A DNA stretch of 64,000 nucleotides from Rickettsiales bacterium. GTDB lineage: Bacteria; Pseudomonadota; Alphaproteobacteria; Rickettsiales; UBA998. The translations under genes and the position numbers were made by a program. A model generated the notes under the pieces. That model had not been told where the DNA came from and ran no database searches. It saw nothing but the letters and a program-made list of their open reading frames with translations. The DNA is taken from assembly GCA_041749475.1 (NCBI GenBank), contig JBGTBD010000002.1, forward strand, positions 48,417 through 112,416, read 5' to 3'. Numbering within the stretch: the stretch's first letter is position 1; each line of letters begins with the position of its first letter. Of the stretch, positions 1-64,000 are shown piece after piece.

Positions 1-453
1 CATCGCCGCTTCGAGGAGTTCGATAGCGCGGGCGGTATCCTGCGTCACCCCGTCGCCGCGCAGCAATAATACGCCGAGGCCGAATTGGGCTTCCGGTGTG
101 ACTGGAGAAGATTTATCGACGAGGATCGCTTCGTAGAGTTTTGCAGCCGTGGCGGGGTCGGCGGGTACGGAGTTGTTGCCTTCCGTATAAAGGATTGCGA
201 GACGGTAGAGTTCGGAGGCGGGGATGCCCGCCGTCTTGCCGTCCCATTTCGTCCAGTCCCGTTCGGGCGAAAGGATGCCGGGAATTTTTTTGCAGATTTT
301 CTCGATGTCGAGCTTCGGCGGTTCGATGGGTTTGGGGTCGGCGGCGTAGGCAGTATTCGCCAACACCAGCGTCATCGCCGCGCCACAGCACCACCCGCGC
401 AGCCCGGCGAAGCGGGATGAGGGGATGGTGCGATGTGGCGAGATGCTTTGCAT
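1..453 (-). CDS. Sel1-repeat (TPR-like) secreted protein; 3' end runs off the window
   Basis: My own minus-strand translation from the ATG at 453-451 gives MQSISPHRT...GAAMTLVLANTAYA (signal-like). It continues with LYRLAILYTEGNNSVPADPATAAKLYEAIL and AQFGLGVLLLRGDGVTQDTARAIELLEAA, which are Sel1-type repeats. The frame stays open to position 1. It is absent from the ORF track because it is truncated. Confidence 0.6.
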   Translation of the reverse strand, partial: MQSISPHRTIPSSRFAGLRGWCCGAAMTLVLANTAYAADPKPIEPPKLDIEKICKKIPGILSPERDWTKWDGKTAGIPASELYRLAILYTEGNNSVPADPATAAKLYEAILVDKSSPVTPEAQFGLGVLLLRGDGVTQDTARAIELLEAAM

Positions 454-458
454 CTAGA

Positions 459-1106
459 CTAACGCTGAACCGCGTTTTCCTGCATCAGCGTGACGGGCTT
501 CTCAGCCGTTCCCGCTAATACGAAGGTCGTGCCAGTACGGCGTTTCAGTTCTACGCCGGGGAAGCTTTTGACTTCCTTGTCACCCGCTTTGATGACAAGC
601 GATAGGGTCAGCGGATTAACTTCGCGCGCGCCGCCTTTTCCGGGGGCTGTGCTAGCCACGATATCCGCTTTATGTTCGCTGGCGAACAAGGATGCCGACG
701 GTACGGTGGAGAGGTTATAGAAATAAACCACCGATTTCGCCGGGTTGGAAATAATCGCATCAGGCAATACGGTTAGGGTGGGTTTGCCTTCGGCGCGTTG
801 CAGGGCAAGCGTGTAATACTTACCCGCTTCGACTTTCACGGGGAAGGAGGCTTCGCCCAGCTTCATCGTGTAGTCGTTTGCTTTCAGCACATAATACGGC
901 GAGATGGCAGGTGAAGCGAGATCCTTGAAGGAAACGGAGCCGACGCTGGTGGATAGCTTCGTCGCATCGCCCGTGGCGTTGATCAGGCGTACGAAGGCGG
1001 AATCCGCAGGCGGAGCCGGATCATAAAGTTCCTGATCGTTCGCGAGGGCGGGCGTGGCCAGCCCCAGCATCGCGAATAGTAGCGTAAGTTTTTTAACGAG
1101 TGACAT
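459..1106 (-). CDS. algF: AlgF-like periplasmic polysaccharide O-acetylation protein
   Basis: 215 aa with a signal peptide (LLFAMLGLATPALA). The motif LYDPAPPADSAFVRLINA and the overall size match my memory of alginate O-acetylation protein AlgF. It lies directly downstream of an AlgX/AlgJ-like gene. Confidence 0.55.
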   Translation of the reverse strand: MSLVKKLTLLFAMLGLATPALANDQELYDPAPPADSAFVRLINATGDATKLSTSVGSVSFKDLASPAISPYYVLKANDYTMKLGEASFPVKVEAGKYYTLALQRAEGKPTLTVLPDAIISNPAKSVVYFYNLSTVPSASLFASEHKADIVASTAPGKGGAREVNPLTLSLVIKAGDKEVKSFPGVELKRRTGTTFVLAGTAEKPVTLMQENAVQR

Positions 1107-1112
1107 GATTCC

Positions 1113-2495
1113 TCACTTTGGTTTGGTTGGTGTTGACGTGGTGCAAAGACGCGCGGTGAGCGACGTATTTACGTTGGAAAGCTGTTGGATGTGAACTTCC
1201 TTCAAGTTGCTGGAGATTTCGTCATCCAGCTCCACGAAGAAGCGGCCCGTATTGTTGAAATGTTCCGAACGGTCGACCTGGAACCATTCCCCATCGCCAT
1301 CATCGTAATCCAGTTGCAGCGTGAACTTCGCGAGACCACGGTTCGACGATTCGACATAAATATAATAGTGGCTTCCGGATATTTTTTGTGCCGGATCAAG
1401 CGGGAAGAGGAGGCCGCCTTCGCCTTTCTTGACGTCCAGCGTACCCGACGCGATGGCCTTTTCGGGTCCGCAATCCCCGGCGATGGCAGGGAGAATCTGG
1501 CGGAAGAAGGGAGTGGAATTTTGGTTGAGGTCGTATATCCCCGGGGCTTCCCAGATGAGGAACGGGGGATTGGCGCCTGCGAAATCGGGAGAGGCGGTGT
1601 AGGAGACGATCGCGTTGAAGAGGAGTCCGGCGGAGAGGGCGTAGTTGGCGATTTCCATCCCCGTTGCTTCCGACAGGAACCCGTCGAAATTGAAGTTCGC
1701 CTGCGCGCTGAAGCTGGAGCCGACGAGGACGGTGGGGTCTGCCCCGGCGCTGTCACCGAACAGCGCATCCTCACCACTGCCCGCCGCGGCTTGCAGACGG
1801 GTCTCGAACTCGGGGTAAGGTTCAGAAGGGATCTGGCTGGAGCAGAGGCGCTGTATCTCGTTGGCCATCGTGTGGCGCATCTCCAGCTTGCCCGTTTCAG
1901 TGGTTTGATAGGTGGCGGGTTTGAGGGCTTTATAGGCGGGGTCGTCCTTCAAGGCGGCAGCGATGGCTTCTGCGGCCTGACGTGCGCCGAAGGGAGTCCA
2001 GTGGTGATCGCGTTTGAAGAAAAAGGGCGTCTTGGTATCGGGTGCGTCTGTCGATAGTTTCATCAGGTCGGGAACGAGCATTCCTGTGGCGCGTAATTTT
2101 GCGAGCATTTCCTGATAGGATGTTTCTACTTCTTTCACCGCGTAGTTGGATTGGGCGGGTTGAGTGTCGTCAAAAAAGGCCTGACCTGCGATGCCGCGCG
2201 GGGGAACGGAGAGGAAGACCATCTGCGTGCCGCGTACTTTCATCGCTTCGGCGAGGCGCGTCATGTACCGCGCCGCTTCGGGCATCAGGTCATAATCTTC
2301 CTTGAGATCGCCGCTGATACGGAAGAACCAGCCGTTCATACCTTGGGTCATTTCCGCCATGGTGCGTTTCTGCGCGTTGGCCAAATCGGGGCACTGGTAG
2401 AGGACTTGATCGGCGGACGCAACGCTGCCGATGCTTGCGGTGGCAAGACAGGTATATAGAAAGAGGCAGGAGCGGGTGATACGCAGCATGTTCAT
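1113..2495 (-). CDS. AlgX/AlgJ-family SGNH-like polysaccharide O-acetyltransferase
   Basis: 460 aa with a signal peptide. It carries the KRDHHWTPFGA (DHHW) motif typical of AlgJ/AlgX. An extra C-terminal ~120 aa fits an AlgX-type carbohydrate-binding module. Confidence 0.65.
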   Translation of the reverse strand: MNMLRITRSCLFLYTCLATASIGSVASADQVLYQCPDLANAQKRTMAEMTQGMNGWFFRISGDLKEDYDLMPEAARYMTRLAEAMKVRGTQMVFLSVPPRGIAGQAFFDDTQPAQSNYAVKEVETSYQEMLAKLRATGMLVPDLMKLSTDAPDTKTPFFFKRDHHWTPFGARQAAEAIAAALKDDPAYKALKPATYQTTETGKLEMRHTMANEIQRLCSSQIPSEPYPEFETRLQAAAGSGEDALFGDSAGADPTVLVGSSFSAQANFNFDGFLSEATGMEIANYALSAGLLFNAIVSYTASPDFAGANPPFLIWEAPGIYDLNQNSTPFFRQILPAIAGDCGPEKAIASGTLDVKKGEGGLLFPLDPAQKISGSHYYIYVESSNRGLAKFTLQLDYDDGDGEWFQVDRSEHFNNTGRFFVELDDEISSNLKEVHIQQLSNVNTSLTARLCTTSTPTKPK

Positions 2496-2531
2496 GTCCA
2501 GGATTTTGCTTAGAGGGGATTGGCCATCAAG

Positions 2532-5222
2532 TCAATTCGTGGCCGGGGGAATACGAGGGGACGGTTCGTGGTCACGAGTGATGGTATCGGGTGTGGCAAA
2601 TAAGGAAAGCTGGTGCGGACTGATGCCATCCTGCCGGAAATTATCGATAAATCGGTGTTCGCGCAGATGTTCGACAGCTTTGCGGGCGAGTTCAAAGCGG
2701 GCGTGGGGTTCGTCCGGTGAGGTGATCTGTTCGCTGAATAATACCGCTTCATCGGGTTTAGGCCCATGGACTAGCAATGATACGTTATAGATACGCTGAT
2801 GCGTTGTACCGTTCTGTTTCTCGGAGGTGAAGCGGATGGTAAGCTGGTGATCCTTTTCAGCCTCATGCAGCACTTTGATGGGGTCTTCGGGGATGGTGTA
2901 ATCGACGATGATGTCTTTGGGCATCAATTGTTCGACCTCGGGTTTGCCGAGCAGGTTGCGCGCGGCGCGGGCAAGGGCGTCTTCCATTGAGAGCAGCGAG
3001 TTTTTACGACACCATAATGCGCCCGCGGCGCGGTATTTTTCACCGCGTTCCGGGGTTCCGGCGATGAGGCGGGCGATGGTATCACCACTTAATGTGATGG
3101 ATGCGCTGAAACCGCGTTCCACTTCTGTATCGCCGAGACGCGGCTCGGTGCGGCGGTTGCCGTTCCATTCACTCTGGGTGATGTGGTAATGGATGTCGTT
3201 CTTCTGCGCGATGTCGAGCAGCAGATCGACCGGGTACATAACGCGGCGGATGGAGGCGGCCATCGTATCCGGCAACGGCACATCTTGAATGGGAACCAGC
3301 GCATGGTTCGCCAGCGATTCGAGGAACTGGTAGCGCGACATAGCACGCGCAAGAGCGGCGTGGCCCTCGGGCATGGTGACGTAGGAAGGGGAGGCCAGCA
3401 CCTCATCCTTCAATTTCGCAACGCAGAGCGAGGCATGCAGCGGATGGCTGGCGATGTCGAGCAGGTTCTGGTTTTCCATCACGATAGAGAATTTCCCTTC
3501 GAACATTTCCTGGATGTTATCCAGCACATCATCGACACTGCCCGCATCAAATTTCAATTCGTCGAGCACCAGTTTTTTCAACTGCCGCCAATAGCCTTTT
3601 TGGGTGTGATCCTGCTCCTCATAGGCGGTTTCGCTATCATCCGGGGCATAAGCGAGGATGCTGGCATAGGTGACGATAGGGCGGATGCCTTTATGTTCCT
3701 CGATACGCGCGCGGATCTCGTTGAACAATGCGCCGTTGATCTGCCCGGTGATGGCGGCACGTTTAATGAGGGTGGTGAATTCTTCGCTTCCGGCGGCGGC
3801 GAGGATGTCGGGGTCGGGGTGTTGCATGACGCGGCGTAGCCAGCTGTCGATACGTTCTTTGCTGAGGCGCTTTTTCTCCTCCTGCGGGACGTGGAGGACG
3901 TGGTTCAGATGTTCGGAGATCTGTTGCAGATCGGAGATGCGGTATGGTAGTGCGACGGGTGGTGAATCCAGCAATCCTTCGGCCATGGTTGTGAGTGCGG
4001 AAGAATCGGGAGCTGCGATTCCTGCCGCAGTGGCACAGTGTTCCGTGACATCTTTTATCAGCGCGATAGTGGCAGGGCGTAATGCTTCCTTATCCGGCGG
4101 GGCGGCGGCATGGTATTCGTAGATCGGGCGGGTGAGTTTGCCGCCTTCCTGCCAGAGATGCTCGTGCAAATTCTGTCGGTTTTCTTCTGTGACGGCCAAT
4201 GTGGATTCGACCGTGGAGAGCATACCGAGTGCGTAGCTCATCATTTTCTGGTTGACGATATCGACATAGCGGCGCAGAGGCGAGGTCGTATGGGCGTAGG
4301 CTTTGCTGCCAACCCCTTCATGGCCGTGGCAGGTCGCCTGATACTGGGCGCGGATGCTAATGAAGTCGTTGATCTTCTGACGGGTGGCGGAACGGGTTGC
4401 TTCGTCATCGGCGCGGAGCTGATGGACGTCGAACCGGATAGGTAATCTGCCGATTTCGTAGTCGGGGACATCGGGGCCGTGGTTGCGGTAGATCAGCGGC
4501 AGGCCGTTTGCATTCGCCCATTCAGCGATGGCGGTGTTGCCGAGGATCATGGTTTCCTGGATCATGCGGTGGACTTTATGCAGGCCCGGTTGGCTGGGTT
4601 TCCAGCTGCCGACCGTGCCTTCCAGCCCAACGTCCAGCCCGGTCAGGCTATCGCTATGGATACGCTGCGTCACCTGTTCGCGGTGATGGCGCAATTGCTG
4701 CATGCGGTCGGCCATCACGCCTAGCGGGTGTGTGGGGTCTTCCATGCGTTTCGCCGCTTCCTGATGGACAAGGGATTGCACGGTGACGCGCGAACGTGAC
4801 AGGCTCGTGCCGATGATGTTGCCTTTGCGGGAAAGGTGGACGCTGGTGACCAGAGCGTTGCGTTCTCCGTCCCACAGACCGATATCTTCATACCAATGCG
4901 ATTCCAGCATGGGGATGTAGGAGGGCATGTAATTGGATTCACCGCGACGAGCGGCTTGCTTGTCGGAAAGACTACCGAGAGGGATGGCAGTGCTATCCAC
5001 TACGGCGACATGCAGCATCGTCGTTCCGTCGGGCAGGGTTTCCATGGCCACCGCATCATCCGGGTCCCGGTAGGTGCGGTGCGTGTCTTCGCTGTCGATG
5101 GCGTAGAAGGTAAGGTGGGAAAGGGCGGTGGAAAGGGGATGGCCCGATGGGGCTGGCGCGAGGGTATGGGCTTCGTTGCCGCCTCTACCTTGCATATTTC
5201 CTGCTCCGACCCATGGATGCAT
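2532..5222 (-). CDS. RNB-domain exoribonuclease (RNase II/R family) with a long C-terminal extension
   Basis: 896 aa. RNB motifs are present: FYAIDSEDTHRTYRDPDDAV and HTTSPLRRYVDIVNQ. No recognisable cold-shock or S1 motifs were seen by eye. About 450 aa after the RNB domain are unassigned. Confidence 0.75.
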   Translation of the reverse strand: MHPWVGAGNMQGRGGNEAHTLAPAPSGHPLSTALSHLTFYAIDSEDTHRTYRDPDDAVAMETLPDGTTMLHVAVVDSTAIPLGSLSDKQAARRGESNYMPSYIPMLESHWYEDIGLWDGERNALVTSVHLSRKGNIIGTSLSRSRVTVQSLVHQEAAKRMEDPTHPLGVMADRMQQLRHHREQVTQRIHSDSLTGLDVGLEGTVGSWKPSQPGLHKVHRMIQETMILGNTAIAEWANANGLPLIYRNHGPDVPDYEIGRLPIRFDVHQLRADDEATRSATRQKINDFISIRAQYQATCHGHEGVGSKAYAHTTSPLRRYVDIVNQKMMSYALGMLSTVESTLAVTEENRQNLHEHLWQEGGKLTRPIYEYHAAAPPDKEALRPATIALIKDVTEHCATAAGIAAPDSSALTTMAEGLLDSPPVALPYRISDLQQISEHLNHVLHVPQEEKKRLSKERIDSWLRRVMQHPDPDILAAAGSEEFTTLIKRAAITGQINGALFNEIRARIEEHKGIRPIVTYASILAYAPDDSETAYEEQDHTQKGYWRQLKKLVLDELKFDAGSVDDVLDNIQEMFEGKFSIVMENQNLLDIASHPLHASLCVAKLKDEVLASPSYVTMPEGHAALARAMSRYQFLESLANHALVPIQDVPLPDTMAASIRRVMYPVDLLLDIAQKNDIHYHITQSEWNGNRRTEPRLGDTEVERGFSASITLSGDTIARLIAGTPERGEKYRAAGALWCRKNSLLSMEDALARAARNLLGKPEVEQLMPKDIIVDYTIPEDPIKVLHEAEKDHQLTIRFTSEKQNGTTHQRIYNVSLLVHGPKPDEAVLFSEQITSPDEPHARFELARKAVEHLREHRFIDNFRQDGISPHQLSLFATPDTITRDHEPSPRIPPATN

Positions 5223-5344
5223 GATAGCCTATTTTCCTTGTAAAAGCACGCATTTGAGATAAAATTAACAGGCTTACCGTAAATGATTAACAGCATCTTA
5301 AGAGTGCTGGGGTATAGTCAATAAAAGATAACGAGGAGAACAGT

Positions 5345-5746
5345 ATGAGCGCAGTCACCGGAATCGCCCTAAGCGGCCTTAATGCTGCCAGTCTCCGTCT
5401 TGCCAACAGCGCCAATAACGTCGCCAATGCGAATAGTACCTCCCGCACCGTGAATGGTGAAAAAGTGGAAGGGGCTTACCGCGCGACGGATGTGGTACAG
5501 ACCAGTGTTTCCCCGCAGGCAGGTGTTAGCGCCTCCGTCCGTGAACGTGATCCGGCGACGACGCAGGTCTATGCGCCCGATAGCGCGGAAGCGGATGCGA
5601 ACGGCCTGCTGGAAATCCCCAATGTCGATCTCGCGCAGGAAATCGCCGGGGAACAGATTCCTGCGGCGTATAATTTCAAAGCCAATCTGAAAGTCCTCGA
5701 AGCGGAGGATGAGATGATGGATAGTTTGTTGGATATTACAGCGTAG
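5345..5746 (+). CDS. flgC: FlgC-like flagellar proximal rod protein (orphan)
   Basis: 133 aa. It is co-linear with E. coli FlgC (134 aa) as I remember it: N-terminal LSGLNAASLRLANSANNVANANST, then YRATDVV, then a C-terminal ADANGLLEIPNVDLAQEI...YNFKANLKVLEAEDEMMDSLLDI. A GAGGAG RBS lies upstream. Confidence 0.7.
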   Translation: MSAVTGIALSGLNAASLRLANSANNVANANSTSRTVNGEKVEGAYRATDVVQTSVSPQAGVSASVRERDPATTQVYAPDSAEADANGLLEIPNVDLAQEIAGEQIPAAYNFKANLKVLEAEDEMMDSLLDITA

Positions 5747-5748
5747 TA

Positions 5749-6633
5749 TTAACGCGCTGCCGCTGCCTTTTGCTCACGCTCTACACCACCTCTATCATGT
5801 ATTGTTCCCCTGCTTTCCACTGGAGACTTAATTCCTCTGGCAGGCTCCTCAAAAACTGGCTCTACTTTTACCACTCTATTTCCCTCAAATGTCGCGCCGA
5901 GAAAGTAGGTGGGAGAATCATAAAAAGAGCAGCCGGTGATATGAAATTTCTTCGCATTAAACATCTGGCCAGTCATAGGATTGTCCGGGTGGATATGCCC
6001 AAAAAATACATCGGTGATAGTGTTGTATGTCTCTCTAAGGTTAGTGCGACATTTAGTGGCAATCTCTTTGATTTTTGTTAGTTCAAATCCTTCATCTTGT
6101 CTCTCAAAGAACGAGCTTGCCCTTATTTTGCGCTTCATTCTCATTTCCTTTGGTGTGCGAGTGGAATGGTCATGGAAGTCTCCATGTACAAAAAGAGCTT
6201 CACCCATGCGCAAGGCGTCGCATACGATAAATCGATCTCCGAATTGGCGGTGCAGCAATTCCATTGCATGAAGAAATCCATGATCCCGGTCATGATTGCC
6301 GATGACAAATATTACTTTCGCTTCTGGGTTTATTGTCAGTAGTTTTTCGACTTTATTTTTTACTTTGCGAGTATGGGAGGTTCTTTTTTGGCTGCCGGAG
6401 TAAGGTTCACGATCTGTTAGGTCCCCGTTGATAACCAGTACATCGAAGCGTTTTTCACGTAATCCAGCTTCGATAAATTCCCAACCAGGTTGATAAAGCG
6501 CATCATCATGCCCCATATGCAGATCAGAAGTAATCAGCGCCCGTACATGGCCCTCGGATGGCATAGGAAGGTCATATACCCAAAACCGTTTTTCCCTGAG
6601 TGGGGTTGTAGAGTGAGCGCCATTCATTGTCAT
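5749..6633 (-). CDS. Calcineurin-like metallophosphoesterase
   Basis: 294 aa with the motifs DLHMGHDD, NGDLTD, GNHDRDH and VHGDFHDH. The gene looks AT-richer than its neighbours by eye. Confidence 0.7.
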   Translation of the reverse strand: MTMNGAHSTTPLREKRFWVYDLPMPSEGHVRALITSDLHMGHDDALYQPGWEFIEAGLREKRFDVLVINGDLTDREPYSGSQKRTSHTRKVKNKVEKLLTINPEAKVIFVIGNHDRDHGFLHAMELLHRQFGDRFIVCDALRMGEALFVHGDFHDHSTRTPKEMRMKRKIRASSFFERQDEGFELTKIKEIATKCRTNLRETYNTITDVFFGHIHPDNPMTGQMFNAKKFHITGCSFYDSPTYFLGATFEGNRVVKVEPVFEEPARGIKSPVESRGTIHDRGGVEREQKAAAAR

Positions 6634-6703
6634 GCGGCGTTATCTAACGCATGAATGCGTCAATTTCATGAAGCAAACCTTATGATGGGCTTGTTGGCCT
6701 TAT

Positions 6704-7255
6704 TTAGGCAGGTTCGACCGCGATTACTTCAGGAATATAATGTTTTAGCATGTTTTCGATACCCTGTTTCAGGGTCGCGGTGGAGGAGGGGCAGCCGGCA
6801 CAGGAGCCGTGCATTTCTAAGCGTACGATACCATCCACGAAGGAATGGAAAATAATGTCGCCCCCGTCCATCGCTACGGCGGGGCGGACGCGGGTTTCGA
6901 TTAATTCTTTGATTTCCTTGACGATTCCTTCGTCTTCAGCGGCGGCTTCAGCTGGCGAGGTGGCTTTCTTTTCCTTCAGAATGGGCATGCCGCTGACGAA
7001 GAAATCCATCACGGAGGAGAGGATGTGGGTCTTCAGCAGTGACCAATCTTCCTCTTCCGCCTTGGTGACGGTGATGAAATCGCCGCTCAGGAACACCGCA
7101 TTGACGCCTTTGACCGCGAACAGGCTATGCGCGAGGGGGGATTCCTCCGCCGTCTTCGCATCCGTGTAAAACTTCGTGCCCTGCGGTAGCACAAGCTGGC
7201 CGGGAACGAATTTCATCGTATTAGGATTCGGCGTCGATTCCGTCTGAATAAACAT
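6704..7255 (-). CDS. NifU/Nfu-family Fe-S cluster scaffold protein
   Basis: 183 aa. The N-terminus MFIQTESTPNPNTMKFVPG and the C-terminal CAGCPSS motif are typical of Nfu/NifU-like proteins. Confidence 0.85.
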   Translation of the reverse strand: MFIQTESTPNPNTMKFVPGQLVLPQGTKFYTDAKTAEESPLAHSLFAVKGVNAVFLSGDFITVTKAEEEDWSLLKTHILSSVMDFFVSGMPILKEKKATSPAEAAAEDEGIVKEIKELIETRVRPAVAMDGGDIIFHSFVDGIVRLEMHGSCAGCPSSTATLKQGIENMLKHYIPEVIAVEPA

Positions 7256-7382
7256 TTTTTTTCTACCTTTTTGCGTCGCCCGGTCTTGCGAATGGGGGAT
7301 TGGATGTGTATTTCCGACTTAAATAGTAAAGAATTACGTTCGGTGCAAGGGCTGTATTGGAGAATGACTAGATATTCTGCTC

Positions 7383-7471
7383 GTCATGGCCCGAATCACG
7401 CAGTGATTATAGGGCCATCCAGCCGTGCCATAGGACTGGATTCCCCTATAATTTTACGTGCGTAAAATTCG
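7383..7471. repeat. Palindromic element, family C
   Basis: GTCATGGCCCGAATCACGCAGTGATTATAGGGCCATCCA ... TGGATTCCCCTATAATTTTACGTGCGTAAAATTCGGGGAATGAC. Related copies lie at 26685 and 35034. Confidence 0.8.
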
Positions 7472-7488
7472 GGGAATGACGAAGAATA

Positions 7489-8844
7489 TTACGATTTCTT
7501 CTTATTCTTCGCCCGGGCGGCACGGAATTGTTTGGCCCAGCCGGATTTTTCGATGTGCATGGGGCGGGTCATGGCGAGGGCGTCTTGTCCTACGTTCTGG
7601 GTGATGGTGGAGCCTGCGCCAACCATCGCGCCTTGGCCTACTTCGACGGGGGCGACGAGGGAGGTGTTGGAGCCGATGAAGGCGTCATCGCCGATCTTGG
7701 TTTCATGTTTCTGGTAGCCGTCGTAATTACAGGTGACCGTGCCCGCGCCGATATTGACGTCACGCCCGATCTTGCTGTCGCCCAGATAGGAAAGATGGCT
7801 GGCTTGCGAGCCGTGGCCGAAGACGGAATTCTTGATCTCGACGAAGTTGCCGACTTTGTTCTCACCGGAGAGGTATGCACCGGGGCGGAGGCGCGCAAAG
7901 GGGCCAATGATGCATTCCTTGCCGATGAACGCGCCTTCGATATGGGAATAGGCGCGGATCTCGACGAAGTCTTCCACGGTGACGCCGGGGCCGAACCAGA
8001 CATGGGGCTGGATGGTGATGTCCTGCCCCAGTTTCGTATCGATGCAGAAATAGACCGTCTCAGGGTCGATCAGCGTGACGCCGTTTTCCATCGCGCGGGC
8101 GCGGAGGCGGTGTTGTAAAATATATTCGGCGCGGGCGAGTTCGGCGCGGGAGTTGATGCCGGTTAGTTCGTCCTCCCCTCCTTCGACGACGCCGCATGTC
8201 TGTCCGGCGTCATTGGCGATCTTCACAAGGTCGGTGAGATAATATTCGCCCTGAGCGTTCTTATTGTCGAGCTTGGCGAGGAAGGGGAATAACTGGCCAT
8301 TGCCGACGGCCATCATCCCGGCATTGACGAGCGGGATTTTTTTCTCCTCCTCTGATGCGTCCTTATATTCGATGATCGCTGTGAGGGTGCCGTCAGGGCT
8401 AAGTTTCAGGCGGCCATAGTGGGCAGGTTTCTTCGGGCGCATACCGAGTACGGAGACGGTATTTGTTGCGGTGGCGGATATCAGTTTCTGTAATGTCTCG
8501 GGGGTGATGAGGGGGCTGTCGGCGTAGAGGATCAGCACGTTGCCCTGATGGGCTCCGAGCGCGGGTTCCGCCGCGTGTACTGCGTCGCCCGTGCCGCGTT
8601 GTTCTTTCTGTATGGCAATGTGGATGCCGGGGGAGATGAGGTGGGCGAATTCCTGAACCTGCTCCATCCCCGGTGAGACGACCAGCACGGTCTTAACCGG
8701 GTTCAGGGATTTGGCGGTTTCCAGTGAATGGCGCAGCATCGGCCAGCCGGCGATAGGGTGCATCACCTTCGGCAGGGTCGATTTCATGCGCGTGCCCTTA
8801 CCGGCAGCGAGGATGACGATGGCGAGGGGTGCGGTAGCATTCAT
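7489..8844 (-). CDS. glmU: Bifunctional UDP-GlcNAc pyrophosphorylase / GlcN-1-P N-acetyltransferase
   Basis: 451 aa. N-terminus LAAGKGTRMKS, C-terminal hexapeptide-repeat region, typical length. Confidence 0.95.
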   Translation of the reverse strand: MNATAPLAIVILAAGKGTRMKSTLPKVMHPIAGWPMLRHSLETAKSLNPVKTVLVVSPGMEQVQEFAHLISPGIHIAIQKEQRGTGDAVHAAEPALGAHQGNVLILYADSPLITPETLQKLISATATNTVSVLGMRPKKPAHYGRLKLSPDGTLTAIIEYKDASEEEKKIPLVNAGMMAVGNGQLFPFLAKLDNKNAQGEYYLTDLVKIANDAGQTCGVVEGGEDELTGINSRAELARAEYILQHRLRARAMENGVTLIDPETVYFCIDTKLGQDITIQPHVWFGPGVTVEDFVEIRAYSHIEGAFIGKECIIGPFARLRPGAYLSGENKVGNFVEIKNSVFGHGSQASHLSYLGDSKIGRDVNIGAGTVTCNYDGYQKHETKIGDDAFIGSNTSLVAPVEVGQGAMVGAGSTITQNVGQDALAMTRPMHIEKSGWAKQFRAARAKNKKKS

Positions 8845-8909
8845 GTTTGCAGAACCTTTTCAGTATTCTATAGTCGTAAAACGTTCCCACTCACCCTGCA
8901 ATAGGAAAC

Positions 8910-10355
8910 ATGCCCATGGACGCCGACCTTATGCTGATAGTGCTCGCTGTTGCCCTCCTCATCATCGCCGGGATGGCGTTCATGCTGTTCCGCAAATCTG
9001 CACCCGGGCAGGATAGGGAAGAGATGCAGGATTTGCGTACTTCACAGCAGAATCTGTTGCAGGAACGTACCCGCGCCATCACCGAACGAGACGAGATGAA
9101 ACGCCAGATCGATGAGGTGAAAGAAGAGCGTGACGCGTTGCGCGAACAGGTCGCTATGGCTGAGAAGCGCGTCCATCAGGCCGAGAAACATGCGGAATTG
9201 GTGCAGCAAAAGAACGCGCAGCTGGAAGCGCAAATGGGCGAATGGGAAAAGACCAAAGAGGAAATGACGAAGGGGGCGCAAGCGGCATTGCTGAAAGCCG
9301 GGGCTGACCTTTCGACAAAACTTCTGGAAGATCATAAACGCGAAGCGACCGAGCAGAAGAAATTGCAGGAGGAACAGACGCGGCAGACGACGGAGAAGTT
9401 GTTCCAGCAATTCAACGAGGTGAGTAAGACGGTGTTCTCGTTGCGCGAAGATACGGTGACCAATCGCCAGCAGATGGAAAACGTCATGCGGGCGCTGACC
9501 AATCCGGGTGGAGCGGGGGCGATGGCGGAGATCGGGTTGCAGAACTCGCTAAAGAATCTCGGGCTGGAGCCGGGTCGGGATTTCGTGATGCAATATCATA
9601 TTGCGGGGGAGGAGCGGAACCTGCGCCCTGATGCGGTGATCTTCCTGCCGCAGGATATGGTGATGGTGGTGGATGCGAAAGCGTCGAAATTCCTGCTTGA
9701 GTTGGAAGAGGTGAAGGGGACGGAACGCGAAGCCGAGGTGCGCGAGAAATTGAAGAAGACGATGCAGAAGCATGTTTCTGACCTTGCATCGAAAGATTAT
9801 AAAGCGGCTATTCAGCAGAGTTACCGCGAGGCGGGGCGTGAGGGGAATATTGGCCGGGTGCTCAACGTCATGTATATGCCGACGGACAATGCGCTCGGGC
9901 ATATCCAGCAGGCGGATGCGGGGTTCGCAGAGCGGCTGGAGAAGTGTGAGATCATTCCCACGGGGCCGACGGGGCTCGCAGGATTGTTCGTGCTGGCGCG
10001 GATGCAGATCGCCGAGGCGCGGCAGTTGGAAAATCATGAGCGTATCATTGATGTGGTGCAGCAATTGATCGACGGGGTGGGAGTGATGCTCTCGCATGTC
10101 GATAGTTTGGGTAAAGGGATTCGGACGACGGCGGAATCGTTCAAGAAACTGGGTGGGTCGGCGAACCGGAATGTGTTGCCGAAGCTGAAGAAGCTGGAGA
10201 AGTTGGGCGCGTTGTCGGGCAAGAACCGTGAGTTGCCGAAACCGGTGGTGACGTATGAAGTGCATCGCTCGGAAGAGGTGATTACGCTTGATGCGGAGGA
10301 GGTGGAGATGGCGGAAACCGAGATGCGTCCGCGGTTGTTGGAGAACGTGAATTAG
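8910..10355 (+). CDS. rmuC: DNA recombination protein RmuC
   Basis: 481 aa: N-terminal TM helix, a long coiled-coil, then a RmuC-type nuclease region (MYMPTDNAL...). Confidence 0.85.
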   Translation: MPMDADLMLIVLAVALLIIAGMAFMLFRKSAPGQDREEMQDLRTSQQNLLQERTRAITERDEMKRQIDEVKEERDALREQVAMAEKRVHQAEKHAELVQQKNAQLEAQMGEWEKTKEEMTKGAQAALLKAGADLSTKLLEDHKREATEQKKLQEEQTRQTTEKLFQQFNEVSKTVFSLREDTVTNRQQMENVMRALTNPGGAGAMAEIGLQNSLKNLGLEPGRDFVMQYHIAGEERNLRPDAVIFLPQDMVMVVDAKASKFLLELEEVKGTEREAEVREKLKKTMQKHVSDLASKDYKAAIQQSYREAGREGNIGRVLNVMYMPTDNALGHIQQADAGFAERLEKCEIIPTGPTGLAGLFVLARMQIAEARQLENHERIIDVVQQLIDGVGVMLSHVDSLGKGIRTTAESFKKLGGSANRNVLPKLKKLEKLGALSGKNRELPKPVVTYEVHRSEEVITLDAEEVEMAETEMRPRLLENVN

Positions 10356-10363
10356 CCTTCAAC

Positions 10364-10480
10364 GTCATTCCAGCGAAAGCTGGAATCCAGTCGAGAGCGC
10401 CGTGGGCACGATATATTACTTAAGGGTTTGCCTGCACCGCAGACGCGGTGCGTTGGATTCCGGCTTTCGCTGGAATGACT
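10364..10480. repeat. Palindromic element, family A (long form)
   Basis: The arms are GTCATTCCAGCGAAAGCTGGAATCCAG and TTGGATTCCGGCTTTCGCTGGAATGAC. They flank an internal GCACCGCAGACGCGGTGC hairpin. Confidence 0.85.
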
Positions 10481-10503
10481 ATGTTTGAGATTCAATTATA
10501 CTT

Positions 10504-10557
10504 GTCATGCTGAACTTGTTTCAGCATCCATGGACCCTGAAACAAGTTCAGGGTGAC
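10504..10557. repeat. Palindromic element, family B
   Basis: GTCATGCTGAACTTGTTTCAGCATCC-ATGGACCCTGAAACAAGTTCAGGGTGAC. A second copy lies at 22806. Confidence 0.85.
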
Positions 10558-10564
10558 AAAACCA

Positions 10565-11155
10565 TTAAAACGGCAATCGCGCGCGTAATGCTGCGCCCAA
10601 CGTTCCTTCATCGAGATAATCCAACTCTCCGCCTACGGGAATACCTTGGGCGAGGCGGGTGATTTTGACGCCCGCGTCTTTTAGGCGTTCGGTGATGTAG
10701 TGGGCCGTGGTCTGGCCGTCGACGGTGGCGTTGGTGGCGAGGATGACTTCTGTCACCTCCGGGGCGCTGGCGCGTTCGATGAGATGGCCGATTTTCAACT
10801 GGTCGGGACCGATGCCGTCCATCGCGGAGAGGACGCCACCGAGTACATGGTATTTTCCGCGATAGAGAGAGGAGCGTTCGATGGCCCAGAGGTCGGCGAG
10901 GTCTTCAACCACGCAGAGCATCGCATTGTCGCGTTTTGGTTCATTACAGATGGCGCAGGGCGAGGTGGTGTCGAGATTGCCGCAGATGGAGCAGGTCTGG
11001 ATCGTGTCGGCGACGATTTGGAGTTCGCGAATCAGCGGCTGCAACAGGCTTTCGCGTTTTCGGATCAACTGGAGGACGATACGGCGGGCGGAGCGTGGCC
11101 CCAGCCCCGGCATCTTGCCGATGAGTGAAATCAGGTGTTCGAGTGGGGAGTGCAT
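10565..11155 (-). CDS. recR: Recombination protein RecR
   Basis: [25 protein letters not shown]..., the C4 zinc finger CSICGNL...CAIC, and a Toprim region. I start at the internal ATG (11155) rather than the track start at 11191. Confidence 0.93.
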
Positions 11156-11202
11156 AGTATGGTCGTACCGCGAACAGGACTCTATTTCCACTACGAAAAT
11201 AT

Positions 11203-11273
11203 GTCATTCCCGTGAAAACGGGAATCTATGGTGGTTTATGGGAAGATGGATCCCCGCTTTCGCGGGGATGACA
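11203..11273. repeat. Palindromic element, family A
   Basis: GTCATTCCCGTGAAAACGGGAATC ... GGATCCCCGCTTTCGCGGGGATGAC. Confidence 0.8.
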
Positions 11274-11295
11274 ACATTATGGGATGAGAGACTAT

Positions 11296-11946
11296 TTAGC
11301 GGCGGCGCGGATGTTTATTGGTGCGCGGGTCTTTGAAGATGAAGAGGGATTCCTGCAAAGGATGGCCGTATTTGGCGTTGCTGAGGGAGACGTTGGTTTC
11401 CTTGCCCTCTTTGTCCTTGAGCATGAGGTTGCGCAGTTGCAGGGGGCTGTCGGTTAGTTCCATCGTCAACTCACCGTCCTCGGGTGCGTCCTGTAAGGTG
11501 ATACGGATGCGGATGACGTTGTTGACCGCTTCGGCTTGCAGTACCTTGATAACATCGGGGTCGAAGTCGATCTTGGCTTGGGCGAGAAATCCGGCCAGGG
11601 TGTCGTCCAGCGGGATGTTGCTGACCTGCTGCAATTCGTAATCGTAATAGATCAGAAATTTGCCGTTGGAGATCATCAGCACGGGGATGGGTGGGTCATA
11701 TTGCCAGCGCATCTTGCCGGGGCGCTTGAGAAAAAATTTTCCGGTAGCGAGGGAGCCGTCCGGCGCGAGCTGGACGAAATCGGATTCTATAGTGCTGAGA
11801 CTGTTTAGATATTTTGATACGCGTTCCAGCAGGCCCGCTTGTGAGTTCACCGGAGCCGCGGATGCTGTGCTGGAAAACACAGTCAGCAGGCAAAGAAGAG
11901 CAAGTGCAGGGCGAAAGCGTGGCATCATACTTAAGAGATAATGCAA
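11296..11946 (-). CDS. lolA: Outer-membrane lipoprotein carrier protein LolA
   Basis: 216 aa with a signal peptide. LolA-like motifs are present (F.Q......G.F.LKRPGKMRWQY). It sits immediately downstream of ftsK, the conserved order. Confidence 0.8.
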   Translation of the reverse strand: MHYLLSMMPRFRPALALLCLLTVFSSTASAAPVNSQAGLLERVSKYLNSLSTIESDFVQLAPDGSLATGKFFLKRPGKMRWQYDPPIPVLMISNGKFLIYYDYELQQVSNIPLDDTLAGFLAQAKIDFDPDVIKVLQAEAVNNVIRIRITLQDAPEDGELTMELTDSPLQLRNLMLKDKEGKETNVSLSNAKYGHPLQESLFIFKDPRTNKHPRRR

Positions 11947-11969
11947 AGTGTGCCTTGCAGCAAGATGGT

Positions 11970-14267
11970 TTATCGCGCTAATACCTCACGTTTGCCGATA
12001 TGGTTGGCGGCTCCGACGAGGCCTTCCTTCTCCATCTTCTCGATGATGCGGGCGGCGCGGTTGTAGCCGATCTTCAGGTGGCGCTGGATGTAGCTGGTGG
12101 AGGCCTTGCGGTCACGCAGGACGATCTGGACGGCGCGGTCGTAGAGTTGCTTATCCTCTTCGGTTTCCTCTTCCTCTCCGAATTCGTCGGCGGCTTCTTC
12201 ATCGTCATAGGTGACGGCTTCGATATATTCCGGTTCGCCTTGTGACTTCAGGTGTTTCACCACGTCTTCCACTTCCGCGTCGCCGATGAAGGGGCCGTGG
12301 ATACGGGTGATGCGCCCGCCGCCGGCCATATAGAGCATATCGCCCTGTCCGAGCAGTTGTTCCGCGCCCTGTTCACCGAGGATGGTACGGCTGTCGATTT
12401 TGGAGGTGACCTGGAAGCTGATACGGGTCGGGAAGTTGGCCTTGATGACACCCGTGATGACGTCCACGGAAGGACGCTGCGTCGCCATTATGAGGTGAAT
12501 CCCGGCGGCACGCGCCATCTGTGCCAGACGCTGGATGGAGCCTTCGATTTCTTTCCCCGCCGTCAGCATCAAATCGGCCATTTCATCGACGATGATGACG
12601 ATGAAGGGTAGTGGTTCGGTATCCATCTCCTGATCCTCGAAGATGGGTTTGCCGGTCTCGGGGTCGAAGCCGGTCTGTACCTGGCGTTTCAATACTTCGC
12701 CGGTGCGCTTGGCTTCTTTCAGGCGTTTGTTATAGCTGTCGATATTGCGCACGCCGAGCGTGGACATCAGGCGATAGCGGTTTTCCATCTCGCGCACAGC
12801 CCATTTGAGGGCGACGACGGCTTTGCCCGGTTCGGTCACTACGGGGGAGAGGAGGTGGGGGATGCCGTCATAGACGGACAATTCCAGCATCTTCGGATCG
12901 ACCATGATGAAGCGGCACTGGCTGGGGGTGAGGTGATAGGCCAAGGACATGATCATGGTATTGATGGCGACGGATTTGCCCGACCCGGTCGTCCCTGCAA
13001 CGAGCAAGTGCGGCATGCGGGCGAGATCGACCACGATGGGGTCGCCACCGATGTCGCGGCCTAATGCGAGTGGCAGGGCGCATTTGCTGTCGGAGAAGGT
13101 TTCGTCCTCCAGCAAGTCACGCAGGAATACGGTTTCGCGGGTGCGGTTGGGTAGTTCGATACCGATGCCGTTCTTACCCGGGATCACGGCTATACGGGCG
13201 GAGATGGCGCTCATGGAACGGGCGATGTCGTCCGCCAAGCCGATGACGCGGGAGGATTTCGTGCCCGGTGAGGGCTCCAACTCATATAAGGTGACAACGG
13301 GGCCGGGTTTGATGCCTGCCATCTCGCCATTGATACCGAAGTCCTGCAATACCGCGCCGAGCATCTTGGCGTTCTGCTGGAGGGAGGCATCGCTGACTTG
13401 TGTTTTCTTGGATTTCTCGCCGGATTTCAGCAAAGTATAGGCGGGGAGTTCGTAATCGCCTTGTTTGGGACGGAGTTCGAACGAGGCCTGTTTCTTCTGG
13501 GGTTTGGATTTGCGCGATACGGCTTGCTTCACCTTGATGGCGGGCGCGTCGTCCTCATCCTCTTCTTCGTACTGGAATTCGTCTTCTTCGTCATCGTCCT
13601 GCGTCAGGGCGATCTGCTTGGCGCGGGGTTTCTTCTTCGCTGGCTTACTCGCTTCACCACGGAAAGCGTCACGAATCAGTCCCGCGACGACGGTGGCGTA
13701 GGCGCTGATGATCAGGAAGAAGCCCCCGATGTACCGCCATTCATGACGGCTGAGCGCCATTGAGAGAGTAAGTAAGGCGATGGACAGTCCGAAACAGATA
13801 GGAACCATCAGGAAAGCAGGGAGAATCATCGTCGCTTTTTCATAGAGCAATAGCCCCATCGCCCCGCCAAAGCCGCTGGCGATGGGCCAGAAAGTGTAGG
13901 GCTTGATGGCGGCGAGAGCGGTGGAGAAGGTCATCAGTGCCAAGCAGAAGAAAGCGACGCGTAACCAGAACAGGCGCAGTACATCTCCGGTCACCAACCG
14001 CCAGCCCCATGCGAAGAGGAGCGCGGAGACGAGGAAGCTGCCGAGGCCGAAGGTCTGCAATATAATGTCGGAAAGCGTCGCGCCGAAGGGGCCGCCGAGA
14101 TTCTTCACCGGCTCGCTGGTGGCACGGTTCATCGAGGGGTCGCCACTATGGTAGGTGATGAGGCTGAGTAGCAAGAAACCTGCGATCAAAAAGCAAAGCA
14201 CCCCAGCGAAACGTCCATAGCGTTGTACAGCAAAAAGGGGCATCGGTGCGGTCATTGCTTTAGCCAT
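11970..14267 (-). CDS. ftsK: DNA translocase FtsK
   Basis: 765 aa: N-terminal TM helices, an acidic linker, the Walker A motif GTTGSGKS, and a C-terminal gamma domain (YDRAVQIVLRDRKASTSYIQRHLKIGYNRAARIIEKME). Confidence 0.95.
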   Translation of the reverse strand: MAKAMTAPMPLFAVQRYGRFAGVLCFLIAGFLLLSLITYHSGDPSMNRATSEPVKNLGGPFGATLSDIILQTFGLGSFLVSALLFAWGWRLVTGDVLRLFWLRVAFFCLALMTFSTALAAIKPYTFWPIASGFGGAMGLLLYEKATMILPAFLMVPICFGLSIALLTLSMALSRHEWRYIGGFFLIISAYATVVAGLIRDAFRGEASKPAKKKPRAKQIALTQDDDEEDEFQYEEEDEDDAPAIKVKQAVSRKSKPQKKQASFELRPKQGDYELPAYTLLKSGEKSKKTQVSDASLQQNAKMLGAVLQDFGINGEMAGIKPGPVVTLYELEPSPGTKSSRVIGLADDIARSMSAISARIAVIPGKNGIGIELPNRTRETVFLRDLLEDETFSDSKCALPLALGRDIGGDPIVVDLARMPHLLVAGTTGSGKSVAINTMIMSLAYHLTPSQCRFIMVDPKMLELSVYDGIPHLLSPVVTEPGKAVVALKWAVREMENRYRLMSTLGVRNIDSYNKRLKEAKRTGEVLKRQVQTGFDPETGKPIFEDQEMDTEPLPFIVIIVDEMADLMLTAGKEIEGSIQRLAQMARAAGIHLIMATQRPSVDVITGVIKANFPTRISFQVTSKIDSRTILGEQGAEQLLGQGDMLYMAGGGRITRIHGPFIGDAEVEDVVKHLKSQGEPEYIEAVTYDDEEAADEFGEEEETEEDKQLYDRAVQIVLRDRKASTSYIQRHLKIGYNRAARIIEKMEKEGLVGAANHIGKREVLAR

Positions 14268-14391
14268 AACATCCTCACTCTTATTTATTTGAGTATATCA
14301 GTGTCAACGTAGCCTTTTTAGCGATTCACTAGTTAAAGCTTGGTTAAGTTCTGGCTTTTCTCGGACTGTGACGTAAAAACACTTTATTAAG

Positions 14392-14530
14392 CCTCTCCCA
14401 CCGGGAGAGGCTGGATTTCTCCTTAGAAATCCGAGTGAGGGCCCTTTCGCCGTCCGCCCCCTCACCCAGCTTCGGCTAAGTTCGCTAGCGTTCACTAAGC
14501 CTGCGCAACCCTCTCTCTCAGGGAGAGGGA
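14392..14530. repeat. Composite palindromic element, family D
   Basis: CCTCTCCCACCGGGAGAGG-CTGGATTTCTCCTTAGAAATCCG-AGTGAGGGCC...CCCCTCAC ... CCCTCTCTCTCAGGGAGAGGG. The first ~50 nt recur inside valS (42709-42759). Confidence 0.75.
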
Positions 14531-14580
14531 AGAGGGGCAAACGCCGCTTGCCAATCATTTCGCGAGTCTCTACATATATT

Positions 14581-14675
14581 CCCGGCTGGCGGCGGGCGAT
14601 GACCCCGTGAACCCGGTCAGGTCCGAAAGGAAGCAGCCGTAACGGATTGTTTATCGGGTCGTCCGCCAGTCCTTT
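14581..14675 (+). ncRNA. ffs: Signal recognition particle RNA (4.5S, small bacterial type)
   Basis: The conserved domain IV motif GGTCAGGTCCGAAAGGAAGCAGCC is present. The terminal helix pairs CTGGCGG (14586-) with CCGCCAG (14663-). It sits upstream of dnaX, a commonly conserved position. Ends are approximate. Confidence 0.8.
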
Positions 14676-14691
14676 TCCTACTCCCCTCATT

Positions 14692-14768
14692 GTCATTCCC
14701 GCGAAAGCGGGAATCCATGCCCATTTATGCACTAATCCTATGTGGATTCCCGCTTTCGCGGGAATGAC
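14692..14768. repeat. Palindromic element, family A
   Basis: GTCATTCCCGCGAAAGCGGGAATCCATG ... GTGGATTCCCGCTTTCGCGGGAATGAC. Confidence 0.85.
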
Positions 14769-14856
14769 AGCATATGTTAGGAATGACAAGATACTTAGGC
14801 GTAAAAATTAATATTATCTGTTGTCGCCACTACCCCCCCGCACTATAACTGGGGTC

Positions 14857-16587
14857 ATGTCCGAAACCTACCGCGTCCTTGCCCGTAAATACCGCCCCCG
14901 GAATTTCGATGATCTCGTCGGTCAGGAGGCGCTGGTGCGCACCCTGTCCAACGCCATCCGTACTGGGCGGATCGCCCATGCATTCCTGCTGACGGGAATT
15001 CGTGGGGTGGGGAAGACGACGACGGCGCGCATCATTGCACGGGCACTCAATTGCACGGGGGCGGACGGGAATGGCGGGCCGACGGCGAATCCCTGCGGCG
15101 AATGTTCCAACTGCGTGCAGATCGGGCAGGATCGGCATGTCGATGTCATCGAGATGGATGCGGCGTCCCGCACCGGCGTGGGCGATATCCGTGACCTGAT
15201 CGAGACCGTGCCTTACGCCCCGGCGCAAGGGCGCTATAAAATCTATATCATCGACGAGGTGCACATGCTCTCGACCAGCGCGTTCAACGCGCTGCTGAAA
15301 ACGCTTGAGGAGCCCCCGGCACATGTGATCTTCATTTTCGCGACGACGGAATTGCGTAAAATCCCGGTGACCATCCTTTCGCGTTGCATGTGTTTCGATC
15401 TGCGGCGGTTGGATACGGATAGTTTGCGTGACCATTTGAAGAATATCTGCGGCAAGGAGCAAGTCTCTGCCGACGACGATGCGTTGCAACTTCTTGCTAT
15501 TGCCGCAGAGGGGTCGGTGCGGGATTCATTGTCGTTGCTTGACCAAGCGATTGCGCATTCTGCGGGCGAGGGAAATACGCTGCATATTGATACTAACACG
15601 GTGCGTTCCATGCTGGGGCTCGCCGACCGGACGCGTGTATTCGCGTTGTTGGAGACGTTGTTGGGGGGGGATATCCAGCAGGCGCTTGTGGAGTTGCGCG
15701 GGCAATATGCATCGGGCGCAGACCTTGGGATGGTGTTTCAGGATCTGTTGCAGTTGATTCACCTGACCATGCGTCTGGCGATCGACCCTAAGGCAGATCT
15801 CGGGCCGGGATATGCGGAAAATGAAATCGCCTTGGCGAACAAGTTAGCGGCGGCATCGGACGTGCCCTCCCTGTCACGCGCATGGCAGATACTGGGCAAA
15901 GGCCTCGATGAATTGCGCCGCGCCGGGGATATGTTGATGACCGCGGAGATGGTGATTATCCGCCTTGCATATACCTCTACCTTGCCGACGCCTGCAGATA
16001 TCGCAGCGATGCCGGATGATGCTTCGGGGAGCAATCCCGCACCGCGTGCTGCCGTTACGGCATCCGGTGGTGGGTTCAGCGGTAGCGGTAACAGCAGTTA
16101 TGCTGCGTCTGCGCCGATTGGCAATGGTGCGCCGATGGCGGCGCGCCATATGGAGCCGGTTGCACAGTTGGCTGAAACGCCCGTTGCTAAGGCGCAGCAT
16201 CTGACGCTGGCGGCGCATAACCCGGCGATTGAGTTGCATACGTTACAGGATATTTTAGAGCTTTGTGATCGCCAGCGTGAACCGTCATTGCAATATTTAC
16301 TGACACATCAGGTGGCGGTCGCCGAGGTGGCAGCGGGTAAGGTCGTGCTGGCCGAATCCGTGCATGCGACGTCGGAAACGATGCGGAAGCTTGCGCAATT
16401 ACTTGAACGGGCAACAGATACAGAATGGTCTATTACCACCACGCGCGCGCCGGAGGTGCTGACGGTGGCCGAGCAGAAAAAAATCATATACCAGCAAGAA
16501 CTCAAAGATGCGGCCAATCACCCGAACGTGAAAGCGGTGCTTGACCTTTTTCCCACCGCCACGCTATTAGACGTGACCGACAAGTAA
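14857..16587 (+). CDS. dnaX: DNA polymerase III subunit gamma/tau
   Basis: MSETYRVLARKYRPRNFDDLVGQE..., the Walker A motif GIRGVGKTT, and the zinc module CGECSNC. I start at the ATG at 14857, not the TTG at 14821 given by the track. Confidence 0.95.
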   Translation: MSETYRVLARKYRPRNFDDLVGQEALVRTLSNAIRTGRIAHAFLLTGIRGVGKTTTARIIARALNCTGADGNGGPTANPCGECSNCVQIGQDRHVDVIEMDAASRTGVGDIRDLIETVPYAPAQGRYKIYIIDEVHMLSTSAFNALLKTLEEPPAHVIFIFATTELRKIPVTILSRCMCFDLRRLDTDSLRDHLKNICGKEQVSADDDALQLLAIAAEGSVRDSLSLLDQAIAHSAGEGNTLHIDTNTVRSMLGLADRTRVFALLETLLGGDIQQALVELRGQYASGADLGMVFQDLLQLIHLTMRLAIDPKADLGPGYAENEIALANKLAAASDVPSLSRAWQILGKGLDELRRAGDMLMTAEMVIIRLAYTSTLPTPADIAAMPDDASGSNPAPRAAVTASGGGFSGSGNSSYAASAPIGNGAPMAARHMEPVAQLAETPVAKAQHLTLAAHNPAIELHTLQDILELCDRQREPSLQYLLTHQVAVAEVAAGKVVLAESVHATSETMRKLAQLLERATDTEWSITTTRAPEVLTVAEQKKIIYQQELKDAANHPNVKAVLDLFPTATLLDVTDK

Positions 16588-16635
16588 TGAAAGGATGCGC
16601 GAGAGCGCGGCATTCAAAAACCAAGGAGAGAGAAA

Positions 16636-16956
16636 ATGAATATTCAGCAGATGATGAAACAAGCGCAGAAGATGCAGCAAAAGATTGCCACGCTTCAGGA
16701 GGAGATGGAAGGTCGTGAGATCGAAGGTGCGGCAGGTGGCGGTATGGTGAAGATGACGCTGACCGGCAAAGGCAATATGGTGAAAATCTCTATCGACCCA
16801 TCGCTTCTGGTTGCAGATGAGAAAGAGATGCTGGAAGACCTGATCGTCGCTGCGCATAACGATGCGAAAGGCAAGGTGGAATCCACCTTTAATGACGAAA
16901 TGTCCAAAGTCACGGGCGGTATGGGGTTGCCGGCTGATTTCAAATTGCCGTTTTAA
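16636..16956 (+). CDS. ybaB: YbaB/EbfC nucleoid-associated protein
   Basis: 106 aa beginning MNIQQMMKQAQKMQQKI... It lies directly after dnaX. Confidence 0.9.
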   Translation: MNIQQMMKQAQKMQQKIATLQEEMEGREIEGAAGGGMVKMTLTGKGNMVKISIDPSLLVADEKEMLEDLIVAAHNDAKGKVESTFNDEMSKVTGGMGLPADFKLPF

Positions 16957-17012
16957 TTATTCTCTTTTCTTGCTTAGTAGCCTATCAACGGGATGGGCTA
17001 GGTAATAATTCC

Positions 17013-17071
17013 ATCATTCCTGCGAAAGCAGGAATCCAGACATTCTGGATGCCAGCATTCGCTGGCATGAC
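17013..17071. repeat. Palindromic element, family A (degenerate)
   Basis: ATCATTCCTGCGAAAGCAGGAATCCAGACATTCTGGATGCCAGCATTCGCTGGCATGAC. Confidence 0.7.
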
Positions 17072-17089
17072 GCGGAATAATACGGGTGT

Positions 17090-18220
17090 TTGTACATGAA
17101 CTCTTCCGGCACATCCCTCTATTTTCCGCACCTGAATCTGCTGCGCGCATTCGCGGCGTTGACGGTGGTCCTCTATCACATCATCCGGTTGAAACCGTGG
17201 CCTGAATTCCCGGCACATACTTTCCCGTTCCAGTGGTTCGATTACGGGTGGATGGCTGTAGATATCTTTTTCGTGCTGAGTGGGTTCGTTATTATGCTGA
17301 CCGCGCAGGCGGAACTGGCGCAAGGGGGACAAGCGCAGAAGCGGTTTGTGATCCGGCGGCTGACGCGCATCCTGCCGCTTTATTTCCTGACCCTGTTCGC
17401 CGACCTCTTCATTCGCCAGCCAGAATTGCTACAAAATGATATGTTCTGGGCGCACCTGATGCTGCATGTGGGGATGATCCATAACTGGTCGATCGCCGCG
17501 CATGATTCCATCGACGGGCCGAACTGGACGCTGGCGTTCGAGATGCAGTTCTACCTACTGGTCTGGGTGTTGATGCCGCTACTGGCGCGGATGCGATGGC
17601 AATGGTTATTGGCGGCGGTTCTTGTCATCACGTTCGGGTGGCGGGCGGCAGTGTTCGCTATCGCGGAATCGGAAGGGTTCGAGCTGAGCTGGAAATTCAT
17701 CTACGCGGTGCAGGTTCCGGGGATGCTTGACCAGCTTGGGTTCGGTATGATCTTGGGCAAATGGGTGTTCGGGAATCATCCTTATTATCAGAAAATGATG
17801 CAGTCGCCGCAGCGTAACGGGTGGTTACTGGTCGGCGCAGCATTCTTCGTATTTGCGCTCGGGATGGCGTTCATGTGGCCGGAGCGGCGGGATTATTGGG
17901 ATACCTGGAGTATCGTAGTGTTCTTCCGCAGTTTCCTTGCGCTGTCCTTCGCACTACTAGTGGCAGGGATGGTAATATTACCGCGTTCCGAGAAGCCGAA
18001 TGTGGCGCTACGCACCGGCTATTTTCTGGGTGAAATCAGTTATGGCATCTATCTGTGGCATATGATCGCGCTGTGGATGCTGAGGCGGTTGGAGATTGTC
18101 AGCGGCGGCGTCTTCACTATCTTACTGGTGGCGGTTTCCGTCACGCTTGCTATCATCACCTTTTACACCGTCGAACGCCCGGCTATGCGCTGGGGACGGA
18201 AGATCTGCAAAACACTTTAG
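17090..18220 (+). CDS. Acyltransferase-3 family integral membrane protein (OafA-like)
   Basis: 376 aa and polytopic. The N-terminus FPHLNLLRAFAALTVVLYH is typical of the family. Confidence 0.75.
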   Translation: MYMNSSGTSLYFPHLNLLRAFAALTVVLYHIIRLKPWPEFPAHTFPFQWFDYGWMAVDIFFVLSGFVIMLTAQAELAQGGQAQKRFVIRRLTRILPLYFLTLFADLFIRQPELLQNDMFWAHLMLHVGMIHNWSIAAHDSIDGPNWTLAFEMQFYLLVWVLMPLLARMRWQWLLAAVLVITFGWRAAVFAIAESEGFELSWKFIYAVQVPGMLDQLGFGMILGKWVFGNHPYYQKMMQSPQRNGWLLVGAAFFVFALGMAFMWPERRDYWDTWSIVVFFRSFLALSFALLVAGMVILPRSEKPNVALRTGYFLGEISYGIYLWHMIALWMLRRLEIVSGGVFTILLVAVSVTLAIITFYTVERPAMRWGRKICKTL

Positions 18221-18229
18221 GAGGACATC

Positions 18230-18715
18230 ATGCCCAGTTTCGATATTGAATCTAAAACGGACTTACGCGAAGTCGATAACGCCTTGCAGAACGTGCAGCG
18301 GGAAATCGATACGCGGTTCGATTTCAAAGGCAGTAAAACCAGTATCGAACGCAAAGATAATGAAATTACATTGCTCGCTGATGATGAGTATAAACGCGAG
18401 CAGGTGGAAGGGATGATCAAGGGCCATATCACACGCCGCAAACTGGATGCCAAATCGCTGGAGTTTAAAGATCCGCAAGGGGCGTCCGGCAATACGCTGC
18501 GGCAGATCATACTCATCAAGCAAGGCATAGATACGGAAACGGCGAAGAAAATCACCAAGTTCGTCAAGGAATCGAAGTTGAAAGTGCAAGCCTCCATTCA
18601 AGGGGATTCCGTACGAGTGACGGGCAAGAAACGCGACGATTTGCAGGAAGCTATCGCGGCGATTAAAGCAATGAACCTTGAGTTACCCTTGCAGTTCGAT
18701 AACTTCCGCGAGTAG
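18230..18715 (+). CDS. yajQ: YajQ-family nucleotide/c-di-GMP-binding protein (UPF0234)
   Basis: 161 aa beginning MPSFDIESKTDLREVDNALQNVQREIDTRFDFKGS..., which is diagnostic of YajQ. Confidence 0.9.
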   Translation: MPSFDIESKTDLREVDNALQNVQREIDTRFDFKGSKTSIERKDNEITLLADDEYKREQVEGMIKGHITRRKLDAKSLEFKDPQGASGNTLRQIILIKQGIDTETAKKITKFVKESKLKVQASIQGDSVRVTGKKRDDLQEAIAAIKAMNLELPLQFDNFRE

Positions 18716-18759
18716 TTTCTCTCCTGAAACTAATGCGGCAATGCCGCTGTTCAAACTGA

Positions 18760-20481
18760 TTATAAATCGGCGTAGACGTGTTTCTCTGCAGATGCGCCGG
18801 GGTGGGTGAGGGCGCCCTTTTCGGCGGAGCCGACGATTTGGGCATACTTCCAGAGAGCGCCGGAGGCATACATATTCTCCCGTGATTTCCAGGCTTTTTT
18901 GCGCTCGGCTAGCTCTGCCTCAGTGAGGTTGACTTGGATGATGCGTTTTTCGGCGTCCAGCGTGATGATGTCCCCGTCTTTCAGCAGGGCAATAGGGCCA
19001 CCTGCAGCGGCTTCGGGGCCGACATGGCCGATGCAGAAGCCGCGCGTCGCGCCGGAGAAGCGCCCGTCGGTGATCAGCGCCACTTTGTCGCCTGTTCCCT
19101 GACCGTAGAGGGCAGCGGTGGTGGCCAGCATCTCGCGCATGCCTGGGCCGCCTTTCGGGCCTTCGTAGCGGATGACGAGAACTTCGCCTTCTTTGTAATT
19201 ACGTTGGTCGACGGCTTTGAACGCGTCTTCCTCACAATCGAAGCAGCGGGCGGGGCCGGAGAAGACGATATTTTTCATGCCCGCAATTTTGACGATAGCA
19301 CCTTCGGGGGCGAGATTGCCGCGCAAGGTGACGACGCCGCCCGTAGGGGAGAGCGGTGCGGAGGTGGGCCGCACAACATCCTGATCATCGCGCAGGACGA
19401 CGTTCTTCAAATTCTCGGCGACGGTCTTTCCGGTCACGGTCATGCAATCGCCGTGGAGGAAGCCGCCGTCAAGCAATGCTTTCATCACTACTTCGACACC
19501 GCCTGCGCGGTAGAGGTCGAGCGCGACGTATTTGCCGCCCGGTTTCAGATCAGCGATGTAGGGAGTGCGGACAAAGATTTCCCCGACATCATGCAGGTCG
19601 AACTTGATACCCGCTTCGTTGGCGATTGCGGGCAAGTGCAGTGCGCCGTTCGTGGAACCACCGGTGGCGGCGACGACCGCAGCGGCGTTCTCCAATGCTT
19701 TGCGCGTCACGATGTCACGCGGGCGGATTTTATCTTTGATGAGGCGCATGACCGCTTCACCGGAATCGAAGCATAGCGCGTCACGCGACTCATATGGCGC
19801 GGGGGCGCCTGCGGAACCGGGGAGAGCGAGGCCGATGGCTTCGGACACGCAGGCCATGGTGTTGGCGGTGAACTGGCCGCCACAGGAGCCGGCGGAGGGA
19901 CAGGCACCTTTTTCGAGTTCTTCCAATTCCTCGTCCGTCATCCCGCCGACGGCGTATTTACCCACGGCTTCGAAAACGTCCTGTACGGTGACTTCTTTGC
20001 CTTTGTAATAGCCGGGGAGGATGGAGCCGCCATAGAGGAATACGCTCGGGACATTCAGCCGCACCATCGCCATCATCAGGCCGGGGAGGGATTTGTCGCA
20101 ACCCGCGAGGCCGACGATCGCATCGTAGCAATGGCCGCGCATGGTGAGTTCGACGGAATCAGCGATGACGTCGCGCGAAACAAGGGAGGATTTCATACCC
20201 TCATGACCCATCGCGATACCGTCGGTCACGGTGATGGTAGTGAATTCACGTGGGGTTCCGCCGGCGGCGGCAACGCCTTTTTTGACGACCTGCGCCTGAC
20301 GACCAAGGGAGATATTACACGGTGCGGCTTCGTTCCATGTGGTCGCGACACCCACCAGAGGCTGGGCGATCTGCGCCTTGCCGAGCCCCATTGCGTAGAG
20401 ATAGGAGCGGTGCGGGGCGCGTTCGGGGCCAACGGTTACGTGATGGCTGACGAGAGTGGATTTGCCGAATGTCTTGGTCAT
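18760..20481 (-). CDS. ilvD: Dihydroxy-acid dehydratase
   Basis: 573 aa. IlvD/Edd family motifs are present: [14 protein letters not shown] and [16 protein letters not shown]. Confidence 0.93.
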
Positions 20482-20631
20482 GGGGAGTCCTTCTATCGTA
20501 CGGGAAATCCTTGCATATCCCAGCTTCCGGCAGATGTCAAAGACCCGTTGTCATGAAAACTTCACAACCCTCCGCCTTCCGATTTGGTATAGTGAAGTCA
20601 TAGTAAAACAAGGCCTCACAAGGAGTGATCA

Positions 20632-20859
20632 ATGACGCTGCATAATGATGTTTCCGGGGATATAGAGATGATGGAACACGCCATGACTGACGCAGCTGCA
20701 CAGGAATTTCTCACCTATATCAAGCCTGTGTGGCTAGGTGAAGGCACATGCTATGCTGTGTGCACCGAGGATGGGGTGGAACTGGCCGTATTCGGCACTC
20801 CAGAAGGCGCGTATTACGCCGCCCGCCAGCATAATTTGACCCCCGTACGGTTACACTAG
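20632..20859 (+). CDS. DUF1150-family small protein
   Basis: 75 aa. The pattern YIKPV...G..YAV...DG..LAVF...E.A...AR.HNL.PV.LH matches my recollection of alphaproteobacterial DUF1150. Confidence 0.55.
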   Translation: MTLHNDVSGDIEMMEHAMTDAAAQEFLTYIKPVWLGEGTCYAVCTEDGVELAVFGTPEGAYYAARQHNLTPVRLH

Positions 20860-20880
20860 GAGGGTTTAAGATGCTGATAT

Positions 20881-21876
20881 CTATTCTACTTTGGCTTTCC
20901 AATCGCTCTCAGCCTGCTTTTTCTCGACTCCGTCCACCATCTCGGTCACGGTAAATAAGCCGCTGTAATCGCCTGTAGGCCACGCTTCTTCCTTTAATTT
21001 CACCCCGACATACCGCACGAACTCCAACTGGTACTTCTCCGGCTTGATGGGCGCTTTGACGAGGGTTTTGTCGTGCGGGCCTTTGAAGTGCATGGTGATG
21101 GTGGATTCCGGCTGCAGTCCGTGGCCATAGACCCAGTAATAGAGAATTTTGGAATCGGCGGGGACGGAGGCGTCACGGAACTTGCCTTCGCGGATGCCGT
21201 CAATGGTGGGCACATCTGCGCTGATACCCGTCATCAGGACTTGGGTCTGGCGGTATTGCAGTGCTTCCTGCGCTTTACCGTTCCACATCGAGACACCCGT
21301 CTGGCCGCAGGCGGTGTTCATCGCACGACCCGTGAAGGGGTCGATGATCTTTTCACCTTGCGCCACCTGGAAATGGAGATGGGGCAGTTCGGTCGCGCCG
21401 GAGAGGCCGATCATGCCCAGGGTCTGGCCCGCTTTTACATCATCCCCGGCTTTCACCGTGATGCTGCCTTTTTTCAGGTGGCAATATTGGGTAGTGTAGC
21501 CGTCCTCATGCGCAATACGTACCCCATTACCGCACTCGAATCCGGCGATGCGTTTCACGTCGTAGGTCTTGGCGGACATATCGAGCAATTTGTCGCGCGC
21601 GCCCATGACTTTTCCCTTGGCGGCAGCCACCACTTCCGTGCCGGGTTCCATATCCTGCATGGTGAGGAGGCGGAAATCCGTGCCTTTGTGCCCGTCGTCC
21701 GTCAGGTGACCGCAGCGATAATCCATCGTGCCCTTGCCGCTGTCATGATCCACCAGTTTCATGATGAAGCAGGTGCGCCCGATCTCACATTTCACGGGTA
21801 AGCGCAAGGTGAGGGAGGAGGCGACGTAGGGGGCCAGAGCCATCAGGCTTGCAGAGAGTATAAGAGAAAAACGCAT
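20881..21876 (-). CDS. M23 (LytM) family metallopeptidase
   Basis: 331 aa with a signal peptide. It has HKGTDFR and the ELPHLHFQV metal-binding motifs. Confidence 0.85.
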   Translation of the reverse strand: MRFSLILSASLMALAPYVASSLTLRLPVKCEIGRTCFIMKLVDHDSGKGTMDYRCGHLTDDGHKGTDFRLLTMQDMEPGTEVVAAAKGKVMGARDKLLDMSAKTYDVKRIAGFECGNGVRIAHEDGYTTQYCHLKKGSITVKAGDDVKAGQTLGMIGLSGATELPHLHFQVAQGEKIIDPFTGRAMNTACGQTGVSMWNGKAQEALQYRQTQVLMTGISADVPTIDGIREGKFRDASVPADSKILYYWVYGHGLQPESTITMHFKGPHDKTLVKAPIKPEKYQLEFVRYVGVKLKEEAWPTGDYSGLFTVTEMVDGVEKKQAESDWKAKVE

Positions 21877-21891
21877 GGGTAAAAGACCTTC

Positions 21892-22689
21892 CTACATGGA
21901 GAGTTGGATGAGTACCGGGACGTGGTCGGATGGGGTTTCCCAATCGCGGACGTCACGGTAGGTGATGCTGTGGTGAAGTGTGTCCTTCAACGAAGGGGTG
22001 ACCCAGATATGATCGAGACGGCGGCCACGGTTCGCGACTTTCCAATCGCGATTGCGGTAGCTCCACCAGCTATAGAGTTTCTGGTCGGCGGGCGTAAACT
22101 GGCGGGCGGAATCGACCCAGTTTGCGGCGTCGCGCATATACGTCATCTTCTCGACTTCGATGGGCGTATGGCTGACGACTTTCAGCAGTTGTTTATGTGA
22201 CCAAACGTCATGCTCACCGGGGGCGATGTTGAAATCGCCGACAATGATGGTTCCTTTTTTGTCCTTCTTCACATCCTTCGACCAGTCGCGCATGGCATCG
22301 ACGAATTTCAGCTTGTCGCGGAATTTGGGATTGAGCTCGACATCGGGAATATCCCCTCCGGCGGGAACGTAGAAATTATGCAGCCGTACGCCGCTCGGCA
22401 GTGTGGCGGCGATATGGCGCTTCTCGCCGTTGCCGATCATGTCCGTAACCTCGACATCCTTCAAGGGGACGCGGGAAAGGATAGCGACGCCGTTGTAACT
22501 TTTCTGGCCGGAGAAAGCGATGTGGGGGAAGCCTAGTTTCACCAACTCATCCATTGGGAATAGCGGGTCGTCTACCTTGGTTTCTTGCAGGCAGAGAATA
22601 TCGGGTTTTGCAGTATCCACAAACCGCTGCAATAACCCATTGCGGATGCGCACCGAATTGATATTCCATGTGGCGAGTTTCAGGGTCAT
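21892..22689 (-). CDS. xthA: Exodeoxyribonuclease III
   Basis: 265 aa. It begins MTLKLATWNINSVR and ends ...DHVPVLIQL. Confidence 0.95.
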   Translation of the reverse strand: MTLKLATWNINSVRIRNGLLQRFVDTAKPDILCLQETKVDDPLFPMDELVKLGFPHIAFSGQKSYNGVAILSRVPLKDVEVTDMIGNGEKRHIAATLPSGVRLHNFYVPAGGDIPDVELNPKFRDKLKFVDAMRDWSKDVKKDKKGTIIVGDFNIAPGEHDVWSHKQLLKVVSHTPIEVEKMTYMRDAANWVDSARQFTPADQKLYSWWSYRNRDWKVANRGRRLDHIWVTPSLKDTLHHSITYRDVRDWETPSDHVPVLIQLSM

Positions 22690-22805
22690 CCCGTTTGGGT
22701 AGCGGAAATTTAGCGCCGCTGCAACCCTTGTGGGAGACGGAATTTGCTATATATTATTCCCATAGGTACTGTGAGCCTAGGTGTAAGGGGTTAAAAACAT
22801 AGTTT

Positions 22806-22871
22806 GTCATGCTGAACTTGTTTCAGCATCCATCCTTGTTTCGGCATGGACCCTGAAACAAGTTCAGGGTG
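22806..22871. repeat. Palindromic element, family B; overlaps the stop codon of the ThiF/MoeB gene
   Basis: GTCATGCTGAACTTGTTTCAGCATCC...ATGGACCCTGAAACAAGTTCAGGGTGAT. The last codons TCA CCC TGA of the 22864 ORF are element sequence. Confidence 0.8.
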
Positions 22872-23622
22872 ATATGTTGGGATTGCATGCCATGCATTCC
22901 GGATTCTTCTCAAAAAAACTTTCTTTGAAGCGGGTGGTACGCCCGTCATAGCGCAGCAACTTTCCGCTAATCGGTGTGCCTGTATCAGCGATGAGTTTAA
23001 TCACTTCCACCGCTTGCAAACTTCCCATCACTCCGGCGATTGGGCCGAGGATCCCGTGCACCGCGCACTCGTTTGTGGCGGGGGGAAGGTCGGGAATCAG
23101 GCAACGGTAGCAGGGGCTTTTATCATCGGGGATGAATACGGATAGTTCGCCTTCCCAACCCCGTATCGCGGCATGTACCCATGGTTTGTGCTCTGCGATG
23201 CAGGCGTCATTTACACTAAAGCGCGCTGCGAAACTATCGAGTGCATCGACGATGATGTCGTAGTCTTTCACCAACGCGCGGGCGTTTGATTCATCAAAAC
23301 GAACACGGTGGGGAATGACGGTACAGCCGGGGTTTAACTCCTCGATGCGATCCATTGCGCTTTCGACTTTGTTACGACCGATGTCCCCTGTCTCGTGCAA
23401 TATCTGGCGGTTCAGGTTGGATAGCTCGACGACGTCGTAATCGACGATGCCCAGTGTGCCGATACCGGCGGCGGCAAGGTAGGAAATAGCGGCTGCGCCA
23501 AGCCCACCTGCACCGATGACGAGTACGCGCGCATCCAGCAATGCCTGCTGGCCGGATTCACCGATGCCTTGTACCAGCAGGTGGCGGGCGTAGCGGCGTT
23601 TGGTGCTGTCATCCATGCTCAT
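22864..23622 (-). CDS. HesA/MoeB/ThiF-family adenylyltransferase
   Basis: MSMDDSTKRRYARHLLV.GIG..GQ..L, the nucleotide loop VIGAGGLG, and CxxC pairs (CYRC, CMAC). I start at 23622 (ATGA overlap with the upstream ORF), not at the 332-aa track start. Confidence 0.85.
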   Translation of the reverse strand: MSMDDSTKRRYARHLLVQGIGESGQQALLDARVLVIGAGGLGAAAISYLAAAGIGTLGIVDYDVVELSNLNRQILHETGDIGRNKVESAMDRIEELNPGCTVIPHRVRFDESNARALVKDYDIIVDALDSFAARFSVNDACIAEHKPWVHAAIRGWEGELSVFIPDDKSPCYRCLIPDLPPATNECAVHGILGPIAGVMGSLQAVEVIKLIADTGTPISGKLLRYDGRTTRFKESFFEKNPECMACNPNISP

Positions 23623-24692
23623 GCCACTGCTAGTCCCGCGCGTTTGCGCATTTCCTGATAAGCGAAGGAGAGATAATCCCATGCGAAGGCAAGGAAGGCA
23701 AACCCGATCACCTCTGCTGCGAAAACGAACCAGTGCAGTGCCGGGTTCTGATCGAGATAGGCACGAAGGAAGCTGGCCATCAGGATTCCGTGCAGTAGCA
23801 GGAGGAAAAATGCGATGCGCCCGGTGACTTCCGTGATGCGACTCAAAGAAATGAAGGTGCATAATTCAGCGAGCATTCCTATCACGATGATCGATCCGGC
23901 CGTGAGCAGGAACAGCGAAAGGGTGGGGGGCAGGTGGATGATGTTATCACCCAGCGCAAACAATGTGGCAGGAGGAAGTAAAAAATGAGCGGCGATGCCA
24001 GTCGCAAAGAATAGTGCCGCTAGTCGGCTGGCGGGCGGAGAGCGGAAAATGCGCCCGGGATGAAAGGCGATAAGGCGCAGTAATACTGTGCCGAACAAGG
24101 TGAAGGAAAGATATGGCACAAGCGGAAACCATCCGGCGACGGCCCATTGCCGGACGATGTCCTTCCACGCTGCAGCGCCCGCTTCTCCGGCTGGGAATGC
24201 CTGCGGGAGGAAGAGCATGTCAGCTAGCATGTGCAAGGCCAATCCGCCGCCGAACAACGTCACCGCGCCTATCGTCAGGACGAGGCTGGGAAGGGCATAG
24301 AGGCAGGCTCCGATCCATGTCATCACGAGTCCGGCGGGGAGGAGTTCGGCGCTTGCCATTGGCAGGTGTGAACGCAGCGCCATGTCCGACCATGTAAGGA
24401 TGATAAGCAGGATGGCGGTGCGGAGGGTGAGGCTCAGCCATGACTGCCCGGTCAGCCGCGCATACCCAGCCGTCATCGCGGAGGTGGTGAGAAGCAATGT
24501 ACCTGCAAAAAATATGAGATAGGGCCAGACGGGGTTCAGGGGCGTTGCCCCCATGCCGAGACTGGCGGCAATGACGCCCCAAAGGGCGATGCCACGTGCG
24601 GAATCGACGCCGCGCAGACGTTCGGGCAAGGTTTCGTGATCCCGCATGATGAGCGATAGTTCGGCGACCGGCATACGCGCGGCCCTCGGCAC
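23619..24692 (-). CDS. Polytopic membrane protein (possibly DUF1624/acyltransferase-like)
   Basis: 357 aa, very hydrophobic with about 9-10 helices. The N-terminus RLRGVDSARGIALWGVI resembles DUF1624-type proteins. The start is either GTG at 24692 or ATG at 24674. Confidence 0.45.
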   Translation of the reverse strand: MPRAARMPVAELSLIMRDHETLPERLRGVDSARGIALWGVIAASLGMGATPLNPVWPYLIFFAGTLLLTTSAMTAGYARLTGQSWLSLTLRTAILLIILTWSDMALRSHLPMASAELLPAGLVMTWIGACLYALPSLVLTIGAVTLFGGGLALHMLADMLFLPQAFPAGEAGAAAWKDIVRQWAVAGWFPLVPYLSFTLFGTVLLRLIAFHPGRIFRSPPASRLAALFFATGIAAHFLLPPATLFALGDNIIHLPPTLSLFLLTAGSIIVIGMLAELCTFISLSRITEVTGRIAFFLLLLHGILMASFLRAYLDQNPALHWFVFAAEVIGFAFLAFAWDYLSFAYQEMRKRAGLAVA

Positions 24693-25678
24693 TAGAGGTC
24701 AGCGAACAGGTCGGTGGAGATGTAGCGCTCCGCCGACGAGGCGATAATAACGACGATGGTCTTGCCTTTCATCTCCGGGCGTGCGCCGATTTCAAGCGCT
24801 GCGGCAAGCGTCGCACCGGAGGAGATGCCGACGGGCAGGCCTTCCAGTTTGGCAGCTTTGCGTGCGGTAGCGAAGGCGGTTTCGTTGGCAACGGTGACGA
24901 CTTCGTCAACCACGCTTTTATCCAGATTGCCGGGGATGAAACCTGCGCCGATGCCCTGAATCTTGTGCGGGCTCGGGTTTCCGCCGGAGAGCACGGGGCT
25001 GTCCTCCGGTTCGACGGCGATGATTTTCACCGATGGTTTTTTCGATTTCAATACCTGGCCCGTGCCAGTGACTGTACCGCCCGTGCCTACGCCCGCAATG
25101 AAGACATCGACTTTGCCAGCCGTGTCTTCCCAGATTTCAAGCGCGGTGGTGTTACGGTGGATTTCAGGATTCGCGGCATTCTCGAATTGTTGCAGGATGA
25201 AGGCGTTCGGAATCGTCTTCGTCAGTTCCTCTGCTTTGGCGATGGCGCCTTTCATGCCTTGCGCGGCGGGAGTGAGTTCCAGTTCGGCGCCAAGCAGTTT
25301 CAACATCTTGCGGCGTTCGAGCGACATGGATTCCGGCATGGTGAGGATCAGGCGGTAGCCTTTGGCGGCACAGACGAAGGCAAGCGCTATGCCGGTGTTG
25401 CCGGAGGTGGGCTCTACCAATGTTGCGCCGTCTTTCAGTTTGCCGGAAGCTTCGGCGGCTTCGATCATCGAGAGGGCGATGCGGTCTTTGACGGAGGAAA
25501 GCGGGTTAAAGAATTCGAGTTTCGCATAGATTTCCGCAACGCAACCTGCCTCATCGGCGAGGCGGTGCAGGCGCACCAGCGGGGTGTTGCCGATGGTCTC
25601 CAGTACGGAGTTATAGGTGCGGCCACGGCCCGGGCGGTCAAGGGTGGCTTTGGTCTGGGCAAGTGCGGTGACGGTCAT
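24692..25678 (-). CDS. cysK: Cysteine synthase A (O-acetylserine sulfhydrylase)
   Basis: 328 aa. PLP motifs are present: [26 protein letters not shown] and GVGTGGT. Confidence 0.95.
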
Positions 25679-25698
25679 GGTTTATTTTCCTTCGTATA

Positions 25699-26157
25699 TT
25701 AGATGGCGAAATCGGGACGCGAGATTTTTTGTGCTTCCTGATTCTGGCGTTTGAATTTCACGTCGTATGCCTTGTCGCAAACATCGGCTAGCGTGATGGA
25801 TTCGAGATACTCATGGGTGAGCTTGGTGATGTGGTTGCCGATGGGGGAGAAGACAACATCCGCCAGCGACCCCTTGGCGACGCGTTCCTCATCATCCGCC
25901 GACTGCAGGACGTGGGTGAGTTCGCCGAGTGTGATCTTGCGGCGTTCACGCGCCAGAACATACCCCCCGCGCGGGCCACGGATGGAGCGCAGGATACCTT
26001 GATGCACGCATTGCTGCAGCATCCGCTCCAGATAACGCGGCGGCAAGGCGAGACGTTCGGCCAGCGCTTTCCCATTGAGAGGTGTGCCGGAACCATTCAG
26101 CCCGATCTCGACGATGGCCTCAAGAACGTGCGATATTTTTTTATTGAAGGGTGACAT
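25699..26157 (-). CDS. Rrf2-family transcriptional regulator
   Basis: 152 aa with an Rrf2-type wHTH region (LERMLQQCVHQGILRSIRGPRGGYVLA). It lies upstream of cysK. Confidence 0.8.
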   Translation of the reverse strand: MSPFNKKISHVLEAIVEIGLNGSGTPLNGKALAERLALPPRYLERMLQQCVHQGILRSIRGPRGGYVLARERRKITLGELTHVLQSADDEERVAKGSLADVVFSPIGNHITKLTHEYLESITLADVCDKAYDVKFKRQNQEAQKISRPDFAI

Positions 26158-26180
26158 TACTATACTCCTGATATGTCTAA

Positions 26181-26654
26181 TTATGCTTTTTTCTGGACGA
26201 GATGGACGCCGGTGGAGCCGAAGCCGCCTTCACCGCGTTCCGACGTTTCCAATGATTCGACGACATTCCATGCGCCGCGCGTGACAGGGGCGAGGATCAT
26301 CTGCGCGATGCGCATGCCACGGGTGACGGTGAATGCTTCCTGCCCAAGGTTGATGAGGATGACGCCGACTTCACCGCGATAATCTGCGTCGATCGTGCCG
26401 GGGGTGTTGAGGACGGTGATGCCGTTTTTCAGCGCGAGGCCGGAGCGTGGGCGGACTTGCGCTTCGTAGCCCGCAGGGAGGGCCAGTGACAGGCCGGTGG
26501 GGACGAGTTTGCGTTCACCCGGCGCGATGGTGATGTCCGATGTGATAGCGGCGACGAGATCCGCCCCCGCACTATCTTCCGTCGCGTATGCGGGAAGCGG
26601 CAAGTCTTTGCCGTGATCGAGGATTTTGACGGCGACGGTGATGGATTCAGACAT
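26181..26654 (-). CDS. dut: dUTP diphosphatase
   Basis: 157 aa with [10 protein letters not shown] and the C-terminal [10 protein letters not shown]. Confidence 0.95.
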
Positions 26655-26684
26655 TCTTTTCTCCTGCTGTTTTACAATATTCTC

Positions 26685-26773
26685 GTCATTCCCCGAATTT
26701 TGCTCCGCAAAATTATAGGGAAATCCAGCTCTCTGGATCGCCCTATAATCGCTGACGCGATTCGGGCGATGAC
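26685..26773. repeat. Palindromic element, family C
   Basis: GTCATTCCCCGAATTTTGCTCCGCAAAATTATAGGGAAATCCAG...CTGGATCGCCCTATAATCGCTGACGCGATTCGGGCGATGAC. Confidence 0.85.
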
Positions 26774-26793
26774 GAATGGGGTTGGGTTAGTAT

Positions 26794-28050
26794 TCATTTG
26801 GTTTTGCTTCTGTTTGTCTGTGGCTTTCGCTCGGCGAACCAGGCGGTGATTTCGGTGGTCATGCGCTCTGCGGCGCGGGTCTTGCTCATGGGCGGCCAGT
26901 CACTGATGCCCTTGCCGGTGATGAGCGATAATTTCGTGGCGTCCGCCCCGAAAATCGCGCCGCCGGACACGTCATTGGCGAATAGCCAGTCGCATTGTTT
27001 GGACACGAATTTATTCTTGGCATGGGTGAGCATGTTGTCGGTTTCGGCAGCGAAGCCGATGACAAGTGTGGGACGGTTCTTCTTGCGTTGGGAAAGACCA
27101 GCAAGAATGTCTTTCGTCTCGCGCAATTTCAAAGAGGGCGCGGAATTATTCTGGCGTTTCTTGATTTTGGATTCTGCGACTTTTTCCGGCGTCCAGTCGG
27201 CCACGGCGGCTGCACATACGGCAATATCGACGGGGAGTTGTTCTTCCACTGCATCATACATTTGTTCCGCCGTGTTGACGCGGATGATGGAGACGCCTTC
27301 AGGGTCAGGCAGGTGCGTCGGCCCGGTGATGAGCGTCACATCCGCGCCTGCTTGCTGGAGGGCGGCGGCGATGGCGTGGCCTTGTTTGCCGGAGGAGAGG
27401 TTGCCGAGGAAGCGCACGGGGTCGATCGGCTCATAGGTCGGGCCGCTGGTAACGAGGGCGCGTTTGCCGGAGAGGGCAGCAGTAGTATGACCGCCGGGGC
27501 GTGGCAATGAAAGGGTTTTGGGGATCACGCCGCGCAGGACTTTCTCGGCGATGATCTCCGGCTCGGCCATGCGGCCCGTGCCTTCTTCGCCGCAGGCCAT
27601 CTCGCCCGTGCCGGGTTCGATCAGGATGCGGCCATCTTCGACGAGTTGTCGCAAGTTGCGTTGTGTGGCGCGGTTATGCCACATCTGCTGGTTCATCGCC
27701 GGGGCGACGAAAATGGGGACGTTGGCGGCGAGCAGGGTTGCGGAGGCGAGGTCATCGGCGAGGCCGTGCACCATTTTCGCGATCAGGTCAGCGCTGGCGG
27801 GAGCGATGACGATGGCGTCCACTTCGCGCGACAGGCGGATATGGCCCATCTCCACTTCGTCCTTTAATGAGAATAATTCATGGTAGGTCTGTGTGCCGGT
27901 GAGGGAGGAGACGGCGAGCGGGGTGATGAATTCGGCACCACCTTTGGTCAAAATAGCGGTGACATCCGCCCCGGATTTCTTGAAGAGGCGAATTAATTCG
28001 AGCGATTTATAGGCAGCGATACTGCCGGAAATGACTAAGAGTAACCGCAT
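26794..28050 (-). CDS. coaBC: Bifunctional phosphopantothenoylcysteine decarboxylase / synthetase
   Basis: 418 aa. It begins MRLLLVISGSIAAYKS, with a flavoprotein half followed by a DFP half. Confidence 0.95.
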   Translation of the reverse strand: MRLLLVISGSIAAYKSLELIRLFKKSGADVTAILTKGGAEFITPLAVSSLTGTQTYHELFSLKDEVEMGHIRLSREVDAIVIAPASADLIAKMVHGLADDLASATLLAANVPIFVAPAMNQQMWHNRATQRNLRQLVEDGRILIEPGTGEMACGEEGTGRMAEPEIIAEKVLRGVIPKTLSLPRPGGHTTAALSGKRALVTSGPTYEPIDPVRFLGNLSSGKQGHAIAAALQQAGADVTLITGPTHLPDPEGVSIIRVNTAEQMYDAVEEQLPVDIAVCAAAVADWTPEKVAESKIKKRQNNSAPSLKLRETKDILAGLSQRKKNRPTLVIGFAAETDNMLTHAKNKFVSKQCDWLFANDVSGGAIFGADATKLSLITGKGISDWPPMSKTRAAERMTTEITAWFAERKPQTNRSKTK

Positions 28051-28112
28051 AGGATTCTCCTATAACACAGTTATTGGACGTAAAACAAATCAATTTCCGC
28101 AGAATTTGCGTG

Positions 28113-29666
28113 TTAATTTTGCCACATCATCCAACGGTCTGCAAAAAGCAGGAATATCAGCAATATAGTAAAGATTATCAAGAAGCTATTACGATTGCTT
28201 TTGCGCTGTAATTCACGCAACGTCTGCGGGGATAAGGAGAAGGTTCCTTGCGATAACACGCTCAATGTGCGGTCGAATTTATCGAGAACGTCGGGGAGTT
28301 GTTGCAGGCGGCTGGCGGTCTCTTTCAGCGTGTGGGCGAGGATGGCGCGCTGGGAAAGATTCTCGCTCGCCCATTTCTGGATCATCGGTTCGGCCAGTTT
28401 CCACATGTTGACTTGCGGGTTCAGCATGCGGCCGACGCCTTCGGACAGCATCATGGTTTTTTGCAACAAGAGGAATTGTGGCTGCAATTGCATCTCGAAA
28501 GTTTCGGACATCTGGAAGAGCTGACCCAGCAATCCGCCGACAGAGATTTCATTCAGCGGTTTATCAAGCAATGGTTTTGCCACGACGCGGCAGGCTTGGG
28601 CGAATTGTTCTTTCGATTTATAATGCGGGACGATGTGCGCTTCGAAATGGATTTCGGCGATGCGTTGGTAATCCTCGAACAGGAAACCGCGTAATATCTC
28701 GGCGAGGAAGATGCGGTTCTTACGGTCGAGCCTTCCCATGATGCCGAAATCGACGACGGCGATGCGGTTGTCCTCCAGCACGAAAATATTTCCGGGGTGG
28801 AGGTCAGCGTGGAAAAATCCGTCGCGGAACACTTGATTGAAAAAAGCATTCGCGGCGTATTGGGTGATGAGGGGGAGGTCGTAGCCACCGCTCATCAGCA
28901 TCGCGACATCGTTGACGGGGACGCCGTAGATGCGTTCGGAGGTGAGAACATTCTGGCGGGTCAAATGCCAGTAAATTGTGGGGACGTAGAAACCTTCATC
29001 GTTCTTCGTGTTCTGTTTCAGTTCAACCGCGGCGGAAGCTTCATAGCGCAAATCGAGTTCGAAGGCGAGGGCGTCCTCGAATGTGTGTACCACTTCACGG
29101 GGTTTCAATCGACGTGTGCCGGGGAGGCCGCGCTCGGCGAGGCTGGCCAGCCAATAGAATAAATCAATGTCGCGTTGCATGATGGCGGCGACGTTGGGGC
29201 GGAGAATTTTGACGGCGACTTCTTCGCCTTGCTTGGTGCGCGCGAAGTGGACTTGCGCGATGCTGGCAGCGGCAACGGGTTCGTCCTCGAACTCGGCGAA
29301 GAGTTGCTGCACTGACATGCCGAATGATTGCTCGATAATCGCGCGGGCAATGCGGGAGGGGAAGGGCGGGAGTTTGTCCTGCAATTCGGAAAGGTCGCGC
29401 GCGATATCATCACCGACTAAATCGGAACGGGTGGAGAGGACTTGGCCGAGTTTGATGAAAGAAGGCCCGAGTTCTTTCAGCGCGTTGGCGAGACGTTTGC
29501 CGCGTGGGAGTTTGGTCGGTTTTCTGACCAGCTTGACGACGAAGGTGATAGCGGGGGCGACGCGGGTTTCTTCGAGGCAGAAGAGCGCATCATGCTTTGC
29601 CAACACATACGCGATGCGGCAGAGCTGGATAATATGGCGGATGGCGCGGAACATCAGCTTTTCCAC
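28113..29666 (-). CDS. ubiB: UbiB/ABC1-family ubiquinone biosynthesis kinase-like protein
   Basis: 517 aa with ASIAQVH, VAVKILRP, HADLHPGN and two C-terminal TM helices. An alternative ATG at 29654 overlaps the ubiE stop by 1 nt. Confidence 0.9.
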   Translation of the reverse strand: MEKLMFRAIRHIIQLCRIAYVLAKHDALFCLEETRVAPAITFVVKLVRKPTKLPRGKRLANALKELGPSFIKLGQVLSTRSDLVGDDIARDLSELQDKLPPFPSRIARAIIEQSFGMSVQQLFAEFEDEPVAAASIAQVHFARTKQGEEVAVKILRPNVAAIMQRDIDLFYWLASLAERGLPGTRRLKPREVVHTFEDALAFELDLRYEASAAVELKQNTKNDEGFYVPTIYWHLTRQNVLTSERIYGVPVNDVAMLMSGGYDLPLITQYAANAFFNQVFRDGFFHADLHPGNIFVLEDNRIAVVDFGIMGRLDRKNRIFLAEILRGFLFEDYQRIAEIHFEAHIVPHYKSKEQFAQACRVVAKPLLDKPLNEISVGGLLGQLFQMSETFEMQLQPQFLLLQKTMMLSEGVGRMLNPQVNMWKLAEPMIQKWASENLSQRAILAHTLKETASRLQQLPDVLDKFDRTLSVLSQGTFSLSPQTLRELQRKSNRNSFLIIFTILLIFLLFADRWMMWQN

Positions 29667-30427
29667 CCTTCATGGATGCACACCATGCCACCGGAAAGCG
29701 GGGTGCTTTTAGTGCGAGAGAAGCCCGCTTCCTTGATCATGCCTTCGAACGTCATGCGGTCGGGGAATTGGCGGATAGATTCGACGAGATATTGGTAGGC
29801 GTCGCGATTGCCGGCGACCTTGTCACCGATCAGCGGAATCACCTTGAAGGAATACCAATCATATATTTTATCGAGCGGGGCGGTGACGGGGTGGCTGAAT
29901 TCGAGGCAGCAAAAATGCCCGCCAAACTTCAGGACGCGGTGCGCTTCCTTGAGTGCCTTGTCGAGATGGGTGACGTTACGGATGCCGAAGGCGATGGTGT
30001 AGGCGTCATAAATGCGGTCAGGCAGCGGCAGGCACTCGGCGTTGCCGACGACGAAATCCGCTTGCGCGATGCGGTTCGCGTCGATGATCTTGGCTTTGCC
30101 TTCTGCGAGCATAGCAGGATTGATGTCGGAGACAGTGACCTTGCCGCCGTCTGCTTTCAGGAAGCGTAATGCAATATCCGCCGTGCCGCCTGCGACATCC
30201 AGCAGATGCATGGTAGAGGAGGGGGCGAGATGGTCGATAAAGCGGTCTTTCCACGCGTGGTGAGAGCCAAGGCTCATCAGGTCGTTCATCAGGTCATAGC
30301 GGCTGGCGACGTCGGAGAATACGCCGTTCACCGCGTCCTGCTTCGCTTCTTCCGCGACGGGGCGGAAGCCGAATGACCCGGCAAAAGCTTTGATTTTTTC
30401 CTCGAACGCCATATATGTCAATGTCAC
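29654..30427 (-). CDS. ubiE: Ubiquinone/menaquinone C-methyltransferase
   Basis: 257 aa with VASRYDLMNDLMSLGSHHAWK and the SAM motif LDVAGGTAD. Confidence 0.95.
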   Translation of the reverse strand: MTLTYMAFEEKIKAFAGSFGFRPVAEEAKQDAVNGVFSDVASRYDLMNDLMSLGSHHAWKDRFIDHLAPSSTMHLLDVAGGTADIALRFLKADGGKVTVSDINPAMLAEGKAKIIDANRIAQADFVVGNAECLPLPDRIYDAYTIAFGIRNVTHLDKALKEAHRVLKFGGHFCCLEFSHPVTAPLDKIYDWYSFKVIPLIGDKVAGNRDAYQYLVESIRQFPDRMTFEGMIKEAGFSRTKSTPLSGGMVCIHEGWKS

Positions 30428-30506
30428 TAGTCAAATGAGTCCCCCTGATAACAGGTTTCCTTTTTTAAACCAAGAGATAGTCTTTCCTTATCCGAAGAGA
30501 GCCGCC

Positions 30507-31361
30507 ATGCCCGAATTGCCCGAAGTCGAGACCGTCCGCCGTGGGCTGGCGCAGGAAATCACCGGGGCGATAATTCTTTCCGTCCTGTTGAGCAGGAGCG
30601 ATTTGCGCTTTCCCTTTCCCGAGCGATTCGCGGAACGGTTGAAAGGCGCACGCATTGATAGGGTCGAGCGCCGGGCGAAATACCTGCTTTTGCATCTGGA
30701 TACCAAGCAGGTGTGGCTGGTGCATCTGGGCATGTCCGGACGGTTTCTGGTACGCGCACAGGGCACATATGCACCGCAAAAGCATGACCATGTGCTGGTG
30801 CAGCTGGATAATGGCAAAGAACTGGTATTCAACGATGCGCGGCGTTTTGGATTGATGACGATTGCGGATGTTGCGGATATTGCTGCGCACCCATTGTTAC
30901 GACATTTAGGGCCAGAGCCATTTATGGAGGAGTTCTCACCTGCCTACCTCAAGGCGCAATTGCTGCGCCGATCGGGGCCGATCAAACCCGTGCTGATGGA
31001 TCAGAAACTGGTGGTCGGCGTGGGGAACATCTATGCTTCCGAAGCCTTGTTCAGAGCCAAAATACATCCTGCTGCGCCTGCGAAGGACTGTGCAGCAAAA
31101 GCGGCGTCCATCATTAAAGAGATTCGCACAGTGCTAGAGGCGGCGATTATCTCCGGCGGGTCGACACTCAGGAATTACGCCCGGGAATCGGGGGAGAGTG
31201 GCTATTTCCAACATGCATTCCGGGTGTATGGGCGGGATGGGAAGCCGTGTATGACGTGTGGAGCAGAAATTTCCCGTACTGTTCAGGCGGGAAGGGCGAC
31301 ATTCTACTGCCCTGCCTGTCAGAAAACCCCGATTAAAACATTGAAAAACAAGATAAAATAA
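30507..31361 (+). CDS. mutM: Formamidopyrimidine-DNA glycosylase
   Basis: It begins MPELPEVETVRRGL at the ATG at 30507 and has the C-terminal zinc finger CMTCG...FYCPACQ. The track ORF start at 30390 is an upstream extension. Confidence 0.95.
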   Translation: MPELPEVETVRRGLAQEITGAIILSVLLSRSDLRFPFPERFAERLKGARIDRVERRAKYLLLHLDTKQVWLVHLGMSGRFLVRAQGTYAPQKHDHVLVQLDNGKELVFNDARRFGLMTIADVADIAAHPLLRHLGPEPFMEEFSPAYLKAQLLRRSGPIKPVLMDQKLVVGVGNIYASEALFRAKIHPAAPAKDCAAKAASIIKEIRTVLEAAIISGGSTLRNYARESGESGYFQHAFRVYGRDGKPCMTCGAEISRTVQAGRATFYCPACQKTPIKTLKNKIK

Positions 31362-31576
31362 AAGAAGTGTTATTTTTCTAATGGTTTAGGTTTGCAAGGC
31401 GGATTATTTAATAAAGGGGTGAATTTCTTTGTTGACTAGGGGGAGGCGCGCCGCTAACAATACGCCCCTGCCGCTGGTGGGGATAACTTTTTCGTTTTTC
31501 CAAGATTTCAATGGATTGGATGAGTTATACACAGTGGCTTTAAAAAATAGTTAGTTAACAAGGATCTGGTTGAACC

Positions 31577-31840
31577 ATGGCACAACATAAATCGGCAGAA
31601 AAAAGACATCGCCAAACCGTCACGCGCACGGAGCAGAACCGTGCACGCGTCGGTGCTATCCGCACTTTCGTGAAGAAGGCGGAAGCTGCGCTCACCGCAG
31701 GCGACAAGAAAACGGCTCAGGATGCAGTCCGCACGGCGGAATCGGCATTGATGAAAGGCGTCAGCAAAGGCGTCCTCAAGAAGAGCACGGCATCGCGCAA
31801 GGTCAGTCGCCTTTCCGCGAAAGTCAAGGCGCTCGCCTAG
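31577..31840 (+). CDS. rpsT: 30S ribosomal protein S20
   Basis: 87 aa beginning MAQHKSAEKRHRQ... Confidence 0.95.
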   Translation: MAQHKSAEKRHRQTVTRTEQNRARVGAIRTFVKKAEAALTAGDKKTAQDAVRTAESALMKGVSKGVLKKSTASRKVSRLSAKVKALA

Positions 31841-31945
31841 TTCTTTCGTCTACGTTTAGTCCACATTCGTTATTCATGGCACGCGGGGCTTACGCTCCGT
31901 AGCCTTACGTGTGCCGTTCGCACATCAACATGCAGGGGAAATACC

Positions 31946-32365
31946 GTGATGCACTATGCGGGTGATATCGTTCCTGAGGAAGCGTGGCAAGCGATTGCCC
32001 GAGACCCTGCGGCACAGCTGGTGGATGTACGCAGCGCCCCGGAATGGCAGTTTATCGGTATGCCTGATTTGGCGGCCTTGGGTAAAAAAGTCATCGCCCT
32101 GTCCTGGCGGCATTATCCGCAGTTTGCTATCAACGGTGATTTCTGCTCGGCTTTACAGAACGTGATTCCCGACAAAGAGGCGCCCATCTATTTCCTGTGC
32201 AAGACGGGGGGGCGATCCTCGGAAGCCGCTACCGCGATGGCGCAACAGGGCTACACAAAATGCTATAATATTCTTAACGGATTCGAAGGTGACCAGAATA
32301 TGGAAGGCCAGCGCGGCAAGACCAACGGCTGGAAAGCGTCGCGGATGCCCTGGAGGCAAGCATGA
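31946..32365 (+). CDS. Single-domain rhodanese-like sulfurtransferase
   Basis: 139 aa. It has LVDVRS..EW and the active-site loop CKTGGRS. Confidence 0.8.
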
Positions 32366-33786
32366 GCGATACTTCCATCACTGCACTTGCCTCGCAATGG
32401 GAGGCTATCCTCGAAAAGCTGCGCCAGACGCATGGCGATGCGGTATTTCGTAGCTGGTTGAAGCCCATTACCTGCGGTGAACTTTCCAATGGCCAGATCG
32501 CACTGCTTTGTCCAACGCGTTTCATGCGCGACTGGGTGCAGAATCATTATATGGACTCGATCCGACAATTCTGGACGAGCGAGAATAGCGGTGTGCTGGG
32601 CGTGGAACTCATCGTGCGTCCCGCTGGCTCGCAGGCGCAGGTGATGGCTTCAGAGGAAGCAACGGTCACACACATAGCTCCTCAACAGAGCGCATTCATA
32701 CCGCGCAGTAGCGAAACTATCGAGGGCGTTGACGGAATTCCGTCTCTGGAACGTGTCTCCAGCCCGCTTGATTCGCGTTATACGTTCGACAATTTCATTG
32801 TTGGCAAGCCCAACGAACTGGCATTCGCCGCTGCCAAGCGCGTGGCTGAAACGCCGCATGTGGTCGCGGGCTGTAACCCGTTGTTTCTTTATGGGGGCGT
32901 GGGTTTAGGAAAAACCCATTTGATGCATGCCATCGCCTGGCATATCCGCCGTCATACGCCGGAACGCCGCGTGATCTATCTCTCGGCGGAAAAATTCATG
33001 TACCAGTTCATCCGCGCCATTCGCTTCAATCAGGCGATCGCGTTCAAGGAACTGTTCCGCTCGGTCGATGTGCTGATGGTCGACGACGTCCAATTTATAT
33101 CGGGTAAGGATTCGACGCAGGAAGAATTCTTCCATACGTTCAACGCGCTTGTGGATCAAAATAAGCAGTTGGTGATTTCAGGCGACCGTTCGCCGTCCGA
33201 TATCGACGGGCTGGAAGAGCGCATTAAATCCCGTCTTGGCTGGGGGCTGGTCGCTGATATTCATCCGACGAGTTATGAACTGCGTCTAGGGATTCTCCAG
33301 TCCAAAGTTGAAAATATGCGGCTCAACGTACCGCCCAAGGTGCTGGAATTCCTCGCGATGCGTATTACCTCGAATATTCGTGAACTCGAAGGGGCGCTCA
33401 ATCGTGTTACCGCACATGCGACGCTGGTGGGGCGTGAGATTACGCTCGATACCGTTCAGGACTTGCTGCAAGACCTGCTGCGCGCCAATGACCGCCGCAT
33501 CAATATCGACGATATCCAGCGCATGGTGGCGGGGCATTATAATATCAAGGTGGCGGACATGCATTCCGCGCGGCGCTCGGTCGCCATCGCTCGTCCGCGC
33601 CAGGTGGCGATGTATCTTTCCAAGCATCTCACCACCAAGAGCCTGCCTGAGATCGGCCGTCGGTTCGGCGGTAAAGACCATACGACCGTGATGCACGCCA
33701 TCAAGCGTATCGACGAACTTTCCTCCCGCGATACGGAATTGAAGGAAGATATAGACCTGCTGACCCGCTCGCTGCAGAACCGATAG
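32362..33786 (+). CDS. dnaA: Chromosomal replication initiator DnaA
   Basis: 474 aa with the Walker A motif [10 protein letters not shown], box VII, and the C-terminal DNA-binding helix [11 protein letters not shown]. Its ATG overlaps the TGA of the rhodanese gene (ATGA). Confidence 0.97.
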
Positions 33787-33888
33787 TAAAACATCCAGTA
33801 TAGGATAGTTCTTCTTTCTATTGATTTTTCCGTTGTGTCGCTTGCGGCAATTGCTATAGTCGCCCCATATTCTCTGGAGTACCATCTT

Positions 33889-35007
33889 ATGCAACTCGCC
33901 ATCGACCGCGCCCATCTCTTGAAATCGCTGAGCCATGTTCAGTCCGTGGTGGAACGTCGCGGGACGATCCCCATTCTCTCCAACATCAAGCTGGAAGCCA
34001 GTTCCGACCAGTTGGAACTGACGGGAACCGATATGGATGTCGCGGTGCTGGAGAACGTGAAAGCCAAGGTGGAATCCCCCGGCTCGGTGACGCTGCCCGC
34101 TCATATGTTCTATGACATCATCCGCAAATTGCCCGACGGCGCGGAAGTGAAGCTGAAAGAAAAAGCGCAAGGCGCAGGCGTCACCATCTCCGCCGGCCAT
34201 ACACGCTATTCCCTCTCCACCCTCCCGGTCGATGATTTCCCGGCGATGGCGGAAGGCGAACTCGCTCATTCCTTCGTCCTCTCCGCGACCGAGTGTCGCG
34301 CACTGGTTGAAAAGACACGCTTCGCAATGTCAACGGAAGAGACCCGTTATTATCTGAACGGCGTCTATCTCCATAGCGTCGATAGCAATGGGACGACGGC
34401 GCTGCGCGCTGTGGCCACCGACGGTCACCGACTAGCGCGTCTGGAAGTGGGACTTCCGGCTGGTGCTACGGGGATGCCCGGTGTCATCATCCCGCGCAAG
34501 ACCATCGGCGAGCTCAGCAAGTTGCTGGAAGAGGCGATGACGGAAGTGAAGATTTCCCTGTCCGAAACTAAGATCCGTTTCGTCTGCGGCAACGCCGTCC
34601 TCGTCTCCAAATTGATCGACGGAACGTTCCCGGATTATGACCGCGTGATCCCGCAGAATAACGACCGCCTGCTGGAAATGGATGCGAAAGCATTCGCTTC
34701 TGCCGTAGACCGTGTTGCCGTCATCTCCTCCGACAAGGCGCGCGGCGTGAAGCTGACGCTGGAGCCGGGCAAGATGACGCTTTCCGCTAGTAGTGCAGAA
34801 CAAGGCACGGCGCAGGAAGTGCTCGACGTGAATTACAGTTCCGAGAAGATAGAGATCGGTTTCAACGCGCGTTATTTGCTCGACGTGCTCGGCCAGATCG
34901 AAGGCGATATGGTGCAGTTTCTGTTCTCGGAATCGGCTGCTCCGGCACTGATCCGCGACCCGGCAGATGTCGGCGCGCTCTACGTCGTCATGCCGATGCG
35001 CGTGTGA
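33889..35007 (+). CDS. dnaN: DNA polymerase III beta sliding clamp
   Basis: It begins MQLAIDRAHLLKSLSHVQSVVERRGTIPILSN and ends ...YVVMPMRV. I start at the ATG at 33889 rather than the track start. Confidence 0.95.
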   Translation: MQLAIDRAHLLKSLSHVQSVVERRGTIPILSNIKLEASSDQLELTGTDMDVAVLENVKAKVESPGSVTLPAHMFYDIIRKLPDGAEVKLKEKAQGAGVTISAGHTRYSLSTLPVDDFPAMAEGELAHSFVLSATECRALVEKTRFAMSTEETRYYLNGVYLHSVDSNGTTALRAVATDGHRLARLEVGLPAGATGMPGVIIPRKTIGELSKLLEEAMTEVKISLSETKIRFVCGNAVLVSKLIDGTFPDYDRVIPQNNDRLLEMDAKAFASAVDRVAVISSDKARGVKLTLEPGKMTLSASSAEQGTAQEVLDVNYSSEKIEIGFNARYLLDVLGQIEGDMVQFLFSESAAPALIRDPADVGALYVVMPMRV

Positions 35008-35033
35008 TCGCTGAATACGCATAGCAGCCTTTC

Positions 35034-35133
35034 GTCACTCCCCCGAATTTTATGTAATAAAATTATAGGGGAATCCATTTTTTCTCTTATGTTCTGGATG
35101 GCCCTATAATCGCATTGCGATTCGGGCCATGAC
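35034..35133. repeat. Palindromic element, family C
   Basis: GTCACTCCCCCGAATTTTATGTAATAAAATTATAGGGGAATCCA...TGGATGGCCCTATAATCGCATTGCGATTCGGGCCATGAC. Confidence 0.85.
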
Positions 35134-35148
35134 GAGTAGATTAATGAT

Positions 35149-36270
35149 ATGCAGTCTGATTCCCCAAACCATATTACGCGTCTAACGCTCCAACAGTTCC
35201 GCAACCATGCGGAATATGTGCTGGAGCCGCGTTCCCCCATGATTGCATTGGTAGGGTCGAACGGAGCGGGGAAGACGAATATCCTTGAGGCGATCTCCTT
35301 GCTTTCCCCGGGAAAGGGACTCCGTAATGCGTCTTATCGCGAGATGCTTTCCCAACGCGGAGCTGAGCAGGCGACGGAATGGGTCGTCGCAGCGGAGGTG
35401 GCCAAGCAGGGGGATTCCATTCCTCTCGGTACACGATTCATCTCCAGCGCCGGAGAAAAACGTGAACTCCGCGCCGAGGGCGAAGCGCTAAAACATCAGG
35501 CGCAACTGACGCAGTACCTCACTCTCGTCTGGCTGACCCCGGCGATGAGTCATCTGTTCAACGAAGGCGGAACGGCGCGGCGAAAGTTCCTTGATCGTCT
35601 TGTTTACGGGTTCGATACCGAACATGCGTCACGCGTCCATGCGCATGACTACCATGTGCGGGAACGAAATCGATTGCTTTCCGACATGGCGCGACCCGAC
35701 CACGTATGGCTTGATACGCTGGAGCAAAAAGTCGCTGAAAGCGCCGTCGCCATCGCCGTTGCACGGCGCGATGCGCTGGCGCATCTTTCGACTATGCTCG
35801 GTATTTCCGGCGGCGCCTTCCCCGCAGCACAGGCGGAGATTCGTGGGTTCGCAGAGAATTTGCTCGCCGAAGACCAATCCGCGGTAATGGTGGAGGAGGC
35901 GATGCGCGAGGCATTGGCATTGAAGCGGGGCGATGATAAGCGCTCCGGTCGCACGTCGCTCGGCGCGCATCGCAGTGAGTTCATCGTATGGTATGCAGAG
36001 AAGGAACGTGAAGCTGCGGAATGTTCTACCGGCGAGCAAAAGGCGCTATTATTCTCCCTTGTCCTCGCCCATGCGCGGGCGCGTCGGCATTGGCAGGGAA
36101 CGGCGCCGATTCTGTTACTGGATGAAGTCGTGGCGCACCTTGATGAAGGGCGTCGCGCGGCATTATTTGACGAGCTGCAAACGGTCGGTGCGCAGGTCTT
36201 CATGACCGGAACGGACGCGACGGATTTCGCGGTTTCGGATGCGGTAGAAATTCGCCCTATTTCTGCTTAA
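35149..36270 (+). CDS. recF: DNA replication and repair protein RecF
   Basis: 373 aa with LTLQQFRNH, the Walker A motif GSNGAGKTN, and the signature SGEQK-like STGEQKALL. Confidence 0.95.
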   Translation: MQSDSPNHITRLTLQQFRNHAEYVLEPRSPMIALVGSNGAGKTNILEAISLLSPGKGLRNASYREMLSQRGAEQATEWVVAAEVAKQGDSIPLGTRFISSAGEKRELRAEGEALKHQAQLTQYLTLVWLTPAMSHLFNEGGTARRKFLDRLVYGFDTEHASRVHAHDYHVRERNRLLSDMARPDHVWLDTLEQKVAESAVAIAVARRDALAHLSTMLGISGGAFPAAQAEIRGFAENLLAEDQSAVMVEEAMREALALKRGDDKRSGRTSLGAHRSEFIVWYAEKEREAAECSTGEQKALLFSLVLAHARARRHWQGTAPILLLDEVVAHLDEGRRAALFDELQTVGAQVFMTGTDATDFAVSDAVEIRPISA

Positions 36271-36372
36271 AAATATCGTTATTTAACAGCATACTATGAA
36301 GGGGTAGTTTTGCCTGTTTTTTTATTGGTAAAAACAGTGATTTTCTTTGTGTTATCGGCTGTTTTGGGCTAA

Positions 36373-38829
<2,457 letters not shown>

Positions 38830-38841
38830 TTTTTTTCTTTT

Positions 38842-38929
38842 GTCATTCCTGCGAAGGCAGGAATCAGTAATCTTAGAATTCTGTGGCGCAGACGCACCAC
38901 GCTGGATTCCAGCTTTCGCTGGTATGACG
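38842..38929. repeat. Palindromic element, family A (long form)
   Basis: GTCATTCCTGCGAAGGCAGGAATCAG ... GTGGCGCAGACGCACCAC ... CTGGATTCCAGCTTTCGCTGGTATGAC. Confidence 0.85.
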
Positions 38930-38946
38930 ATTCTATTGTATCCGGC

Positions 38947-40014
38947 TTAACGGCAGATTCTTTTCAGAGCGTTCCATTCTTCGTCCGTCAGTGCGGTGCG
39001 GGTGGCTTTGTAACCGTCGGTCTGTTTGGTGATGTGATGGATACGTTCGCTGCTCATCGGGTGGGTGGAGACATATTGCAGGGCGGTGCTGTCGCTCTTA
39101 ATTTCGGCGAGGGAGAAGAATTCGGCGAAGGGAGTGAGAGGGAGTCCGGCTTTCTTCAGCGTTTTCACCGCAGCGTCATCCGCCGCGCGTTCGATGGCGC
39201 GGGTGTAGCTGGTGCTGACTAGCGTACGACTGACGGTGCTCATATATTCCTCACCCCCGGAACCGCTGAACGCCAGCGAGAACATGGCGCGGAGGCCCAA
39301 CTCCTGCATCACGCCCTGTAATGGGTGGTTGAACCGCACATGTCCCATTTCATGCGCAAGGACCCCGGCGAGCTGATCGGGTGATGTTGCTCGGTCTATC
39401 AGACGGGAGAAAATCAGGATACGCCGTGCAGGAATGGCGAAGGCATTAACGACAGGGGCGTTCACCACTTTCACGTCTGCGGGTAAGGGATTGCCGGAAG
39501 CGGTGTGCAAGGTGGCGACGAGTTTATCGAGCGCTTTTTGGCCTTCGGGATGTTCGCACGTGCGAAAATTCCCCGCCATCTCGCGCTCCACTATATTAGC
39601 CAGTTCCACCTCCAGAAACTCGGGGACGAGTTTGGCGAACGCGGAGGAAATCGCGGGGAGGGATGTGTATATCCCCACCCCGACGATAGCCGCGATGGCC
39701 ATGCAGACCGCCAGCTTGGTGAGGGAAAGGTCGAAGAAAATCGCGTTCGGAACCTTGAGATTGCCATGTGCGTAGATCTGTTCGTACAAGGCTTTGTCGG
39801 TGAAGACGAGGCGTTCGTCCGGCGCGCCCTTAGCGGTGAGGATATAGTCATGCCCGATGGCGGGGGTTTCCAGTAGCTGAATGGTACGGTAAGGCCATTG
39901 GGCGAGGGTCTGGTGGGTGGCGGTGTGTTGTATCAGCAATGCGTCATGACCGAAACCAAGCCGCACGGTGATGGCGGCTGCATTTACCCCGTCATAAAAC
40001 CGTGCCTGCGCCAT
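38947..40014 (-). CDS. M48-family zinc metallopeptidase
   Basis: 355 aa with the HEMGH motif (LAHEMGHVRFNHP). Its ATG overlaps the stop of the upstream DUF898 gene by 1 nt (TAATG). Confidence 0.85.
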   Translation of the reverse strand: MAQARFYDGVNAAAITVRLGFGHDALLIQHTATHQTLAQWPYRTIQLLETPAIGHDYILTAKGAPDERLVFTDKALYEQIYAHGNLKVPNAIFFDLSLTKLAVCMAIAAIVGVGIYTSLPAISSAFAKLVPEFLEVELANIVEREMAGNFRTCEHPEGQKALDKLVATLHTASGNPLPADVKVVNAPVVNAFAIPARRILIFSRLIDRATSPDQLAGVLAHEMGHVRFNHPLQGVMQELGLRAMFSLAFSGSGGEEYMSTVSRTLVSTSYTRAIERAADDAAVKTLKKAGLPLTPFAEFFSLAEIKSDSTALQYVSTHPMSSERIHHITKQTDGYKATRTALTDEEWNALKRICR

Positions 40015-41000
40015 TAGATGAACCCGATATCAATGCCCAGAATATCGTCCAGCCCCTCGCCCGATTGTTCGGACATTTCCTGCGATTGGTGAATGAAGGC
40101 AGTGTCGATAGTGCCGTGGAAGGTAATGTGGCTGGTGAGGTAGCGCATCTTTCGGTTAATGACATAAGGACGTGCAAAACCAAGTGTAACAAGGGTGAGA
40201 AGCCAATTGACCAGTACGAAACCCAGATGCTCGCTACCCTTGAACGTGGCCATGCTGGTGACGCCCGCGATGCCGATGCCGTTGAATTTATAGTGCAGTA
40301 GGTTTCCTACATACCACAAGCGCGAAAGACCTAGCGTGAAGGGAAATAAGAGAATGGTCACCCAGTTGGTGGTAAAGAGGCGATGCCCGTCATCCGGTGG
40401 CAGATATGTAAATGCCTGCGTGCCGAAGCTCGCATGATCCATCACGTATTCCCAGCTTAGACGGTCAGCGCGGGCGGTGTGAAGGCCTAGGGTGATGAAG
40501 TTCAGGGCGAGGAATTTCAGGCGCATCTTGATGTAGCCGTCTCGTCCTTCTTTGGTGAGGCGACCACGGATGGCTTTCCACGTGGTGCGCGAAGCGCGGT
40601 AGCGCAAGCTGGAATACCAGCCGAAATACCAGAGCCAAAGATAGAGCAGGGAGAAGAAAATACTTATAACGACCTGTTTGCCGAACAACGATTCGCTTAG
40701 CGCAGACACCGCCCCGATGATGGAGAGGACAACGAAGGCGATGCCGAATCCTTTGAATAACTCATGTGGGTGGCCGGTATATTCGAAGCGGTCATCATCA
40801 AAACGCACACTGCGGTTGATGTAGCGCCGGATTTTGGTCTTTCCCCAGAAATTATAGATGCCTAACGTGGGAATACAGAGGAGGATGTTGAGTATCCATA
40901 GCTTGAAAAGTGGGACGGTGGCTCCGTCATACTCCAGGCGATGCGTGCGGGTCCGAGGCGGAAAAAGTAGGCCAAAAGCCTCCGTGGCAGTCAATTCCAT
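40014..41000 (-). CDS. DUF898 (YjgN-like) polytopic membrane protein
   Basis: 328 aa. Internally duplicated TM pairs and the YNFWGKTKIRRY motif are typical of DUF898. Confidence 0.7.
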   Translation of the reverse strand: MELTATEAFGLLFPPRTRTHRLEYDGATVPLFKLWILNILLCIPTLGIYNFWGKTKIRRYINRSVRFDDDRFEYTGHPHELFKGFGIAFVVLSIIGAVSALSESLFGKQVVISIFFSLLYLWLWYFGWYSSLRYRASRTTWKAIRGRLTKEGRDGYIKMRLKFLALNFITLGLHTARADRLSWEYVMDHASFGTQAFTYLPPDDGHRLFTTNWVTILLFPFTLGLSRLWYVGNLLHYKFNGIGIAGVTSMATFKGSEHLGFVLVNWLLTLVTLGFARPYVINRKMRYLTSHITFHGTIDTAFIHQSQEMSEQSGEGLDDILGIDIGFI

Positions 41001-41032
41001 AAGGGGCGGCTCCTGGAACTAGGTGTTTTATA

Positions 41033-43669
41033 CTAAGCGACTTCGGCGTTCTCCGCGAAGGTGATGCCGAGGCGGAAGGTCTTGTCCTCCGTGAAGGTGA
41101 CGATGGGGCTAATCTGTTTCGGCTGGGCGTCCACCACCCATTCGGCGCTGTGGGCATTGCAAGCGGCCTTGAGGTCGAACTCGGTATTGACGAGGGAGAG
41201 CCACACCTGATCCTCGATATCCTCTTCGGTGCTGACGATGATCTCCTGTACCGGGAATTTCAGCGAGACGTTCTTTTCGGATTTGGCCTTGCGTACCGTG
41301 TTCAGCATGGAAACCGCGTGGATACCCGCTTGTTCGGCGATGTCGCTGTAGGGATAGAGCTCGGCGTTCGGCCACATACCGCGGGCGTGCAGCGAGCCGG
41401 TGAGTTGGAATTCCTGCTCAAAGACGTTCGAGAAAATCTCCTCCGTGATGTGGGGGACGAAGGGGGCGAATAATTTGAGGACGGCGTTCAGGCAGTGCCA
41501 GAGCGTGTGACAGGCGGATTGCTGTTCGGCTTTCCCCGCATTGCCATAGGCGCGGGATTTGACGAGTTCGAGATAATTATCGCAGAAGTCGTTCCAGAAG
41601 AAATCCTCGACGGCCATACGCGCGTCACAATATTCATAGGCGCTGAATTCGGTCGTGGCGCGTTGGATGGTCTTGTGCAGACGCGAGATGATCCAGAGAT
41701 CGAGCGTCTCGAAAATCACGCCGGATTCGATGGCATGGCGCGCGGTGGAGGGCGTGCCTTCCAACTGCTCCAGTTGCAGGCCGACGAACTTTGAGGCGTT
41801 CCATAGTTTCGTCACCAGTTTGCGGCCGATCTTCAAGAGGTCTTCGGAAAAGGCCGTATCCGCGCCGAGGCGGGAGGTGGAGGCCCAATAGCGCACCGAG
41901 TCGGTTCCTTTTTCTTCGATCAGCTCCACGGGGGTGACGACGTTGCCTTTGGATTTGGACATTTTCGTTTTATCTGAGGCCAGACACCAGCCGGAGATCA
42001 TCAGGGATTTCCATGGGGTGGTGTTCTCATGCAGATGGGCTTTCACCAGCGTGTAGAACGCCCAGGTGCGGATGATCTCGTGCGCTTGCGGGCGCATGTC
42101 GGCGGGGAAGAGTTTGCTGTAGCGCGTGGCGTCCAGCATGTCTGTGTCGTTGATGCCTTTGGCGGAGAGTTGCGGGGAGACAGAGGAGGTCGCCCATGTG
42201 TCCATCACGTCGGCTTCGGCTTCGACTTCATCGCGCGTGTAACCCTTGGGCAAATCGACCAGCGGGTTGACGGGGAGTTGGTCTGGCGTGCCGACGAGGA
42301 CTTTGCCTTCTTCACCGGGGCGTTTGGAAAACCAGACGGGGAAGGGTACGCCGTAATAACGTTGGCGCGAAATACACCAGTCCCAATTTAATCCATCAAT
42401 CCATTGCTCCATGCGCAGTTGCATCCATTCGGGATACCACTTACAGACGCGGGATTTGTCTTTGAGCTGTTCCTTCTGGTCGAGGATTTTGACGAACCAT
42501 TGGTAGGTGGGGAGGATTTCCAGCGGTGCGCCGGAACGCTCGGCGCATTTCACGGCGTGGGTGATGGGTTTGGATTCGATGAGGTCGCCGGAGGCTGCGA
42601 GCATTTCAAGAATTTTTTGCCGTGCGCCGGGATGTTTGGGGTCAGTGTTGGTGACTTTGAGGCCTTGGAGGGCTGCATAGGCTTCCTTTGCTCCGGGGAG
42701 AACCATGTCGCCCTCACCCGAAATGCTTTCGGCATTTCGACCTCTCCCGGTGGGAGAGGTGAAGTCCAGTTTGCCGTATTTGTTGAGTACGATCCGCATG
42801 TCTAAATCATGCTTCCGCCATTTTTCGATGTCCTTCTCGTCACCGAAAGTACAGCACATCATAATGCCTGTTCCCTTGTCCGGCTCGACCGTATCGTCGG
42901 TGAGGATGGGGACTTTTACGCCGAAGAGGGGGGTGATGGCGTGTCTGCCCTTTAGATGCGTATAGCGGTCGTCATCGGGATGGTAAAAAATAGCGACGCA
43001 GGCGGGGATGAGTTCGGGGCGCGTCGTGCCGATGGTAATTTTTTCCGACGAGCCATCAATCGCGAACGTGATGTCGTTAAACGTGCTCGGCAGTTCTTTA
43101 TCTTCGATCTCGGCTTGCGCGATAGCGGTTTGGTCTACGGGGTCCCAGAGCATCGGCTGGAGTTTGCGGTAGGCGTTATTCTTGTGGAAGAGGTCGAGGA
43201 AGGACATCTGCGAGATCTTCCGCGATTCGTCGCTGATGGTGTGATACTCTTGACGCCAATCGACCGAGAGGGCGGCGGACTGGAAGAGGCGGCGGAATTC
43301 GGCGCGGGCTTCGAGAGTGACGATATTGCACTGCTCGATAAATTCCTCACGCGACATATCGGTCGCGCGTTTCTTAATGATCTTCTCGACTAGCCGTTCG
43401 GTGGGGAGGCCGTTATCGTCGAAGCCCATCGGATAAAACACGGTCTTGCCCAGCATGCGCTGGAAGCGGGCGACAAAATCGCAATGGGTATAGCTGAAGA
43501 TATGGCCCATGTGCAGCAGGCCGGACACGGTGGGAGGAGGGGTGTCAATGACGAACGTGTCCTCCCGGCTGGCGGATTCGTCCCAATGGTACGTCCCAGC
43601 GGTCAGCCAGTGTTCCTGCCAGTGTTTTTCACGGAGTGTATGGTCATATTGGTCGGGTAATGGGCGCAT
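41033..43669 (-). CDS. valS: Valine--tRNA ligase (Rickettsia/archaeal-like type)
   Basis: 878 aa with the HIGH-type motif PPPTVSGLLHMGHIFSY and KMSKSKGN. The N-terminal region resembles Rickettsia ValRS as I remember it. No long C-terminal coiled-coil is obvious. Confidence 0.95.
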   Translation of the reverse strand: MRPLPDQYDHTLREKHWQEHWLTAGTYHWDESASREDTFVIDTPPPTVSGLLHMGHIFSYTHCDFVARFQRMLGKTVFYPMGFDDNGLPTERLVEKIIKKRATDMSREEFIEQCNIVTLEARAEFRRLFQSAALSVDWRQEYHTISDESRKISQMSFLDLFHKNNAYRKLQPMLWDPVDQTAIAQAEIEDKELPSTFNDITFAIDGSSEKITIGTTRPELIPACVAIFYHPDDDRYTHLKGRHAITPLFGVKVPILTDDTVEPDKGTGIMMCCTFGDEKDIEKWRKHDLDMRIVLNKYGKLDFTSPTGRGRNAESISGEGDMVLPGAKEAYAALQGLKVTNTDPKHPGARQKILEMLAASGDLIESKPITHAVKCAERSGAPLEILPTYQWFVKILDQKEQLKDKSRVCKWYPEWMQLRMEQWIDGLNWDWCISRQRYYGVPFPVWFSKRPGEEGKVLVGTPDQLPVNPLVDLPKGYTRDEVEAEADVMDTWATSSVSPQLSAKGINDTDMLDATRYSKLFPADMRPQAHEIIRTWAFYTLVKAHLHENTTPWKSLMISGWCLASDKTKMSKSKGNVVTPVELIEEKGTDSVRYWASTSRLGADTAFSEDLLKIGRKLVTKLWNASKFVGLQLEQLEGTPSTARHAIESGVIFETLDLWIISRLHKTIQRATTEFSAYEYCDARMAVEDFFWNDFCDNYLELVKSRAYGNAGKAEQQSACHTLWHCLNAVLKLFAPFVPHITEEIFSNVFEQEFQLTGSLHARGMWPNAELYPYSDIAEQAGIHAVSMLNTVRKAKSEKNVSLKFPVQEIIVSTEEDIEDQVWLSLVNTEFDLKAACNAHSAEWVVDAQPKQISPIVTFTEDKTFRLGITFAENAEVA
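42709..42759. repeat. Family D palindromic element copy lying in frame inside valS
   Basis: The minus-strand sequence is CCTCTCCCACCGGGAGAGG-TCGAAATGCCGAAAGCATTTCG-GGTGAGGGCG. Nineteen of 19 and 8 of 8 nt match the intergenic copy at 14392, with an analogous middle hairpin. It is 51 nt (17 codons) and is translated as SPTGRGRNAESISGEGD. Confidence 0.65.
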
Positions 43670-43721
43670 ATAGTATCATATGTATGCGCCCATCACTTAA
43701 AATCCAGTAAAAAATGGTGGT

Positions 43722-46700
43722 TTAGAAGCTTAAACCCGGAATTTCGAAGGGTGTTGACTTGACTCCGGACGTTCCATCGCCACTGGATTGCGATTTTCCG
43801 TTCCCACCCCAGCAATACATCTTACCGTTCAGCCGTAATCCGCAGCTGTGATCCACCTGGGTGGTCACATACTGCCAATCCGTGGCTGTGCCGATTTTAG
43901 CCGGGGTCGAGATGGAGCCGGTCGTAGTCCCGTTCCCTACGAGACCGCCGGTTTGATCGCCCCAGCAATATAGTTCACGGTTGGAACGGATCCCGCAGGT
44001 GTGCGTATTGGCAGGGGCAAGCTGTGCCCAGTCGGTATGGCTACCCAATACCAGCGTGGGTATGTTGCGGTCAGTCGTCGTCCCGTCGCCCACTTGGCCG
44101 TCCGAGTTACTTCCCCAGCAATAGGCGCGGTATCCGTTACGGATGCCGCATGTGGTGTCATGCAGCGTGTAGATACCGACCCAGTCGGTATGGTTTCCAC
44201 TGACTTGCACGGGTGAACTTTGGTCGGTGTTGTTGCCATTGCCCAGCTGACCGGAGCTATTATCGCCCCAGCAGTATGCCCTGCCGGTGGATTGGATGCC
44301 GCAGGCGTGTTCTCCCCCGGTGGCGAATTTTACCCATTCATTACTGGAGCCGGCAACTTCGGTTGGGACGTAACGGTCTGTGGTGGAGCCATCACCCACC
44401 GTGCCGGCGGTGTTGGTTCCCCAGCAATAGAGGCGGCCGTTATTACGCAACGCACATACGGTGCGGCCATCTACGTCGAAGTCCACCCAGTCGGTATAGC
44501 CACCTGAGATTTCAACCGGTACATCAGTATCCGTTGCAGCTGGGCCTTGTCCCAGCCATGGGCCTGCGAAGCCCCAGCAATAGAGTTTGCCGTTACGCAG
44601 ACCACAGCTACCTTGAAAATCGGTATCGATGGAATCCCAGTCCGTGTAGCCGCCGCTCACCACCGAAGCCGCAACAGCAGCCGTGTCATGATCCACCAGA
44701 TCGCCGACCCCGAGAACCGGGCCGCCCAGACCCCAGCATCGCGCCACCCCGCTGTCCTCGACAGCACAGGTCATTTTATTCCCGGTCGATATACGCTTCG
44801 TACCGTACGCAGGGCAGCTCATGCTGGGAAGAGGAGTAATCCGCGTCGGTATAGAGATATCGGAAGCGGGACGCGGGGTGATGCCCAGTGCGCCCGGCCC
44901 GGTGGCACGATCTACATCTCCCCAACAATAGACGGAACAACCGATGCGTCCACATACGGATTCTTCGCCAGGTTTGACTTCATTCCAGCCGGTCTTGGAT
45001 CCATTGACTGCGGTTGGCGTCGTCGCTTGCGATGCCGTGCCGCCACCAACTCCCAGCGGGCCAAAGGAATTTTTACCCCAGCAGTAGGCTGTGTTGCTGG
45101 TGCCACGGATACCGCAAGCCATGGCATAGTTGGCATCCACATACGTCCAGTCGCTGAAGCCGCTATTATTTTCCGTCGGTATCGCTTTATTCGTCGTATT
45201 CCCGATACCTAGCTGTCCAACATCGTTCAGACCCCAGCAATAAATACGGTTATTGCGGATGCCGCAGCTGAAATCCTCGCCGACCGCAACGGTTGACCAG
45301 TCGCTATATGCGCCGTATACGATGGTCGGGTCATATTGATCGGCGAGCGTTGTATCGTCCCCTAATTCCCCGTGGGAATCATTCCCCCAGCAATAGAGCC
45401 GTCCGTCAACCTTAAGGGCGCAGGAATGATTATGACCCCCATCCACCTGCTTCCAATAGCGATATGACGTATCAGGAACAGCCGTCGCCGCCGTAGGTGC
45501 AGAACGTGTGGTGGTCGTTCCGTCACCTAGCTTACCGTTGGTATTTGCCCCCCAGCAATAAAGGTGTCCGTCCGAGCGGATGGCACAGGAATGCTGTTGG
45601 CCGACGCCGACTTCAGACCAGTCTGTATAAGTCTGCACGTCATTAGGCACTAGATTATTGGTGGTACTGCCATCGCCCAGACTATGGTTGGCGCCACTGC
45701 CCCAGCATTGGACGACTCCGGTTTTGTGCAAGGCACACGTATGATCGTCTACCGAGGTGAGCTTCAGATAATTTGTCTGGTTGCCGGAGACCGACACTGG
45801 GCCATCCGAATTCACACCGGACCCGTCACCCAAATCGCCATTAACGTTTTGACCCCAGCAATAGGCGCGGCCGCTATCAATGACGCAAGCATGGTCGCTT
45901 CCCACAGCAAGTTGCGACCCGAAGAGCGAGGTGGGGTGAGTGCCCCCTGCTACGACTGGGGTGCCGTCACAATTCATATTGATTGAGTCCACCAATTTCG
46001 GCGTGGACGAGCTGATGGTGGAGCCATCTCCGAACTGGCCGATGGAATTATCTCCCCAGCAATACATCTGGCCCGAGGCACGAAGACCGCAAATATACTG
46101 GCTGGTATTAACGACATAGACCCAATCCGTGATACCTCCTGGCACTTCTTTAGGTAATCTAATGCAATTGGTATTGTTCACTGAAGAGCTGACGGTGGCA
46201 CAATTGATTGTGGTGCTGCTGGGATCAATCAGGCCATTAAAATTCATTCCCCAACAATACATACGTCCATTCGTTCGAATTCCGCAGGATGTGTCGCCAG
46301 GTTTTACATAGACCCAATCATCCCAATAAACCCCGTTTACATCACTTTCCACTTTTACAGGGGTAGCGCGATATGTAATTGTGCCATCGCCAAGATTTCC
46401 ATAATCATTATCTCCGAAACAATAAGCTTCACCATTGCTACGGACGGCGCACGTGGAACGAGAATTGACGCTTCCTCCACTCGTTACGCTCACAAAATCA
46501 GCGAAACCGCTGATCTGGTTGGGGACCTGTCGATGTTGTGCCAACCCTGATCCACCATCCACGTCTCCATCAAGATTGTCACGTCCCCAACAATATAAAA
46601 GACCGGTTCCTCGAATTCCACAGGTGTTATTGTGACCACCTGCCATGATTTGAACCCAGTCTGAATAGCCTGGTGTAGAATCATCGGACTTATGCACTTC

Positions 46701-48116
46701 TTGAGGTGTAGATTTAAAATTGGGGTCGCATTTGCCATCCGAATTCGTATCCACGCAGCCTATTCCTAATTGTCCATAAATGTCTGCACCCCAGCAATAC
46801 GCTTTCGCAGAACCGGGGGCTCCAACAAGACCACAGGTATTGCTGTTTGCGGCGCTGATTTGGCTCCAATTTGTAAATCCTCCGCTTACCAGTTGAGGAT
46901 AGGGATATTTGGTATCGGTGGTTAATCCGTTCCCCATACGTCCGTAGGATTCTCCTCGTCCCCAGCAATACGCTTTCCCATTGCTGACCCCGCACGGACC
47001 ATTGGCACCGCCGGGGGAAATACTCGTCCAATTGGAAAGCCCCTCCACTCGGTTAGGTATGGTACGAAAATCAGGTAGAACCTCGTCTACACCATCTCCA
47101 TTGGATTCTCCCGTATCATCTCCCCAACAGTACAATTCTCCATTTGCGTCGATGGCACAACTAAAATCAGCGCCTGTGGCAATCTTCCCAAATGTGGTGG
47201 TGGCCGTACAGCTGCCGCTGGAAGAAGATGATGTGGAAGAGCTCGTACTCGATGATGTGGAAGAGCTCGTGCTCGATGATGTGGAAGAGCTCGTGCTTGA
47301 GGAAGTAGAGGAGCCCGAGGACGACGACCCACCCGATGAACTTGAGGATGAGCTGGTGGTGGCGATGCTGGAGGTCATTTCCTGACGCGTCCGGGTGATC
47401 ACTACATCGTAATAATAGCCGCTTCCGCTTGCTATATCGATAATGGGGGCATTGGTGAAGCTGGCGTCGTTGTCGCAATTCTTGCGATCCAGTTCCGTTG
47501 ATCCGCAGGCGGTAAGAACACCGTTTTTGGAATACCCGCCTTTCCGATCCTTCCCATGACTGATGAGGGCATAGGCGTTTACGTCCAGCGTTGTACCGCC
47601 GGAGGTGACGGCGTCCGCAGCATCGCGGATTTCAATCACGCCATTGGTCAGTGCGGTCGTGTACCCGTCGTATAATGATGTGCTGCGTGCCAGTTGCTTG
47701 ATGACCACATATTTAATGCGGTTGCCCCATTTGTCGTACATATAACTATCGGGGATAGAAAGAGCGCGGGTAGGGACCACACCGATGCGTAATGCGTCGG
47801 TCGAAGCGCCGCCTGCCGGGGTGGCATCCGCCGTACCTGCCGGTGCGGCCGCGCTACAATCCGTCGGCTTACCAAAGGTTGTAGAATTAGTGGCCGTTAC
47901 GCCACTAGCGGGGCAGGGAAGATAGCCACGCTTCTGATAGAAAGTCGCCAGCGCGTTCTGGATTTCTTCCATATGGTCGGTCGTGGTGTTGAGGGACGCC
48001 TTGTCGCGGCGGACGGTATTGGAGGACAGCAAGCCGGCCATCAGGATGCCAAGTACCGCCAGAATGACGGATAGTTCGATCAGGGAAAAACCGTGTAGAT
48101 GGCGTTTATGCTGCAT
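43722..48116 (-). CDS. Giant prepilin-signal protein: pilin-like N-domain + Ser/Thr linker + 21 RCC1-type beta-propeller blades
   Basis: 1464 aa. It has a class III signal MQHKRHLHG|FSLIELSVILAVLGIL (Gly-1, Phe+1, Glu+5), a ~230-aa domain shared with three paralogues, and a ~55-aa Ser/Thr tract. I counted 21 C[WF]G-centred repeats by eye (consensus ..DW....G..H[ST]C[GA][IL]R..G..YCWG.N..GQLGDG.T..), which fits RCC1-like repeats. Confidence 0.85.
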   Translation of the reverse strand: MQHKRHLHGFSLIELSVILAVLGILMAGLLSSNTVRRDKASLNTTTDHMEEIQNALATFYQKRGYLPCPASGVTATNSTTFGKPTDCSAAAPAGTADATPAGGASTDALRIGVVPTRALSIPDSYMYDKWGNRIKYVVIKQLARSTSLYDGYTTALTNGVIEIRDAADAVTSGGTTLDVNAYALISHGKDRKGGYSKNGVLTACGSTELDRKNCDNDASFTNAPIIDIASGSGYYYDVVITRTRQEMTSSIATTSSSSSSSGGSSSSGSSTSSSTSSSTSSSTSSSTSSSTSSSTSSSSSGSCTATTTFGKIATGADFSCAIDANGELYCWGDDTGESNGDGVDEVLPDFRTIPNRVEGLSNWTSISPGGANGPCGVSNGKAYCWGRGESYGRMGNGLTTDTKYPYPQLVSGGFTNWSQISAANSNTCGLVGAPGSAKAYCWGADIYGQLGIGCVDTNSDGKCDPNFKSTPQEVHKSDDSTPGYSDWVQIMAGGHNNTCGIRGTGLLYCWGRDNLDGDVDGGSGLAQHRQVPNQISGFADFVSVTSGGSVNSRSTCAVRSNGEAYCFGDNDYGNLGDGTITYRATPVKVESDVNGVYWDDWVYVKPGDTSCGIRTNGRMYCWGMNFNGLIDPSSTTINCATVSSSVNNTNCIRLPKEVPGGITDWVYVVNTSQYICGLRASGQMYCWGDNSIGQFGDGSTISSSTPKLVDSINMNCDGTPVVAGGTHPTSLFGSQLAVGSDHACVIDSGRAYCWGQNVNGDLGDGSGVNSDGPVSVSGNQTNYLKLTSVDDHTCALHKTGVVQCWGSGANHSLGDGSTTNNLVPNDVQTYTDWSEVGVGQQHSCAIRSDGHLYCWGANTNGKLGDGTTTTRSAPTAATAVPDTSYRYWKQVDGGHNHSCALKVDGRLYCWGNDSHGELGDDTTLADQYDPTIVYGAYSDWSTVAVGEDFSCGIRNNRIYCWGLNDVGQLGIGNTTNKAIPTENNSGFSDWTYVDANYAMACGIRGTSNTAYCWGKNSFGPLGVGGGTASQATTPTAVNGSKTGWNEVKPGEESVCGRIGCSVYCWGDVDRATGPGALGITPRPASDISIPTRITPLPSMSCPAYGTKRISTGNKMTCAVEDSGVARCWGLGGPVLGVGDLVDHDTAAVAASVVSGGYTDWDSIDTDFQGSCGLRNGKLYCWGFAGPWLGQGPAATDTDVPVEISGGYTDWVDFDVDGRTVCALRNNGRLYCWGTNTAGTVGDGSTTDRYVPTEVAGSSNEWVKFATGGEHACGIQSTGRAYCWGDNSSGQLGNGNNTDQSSPVQVSGNHTDWVGIYTLHDTTCGIRNGYRAYCWGSNSDGQVGDGTTTDRNIPTLVLGSHTDWAQLAPANTHTCGIRSNRELYCWGDQTGGLVGNGTTTGSISTPAKIGTATDWQYVTTQVDHSCGLRLNGKMYCWGGNGKSQSSGDGTSGVKSTPFEIPGLSF
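47227..47298. repeat. 24-bp tandem repeat (3 near-identical units plus degenerate flanks) encoding the (SSST)n linker
   Basis: GATGATGTGGAAGAGCTCGTACTC / ...GTGCTC / ...GTGCTT at 47227, 47251 and 47275. The minus-strand translation is SSTSSSTSSSTSSS... Confidence 0.9.
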
Positions 48117-48350
48117 CGATCTGTACTCCTCGGGCGTCTACACCCTAAAATTCCAATATTTAATGGTACCTCATCATCATTAATGATTTACTAATAATTG
48201 AGATTGCAGCAATAAATACGCATAGTTATGACCCCGGACAGGGCTTATTGTATAATACCGAGGTGTATTTATTCACAATAATAAACAATAATATTTACAT
48301 TATGCGCATTTTTATTTATCATATATAAATGAAAATTTCATGAGTACATT
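48117..48350. promoter_or_regulatory. AT-rich divergent intergenic (promoter) region between the giant pilin-RCC1 gene and the beta-helix gene
   Basis: 234 bp, visibly very AT-rich, between two divergent start codons. It contains a TATAAT hexamer at 48251-48256. No transcription data are available. Confidence 0.4.
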
Positions 48351-50216
48351 ATGCGAACACTTAAATATACTTTCATATCTGCCGTTGCCATTTTTTTATT
48401 TGGTGGAGCGATACACGCCGCTACCGGACCAGTACGTGATAAGGCTAAATCAGGTCTCTATCAGGCAGAGTATACTACACGGCAGACGGCAGACGGGCGC
48501 TATGAAGTCACCGCGAAGCCGGGCTTTCGCCGCATATATGTGAAATTAGGCGGCGTGCTACGCTCTCTTTATCTCAATGATTCCGGGTCTTTTCAGCTAG
48601 CCCCAGCGCATGCCTCGGCGGATTACAGAAATGCCATTGAGCGTAATCTGGGAGACCGTCTTATCGTCGCCGATGATCTATCGAAACTGAAGATTACATT
48701 TATTGGGACGGACGGCAAAAAGTATGACTTGGCTATGGGAGGCAAATATTCAAAGCCTATCCCCCGGCCCGGATCAGGCACACCGGTGCTGGTGGACAAT
48801 GTGCCTCAACCTGGGGGTATAGGATCGACCAGTAGCAGCGGGGGTGATTCCACGCCCCTATGTAAGCTTACGGGCAAATGTGGTGGCGGTCCTTCCTCAT
48901 CCAGCAGTAGCTCCTCCTCGGGAGGAATATCATCGAATTCCACGTCTTCCTCTGGCTCGTCATCGGGCTCCAGCACTCCCTTCCCGATAGAAGGCCTGTT
49001 CGCGGGTACGGTGTGGAAACAGGGCGCAGGTCCGACTATTTATGTTTCACCGTCTGGTGGTGGTAATGGTAATTCCATCAGTTCACCCACTTCGGTAAGC
49101 GCGGCCCTACAAAGAGTTGCCCCAGGCAATACCATACAATTTGCTCCCGGCATCTATCCCGGCTTTGCAATCCCGAAAAGCGGAACCGCTTCCGCACCCA
49201 TTTTCTTCAAAGCACAAAATCCGGCTGTTACGGTGAATAACGTTAGAACCGGCGCCGTATCCCTTGTGCCTGACTCACAAGCCTCCTTCATCGGGAGCAT
49301 TAGTACCGGGAAGTCCCCGCAGCATTATATCGTGGTCGATGGGTTTCGTACTAAGCACAGTGGCGGCGGCCTGATTAACATCAATAAAGGAAGTTCGCAC
49401 ATCCTCACCCGCCGGTTTCACCTCAACGAACCCTGTCTGGGAACGGCGAATAATATAAAAGGCGCCCAGTATATCGGCTTCATTGGCGGGTATCTGACTT
49501 CCATGGCATCCAGCGATAGCTGCCCTGCCTCGAGTAAGCGGAAGGGAGGCAACCGTCTCGGCTATGGAATCGTCAATTTTGGATCAGAGGAAGTTGAGAT
49601 ACGCGGCAACGTCTTTAAAGGCGCGACCAACCATTTTGATAGTACAAAAGAAGATATTTTCGGTGGCGTCTATTATATTTCCAACTATTTCGAAGGCTGC
49701 GGAAATGTGTGCCTTCATGTAGGCCAAAACACAGATTACAGTGATTATGGCGATGGTGATGCAACAAGTAAAAATGCTGTCATCAAGAATAATGTCTTTG
49801 TGCACAAGCGCTATCCGACGAAAGATTTGAGCACAGGGATCAGTCTCCAGAATTTTGAACATATCACTGTAGAGAATAATACATTCAGCGGATTTTCTAC
49901 GCCCATACGAGTAGATTACCTATCCGGCAATGAACGCTATATCAAGAAAGCGAGCCCATGGCGACTTCAGCATAAGGGGGTCACTCCTAAGGATATCCTC
50001 ATCAAGGAAAATTCTATCAACGGGGGTACCATCCTGCTTCAATCCCGTGGTACGACAGACGATATTTATACGCTCCAGAACAATACGGGGTCGGCCTCCT
50101 GCCGCCGTACTAAGATCTGGAACCCTGCGAAATATTTTCCCGATCCGTTCCCGGGTATCAATTATAACATTTTACCTAAGGTTTCTCAGAGCGGCAACTC
50201 CTTCACCTGTAATTAA
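48351..50216 (+). CDS. Secreted right-handed parallel beta-helix (pectin-lyase-fold) protein with a Ser-rich linker
   Basis: 621 aa with a Sec signal (FISAVAIFLFGGAIHAA), an N-terminal ~140-aa domain and a Ser-rich linker (PSSSSSSSSSGGISSNSTSSSGSSSGSS). The entry motif YVSPSGGGNGNSISSPTSVSAALQRVAPGNTIQFAPGIY follows, then repeated NN.F / EN..I coils (IRGNVF, IKNNVF, VENNTF, IKENSI). Confidence 0.7.
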   Translation: MRTLKYTFISAVAIFLFGGAIHAATGPVRDKAKSGLYQAEYTTRQTADGRYEVTAKPGFRRIYVKLGGVLRSLYLNDSGSFQLAPAHASADYRNAIERNLGDRLIVADDLSKLKITFIGTDGKKYDLAMGGKYSKPIPRPGSGTPVLVDNVPQPGGIGSTSSSGGDSTPLCKLTGKCGGGPSSSSSSSSSGGISSNSTSSSGSSSGSSTPFPIEGLFAGTVWKQGAGPTIYVSPSGGGNGNSISSPTSVSAALQRVAPGNTIQFAPGIYPGFAIPKSGTASAPIFFKAQNPAVTVNNVRTGAVSLVPDSQASFIGSISTGKSPQHYIVVDGFRTKHSGGGLININKGSSHILTRRFHLNEPCLGTANNIKGAQYIGFIGGYLTSMASSDSCPASSKRKGGNRLGYGIVNFGSEEVEIRGNVFKGATNHFDSTKEDIFGGVYYISNYFEGCGNVCLHVGQNTDYSDYGDGDATSKNAVIKNNVFVHKRYPTKDLSTGISLQNFEHITVENNTFSGFSTPIRVDYLSGNERYIKKASPWRLQHKGVTPKDILIKENSINGGTILLQSRGTTDDIYTLQNNTGSASCRRTKIWNPAKYFPDPFPGINYNILPKVSQSGNSFTCN

Positions 50217-50381
50217 GGCAAGGAAGCCATATGGGGTTTTTAAACGTGCGTGGGGCTGCGGTTATAATGTCGGTTATTACAGGCGTTGTTTATCGCCCGT
50301 AGCATGCATGTAACAACGGGTCATCGGCAATGGACATATAGTACGTGATGCGGGGCAGGAAGCTGGGTCACCCCCGCCATA

Positions 50382-51179
50382 CTAACTGCCCCCGCCTGAA
50401 CTGGACGACGAGCCGGTATTACTGACGGTGGATATCAATGCAGGACGGGTTTCGCTTTTCATCACGTCATCATAAAAACCCATGGTTCCAGGGGAGGTGT
50501 CGATAATCTTAGCGGCGGTGAAACGGGCGTCATTATCGCAATTGCGACCGTCCAGTTCTGATAGGTTGCAATTCGATCCCACTCCGAATTTGGTGTAGGC
50601 TCCTGATTTGTTCTTGCCGGCGCTGAACAAAACATATCCTGTAATGTCGGTCACCGTGCCGCCGGAGGTAAGGGTTCCGGTTGCATCCTCGATAGCGATC
50701 ACGCCGTCGGTCAATGCAGTGGTGAATCCGTCGAATGAGGATTTTGTGGTCGCCATTTTTTTAATGACCGCATAGGAGATGCGGTTGCCCCAGCGGTCGA
50801 ACATATAATGGTCCGGGAGCGAGAGCGCGCGGGTGGGAATCACCCCGACGCGTACCTCGTCACTCGCCGCGCCGTCGGCAGGCACGATATCCGTCGTCCC
50901 ACCTGCGGAAGGCGCATTGCAATTCGTCGCCTGACCAAACTCAGCCGTGCTGAGGGCCGTCGTGCCGCTGGCGGGGCAGGGAAGGTAGCCTCGCTTCTGG
51001 TAGAAAATCGCCAGTGCGTTCTGTATTTCCTGCATGTAATCCTGAGTGGTGGTGAGAGAAGATTTATCCCGCCGGACGGTATTGGAGGAAAGCAGGCCCG
51101 CCATGAGAATCCCCATCACCGCGAGGATGATGGATAGTTCGATCAAGGAAAAACCCGATCTTTTTTTTACGTCGTTCAT
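50382..51179 (-). CDS. Prepilin-signal protein: shared pilin-like N-domain only, ending in a short Ser-rich tail
   Basis: 265 aa beginning MNDVKKRSG|FSLIELSIILAVMGIL. By eye it is about 60-65% identical to residues 1-250 of the 1464-aa protein. It ends ...SNTGSSSSSGGGS. Confidence 0.85.
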   Translation of the reverse strand: MNDVKKRSGFSLIELSIILAVMGILMAGLLSSNTVRRDKSSLTTTQDYMQEIQNALAIFYQKRGYLPCPASGTTALSTAEFGQATNCNAPSAGGTTDIVPADGAASDEVRVGVIPTRALSLPDHYMFDRWGNRISYAVIKKMATTKSSFDGFTTALTDGVIAIEDATGTLTSGGTVTDITGYVLFSAGKNKSGAYTKFGVGSNCNLSELDGRNCDNDARFTAAKIIDTSPGTMGFYDDVMKSETRPALISTVSNTGSSSSSGGGS

Positions 51180-51180
51180 A

Positions 51181-53088
51181 TCAGTATGCGGTCACTAAAA
51201 CGGGTGCATCTATCGGGGACCCGGCAGTACCTGTGCCAACCTGGCCAAAATCGTTTCTTCCCCAGCAGTAAAGCTGGTCTTTACCTGCGCGCAAACCACA
51301 TGCGGGACCGCTGATGGTAATGGATTTCCAATCCGTATACGCTCCAGTTACTTCAGTGGGAAGCAAAATGTTTGCCGTACCACTCCCGTTACCCAGCTTT
51401 TCATTCAAATCGCTACCCCAGCAGTAGAGTTTTCCACCCGCACGAATGGCGCAGACGGATTGGTAATCCACATCCACATCCGTCCAATCCGACCAGTTTC
51501 CTGCACCTGTATCATTCTTAACCTGTACAGGCGTAACCGCGTCTGTTCCTGCCGAGTTGATGCCTAACCCTCCATCATCATTTCGTCCCCAGCACCAAAG
51601 CTGCCCCGTACTGCGCAAAGCGCACACCAAATCATCCTCGCTTTTCAATTTTTGGACATCGTGAAAATTGCCAATAGGGGACATAGTGCGTACATCGTAT
51701 TTATTATCCGTGCTACCATCCGCCAGGCCACCATACTGATTTTTCCCCCAACAATAGGCATTGTAATTACCGGATTGGTTGCGGATGCCGCAACTTAGTT
51801 TATAGCCAACAGCGGTATATACCCAGTCACTATAGCCGCCCAACACTTCCTTAGGCCGCAATTCATTTGCCCCGGGAGCGGTCGCCGTGCCCAGCTGGCC
51901 CTTATCATTAATTCCCCAGCAATAGAGATGCCCGGCGCGTATGGCGCATGTGTGGTTGGCATCCAGATCGAAGCTCGTCCATCCAGAGTTTGTGCCTCCG
52001 ATTCCAGCGGTGGAGACGGAGACGGGCCGGACTCTTTGCGTAGTGGTATTATCCCCAAGCTCACCATTCGCATTACTTCCCCAGCACCAGAGTTCATCCA
52101 TGCCGCGGATACCGCAGGTATTAAGATTATCGAGATGAATGTTCTTCCAATCAGTCCAGAATCCTGTTCCTGTGCTATCTACCACCTGTGTGTAAGTTGT
52201 TCTGTCTCCAGTCGTGCCATCTCCCAACTGACCATTCGAGTTGTTACCAATGCAATAAGCCGATCCCTTCGCGCGAATGATACAATTATTTTTCCACCCA
52301 CCATCCGCCACAACCTTAATGGAATCATCGGCTTCGGCGGTTCCGATCAGGCTGGACAATAAACGCCAGTGAAGGCGGTCGTAATAGAAATCGCCGTTAG
52401 ATGGGCTGGCGGTATCGGTGATGTCCGCATCAATGAAATTCAGATCATTGTCGCAATTCTCACTATCCTTGGTGGTTCCGCATGCCTCCGTAATCGCGCC
52501 GTTCTTCATATAGGCGCCCTTTTTATCGCCCCCATGACTGATGACGATATAGGCGACGATGCTGTCTACGGCCGCTTCTGTGATCTGGTTGTCATTGATG
52601 TCGGTGATATGGATAACCCCGTCCGTCCGAGAGGTCTGATAGGTGGTCAGGGTTGAGGTGGTCTTCCCCATGTCCTTAACGATGGCATAGGTGAATCTTC
52701 CGCCCCAGGGATCATAGGCGTAGGAATCGGGAAGCATGAGACTGCGCGTAGGCAGCATACCTATGCGTACGGTATCGCTGCCGCTTCCGACATCCACCGT
52801 CCCGGCGGGTGCGGCGGCTGTGCAAACCGAACTGCGGCCGAACGCGGCGGTGTTTTCCGCCGAGGTGCGCGAAGCGGGGCAGGGGAGTATGCTGTTTTGT
52901 TTGATGTAGCCTTTGATGGCGGCGTCGATCGTCTCCATCTGATCCTGCAGTTTTTTCAGGTTGGTGTTTTCGGTGTGCGATGCGGTCAACGCCAGTACGC
53001 TGCCGGTGATGATGCCGAGCACCGCGATGACAAGCGACATCTCGATAAGTGAAAATCCATAAGACGAACGTGAACGGCGCTGTTTCAT
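51181..53088 (-). CDS. Prepilin-signal protein: pilin-like N-domain + 7 RCC1-type blades
   Basis: 635 aa beginning MKQRRSRSSYG|FSLIEMSLVIAVLGII. It has the shared N-domain motifs and 7 C[WI]G repeats. One nt separates it from each neighbouring gene. Confidence 0.85.
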   Translation of the reverse strand: MKQRRSRSSYGFSLIEMSLVIAVLGIITGSVLALTASHTENTNLKKLQDQMETIDAAIKGYIKQNSILPCPASRTSAENTAAFGRSSVCTAAAPAGTVDVGSGSDTVRIGMLPTRSLMLPDSYAYDPWGGRFTYAIVKDMGKTTSTLTTYQTSRTDGVIHITDINDNQITEAAVDSIVAYIVISHGGDKKGAYMKNGAITEACGTTKDSENCDNDLNFIDADITDTASPSNGDFYYDRLHWRLLSSLIGTAEADDSIKVVADGGWKNNCIIRAKGSAYCIGNNSNGQLGDGTTGDRTTYTQVVDSTGTGFWTDWKNIHLDNLNTCGIRGMDELWCWGSNANGELGDNTTTQRVRPVSVSTAGIGGTNSGWTSFDLDANHTCAIRAGHLYCWGINDKGQLGTATAPGANELRPKEVLGGYSDWVYTAVGYKLSCGIRNQSGNYNAYCWGKNQYGGLADGSTDNKYDVRTMSPIGNFHDVQKLKSEDDLVCALRSTGQLWCWGRNDDGGLGINSAGTDAVTPVQVKNDTGAGNWSDWTDVDVDYQSVCAIRAGGKLYCWGSDLNEKLGNGSGTANILLPTEVTGAYTDWKSITISGPACGLRAGKDQLYCWGRNDFGQVGTGTAGSPIDAPVLVTAY

Positions 53089-53089
53089 A

Positions 53090-54988
53090 TCAGAATGTCA
53101 ATCCCGGTAAGACTTGAGGTGAAAGTACGTTTGTTGAATTGCCATGCTCGAACCAGCAATAGGCTTTGCGATCGGATTTGATGCCGCAGTGGTGCGCTAT
53201 ATCGATCCATCCTGAGCTGCCACCTACGATAAGGCCTGGGGTGTAGCGTGCGGTGGGGGCATTGTTGTCACCTAATTCTCCCTGTGTGTTGCCTCCCCAA
53301 CATTGTATGGCACCGGCATAGGTAAGACCGCAGGTGGAGTCATTATCGGGTTTTATCTTTTTCCAATCGGTGATGCTACCCGTAACGAGACTGGGCGCAA
53401 GGATGGTTCCGCCGGCGGATCCTGTGCCAATCTGGCCGGAAGCGTTTGAACCCCAGCAATAGGCGCGGTTGCCATTGCGAATACCACAAAAATGGGAATG
53501 ACCACCTCCCACATAGACCCAGTCCGCATATAGGCCGCTTACTTCGGTGGGGAGTGACTTATCCGCTGTAGTTCCATCCCCTAACTCGCCCATTCCGTTC
53601 TCTCCCCAGCAGAACAAACGGTTGTTGCGCAAGCCACATGAGCTTAACTGACCAATGGATACCATATTCCAATCGGTCCAGTTTCCCGTCCCGGCACTGT
53701 CTCTCACTTGTGTAGGGATGCGTCTGTCAGCAGCGGTATTATCCCCTACCTGTCCACTATCGTTCCTTCCCCAGCAATAGAGCGCGCCCGTACTGCGAAT
53801 TGCGCAGGCATGAAAGCCGTCGACATCGAGTTTTGCCCAATCCGTGAAATTAGGGGAAGTAATCTGGGTAGGCGTATTGACGTTGTACGTGCCACTTGCC
53901 TGATTCAACCCTAAACATCCAGGGTGACCGCCGGAAGCGCAGTTCCCGCCCCAGCAATAAAGTTTGCCGCCGCGTATGCCGCAGGTGAATTGCCAATCGG
54001 TTTTGATGATGTCCCAATCCGTATATCCACTTGCCCCTCCGACCTGTCCGCCGGGTGAGGTGGCGTATGTTCCTCCAGAAGCGCCAACACCCAACCTGCC
54101 ATTATTCGTGCTGCCGCTGCCTGCATTATCGTTTCCCCAGCAATAGGGAATGCCGTTTTGTTCGATGGCGCAGGAATAGAGATTCCCGTTATCAAGACGA
54201 TCCTCAGCGGTGAACGTGCTGTCTTCCGTTGCTGCAACTTCTCCTTCGCTTAGGACGTCTTGGGATTTCCAGCTGACGATGTCGTCGTAATAGCGGGTTG
54301 CGGTGGGGCTATCCACCACGTCACTGGCGCGGAATATGGCGTCAGTCCCATCACAATTCGCGCCGTCCTTGCTTCCGGCGCTACAGGCGATGGTGATTGT
54401 TCCTGCTTTGGAATAGGCTCCCTTTTTATCCTTTCCGTGACTGATGAGCGTATAGGCGATGATAGATTTGGTAGAGGCATCAGGAATCTGGTTGCCGTTA
54501 TAGTCCAGGATATTGATAACACCCGTGGTGGCGGTCGTTGCGTAGTTCTCGTATGAATCCGCGGTGGTGGCGAGGTCTTTGATGAGGGCGAAGGTGAAGC
54601 GGTTGCCCCAGCCGTCGTAAAAATATTCGTCCGGCAAGTTAAGTGAACGGGTGGGAACCGTGCCGATCCATATCGTATTTTCACCTGCCCCCCTTTCAAT
54701 GATGGACGCGGGGGCTGCGGCAGTACAATCCGCCGCGATTCCGAACGTGGCGCTCTCCTCGGCAGCATCCGGCGGGGCCACGCAGGGTAGATATCCGGTG
54801 CGTTCGACATATTGGGAGAGGGCGTCCTCGATGGCGTTCATGTGATAGCGGGTGGTAACGTAGCCGGAGCTTTCCAATTGTGCGTTCATGATGGCGAGGA
54901 CGCCGCCGGTCATCGTCGCTATCAGCAATAGCACGACCGACATTTCGACGAGTGTAAACCCTGCGCGCGACCCTTTAGCAAACATCAT
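53090..54988 (-). CDS. Prepilin-signal protein: pilin-like N-domain + 7 RCC1-type blades
   Basis: 632 aa beginning MMFAKGSRAG|FTLVEMSVVLLLIATM. It has the shared N-domain motifs and 7 repeats, the last one degenerate (YCWF). Confidence 0.85.
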   Translation of the reverse strand: MMFAKGSRAGFTLVEMSVVLLLIATMTGGVLAIMNAQLESSGYVTTRYHMNAIEDALSQYVERTGYLPCVAPPDAAEESATFGIAADCTAAAPASIIERGAGENTIWIGTVPTRSLNLPDEYFYDGWGNRFTFALIKDLATTADSYENYATTATTGVINILDYNGNQIPDASTKSIIAYTLISHGKDKKGAYSKAGTITIACSAGSKDGANCDGTDAIFRASDVVDSPTATRYYDDIVSWKSQDVLSEGEVAATEDSTFTAEDRLDNGNLYSCAIEQNGIPYCWGNDNAGSGSTNNGRLGVGASGGTYATSPGGQVGGASGYTDWDIIKTDWQFTCGIRGGKLYCWGGNCASGGHPGCLGLNQASGTYNVNTPTQITSPNFTDWAKLDVDGFHACAIRSTGALYCWGRNDSGQVGDNTAADRRIPTQVRDSAGTGNWTDWNMVSIGQLSSCGLRNNRLFCWGENGMGELGDGTTADKSLPTEVSGLYADWVYVGGGHSHFCGIRNGNRAYCWGSNASGQIGTGSAGGTILAPSLVTGSITDWKKIKPDNDSTCGLTYAGAIQCWGGNTQGELGDNNAPTARYTPGLIVGGSSGWIDIAHHCGIKSDRKAYCWFEHGNSTNVLSPQVLPGLTF

Positions 54989-55147
54989 GGTGCTTCCCTT
55001 TTATTAATAAATATACGCGCAAGGTATTAAATCTCCTTTAATCATGAGCAAAATATAGATTAAATTTTAGGCTTTTAGAGGGTTCGTGAAGCTGTGTACG
55101 ATTTGCGCTTTCCTTCCGCCGCATGGCATTATATGAAGGCAGTCGAT

Positions 55148-55232
55148 GCGGGTATGGCGAAATTGGCAGACGCACCAGATTTAGGTTCTGGCGCCGCAAG
55201 GCGTGGGGGTTCAAGTCCCTCTACCCGCACCA
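55148..55232 (+). tRNA. tRNA-Leu (anticodon UAG), CCA encoded
   Basis: Hand-folded. The acceptor stem pairs GCGGGTA with TACCCGC. The anticodon arm is CCAGA-TTTAGGT-TCTGG, giving TAG. The long variable arm is CGCCGCAAGGCG. The T arm is GGGGG-TTCAAGT-CCCTC. The 3' end is ACCA. Confidence 0.9.
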
Positions 55233-55345
55233 CTTCGGAAGTGGCGTACGCAAAAGCGGTCTAAATTAATGAACGGTTCTACCGTAATATTTTGATTAGG
55301 GCATTTTAATAGCTATCACTGTGTAGATGGGTATAATGCAATTGT

Positions 55346-55756
55346 ATGCTTTTTATTGCCGTTTTGCCATCCTGGCTCTTGATTGCTTTGGTTGTTTTTG
55401 CCGCCTTTAAGCTAGTCACCTCGCTTCCTAAACTTGCCTTGCAAAAGACCTATTCAGTGATGCAATCCATATTTTTTATCACTATGGCAACACTTGCGGT
55501 GTCGATTCTTGCGCTGTATTTTACGTACGAATATAGCATATCATCGCCAGCATGTTGGCTAGGACTTTACGGTCGCTATATTAGTTATGCCGCACTCGTG
55601 ATTGAGGGCTTTATTTTTCTTTATTGGTCTCTCAGGCAACCAAGCCCATTTTCTGCGATACTTTCTACACATAAGCCGTTTATTTATGCCGTTGCGATGT
55701 CAAACGCAATCGCATTGATTATCTTCTGGCGGTCTTTATTGCGCTGTACATTTTAA
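55346..55756 (+). CDS. Hypothetical small membrane protein (about 4 TM helices)
   Basis: 136 aa, hydrophobic, with AT-rich codon usage unlike the neighbouring genes. I recognise no motif. Confidence 0.45.
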   Translation: MLFIAVLPSWLLIALVVFAAFKLVTSLPKLALQKTYSVMQSIFFITMATLAVSILALYFTYEYSISSPACWLGLYGRYISYAALVIEGFIFLYWSLRQPSPFSAILSTHKPFIYAVAMSNAIALIIFWRSLLRCTF

Positions 55757-56064
55757 GCTAGTCAGTAATTCAAAATTACTCTTTGCTTATAATCCGATCG
55801 TTACCCTCAAAACCTGATTCGAAGATTTTTCGCGCTGATGCACTACTCTTTATATTTTTATTCCGGTGCATGTCGGAGACAGGGTGTGCTTATCCTTCGA
55901 CGATGAAATGCAATCTCCCAAACATTGTTTGTTCAGTGTCTAAGCTGAGTGGGCGATTTATGCCGTTGCAGTAGCCATCAGATACCCAATCAGTAACCCG
56001 ACTATTGTATTAGCAAACATTGAGTCGGCTCCTTTGCTTATAGGTGATTGTTAGGATTTGCCTA

Positions 56065-56778
56065 TCAGCTTAGCGTTTCCAATATTCGCTCCGCCACTCC
56101 CGCCGGGTCATGCGACTGGGTGATGGGGCGGCCGATGACGAGGTAGTCGGCGCCGCGCTCTATGGCTTCTTTGGGGGTCATGGTGCGTTTTTGGTCGTCT
56201 TTATTGTCCTGTGTCAGGCGAATGCCGGGGACGACGAGGAGGAAATCATTGCCGCAGGCTTCGCGTAGCATGGTGATTTCGTAGGAGGAGCAGACGACGC
56301 CGTCGAGCTGTGCAGCTTGCGCGAGTTGTGCCAGCATTTTTACCTGTGCGTTCACGGGGCGGTCATAGCCGATCATGCTGAGGTCGTCCTGATCCATGCT
56401 GGTCAACACGGTGACGCCGATAATGTGTGGGCGTTCCTGCCCCGTCGTCTCAGCGATGCGCATGGAGGCGTCGATGGCGGATTGGAGCATGGCGCGTCCG
56501 CCGGAGGTGTGCACGGTCATCATGAAACACTCAATGCCCGCCGTCGCTTCGATGGCCTTGGCGACGGTGTTGGGGATGTCGTGGAATTTCAGATCGAGGA
56601 AGATGGGAACGCCGAGTTCAGTGAGGTAATGGACACCATTTGCGCCGTTGGCGACGAAATATTCGAGGCCGAGTTTTATCATCCCGACATGCGGTTTGAT
56701 TTTTGTCACCAGCGCGAAGGCGGTGTCAGCGTCGGTCGTGTCCACCGCGCAGATGATGGGGTTATGCGTCAGGCTCAT
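56065..56778 (-). CDS. pyrF: Orotidine 5'-phosphate decarboxylase
   Basis: 237 aa with FLDLKFHDIPNTV and other OMPdecase motifs. It overlaps pyrC by 4 nt. Confidence 0.95.
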   Translation of the reverse strand: MSLTHNPIICAVDTTDADTAFALVTKIKPHVGMIKLGLEYFVANGANGVHYLTELGVPIFLDLKFHDIPNTVAKAIEATAGIECFMMTVHTSGGRAMLQSAIDASMRIAETTGQERPHIIGVTVLTSMDQDDLSMIGYDRPVNAQVKMLAQLAQAAQLDGVVCSSYEITMLREACGNDFLLVVPGIRLTQDNKDDQKRTMTPKEAIERGADYLVIGRPITQSHDPAGVAERILETLS

Positions 56779-58127
56779 GCGACCTTGCGCGCTTTTCCGA
56801 CCGCGCCGTATTGATAGACCGTTTCCCCGGCGACGATGGTGCGGATGGCGCGGCCTTTGAAATCATTGCCCTGGAAGGGAGAGTTCTTCGATTTGCTGGC
56901 AAGGTCGTCGATGTTCAGTTTCCATTCCATTCCGAGGTCGATCAGCGTTAGGTCGGCAACCGCGCCTTTTTTGATGCGCCCGGCATTCACATGGATGATG
57001 TCGGCGGGTTTATACGTCATCGCGGCGAAGATATCCTTCAGGGTCATCTTTTTTTGGTGATAGAGATTGAGTGAGAGCGGCAACATGGTTTCCAAGCCGA
57101 CGATGCCGAAGGCAGCGTTGGCGAGGGGGACGCGTTTGCTTTCATGGTCATGCGGTGCATGGTCGGTGGCGATGGCATCGATGGTGCCGTCCATCAATCC
57201 TTCGATGACGGCCAATCGGTCGCGCTCGGCGCGCAGAGGCGGATTCATCTTGCTGTAGGTGCGGTATTCGAGGACCGCTTCGTCCGTCAATGTGAAGTGA
57301 TGCGGCGCGGCTTCGCAGGTAACCTTTAGGCCTTTTTTCTTCGCGCGGCGCACAGCGTCGATGGCTTCAGCGGTGGAGATATGGAGGACGTGGTATTGCC
57401 CGCCCGTCAATTCCGCCAGCAAAATATCGCGTTCGACCATCACCGCTTCGGCGGCATTGGGGATACCCTTTACGCCAAGCTTGGTGGAGATCGCGCCTTC
57501 GTTCATGCAGCCTCCGGCGGAGAGGTGGAGGTCTTCCGCATGCTGCGCGACGGGGACGCCGAGTTCGCGCGCGTAGGATAATGCAGAGCGCATCACGCCC
57601 GCGTTCATCACCGGCAGACCGTCATCGGTGAAACCGACTGCGCCCGCTTCTTTCAGCAAGCCCATCTCGGTGATCTGTTCGCCCTTCATGCCTTTAGAGA
57701 TGCACGCGTATGTGCGCACGTGGCAGTAGGCCGTTTCGGCCGCGCGTTTATGGATGAAATCGACGATGGAGACTTCGTCAATGACGGGAGAGGTATTCGG
57801 CATACAGGCGACGAGGGTGATGCCGCCGCTGGCCGCGGCCTTGCTTCCCGTTTCGATGGTCTCTTTATATTCCTGTCCTGGTTCGCGGAAATGGACCTGG
57901 ATGTCGAGCAGCCCCGGCGTCAGTAAATGGCCGCCGCAATCGATGATCTCTGCACCGGATACGGAATCCATCAGCGATGGGCCGACATCAGCAATCTTAT
58001 CCCCCACCACCAGCAATTCGCCCTTGATGTCCAATCCCGATTCCGGATCGAGAATACGCGCGTTGGTGTAGAGGGTCTTGTCCTCGTTCGTACGTTTGCG
58101 GATGGGTTTGGTGAAGGTCTGGTTCAT
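56775..58127 (-). CDS. pyrC: Dihydroorotase (long, allantoinase-like type)
   Basis: It starts at [11 protein letters not shown]... (ATG at 58127, ATGA overlap with the pyrB stop). Motifs [10 protein letters not shown] and ATDHAPH are present. The track's 542-aa version carries an Arg/Pro-rich extension overlapping pyrB, which I regard as spurious. Confidence 0.9.
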
Positions 58128-59128
58128 GATGTTTCTCCCAGCAATTCGAGGACGGCCTGACGGACGGCGACGCCCATTTCTACTTGTTCCAGGATGACGC
58201 TGCGGTCGATGTCGTCGGCGATCTCGGTGGCGATCTCTACGCCGCGGTTGATGGGGCCGGGGTGCATGACGAGGGCGTCGGGTTTGGCGTAGGAAAGTTT
58301 CTCCGCGTCCAACCCGTAGAAGTGGAAATATTCGCGGATGGAGGGGAAGAAGTTGCCTTGCATCCGTTCGGTCTGCAGGCGCAGCATCATGATGATGTCG
58401 CAATCTTTGATACCCTCGCGCATATTGAAGCTAACGTTCGCGCCGAGTGTTTCGGCTTGCGCGGGCATCAGTGTGGCGGGGCCGACGATAGTGACGTCCG
58501 CGCCCATCGTCTTCAGCAGCAGGATATTGGAGCGGGCGACGCGGCTATGGAGGATGTCGCCGCAGATGGCGACTTTGAGTCCGGCGATTTTCCCGCGTTC
58601 GCGACGGATGGTCAGCGCGTCGAGCAATGCTTGTGTCGGGTGTTCATGCGCGCCGTCGCCCGCGTTGATGACGGAGCATTTCACTTTTTCGGCCAATAAT
58701 TGCACGGCGCCGGATTCCGGGTGGCGGACGGCGATGAAGTCGGGGTGCATCGCGTTCAGCGTCATCGCGGTGTCAATCAGCGTTTCGCCTTTTTTTACCG
58801 AAGAGGCTTGCACGGACATGTTGATGACATCCATGCCGAGGCGTTTCCCGGCGAGTTCAAAACTGGTGCGGGTGCGGGTGGAATTCTCGAAGAATAAATT
58901 GATGAGGGTCTGGCCGCGGAGGACGGGGTGTTTCTTGTCCTTGCTCTGGTTGCGGCGGACATGTTCCTCGGCGCGGTCGAGAAAGCGGGTAATTTCCTGA
59001 GCCGAAAGCCCCTCGATACCCAGTAGGTGGCGGGCATTATATTTCGGAGCGGGAAGGGCCAAGAGGTCGCCGGACGCGCTGCGTCTTCGGCTACGGCGAA
59101 AGAAGTTCAGATTCGCGAGGCTCACCAT
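58124..59128 (-). CDS. pyrB: Aspartate carbamoyltransferase catalytic subunit
   Basis: 334 aa with [19 protein letters not shown] and HPGP motifs. The true start may be a little downstream. Confidence 0.95.
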
Positions 59129-59274
59129 GTCCTGCCCGTCCTATCTAATTTTGGTGACAAAATACAGTAAAACATGACGCCCTGCATGTAAAATCCGCGC
59201 CTGCGTGACAAGAGGGGGGTTTTTGGCTATACAGGGGGCGCTAAGCTGGTATGGTCACGCAGAAGGAAATATCT

Positions 59275-60237
59275 ATGAAACGCCCTGTCCCCGTCTTGTT
59301 GTTCACCACCGCTATGATTCTCAGCCTATCGGCGTGCGATAGTATACTGAAACGCCCCAGCCGGGTGGACGGCAAGCTGGTGCTGAACGGGCTGGAAAGC
59401 CCGGATATCGACGGCGTCAGCGCGACGATGCTCAAAAGCGCCAAAGAAGCCGAAGACGCTGGCGACTATCGCCGCGCTTCGCAAATCTACCGCCAGTTGA
59501 TGGATAGCGAGCAGAAGGAGGACGATGCGACCTTTGTGATCGGGTACGCCGAGAACCTGCGTCGCTCGGGCGAGACCGATAAGGCGCTCAATGCCTATGA
59601 CAATGCCCTGATACTCGAACCTTCTTCCATCGAGGCGAAAGAAGGCCGTGGTCTGGCGCTCATGGATAAGGGCGAATTCGACAAGGCGGGGGATATGTTC
59701 TCTCAGGTGATGAAAAAAGACGCTAAGCGGTGGAAGACGCTGAACGCGCTGGGGCTATTGTTCGTTATCAAGAACATGAATGACGAGGGGCAGGCCTATT
59801 TCGCGGAATCGCTGAGACATAGCGCCAATAATGCGTCCATCCTCAATAATATCGGACTGACTTACGCGATTCAGGGGAAAACGCCGGAAGCCGTGCAGAC
59901 CTTGCAGAAGGCAGGGGAATTGGCGGGGACGCCGCGTGTGTCACAGCATGTGGATATGAACCTTGCGCTGGTCTATGCCGTGTCGGGCGATCTGCCTAAT
60001 GCGCAACGCATCGCTTCAAAATATCTCAAAGGCGCGGCGCTTGATAATAACATGGGCTTCTATGCGCATCTGGCGAATGACGATGCGCTGGCGAAAAGCT
60101 ACCTGAACATGGCGCTCACCCGTAGCCCACAATATTACCAGCGCGCGTGGGATAATCTGAAGGACATCGAGAAAACCAGCAGGGGCAGTTCCGTCAGCCC
60201 ACGTACGGGCAGTGCTGGCAAAAACGTCCTGCGCTAG
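59275..60237 (+). CDS. TPR-repeat lipoprotein
   Basis: It begins MKRPVPVLLFTTAMILSLSAC with a lipobox (LSAC), followed by several TPR-like repeats (AL.AYDNAL.L.P..., LNNIGLTYAIQGK). The architecture resembles PilF/PilW/TadD-type lipoproteins but is not diagnostic. Confidence 0.7.
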   Translation: MKRPVPVLLFTTAMILSLSACDSILKRPSRVDGKLVLNGLESPDIDGVSATMLKSAKEAEDAGDYRRASQIYRQLMDSEQKEDDATFVIGYAENLRRSGETDKALNAYDNALILEPSSIEAKEGRGLALMDKGEFDKAGDMFSQVMKKDAKRWKTLNALGLLFVIKNMNDEGQAYFAESLRHSANNASILNNIGLTYAIQGKTPEAVQTLQKAGELAGTPRVSQHVDMNLALVYAVSGDLPNAQRIASKYLKGAALDNNMGFYAHLANDDALAKSYLNMALTRSPQYYQRAWDNLKDIEKTSRGSSVSPRTGSAGKNVLR

Positions 60238-61010
60238 TTCTTCTTGCGATGAATCTGCATCGGGATACCCGGTGCTTGGGCGACAGGCATCACCTCAATA
60301 CGGTTGATGTTCACATGCGCGGGTAGCGTGAGACTCCAGACGATACATTCGGCGATATCCGCTTCGGTGAGAGGCTCGAACCCATCATAGACGGAATCGG
60401 CTTTCTGCTGGTCGCCATGCAGGCGGACGACGGAGAATTCGGTTTCGGCTGAGCCGGGTTCAAGGTTGGTGACGCGGATGGGCGTGCCGAGCAAATCGAT
60501 GCGGAGGCCAAGTGAGAATTGTTTCACGAAAGCTTTCGTGCCGCCGTAGGTATTGCTGCCGGGATAGGGGTAGTTGCCGGACATAGAGCCGACATTGACG
60601 ATATGGCCTGTGTTGCGCGCGATCATCCCCGGCAGGATGGCGCGGGTGACGTAGAGCAGGCCTTTGATGTTGGTATCGACCATAGTCTCCCAATCCGACA
60701 GCAGCGCGTCCTGCGCGGGATTTGCGCCGAGGGCGAGGCCTGCATTGTTGATGAGGATGTCGATGTCGCTCCATTCGGGTGGCAGCGAGGCGAGGGCGGT
60801 GTCGATATCGTCTTTATTGCGTACATCGAAATTCAGAGCATGGCAGTGTGTTGCGCCCAACTCCTTGACCAACTCATCCAACCGTTCCTGACGGCGTCCG
60901 GTGATGATGACGCGCGCGCCTTCACTCACACACCGCCGCGCTGTGCCGCGCCCGAAGCCCGATGTGGCGCCGGTAATGAGGATGGTTTTATTTCTGAGAG
61001 TTGAATTCAC
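60234..61010 (-). CDS. Short-chain dehydrogenase/reductase (YdfG-like)
   Basis: 258 aa with TGATSGFG, NNAG and Y...K motifs. Confidence 0.9.
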   Translation of the reverse strand: MNSTLRNKTILITGATSGFGRGTARRCVSEGARVIITGRRQERLDELVKELGATHCHALNFDVRNKDDIDTALASLPPEWSDIDILINNAGLALGANPAQDALLSDWETMVDTNIKGLLYVTRAILPGMIARNTGHIVNVGSMSGNYPYPGSNTYGGTKAFVKQFSLGLRIDLLGTPIRVTNLEPGSAETEFSVVRLHGDQQKADSVYDGFEPLTEADIAECIVWSLTLPAHVNINRIEVMPVAQAPGIPMQIHRKKN

Positions 61011-61506
61011 GTTGTTGTTCCTTTGTAAAAAAATTGCAACGATCCGTATTCCATGAAAACATTCTCATGCTAATAAACATCGTGCCAAATTCCTCTAAAT
61101 GCCGTCGGTCTTTCTTTTTGAGTTTTCTATTTAAAAAGTCAACGTAATGAACGTAATTCTGGGCGATATCACGCTCAAAATTTGGCCATTCTTTTATATC
61201 GAATGCAAAGCACTTCATGTCATTTTTAAAGTTCTTTAAAATACTTTGGTATGTTTCATGGCCTTTGTCATATTGAGGTGTAATGGGTATTTTATGAATA
61301 GCTAGTTGCTGAGCGAGTGCTGTAGTCTGAATTATTCCTGCACAATAACTTTGCAAGAATTCTTTGTCTGGATGCTTCAGGGCCTCGCGGCAATTATCGG
61401 CAAGTTCTAATACATTGAGATAAGGTTTTTTCTGCTCCGCATTAGTAGCGTGGGAAATAGATAGGGCGCATAGCGCAAAAAGAATTTTAAAATGAAAATT
61501 TGGCAT
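60988..61506 (-). CDS. Hypothetical secreted Cys-containing protein
   Basis: 172 aa with a signal peptide (ILFALCALSISHATNA). The gene is AT-rich, and its 3' end overlaps the SDR start by 23 nt. The motif LELADNC...YCAGII is weakly reminiscent of Rap1a/Tai4-type periplasmic immunity proteins (low confidence). Confidence 0.45.
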   Translation of the reverse strand: MPNFHFKILFALCALSISHATNAEQKKPYLNVLELADNCREALKHPDKEFLQSYCAGIIQTTALAQQLAIHKIPITPQYDKGHETYQSILKNFKNDMKCFAFDIKEWPNFERDIAQNYVHYVDFLNRKLKKKDRRHLEEFGTMFISMRMFSWNTDRCNFFTKEQQREFNSQK

Positions 61507-61521
61507 CTTGTTATCCTATCC

Positions 61522-61549
61522 GTGTCATTCCCGCTTTCGCGGGAATGAC
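61522..61549. repeat. Palindromic element, family A (single-hairpin short form)
   Basis: GTGTCATTCCCGCTTTCGCGGGAATGACAT. Confidence 0.75.
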
Positions 61550-61564
61550 ATGCGGGTGGTTTGC

Positions 61565-62386
61565 TTATTTCTCTTCCAGCGCTTTCGCTTCCTGCCAGAG
61601 TGCATCGAGTGCGTCGAGGGACTGGTCGTCCATCGACTTGCCTTCTTTTTTTAAAGCCTCTTCGATGAAGCGGAAGCGGCGTTCGAATTTGCGGTTGGCG
61701 TCGCGGAGTGCCTCTTCGGGTTTCACGTTGCAATGGCGGGCGAGGTTGGCGCAGACGAAGAGGAGGTCGCCCAGCTCTTCATGGATATTCTCCTCATCCT
61801 GGGCGGCGATGGCTTCTTTCAGTTCCACCATTTCTTCCTGCAGTTTATTGAAGACGGGGATCACGTCCGGCCAGTCAAACCCGACCGTCGCCGCACGTTT
61901 TTGTAATTTGGATGCACGAAGCAATGCGGGGAAGGCGTGGGGGACATCGTCCAGCAAGCCTTCTTGCGATTTGGCTTTGCGTTCTTCTTTTTTCAGTTTC
62001 TCCCAGTTCACGGTCTGGGCGTCGGCGGTCTTGATCGTCGCGTTGCCGAAGACGTGCGGATGACGGTCGACCATTTTCTCGGATTGGATTTTCGCGACGT
62101 CCTCAAAGGTAAACCAGCCGCGCTCCTCGGCCATCTGGGTGTAGAAGACGACCTGAAACAGCAAATCACCCAGTTCGGCCTTCAGCATATCCCAGTCTTC
62201 CAGCGCGATGGCCTCGGCCACTTCGTAGGCTTCCTCGATGGTATACGGAACAATGGTCTTAAAATCCTGTTCCACGTCCCACGGGCAGCCGTTCCGGGGG
62301 TCGCGCAGTTGGGCCATGATGTCCAACAGCCGAGCAGTCTCGGGAAGGGTGGGGTCGATTTCTTTGCGGCGCTTGACTTGCGTCAT
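61565..62386 (-). CDS. mazG: Nucleoside triphosphate pyrophosphohydrolase MazG
   Basis: It begins MTQVKRRKEIDPTL...LRDPRNGCPWD and has tandem MazG domains with EELGDLLF motifs. I start at the ATG at 62386 because the track start lies inside the ccmC upstream region. Confidence 0.9.
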   Translation of the reverse strand: MTQVKRRKEIDPTLPETARLLDIMAQLRDPRNGCPWDVEQDFKTIVPYTIEEAYEVAEAIALEDWDMLKAELGDLLFQVVFYTQMAEERGWFTFEDVAKIQSEKMVDRHPHVFGNATIKTADAQTVNWEKLKKEERKAKSQEGLLDDVPHAFPALLRASKLQKRAATVGFDWPDVIPVFNKLQEEMVELKEAIAAQDEENIHEELGDLLFVCANLARHCNVKPEEALRDANRKFERRFRFIEEALKKEGKSMDDQSLDALDALWQEAKALEEK

Positions 62387-62423
62387 GATGTGGCATCCTC
62401 TACTGTTCGAAAACACATAACCT

Positions 62424-63146
62424 ATGCTGACACAATACGCAAACCCCACCCGCTTCCTCCAGCTTGCCGACCGGCTCCAGCCGTGGTGCAACGTGGCGTG
62501 TGCTACGTTGTTTGCTGCGGGGCTGTATCTCGCCTTCCTCGCCTCCCCGCCGGATTACCAGCAGGGTATCACCGTGCGGATCATGTATGTCCATGTCCCG
62601 GCGGCGTGGATGGCGCTGTTTATCTATAGCACCATGGCGATTTCGTCGTTCGTATTCCTCGTCTGGAAACATGCGATGGCGGATATATGGGCGCGGGCGA
62701 GTTGCTCCATCGGGCTTTGGATGGCGCTGCTGACGCTGGTCACCGGCTCGCTATGGGGAAAACCCATGTGGGGCACATGGTGGGAATGGGATGCGCGGAT
62801 GACTTCCATGCTCATCCTCTTTTTCCTATATGTCGGCTATTCCCTGCTGGCGCGGGACGCGGACCATGATCAGGGCCAGCAGAAGACCTGCGCGGTGATG
62901 GCGCTCATCGGGGCGATCAATATCCCCATCATCAAATTCTCGGTCGATTGGTGGAATACGCTGCACCAAGGGGCGAGCGTGTTCCGGCTTGATGGGCCGA
63001 CGATCGCTGCGCCTATGCTGTGGCCGCTGCTCATCATGGCGCTGGCCTTCACTTTTTTCTATATCTGCGTTGTGTTTTACCAGATTCGCATTATAGTGGC
63101 GCGCGCGCGGATTTTGCGTTTGAAGAGCCGCCAACTGGCTGAATAA
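62424..63146 (+). CDS. ccmC: Heme exporter protein C (cytochrome c maturation)
   Basis: 240 aa with the WWD motif WGKPMWGTWWEWDARMTS and conserved His residues. Confidence 0.95.
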   Translation: MLTQYANPTRFLQLADRLQPWCNVACATLFAAGLYLAFLASPPDYQQGITVRIMYVHVPAAWMALFIYSTMAISSFVFLVWKHAMADIWARASCSIGLWMALLTLVTGSLWGKPMWGTWWEWDARMTSMLILFFLYVGYSLLARDADHDQGQQKTCAVMALIGAINIPIIKFSVDWWNTLHQGASVFRLDGPTIAAPMLWPLLIMALAFTFFYICVVFYQIRIIVARARILRLKSRQLAE

Positions 63147-63159
63147 CATATAATTTATT

Positions 63160-63228
63160 GTCACCCCGTCATATGACGGGGTCTGGTCTTGACCTTTTGA
63201 CCGGATGCCGTCATGAAGACGGCATGAC
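63160..63228. repeat. Double-hairpin palindromic element, family E (possible ccmC terminator)
   Basis: GTCACCCCGTCATATGACGGGGTCTGG...CCGGATGCCGTCATGAAGACGGCATGAC. It begins 13 nt after the ccmC stop. Confidence 0.6.
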
Positions 63229-63247
63229 ATTGTGAGGTGAGGAAAGC

Positions 63248-63583
63248 ATGACGTTCGTTGTCACTGATGCGTGTGTACGCTGTAAATACATGGATTGCAT
63301 AGAAGTCTGCCCCGTGGACTGCTTCTATGAGGGCGAGAACATGCTGGCGATCCATCCGGATGAATGTATCGATTGCGGTGTGTGTGAGCCTGAATGCCCG
63401 GTGGAAGCCATTGTCCCGGAAACGGACGAATTGCTGAAATGGGTCGAGATCAACCGCGAATATGCGCAGATCTGGCCCAATATTACCAAGAAGAAAGAGC
63501 CTCCCGCCGATGCGGATGCGTTCAAGGACGTGAAGAACAAGTTCAAGACGCTGTTCAGCCCCAACCCCGGCACGGGCGACTAG
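63248..63583 (+). CDS. fdxA: 7Fe ferredoxin ([3Fe-4S][4Fe-4S])
   Basis: 111 aa beginning [29 protein letters not shown]...[12 protein letters not shown]. Confidence 0.95.
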
Positions 63584-63584
63584 C

Positions 63585-64000
63585 ATGTCCGCCTTCTCGG
63601 TGCGGGAGGCGGTGATTGCCGATATCCCATTGATTTTGAGCTTTATCCGCAAGCTGGCGGAGTATGAGAAGCTGGCCGCTGATGTGGTCGCGACGGAGGA
63701 GATGTTGCGCCAACAGCTCTTTGGTGATTCCCCGAAAGCACATGTCGTTTTTGCTGTTGTAGAGGGGGTGGAAGTCGGGTTCGCGCTTTATTTCTATAAT
63801 TTCTCGACGTTTCTGGGGCGCGCGGGGCTTTATGTCGAGGATATTTTCGTCGATGAAGCCCATCGCGGAAAGGGTATCGGAAAAGGGCTCTACGGACACC
63901 TTGCCGCGAAGGCCGTAGGGGAGGGGTGTGGACGCATGGAATGGTGGGTATTAAATTGGAATACACCCTCTATTGCGTTCTATGAGGGTATCGGGGCGAG
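63585..64000 (+). CDS. GNAT-family N-acetyltransferase; 3' end runs off the window
   Basis: My own translation from the ATG at 63585 gives MSAFSVREAVIADIPLILSFIRKLAEYEKL...VDEAHRGKGIGKGL... (acetyl-CoA motif). The frame is open to the window end. Confidence 0.85.
   Translation, partial: MSAFSVREAVIADIPLILSFIRKLAEYEKLAADVVATEEMLRQQLFGDSPKAHVVFAVVEGVEVGFALYFYNFSTFLGRAGLYVEDIFVDEAHRGKGIGKGLYGHLAAKAVGEGCGRMEWWVLNWNTPSIAFYEGIGA

Follow-up and report, generated by a model that had tools for sequence, protein, structure and literature searches.

The window, i.e. the whole stretch of 64 kb that was analysed, belongs to an alphaproteobacterium with a genomic G+C content of about 55%; the closest relatives that bear a name carry the annotation of Rickettsiales MAGs. 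It contains valS, within which a palindromic repeat unit is located, and an intergenic composite element of the same family (Table 1). The best match of the valS product is the ValRS of T. thermophilus (1GAX, E = 6.7e-81), the precomputed Pfam domains are tRNA-synt_1 and Anticodon_1, and residues 200-302 align with the isolated editing-domain structures 1WK9 and 1WKA. The first-pass annotation had stated that the reading frame is preserved and that the HIGH and KMSKS motifs are intact, and both are indeed present in the uninterrupted ORF, as HMGH at residues 53-56 and KMSKS at residues 569-573. The product therefore has the features of a class Ia ValRS, i.e. these two motifs, a CP1 editing domain, and an anticodon-binding domain. 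The gene order valS-DUF898-peptidase M48 is found in the orthologue loci P0002 and P0115, and the ORFs downstream of valS in the window match DUF898 and peptidase M48 of these two loci in size and order.

Table 1. Coordinates of valS, of the repeat unit within it, and of the intergenic family member in the 64 kb window
Feature	Position	Strand	Basis or remark
valS, archaeal/rickettsial-type valyl-tRNA synthetase	41033..43669	minus	878 aa, reading frame intact (ORF list and translation)
Whalefall-1-like repeat unit in valS (left unit of the family)	42709..42766	minus	RF01762 match and nhmmer
Hairpin 1: CCTCTCCC-ACC-GGGAGAGG	42741..42759	minus	same as 14392..14410
Hairpin 2: TCGAAATGC-CGAAA-GCATTTCG	42719..42740	minus	base GGTCGAAA...TTTCGGG
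Purine-rich G box GGTGAGGGCG	42709..42718	minus	3′ of hairpin 2
Extra codons D321-E329 (DMVLPGAKE)	42682..42708	minus	missing from the empty-site orthologues P0004, P0007, P0118, and P0069 (loop-length comparison)
Intergenic full-length composite, same family as the valS unit	14392..14529	plus	sequence, RF01762 match, and fold

The repeat in valS had been described by comparison with the intergenic site. The reverse complement of 42709..42759 reads CCTCTCCCACCGGGAGAGG-TCGAAATGCCGAAAGCATTTCG-GGTGAGGGCG, as had been claimed, and the sequence at position 14392 reads CCTCTCCCACCGGGAGAGG-CTGGATTTCTCCTTAGAAATCCG-AGTGAGGGCC. The identity of the first hairpin (19 nt) was borne out: the exact 19-mer is present in the window at 14392 (plus strand) and at 42741 (minus strand), compared with 0.01 sites expected from shuffled sequences at up to three mismatches. 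The middle segments, which had been called structurally equivalent, are perfect 8-bp hairpins at both sites (folding z-scores of −3.8 and −3.6), and they have no sequence in common. The core GTGAGGGC lies downstream of the 19-mer in both copies, again in agreement with the earlier description, though by itself this 8-mer falls short of significance (4 in the window, against 2.1 expected). Both hairpins of the valS copy are still perfect, which could mean either that the copy arrived recently or that the structure is itself under selection.

The extent of the insertion had been given as exactly 51 nt or 17 codons. The length of the segment is correct, but its ends do not coincide with codon boundaries: its first base is the second position of the T304 codon and its last base the first position of the D321 codon, so that S305-G320 are fully encoded. 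In addition, the profile homology to the family reaches slightly further in the 5′ direction (42766..42709), and compared with orthologues that have an empty site, the net gain amounts to 24-26 codons, i.e. about 72-78 nt. The inserted DNA was probably about 72-78 nt long, with the first 51-58 nt as the recognisable part. The valS copy consists of the left unit alone and has no clear right end. The stretch of about 25 nt on the 3′ side of the unit is possibly the decayed remainder of a longer copy; repeat homology 3′ of 42709 is unsupported by the nhmmer family profile, the alignment of which ends at this position.

The intergenic composite is built from hairpin 1, hairpin 2, a GTGAGGG...CCCTCAC hairpin, a further hairpin, and the terminal hairpin CCCTCTCTCTCAGGGAGAGGG. 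Its predicted fold comprises five hairpins (z = −4.3), and a degenerate copy of hairpin 1 is located at 14510. Together with the valS unit, the 64 kb window contains two copies of the family.

Both copies resemble whalefall-1 (Rfam RF01762). The valS copy was aligned over 42710..42762 with 30.2 bits and the intergenic copy over 14389..14442 with 30.1 bits, in each case with model positions 1-56, i.e. the full length of the 56-position model; the scores lie below the gathering threshold of 37 bits, and the E value is about 7e-4 for both sites with the whole window as search space. Metagenome relatives, which were picked by a pattern that the valS copy also contains (the hairpin-2 base), scored 45.4, 40.8, 39.4, 38.4, and 38.3 bits, followed by graded values down to 28.3 bits. 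Because these scores from 45 to 28 bits bracket the value of 30, the two window copies belong to one graded family. An nhmmer profile of the family, built from metagenome copies, aligned with 42766..42709 at E = 9.3e-12. The common architecture consists of hairpin 1 (CCUCUCC...GGAGAGG), a variable hairpin 2, and a purine-rich GGGUGAGG box, and the full-model alignments together with the folds show that both window copies have the architecture given for whalefall-1 (PMC2864571 Additional file 1). The similarity extends to the sequence, as the Rfam seed wf1_Contig538 and the valS copy both contain UCACCUCUCC, GGAGAGGUCGAAA, and UUUCGGGUGAGG, and the base of hairpin 2 is common to the valS copy, this seed, and more than 120 metagenome copies. 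These results show that the valS and 14392 repeats belong to a whalefall-1-like family at the level of sequence and structure, and this link of the valS repeat is new.

Whalefall-1 has been described as a non-coding sRNA found in whale-fall metagenomes alone (Weinberg et al. 2010, PMC2864571). In contrast, the valS copy is not a free-standing non-coding sRNA gene, but lies within an intact coding sequence and scores below the gathering threshold, and other JGI metagenome contigs abound in relatives, which form palindromic MITE-like composites there. Full-length members are 127-152 nt long, with one exception each of 91 nt and 199 nt, and the family consensus has hairpins at both ends. The RF01762 seeds themselves form inverted pairs on single contigs. 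A scan of a genome collection with the 19-mer yielded matches to many phyla among the matches listed, and the element class is widespread across phyla. Of 123 occurrences of the 19-mer in other genomes, 71 are followed by GTGAGG at a distance of up to 70 nt, compared with three occurrences in which it was upstream. The family motif was also searched for as a sequence string in the literature, and nothing relevant was found.

The family can be compared with MITE/REP/REPIN-type elements (Correia, ERIC, REP doublets), which are likewise short, non-coding, hairpin-rich, and multi-copy, form inverted doublets, and carry inverted hairpins at both ends. Inverted hairpins, which may correspond to terminal inverted repeats, are present at both ends of the consensus and of 14392..14529, and the valS copy has no clear right end. 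The differences are that the family has no evident target-site duplication, that no partner transposase, RAYT, or other mark of mobility was noted, and that the valS copy is half an element. In the flanks of 37 full-length metagenome copies no consistent target-site duplication was detected; the palindrome just runs a few bases further. Inspection by eye, after the fact, revealed a weak likeness between TCTCCCCG..GAGC, 3′ of the valS unit, and the right terminal hairpin of the family.

The alignment to 1GAX puts the insertion site in CP1, as had been proposed, with Tth residues 301 and 317 on either side. The peptide was absent from all 119 orthologues, which agrees with the earlier suggestion of a lineage-specific insertion, and the CP1 loop at this site is hypervariable, with lengths of 15-73 aa in 102 orthologues. 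An AlphaFold2 model of the ValRS had a mean pLDDT of 88.3, and values below 50 were confined to residues 306-322 and the KMSKS loop. Residues 306-322 are thus predicted to form a disordered loop, in line with the expected loop location. Because the nearest orthologue is 73% identical and a close empty-site relative is lacking, we infer the insertion event and its exact boundaries indirectly.

Many relatives are not free of repeats at this site, but contain other palindromic families. The orthologue DNA of P0002, P0003, P0006, P0031, P0058, and P0115 carries such elements at the same spot, and several close relatives have a minimal loop. The clearest filled and empty pair is P0003 and P0004, which are 84% identical and differ by a single gap that corresponds to an element of 26 codons (78 nt). 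It is thereby shown that this position has repeatedly received palindromic elements of other families in relatives. While in-frame palindromic insertion as such was already known, the recurrent hotspot in the ValRS loop is new. The Type A element (GTCATTGCGAGG) is no more common in the window than expected by chance, and thus the genome does not obviously carry the Type A family.

The in-frame insertion of palindromic elements is known from textbooks as an oddity of Rickettsia, and the first-pass annotation had called the valS repeat RPE-like. This holds insofar as a dispersed palindromic repeat is present in frame in a housekeeping gene with the frame preserved, is translated, and is found where the fold tolerates an insertion, i.e. 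in a hypervariable loop with a predicted pLDDT below 50. In addition, the host is an alphaproteobacterium related to Rickettsiales MAGs. Membership in an RPE family is unsupported, and the repeat resembles RF01762 instead. RPEs have a size of about 150 bp in the summary of Ogata et al. (2000/2002) given in PMC10969869, whereas, compared by description, the valS unit has 51-58 recognisable nt and a net length of about 75 nt. Further differences are the host G+C content of about 55% and the distribution, which covers many phyla for the valS element class and Rickettsia for the RPE. Going by the RPE description, the valS repeat is genuinely RPE-like in its in-frame insertion, but is probably not one of the RPEs of Rickettsia. 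The same process would be at work in another lineage, of higher G+C content, and through another family of elements.

It is quite probable that valS received one unit from a family of hairpin-rich, non-autonomous repeats, and that this unit is translated as an unstructured loop and is kept by tolerance. The unit consists of hairpin 1, the variable hairpin 2, and the GGTGAGGG box, the architecture catalogued by Rfam as whalefall-1. It would have entered at the codon that follows Phe303, where the CP1 editing domain has a surface loop. The gene would have stayed intact because the inserted length was a multiple of three and contained no stop in the frame used, and the element would be translated as an unstructured extension of the loop, SPTGRGRNAESISGEG followed by about eight further residues. 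It would persist because the loop tolerates almost any insertion, and not because the peptide acts. We infer that the copy arrived by a transposition-like or template-switch insertion, and that it is neutral.

Chance similarity between GC-rich hairpins, with the loop being ordinary ValRS sequence, has a negligible probability. It would fit the lack of enrichment of the 8-mer and the absence of shared sequence between the middle hairpins, but not the exact 19-mer, the full-length match of both sites to one covariance model, the nhmmer E value of 9e-12, or the more than 120 independent environmental copies that have the valS-type hairpin-2 base and the G box. A role of the hairpins as RNA, i.e. 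as a processing or stability element, a translational pause site, or a whalefall-1 sRNA that is cut from the mRNA, appears unlikely. The motif is part of the valS sense strand and has two perfect 8-bp helices, and whalefall-1 was rated as certainly an RNA on the basis of covariation and tetraloops (Weinberg et al. 2010, PMC2864571). However, perfect stems are equally expected after a recent insertion, and family members that are paired in inverted orientation or joined into palindromic composites, in either direction, fit a repeat at the DNA level. Furthermore, the site is either occupied by unrelated hairpin families or vacant in relatives, and thus there is no conserved RNA function tied to the position.

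The inserted peptide might also have been recruited to serve as an added functional part of the editing domain, e.g. for tRNA or partner binding, under selection at the protein level, which we regard as very unlikely. The location in CP1 and the repeated retention of insertions at this loop in the ValRS of the clade would be compatible with it. On the other side stand the pLDDT below 50, the minimal loop of several close relatives, and the fact that the insertions of the relatives are unrelated in sequence and length. Moreover, the peptide is the default translation of the family: copies translated in the valS frame yield ..GRGRN...ISGEGD.., as in the valS peptide.

A broader interpretation, which we consider speculative and rather doubtful, is that whalefall-1 is not an sRNA gene, but an exonisable terminal module of a class of hairpin repeats spread over many bacterial phyla, and that ValRS loops are actively targeted. 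A handful of ValRS loops in Rickettsiales-like alphaproteobacteria may serve as recurrent landing sites for hairpin elements from at least three unrelated families, and the CP1 site may be foremost among them, with insertions at the same nucleotide. If true, such precision would speak less for mere tolerance than for targeting directed by structure or microhomology, or for the exchange of one hairpin element for another. The tie between the Rfam "sRNA" and a widespread, mobile-looking repeat means that the whalefall-1 family may need reinterpretation. The editing-domain loop of an essential enzyme that repeatedly accepts unrelated hairpins offers a natural test system for targeted versus tolerated insertion, and for the eventual function of such elements as protein segments.

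Intragenic copies were also considered for the 122 metagenome copies, and none of the eight longest stop-free stretches had the appearance of a gene interrupted by an element. Four of the eight were scanned against Pfam, and the one match was a GST gene that starts downstream of the element; the long stop-free stretches were discarded as high-GC artefacts or genes that start downstream. A second in-frame case was found among the orthologues, i.e. a full W-type element in another loop of valS in P0074.

On the coding strand, the element within valS (reverse complement of 42709..42759) reads CCTCTCCCACCGGGAGAGG-TCGAAATGCCGAAAGCATTTCG-GGTGAGGGCG, and the intergenic element that starts at 14392 reads CCTCTCCCACCGGGAGAGG-CTGGATTTCTCCTTAGAAATCCG-AGTGAGGGCC. 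The first-pass annotation had described an identical 19-nt first hairpin, structurally equivalent middle hairpins and a common core, and all three held: the 19-mer is matched exactly at both sites, with 0.01 matches expected from shuffles, the middle segments both fold into perfect 8-bp hairpins of mutually unrelated sequence, and GTGAGGGC is found downstream of the 19-mer in both copies. A third, degenerate copy of the 19-mer is present at 14510. The intergenic copy sits between divergent genes, upstream of the SRP RNA gene at a distance of about 50 nt, and the preserved reading frame and catalytic motifs noted earlier are likewise seen in the translated valS (see table).

Features of the window and palindromic elements in the orthologous ValRS loop
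Feature	Position	Strand	Evidence or remarks
valS, ValRS of 878 aa, intact ORF	41033..43669	-	ORF list and translation; HMGH and KMSKS present
Full five-hairpin composite, intergenic copy	14392..14529	+	Fold
SRP (4.5S) RNA	14583..14675		55.7 bits
tRNA	55148-55229		54.8 bits
TGTCATTCCCGCGAAAGCGGGAATCCA family	10362-10484, 11201-11277, 14690-14773, 17011-17076, 38840-38933, 61522-61554		Doublets
Further dispersed inverted-repeat families (e.g. TTGTCATGCTGAACTTGTTTCAGCATCCATGGACCCTGAAACAAGTTCAGGGTGACAA)	10500-10560 and 22803-22877; 7373-7458 with 35094-35143 and 26706-26736
Very large ORFs, ~153-nt repeats each ending in YCWG codons	43722-48116, 51181-53088, 53090-54988	-	Sequence
24-nt tandem repeat	47203-47322
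Type A, CGTCATTGCGAGG...CGCAATGACG	Same ValRS loop of orthologues P0003, P0031, P0058; half copy in P0002		Orthologue DNA
Type B, CGTCATTCC..GGAATC...GATTCC..GGAATGACG	Same ValRS loop of orthologues P0006, P0115		Orthologue DNA

Both copies match the Rfam family whalefall-1 (RF01762) across the full model (positions 1-56) and are its only matches in the 64 kb. The scores of 30.2 and 30.1 bits are below the gathering score of 37, with E values of about 7e-4 for both, even with the whole window as search space. The three-part anatomy recognised earlier is the one that Weinberg et al. 2010 (PMC2864571) gave for whalefall-1 when they defined it. UCACCUCUCC, GGAGAGGUCGAAA and UUUCGGGUGAGG are common to the Rfam seed wf1_Contig538 and the valS copy, and the second hairpin of the remaining seeds, GAUUUC...GAAAUC, resembles that of the intergenic copy at 14392. 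Metagenome copies of the family span 28.3-45.4 bits, which places the window copies inside a continuum that includes above-threshold members. The seeds are mostly inverted pairs on a single contig each, with tens of bases between them.

A scan of a genome collection yielded at least 123 occurrences of the exact 19-mer; among the matches listed (loci L001-L119), many unrelated phyla are represented, including Chloroflexota, Planctomycetota, Pseudomonadota, Cyanobacteriota and Acidobacteriota. Among the 123 listed occurrences, GTGAGG lies at most 70 nt downstream in 71 and upstream in three, while CCTCAC is upstream in 37 and downstream in 11. In 26 of these listed cases the spacer between hairpin 1 and the G box is longer, usually a hairpin of unrelated sequence, and 20 of these spacers fold as well as or better than 90% of shuffles. 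In an Anaerolineales MAG (L009, DAOTZA010000047.1, ~700-819), hairpin 1 and a CCCTCACCCC box are repeated head to tail every ~42 nt, unlike the dispersed copies.

The hairpin-2 pattern of the valS copy, GGAGAGGTCGAAA-N(6-24)-TTTCGGGTGAGG, was found in at least 120 metagenome contigs. Of the 37 copies with both ends recognisable, one measures 91 nt, one 199 nt and the others 127-152 nt. Their order is hairpin 1, hairpin 2, GGGTGAGGGG...CCCCTCACCCC and, at the end, an inverted counterpart of hairpin 1. A profile of metagenome copies aligns to valS 42766..42709 with E = 9e-12, the pattern region matching by construction and the left arm of hairpin 1 lying outside the pattern. The alignment ends at 42709, indicating that the valS copy is the left unit only. 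As far as a limited literature search shows, two points are new: the element in valS has whalefall-1 architecture, and whalefall-1 looks like one module of a palindromic, MITE-like repeat that is widespread, not like an sRNA specific to whale falls.

In ValRS, the insertion site is flanked by the conserved motifs NKYGK[LM]DF and LQGLK. The 51-mer runs from the second base of the T304 codon to the first base of the D321 codon, with S305-G320 fully encoded. The inserted peptide is absent from all 119 ValRS homologues compared, the nearest of which is 73% identical, and no empty-site allele for the window's own insertion was found among them. Across 102 orthologues the loop varies from 15 to 73 aa. 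From the NKYGK Lys to the conserved Leu (of LQGLK in the window) there are 33 residues, versus 7-9 in the shortest-loop orthologues. The net insertion is thus 24-26 codons, so that the 17 codons claimed earlier stand as the recognisable part and not as the whole; the additional DMVLPGAKE (42682..42708) bears a weak, post hoc resemblance to the right terminal hairpin of the family. In an alignment with T. thermophilus ValRS, residues 301 and 317 of the latter flank the site, which is in the CP1 editing domain as had been proposed, C-terminal to the portion aligned with isolated editing-domain structures. The expected loop is consistent with an AlphaFold2 model (69-sequence alignment, mean pLDDT 88.3), in which values below 50 are predicted only at residues 306-322 and in the KMSKS loop.

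Other family members translate in the same frame to ...GRGRN...ISGEGD..., so the valS peptide is the default reading of the element. As read from the sequence, the unit lacks stop codons in four of its six frames, and in-frame survival is therefore not improbable. The best-supported explanation is that a selfish, non-autonomous hairpin repeat would have settled in a permissive ValRS loop and would be translated as disordered filler. That the loop tolerates insertions is demonstrated; that it is actively targeted would be conjecture. Microhomology at the junction is possible: the run CTTCA looks native, its Asp-Phe codons being conserved in orthologues, and is also typical of the left flank of the family (TCA precedes CCTC in 13 of the 37 full-length copies), which makes the exact junction ambiguous. 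No target-site duplication is visible in the 37 full-length copies. In-frame palindromic insertion as such is known, and the valS copy would be analogous in mode to Rickettsia palindromic elements, translated in a tolerant place, as these are summarised in PMC10969869.

In the DNA of six orthologues, this loop holds other palindromic families. The start of type A is one base into the codon that follows Phe/Leu, the position of CCTCTCCC in the window, and that of type B is six bases further on. A full-length comparison of P0003 with P0004 gives 84% identity and a 26-codon type A element as the sole gap, making them a clean filled versus empty pair. Among the nearest relatives of the query in a neighbour-joining tree, P0004 and P0007 are empty, P0003 and P0002 carry type A, and P0006 carries type B, which argues for several independent insertion events; beyond the six orthologues with DNA, classes were assigned from peptide signatures only. 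Four further ValRS loops in the clade have repeat-like insertions, and in P0074 the DNA confirmed a full W-type element in frame at about residue 509 (~125 nt of hairpins, in a fragment folding at -81 kcal/mol). The same limited literature search indicates as new that, in related lineages, three or more unrelated hairpin families have repeatedly entered one and the same editing-domain loop, and that W-type elements occur in frame in valS at more than one loop.

On metagenome contig L235 (774-894 and 3830-3883), three whalefall-1 matches are above threshold, two forming an inverted pair; one copy immediately adjoins a type A element, TCATTGCGAGCGAAGCGCGGCAATC, so that in some genomes both families are present together and nested. 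Precomputed Pfam matches to DUF559 (PF04480) and MTES_1575 (PF18741), nuclease-like domains present in some class I tRNA synthetases of the clade, were seen in the ValRS of P0005, P0046, P0056, P0059, P0073 and P0111 and in an IleRS-like gene (L247, 2422-6849, 1475 aa), suggestive of whole-domain insertions besides hairpin repeats.

In the window itself, intergenic copies of type B are common (repeat families D9 and D12, compared with the ORF map), and type A does not exceed chance frequency in the 64 kb. This family, TGTCATTCCCGCGAAAGCGGGAATCCA plus its inverse, is a second, more abundant palindromic family; its copies lie clearly between long ORFs, except 61522-61554, and P0006 and P0115 also have it in their ValRS loop, in frame. 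Sub-threshold Rfam matches to AaHKsRNA41 (22799-22955) and FtrB (38819-38875) overlap repeat copies. The sequence of the ~153-nt repeats suggests that they are of the RCC1 type, and in the orthologous loci L121 and L248 valS likewise has RCC1-domain genes immediately upstream.
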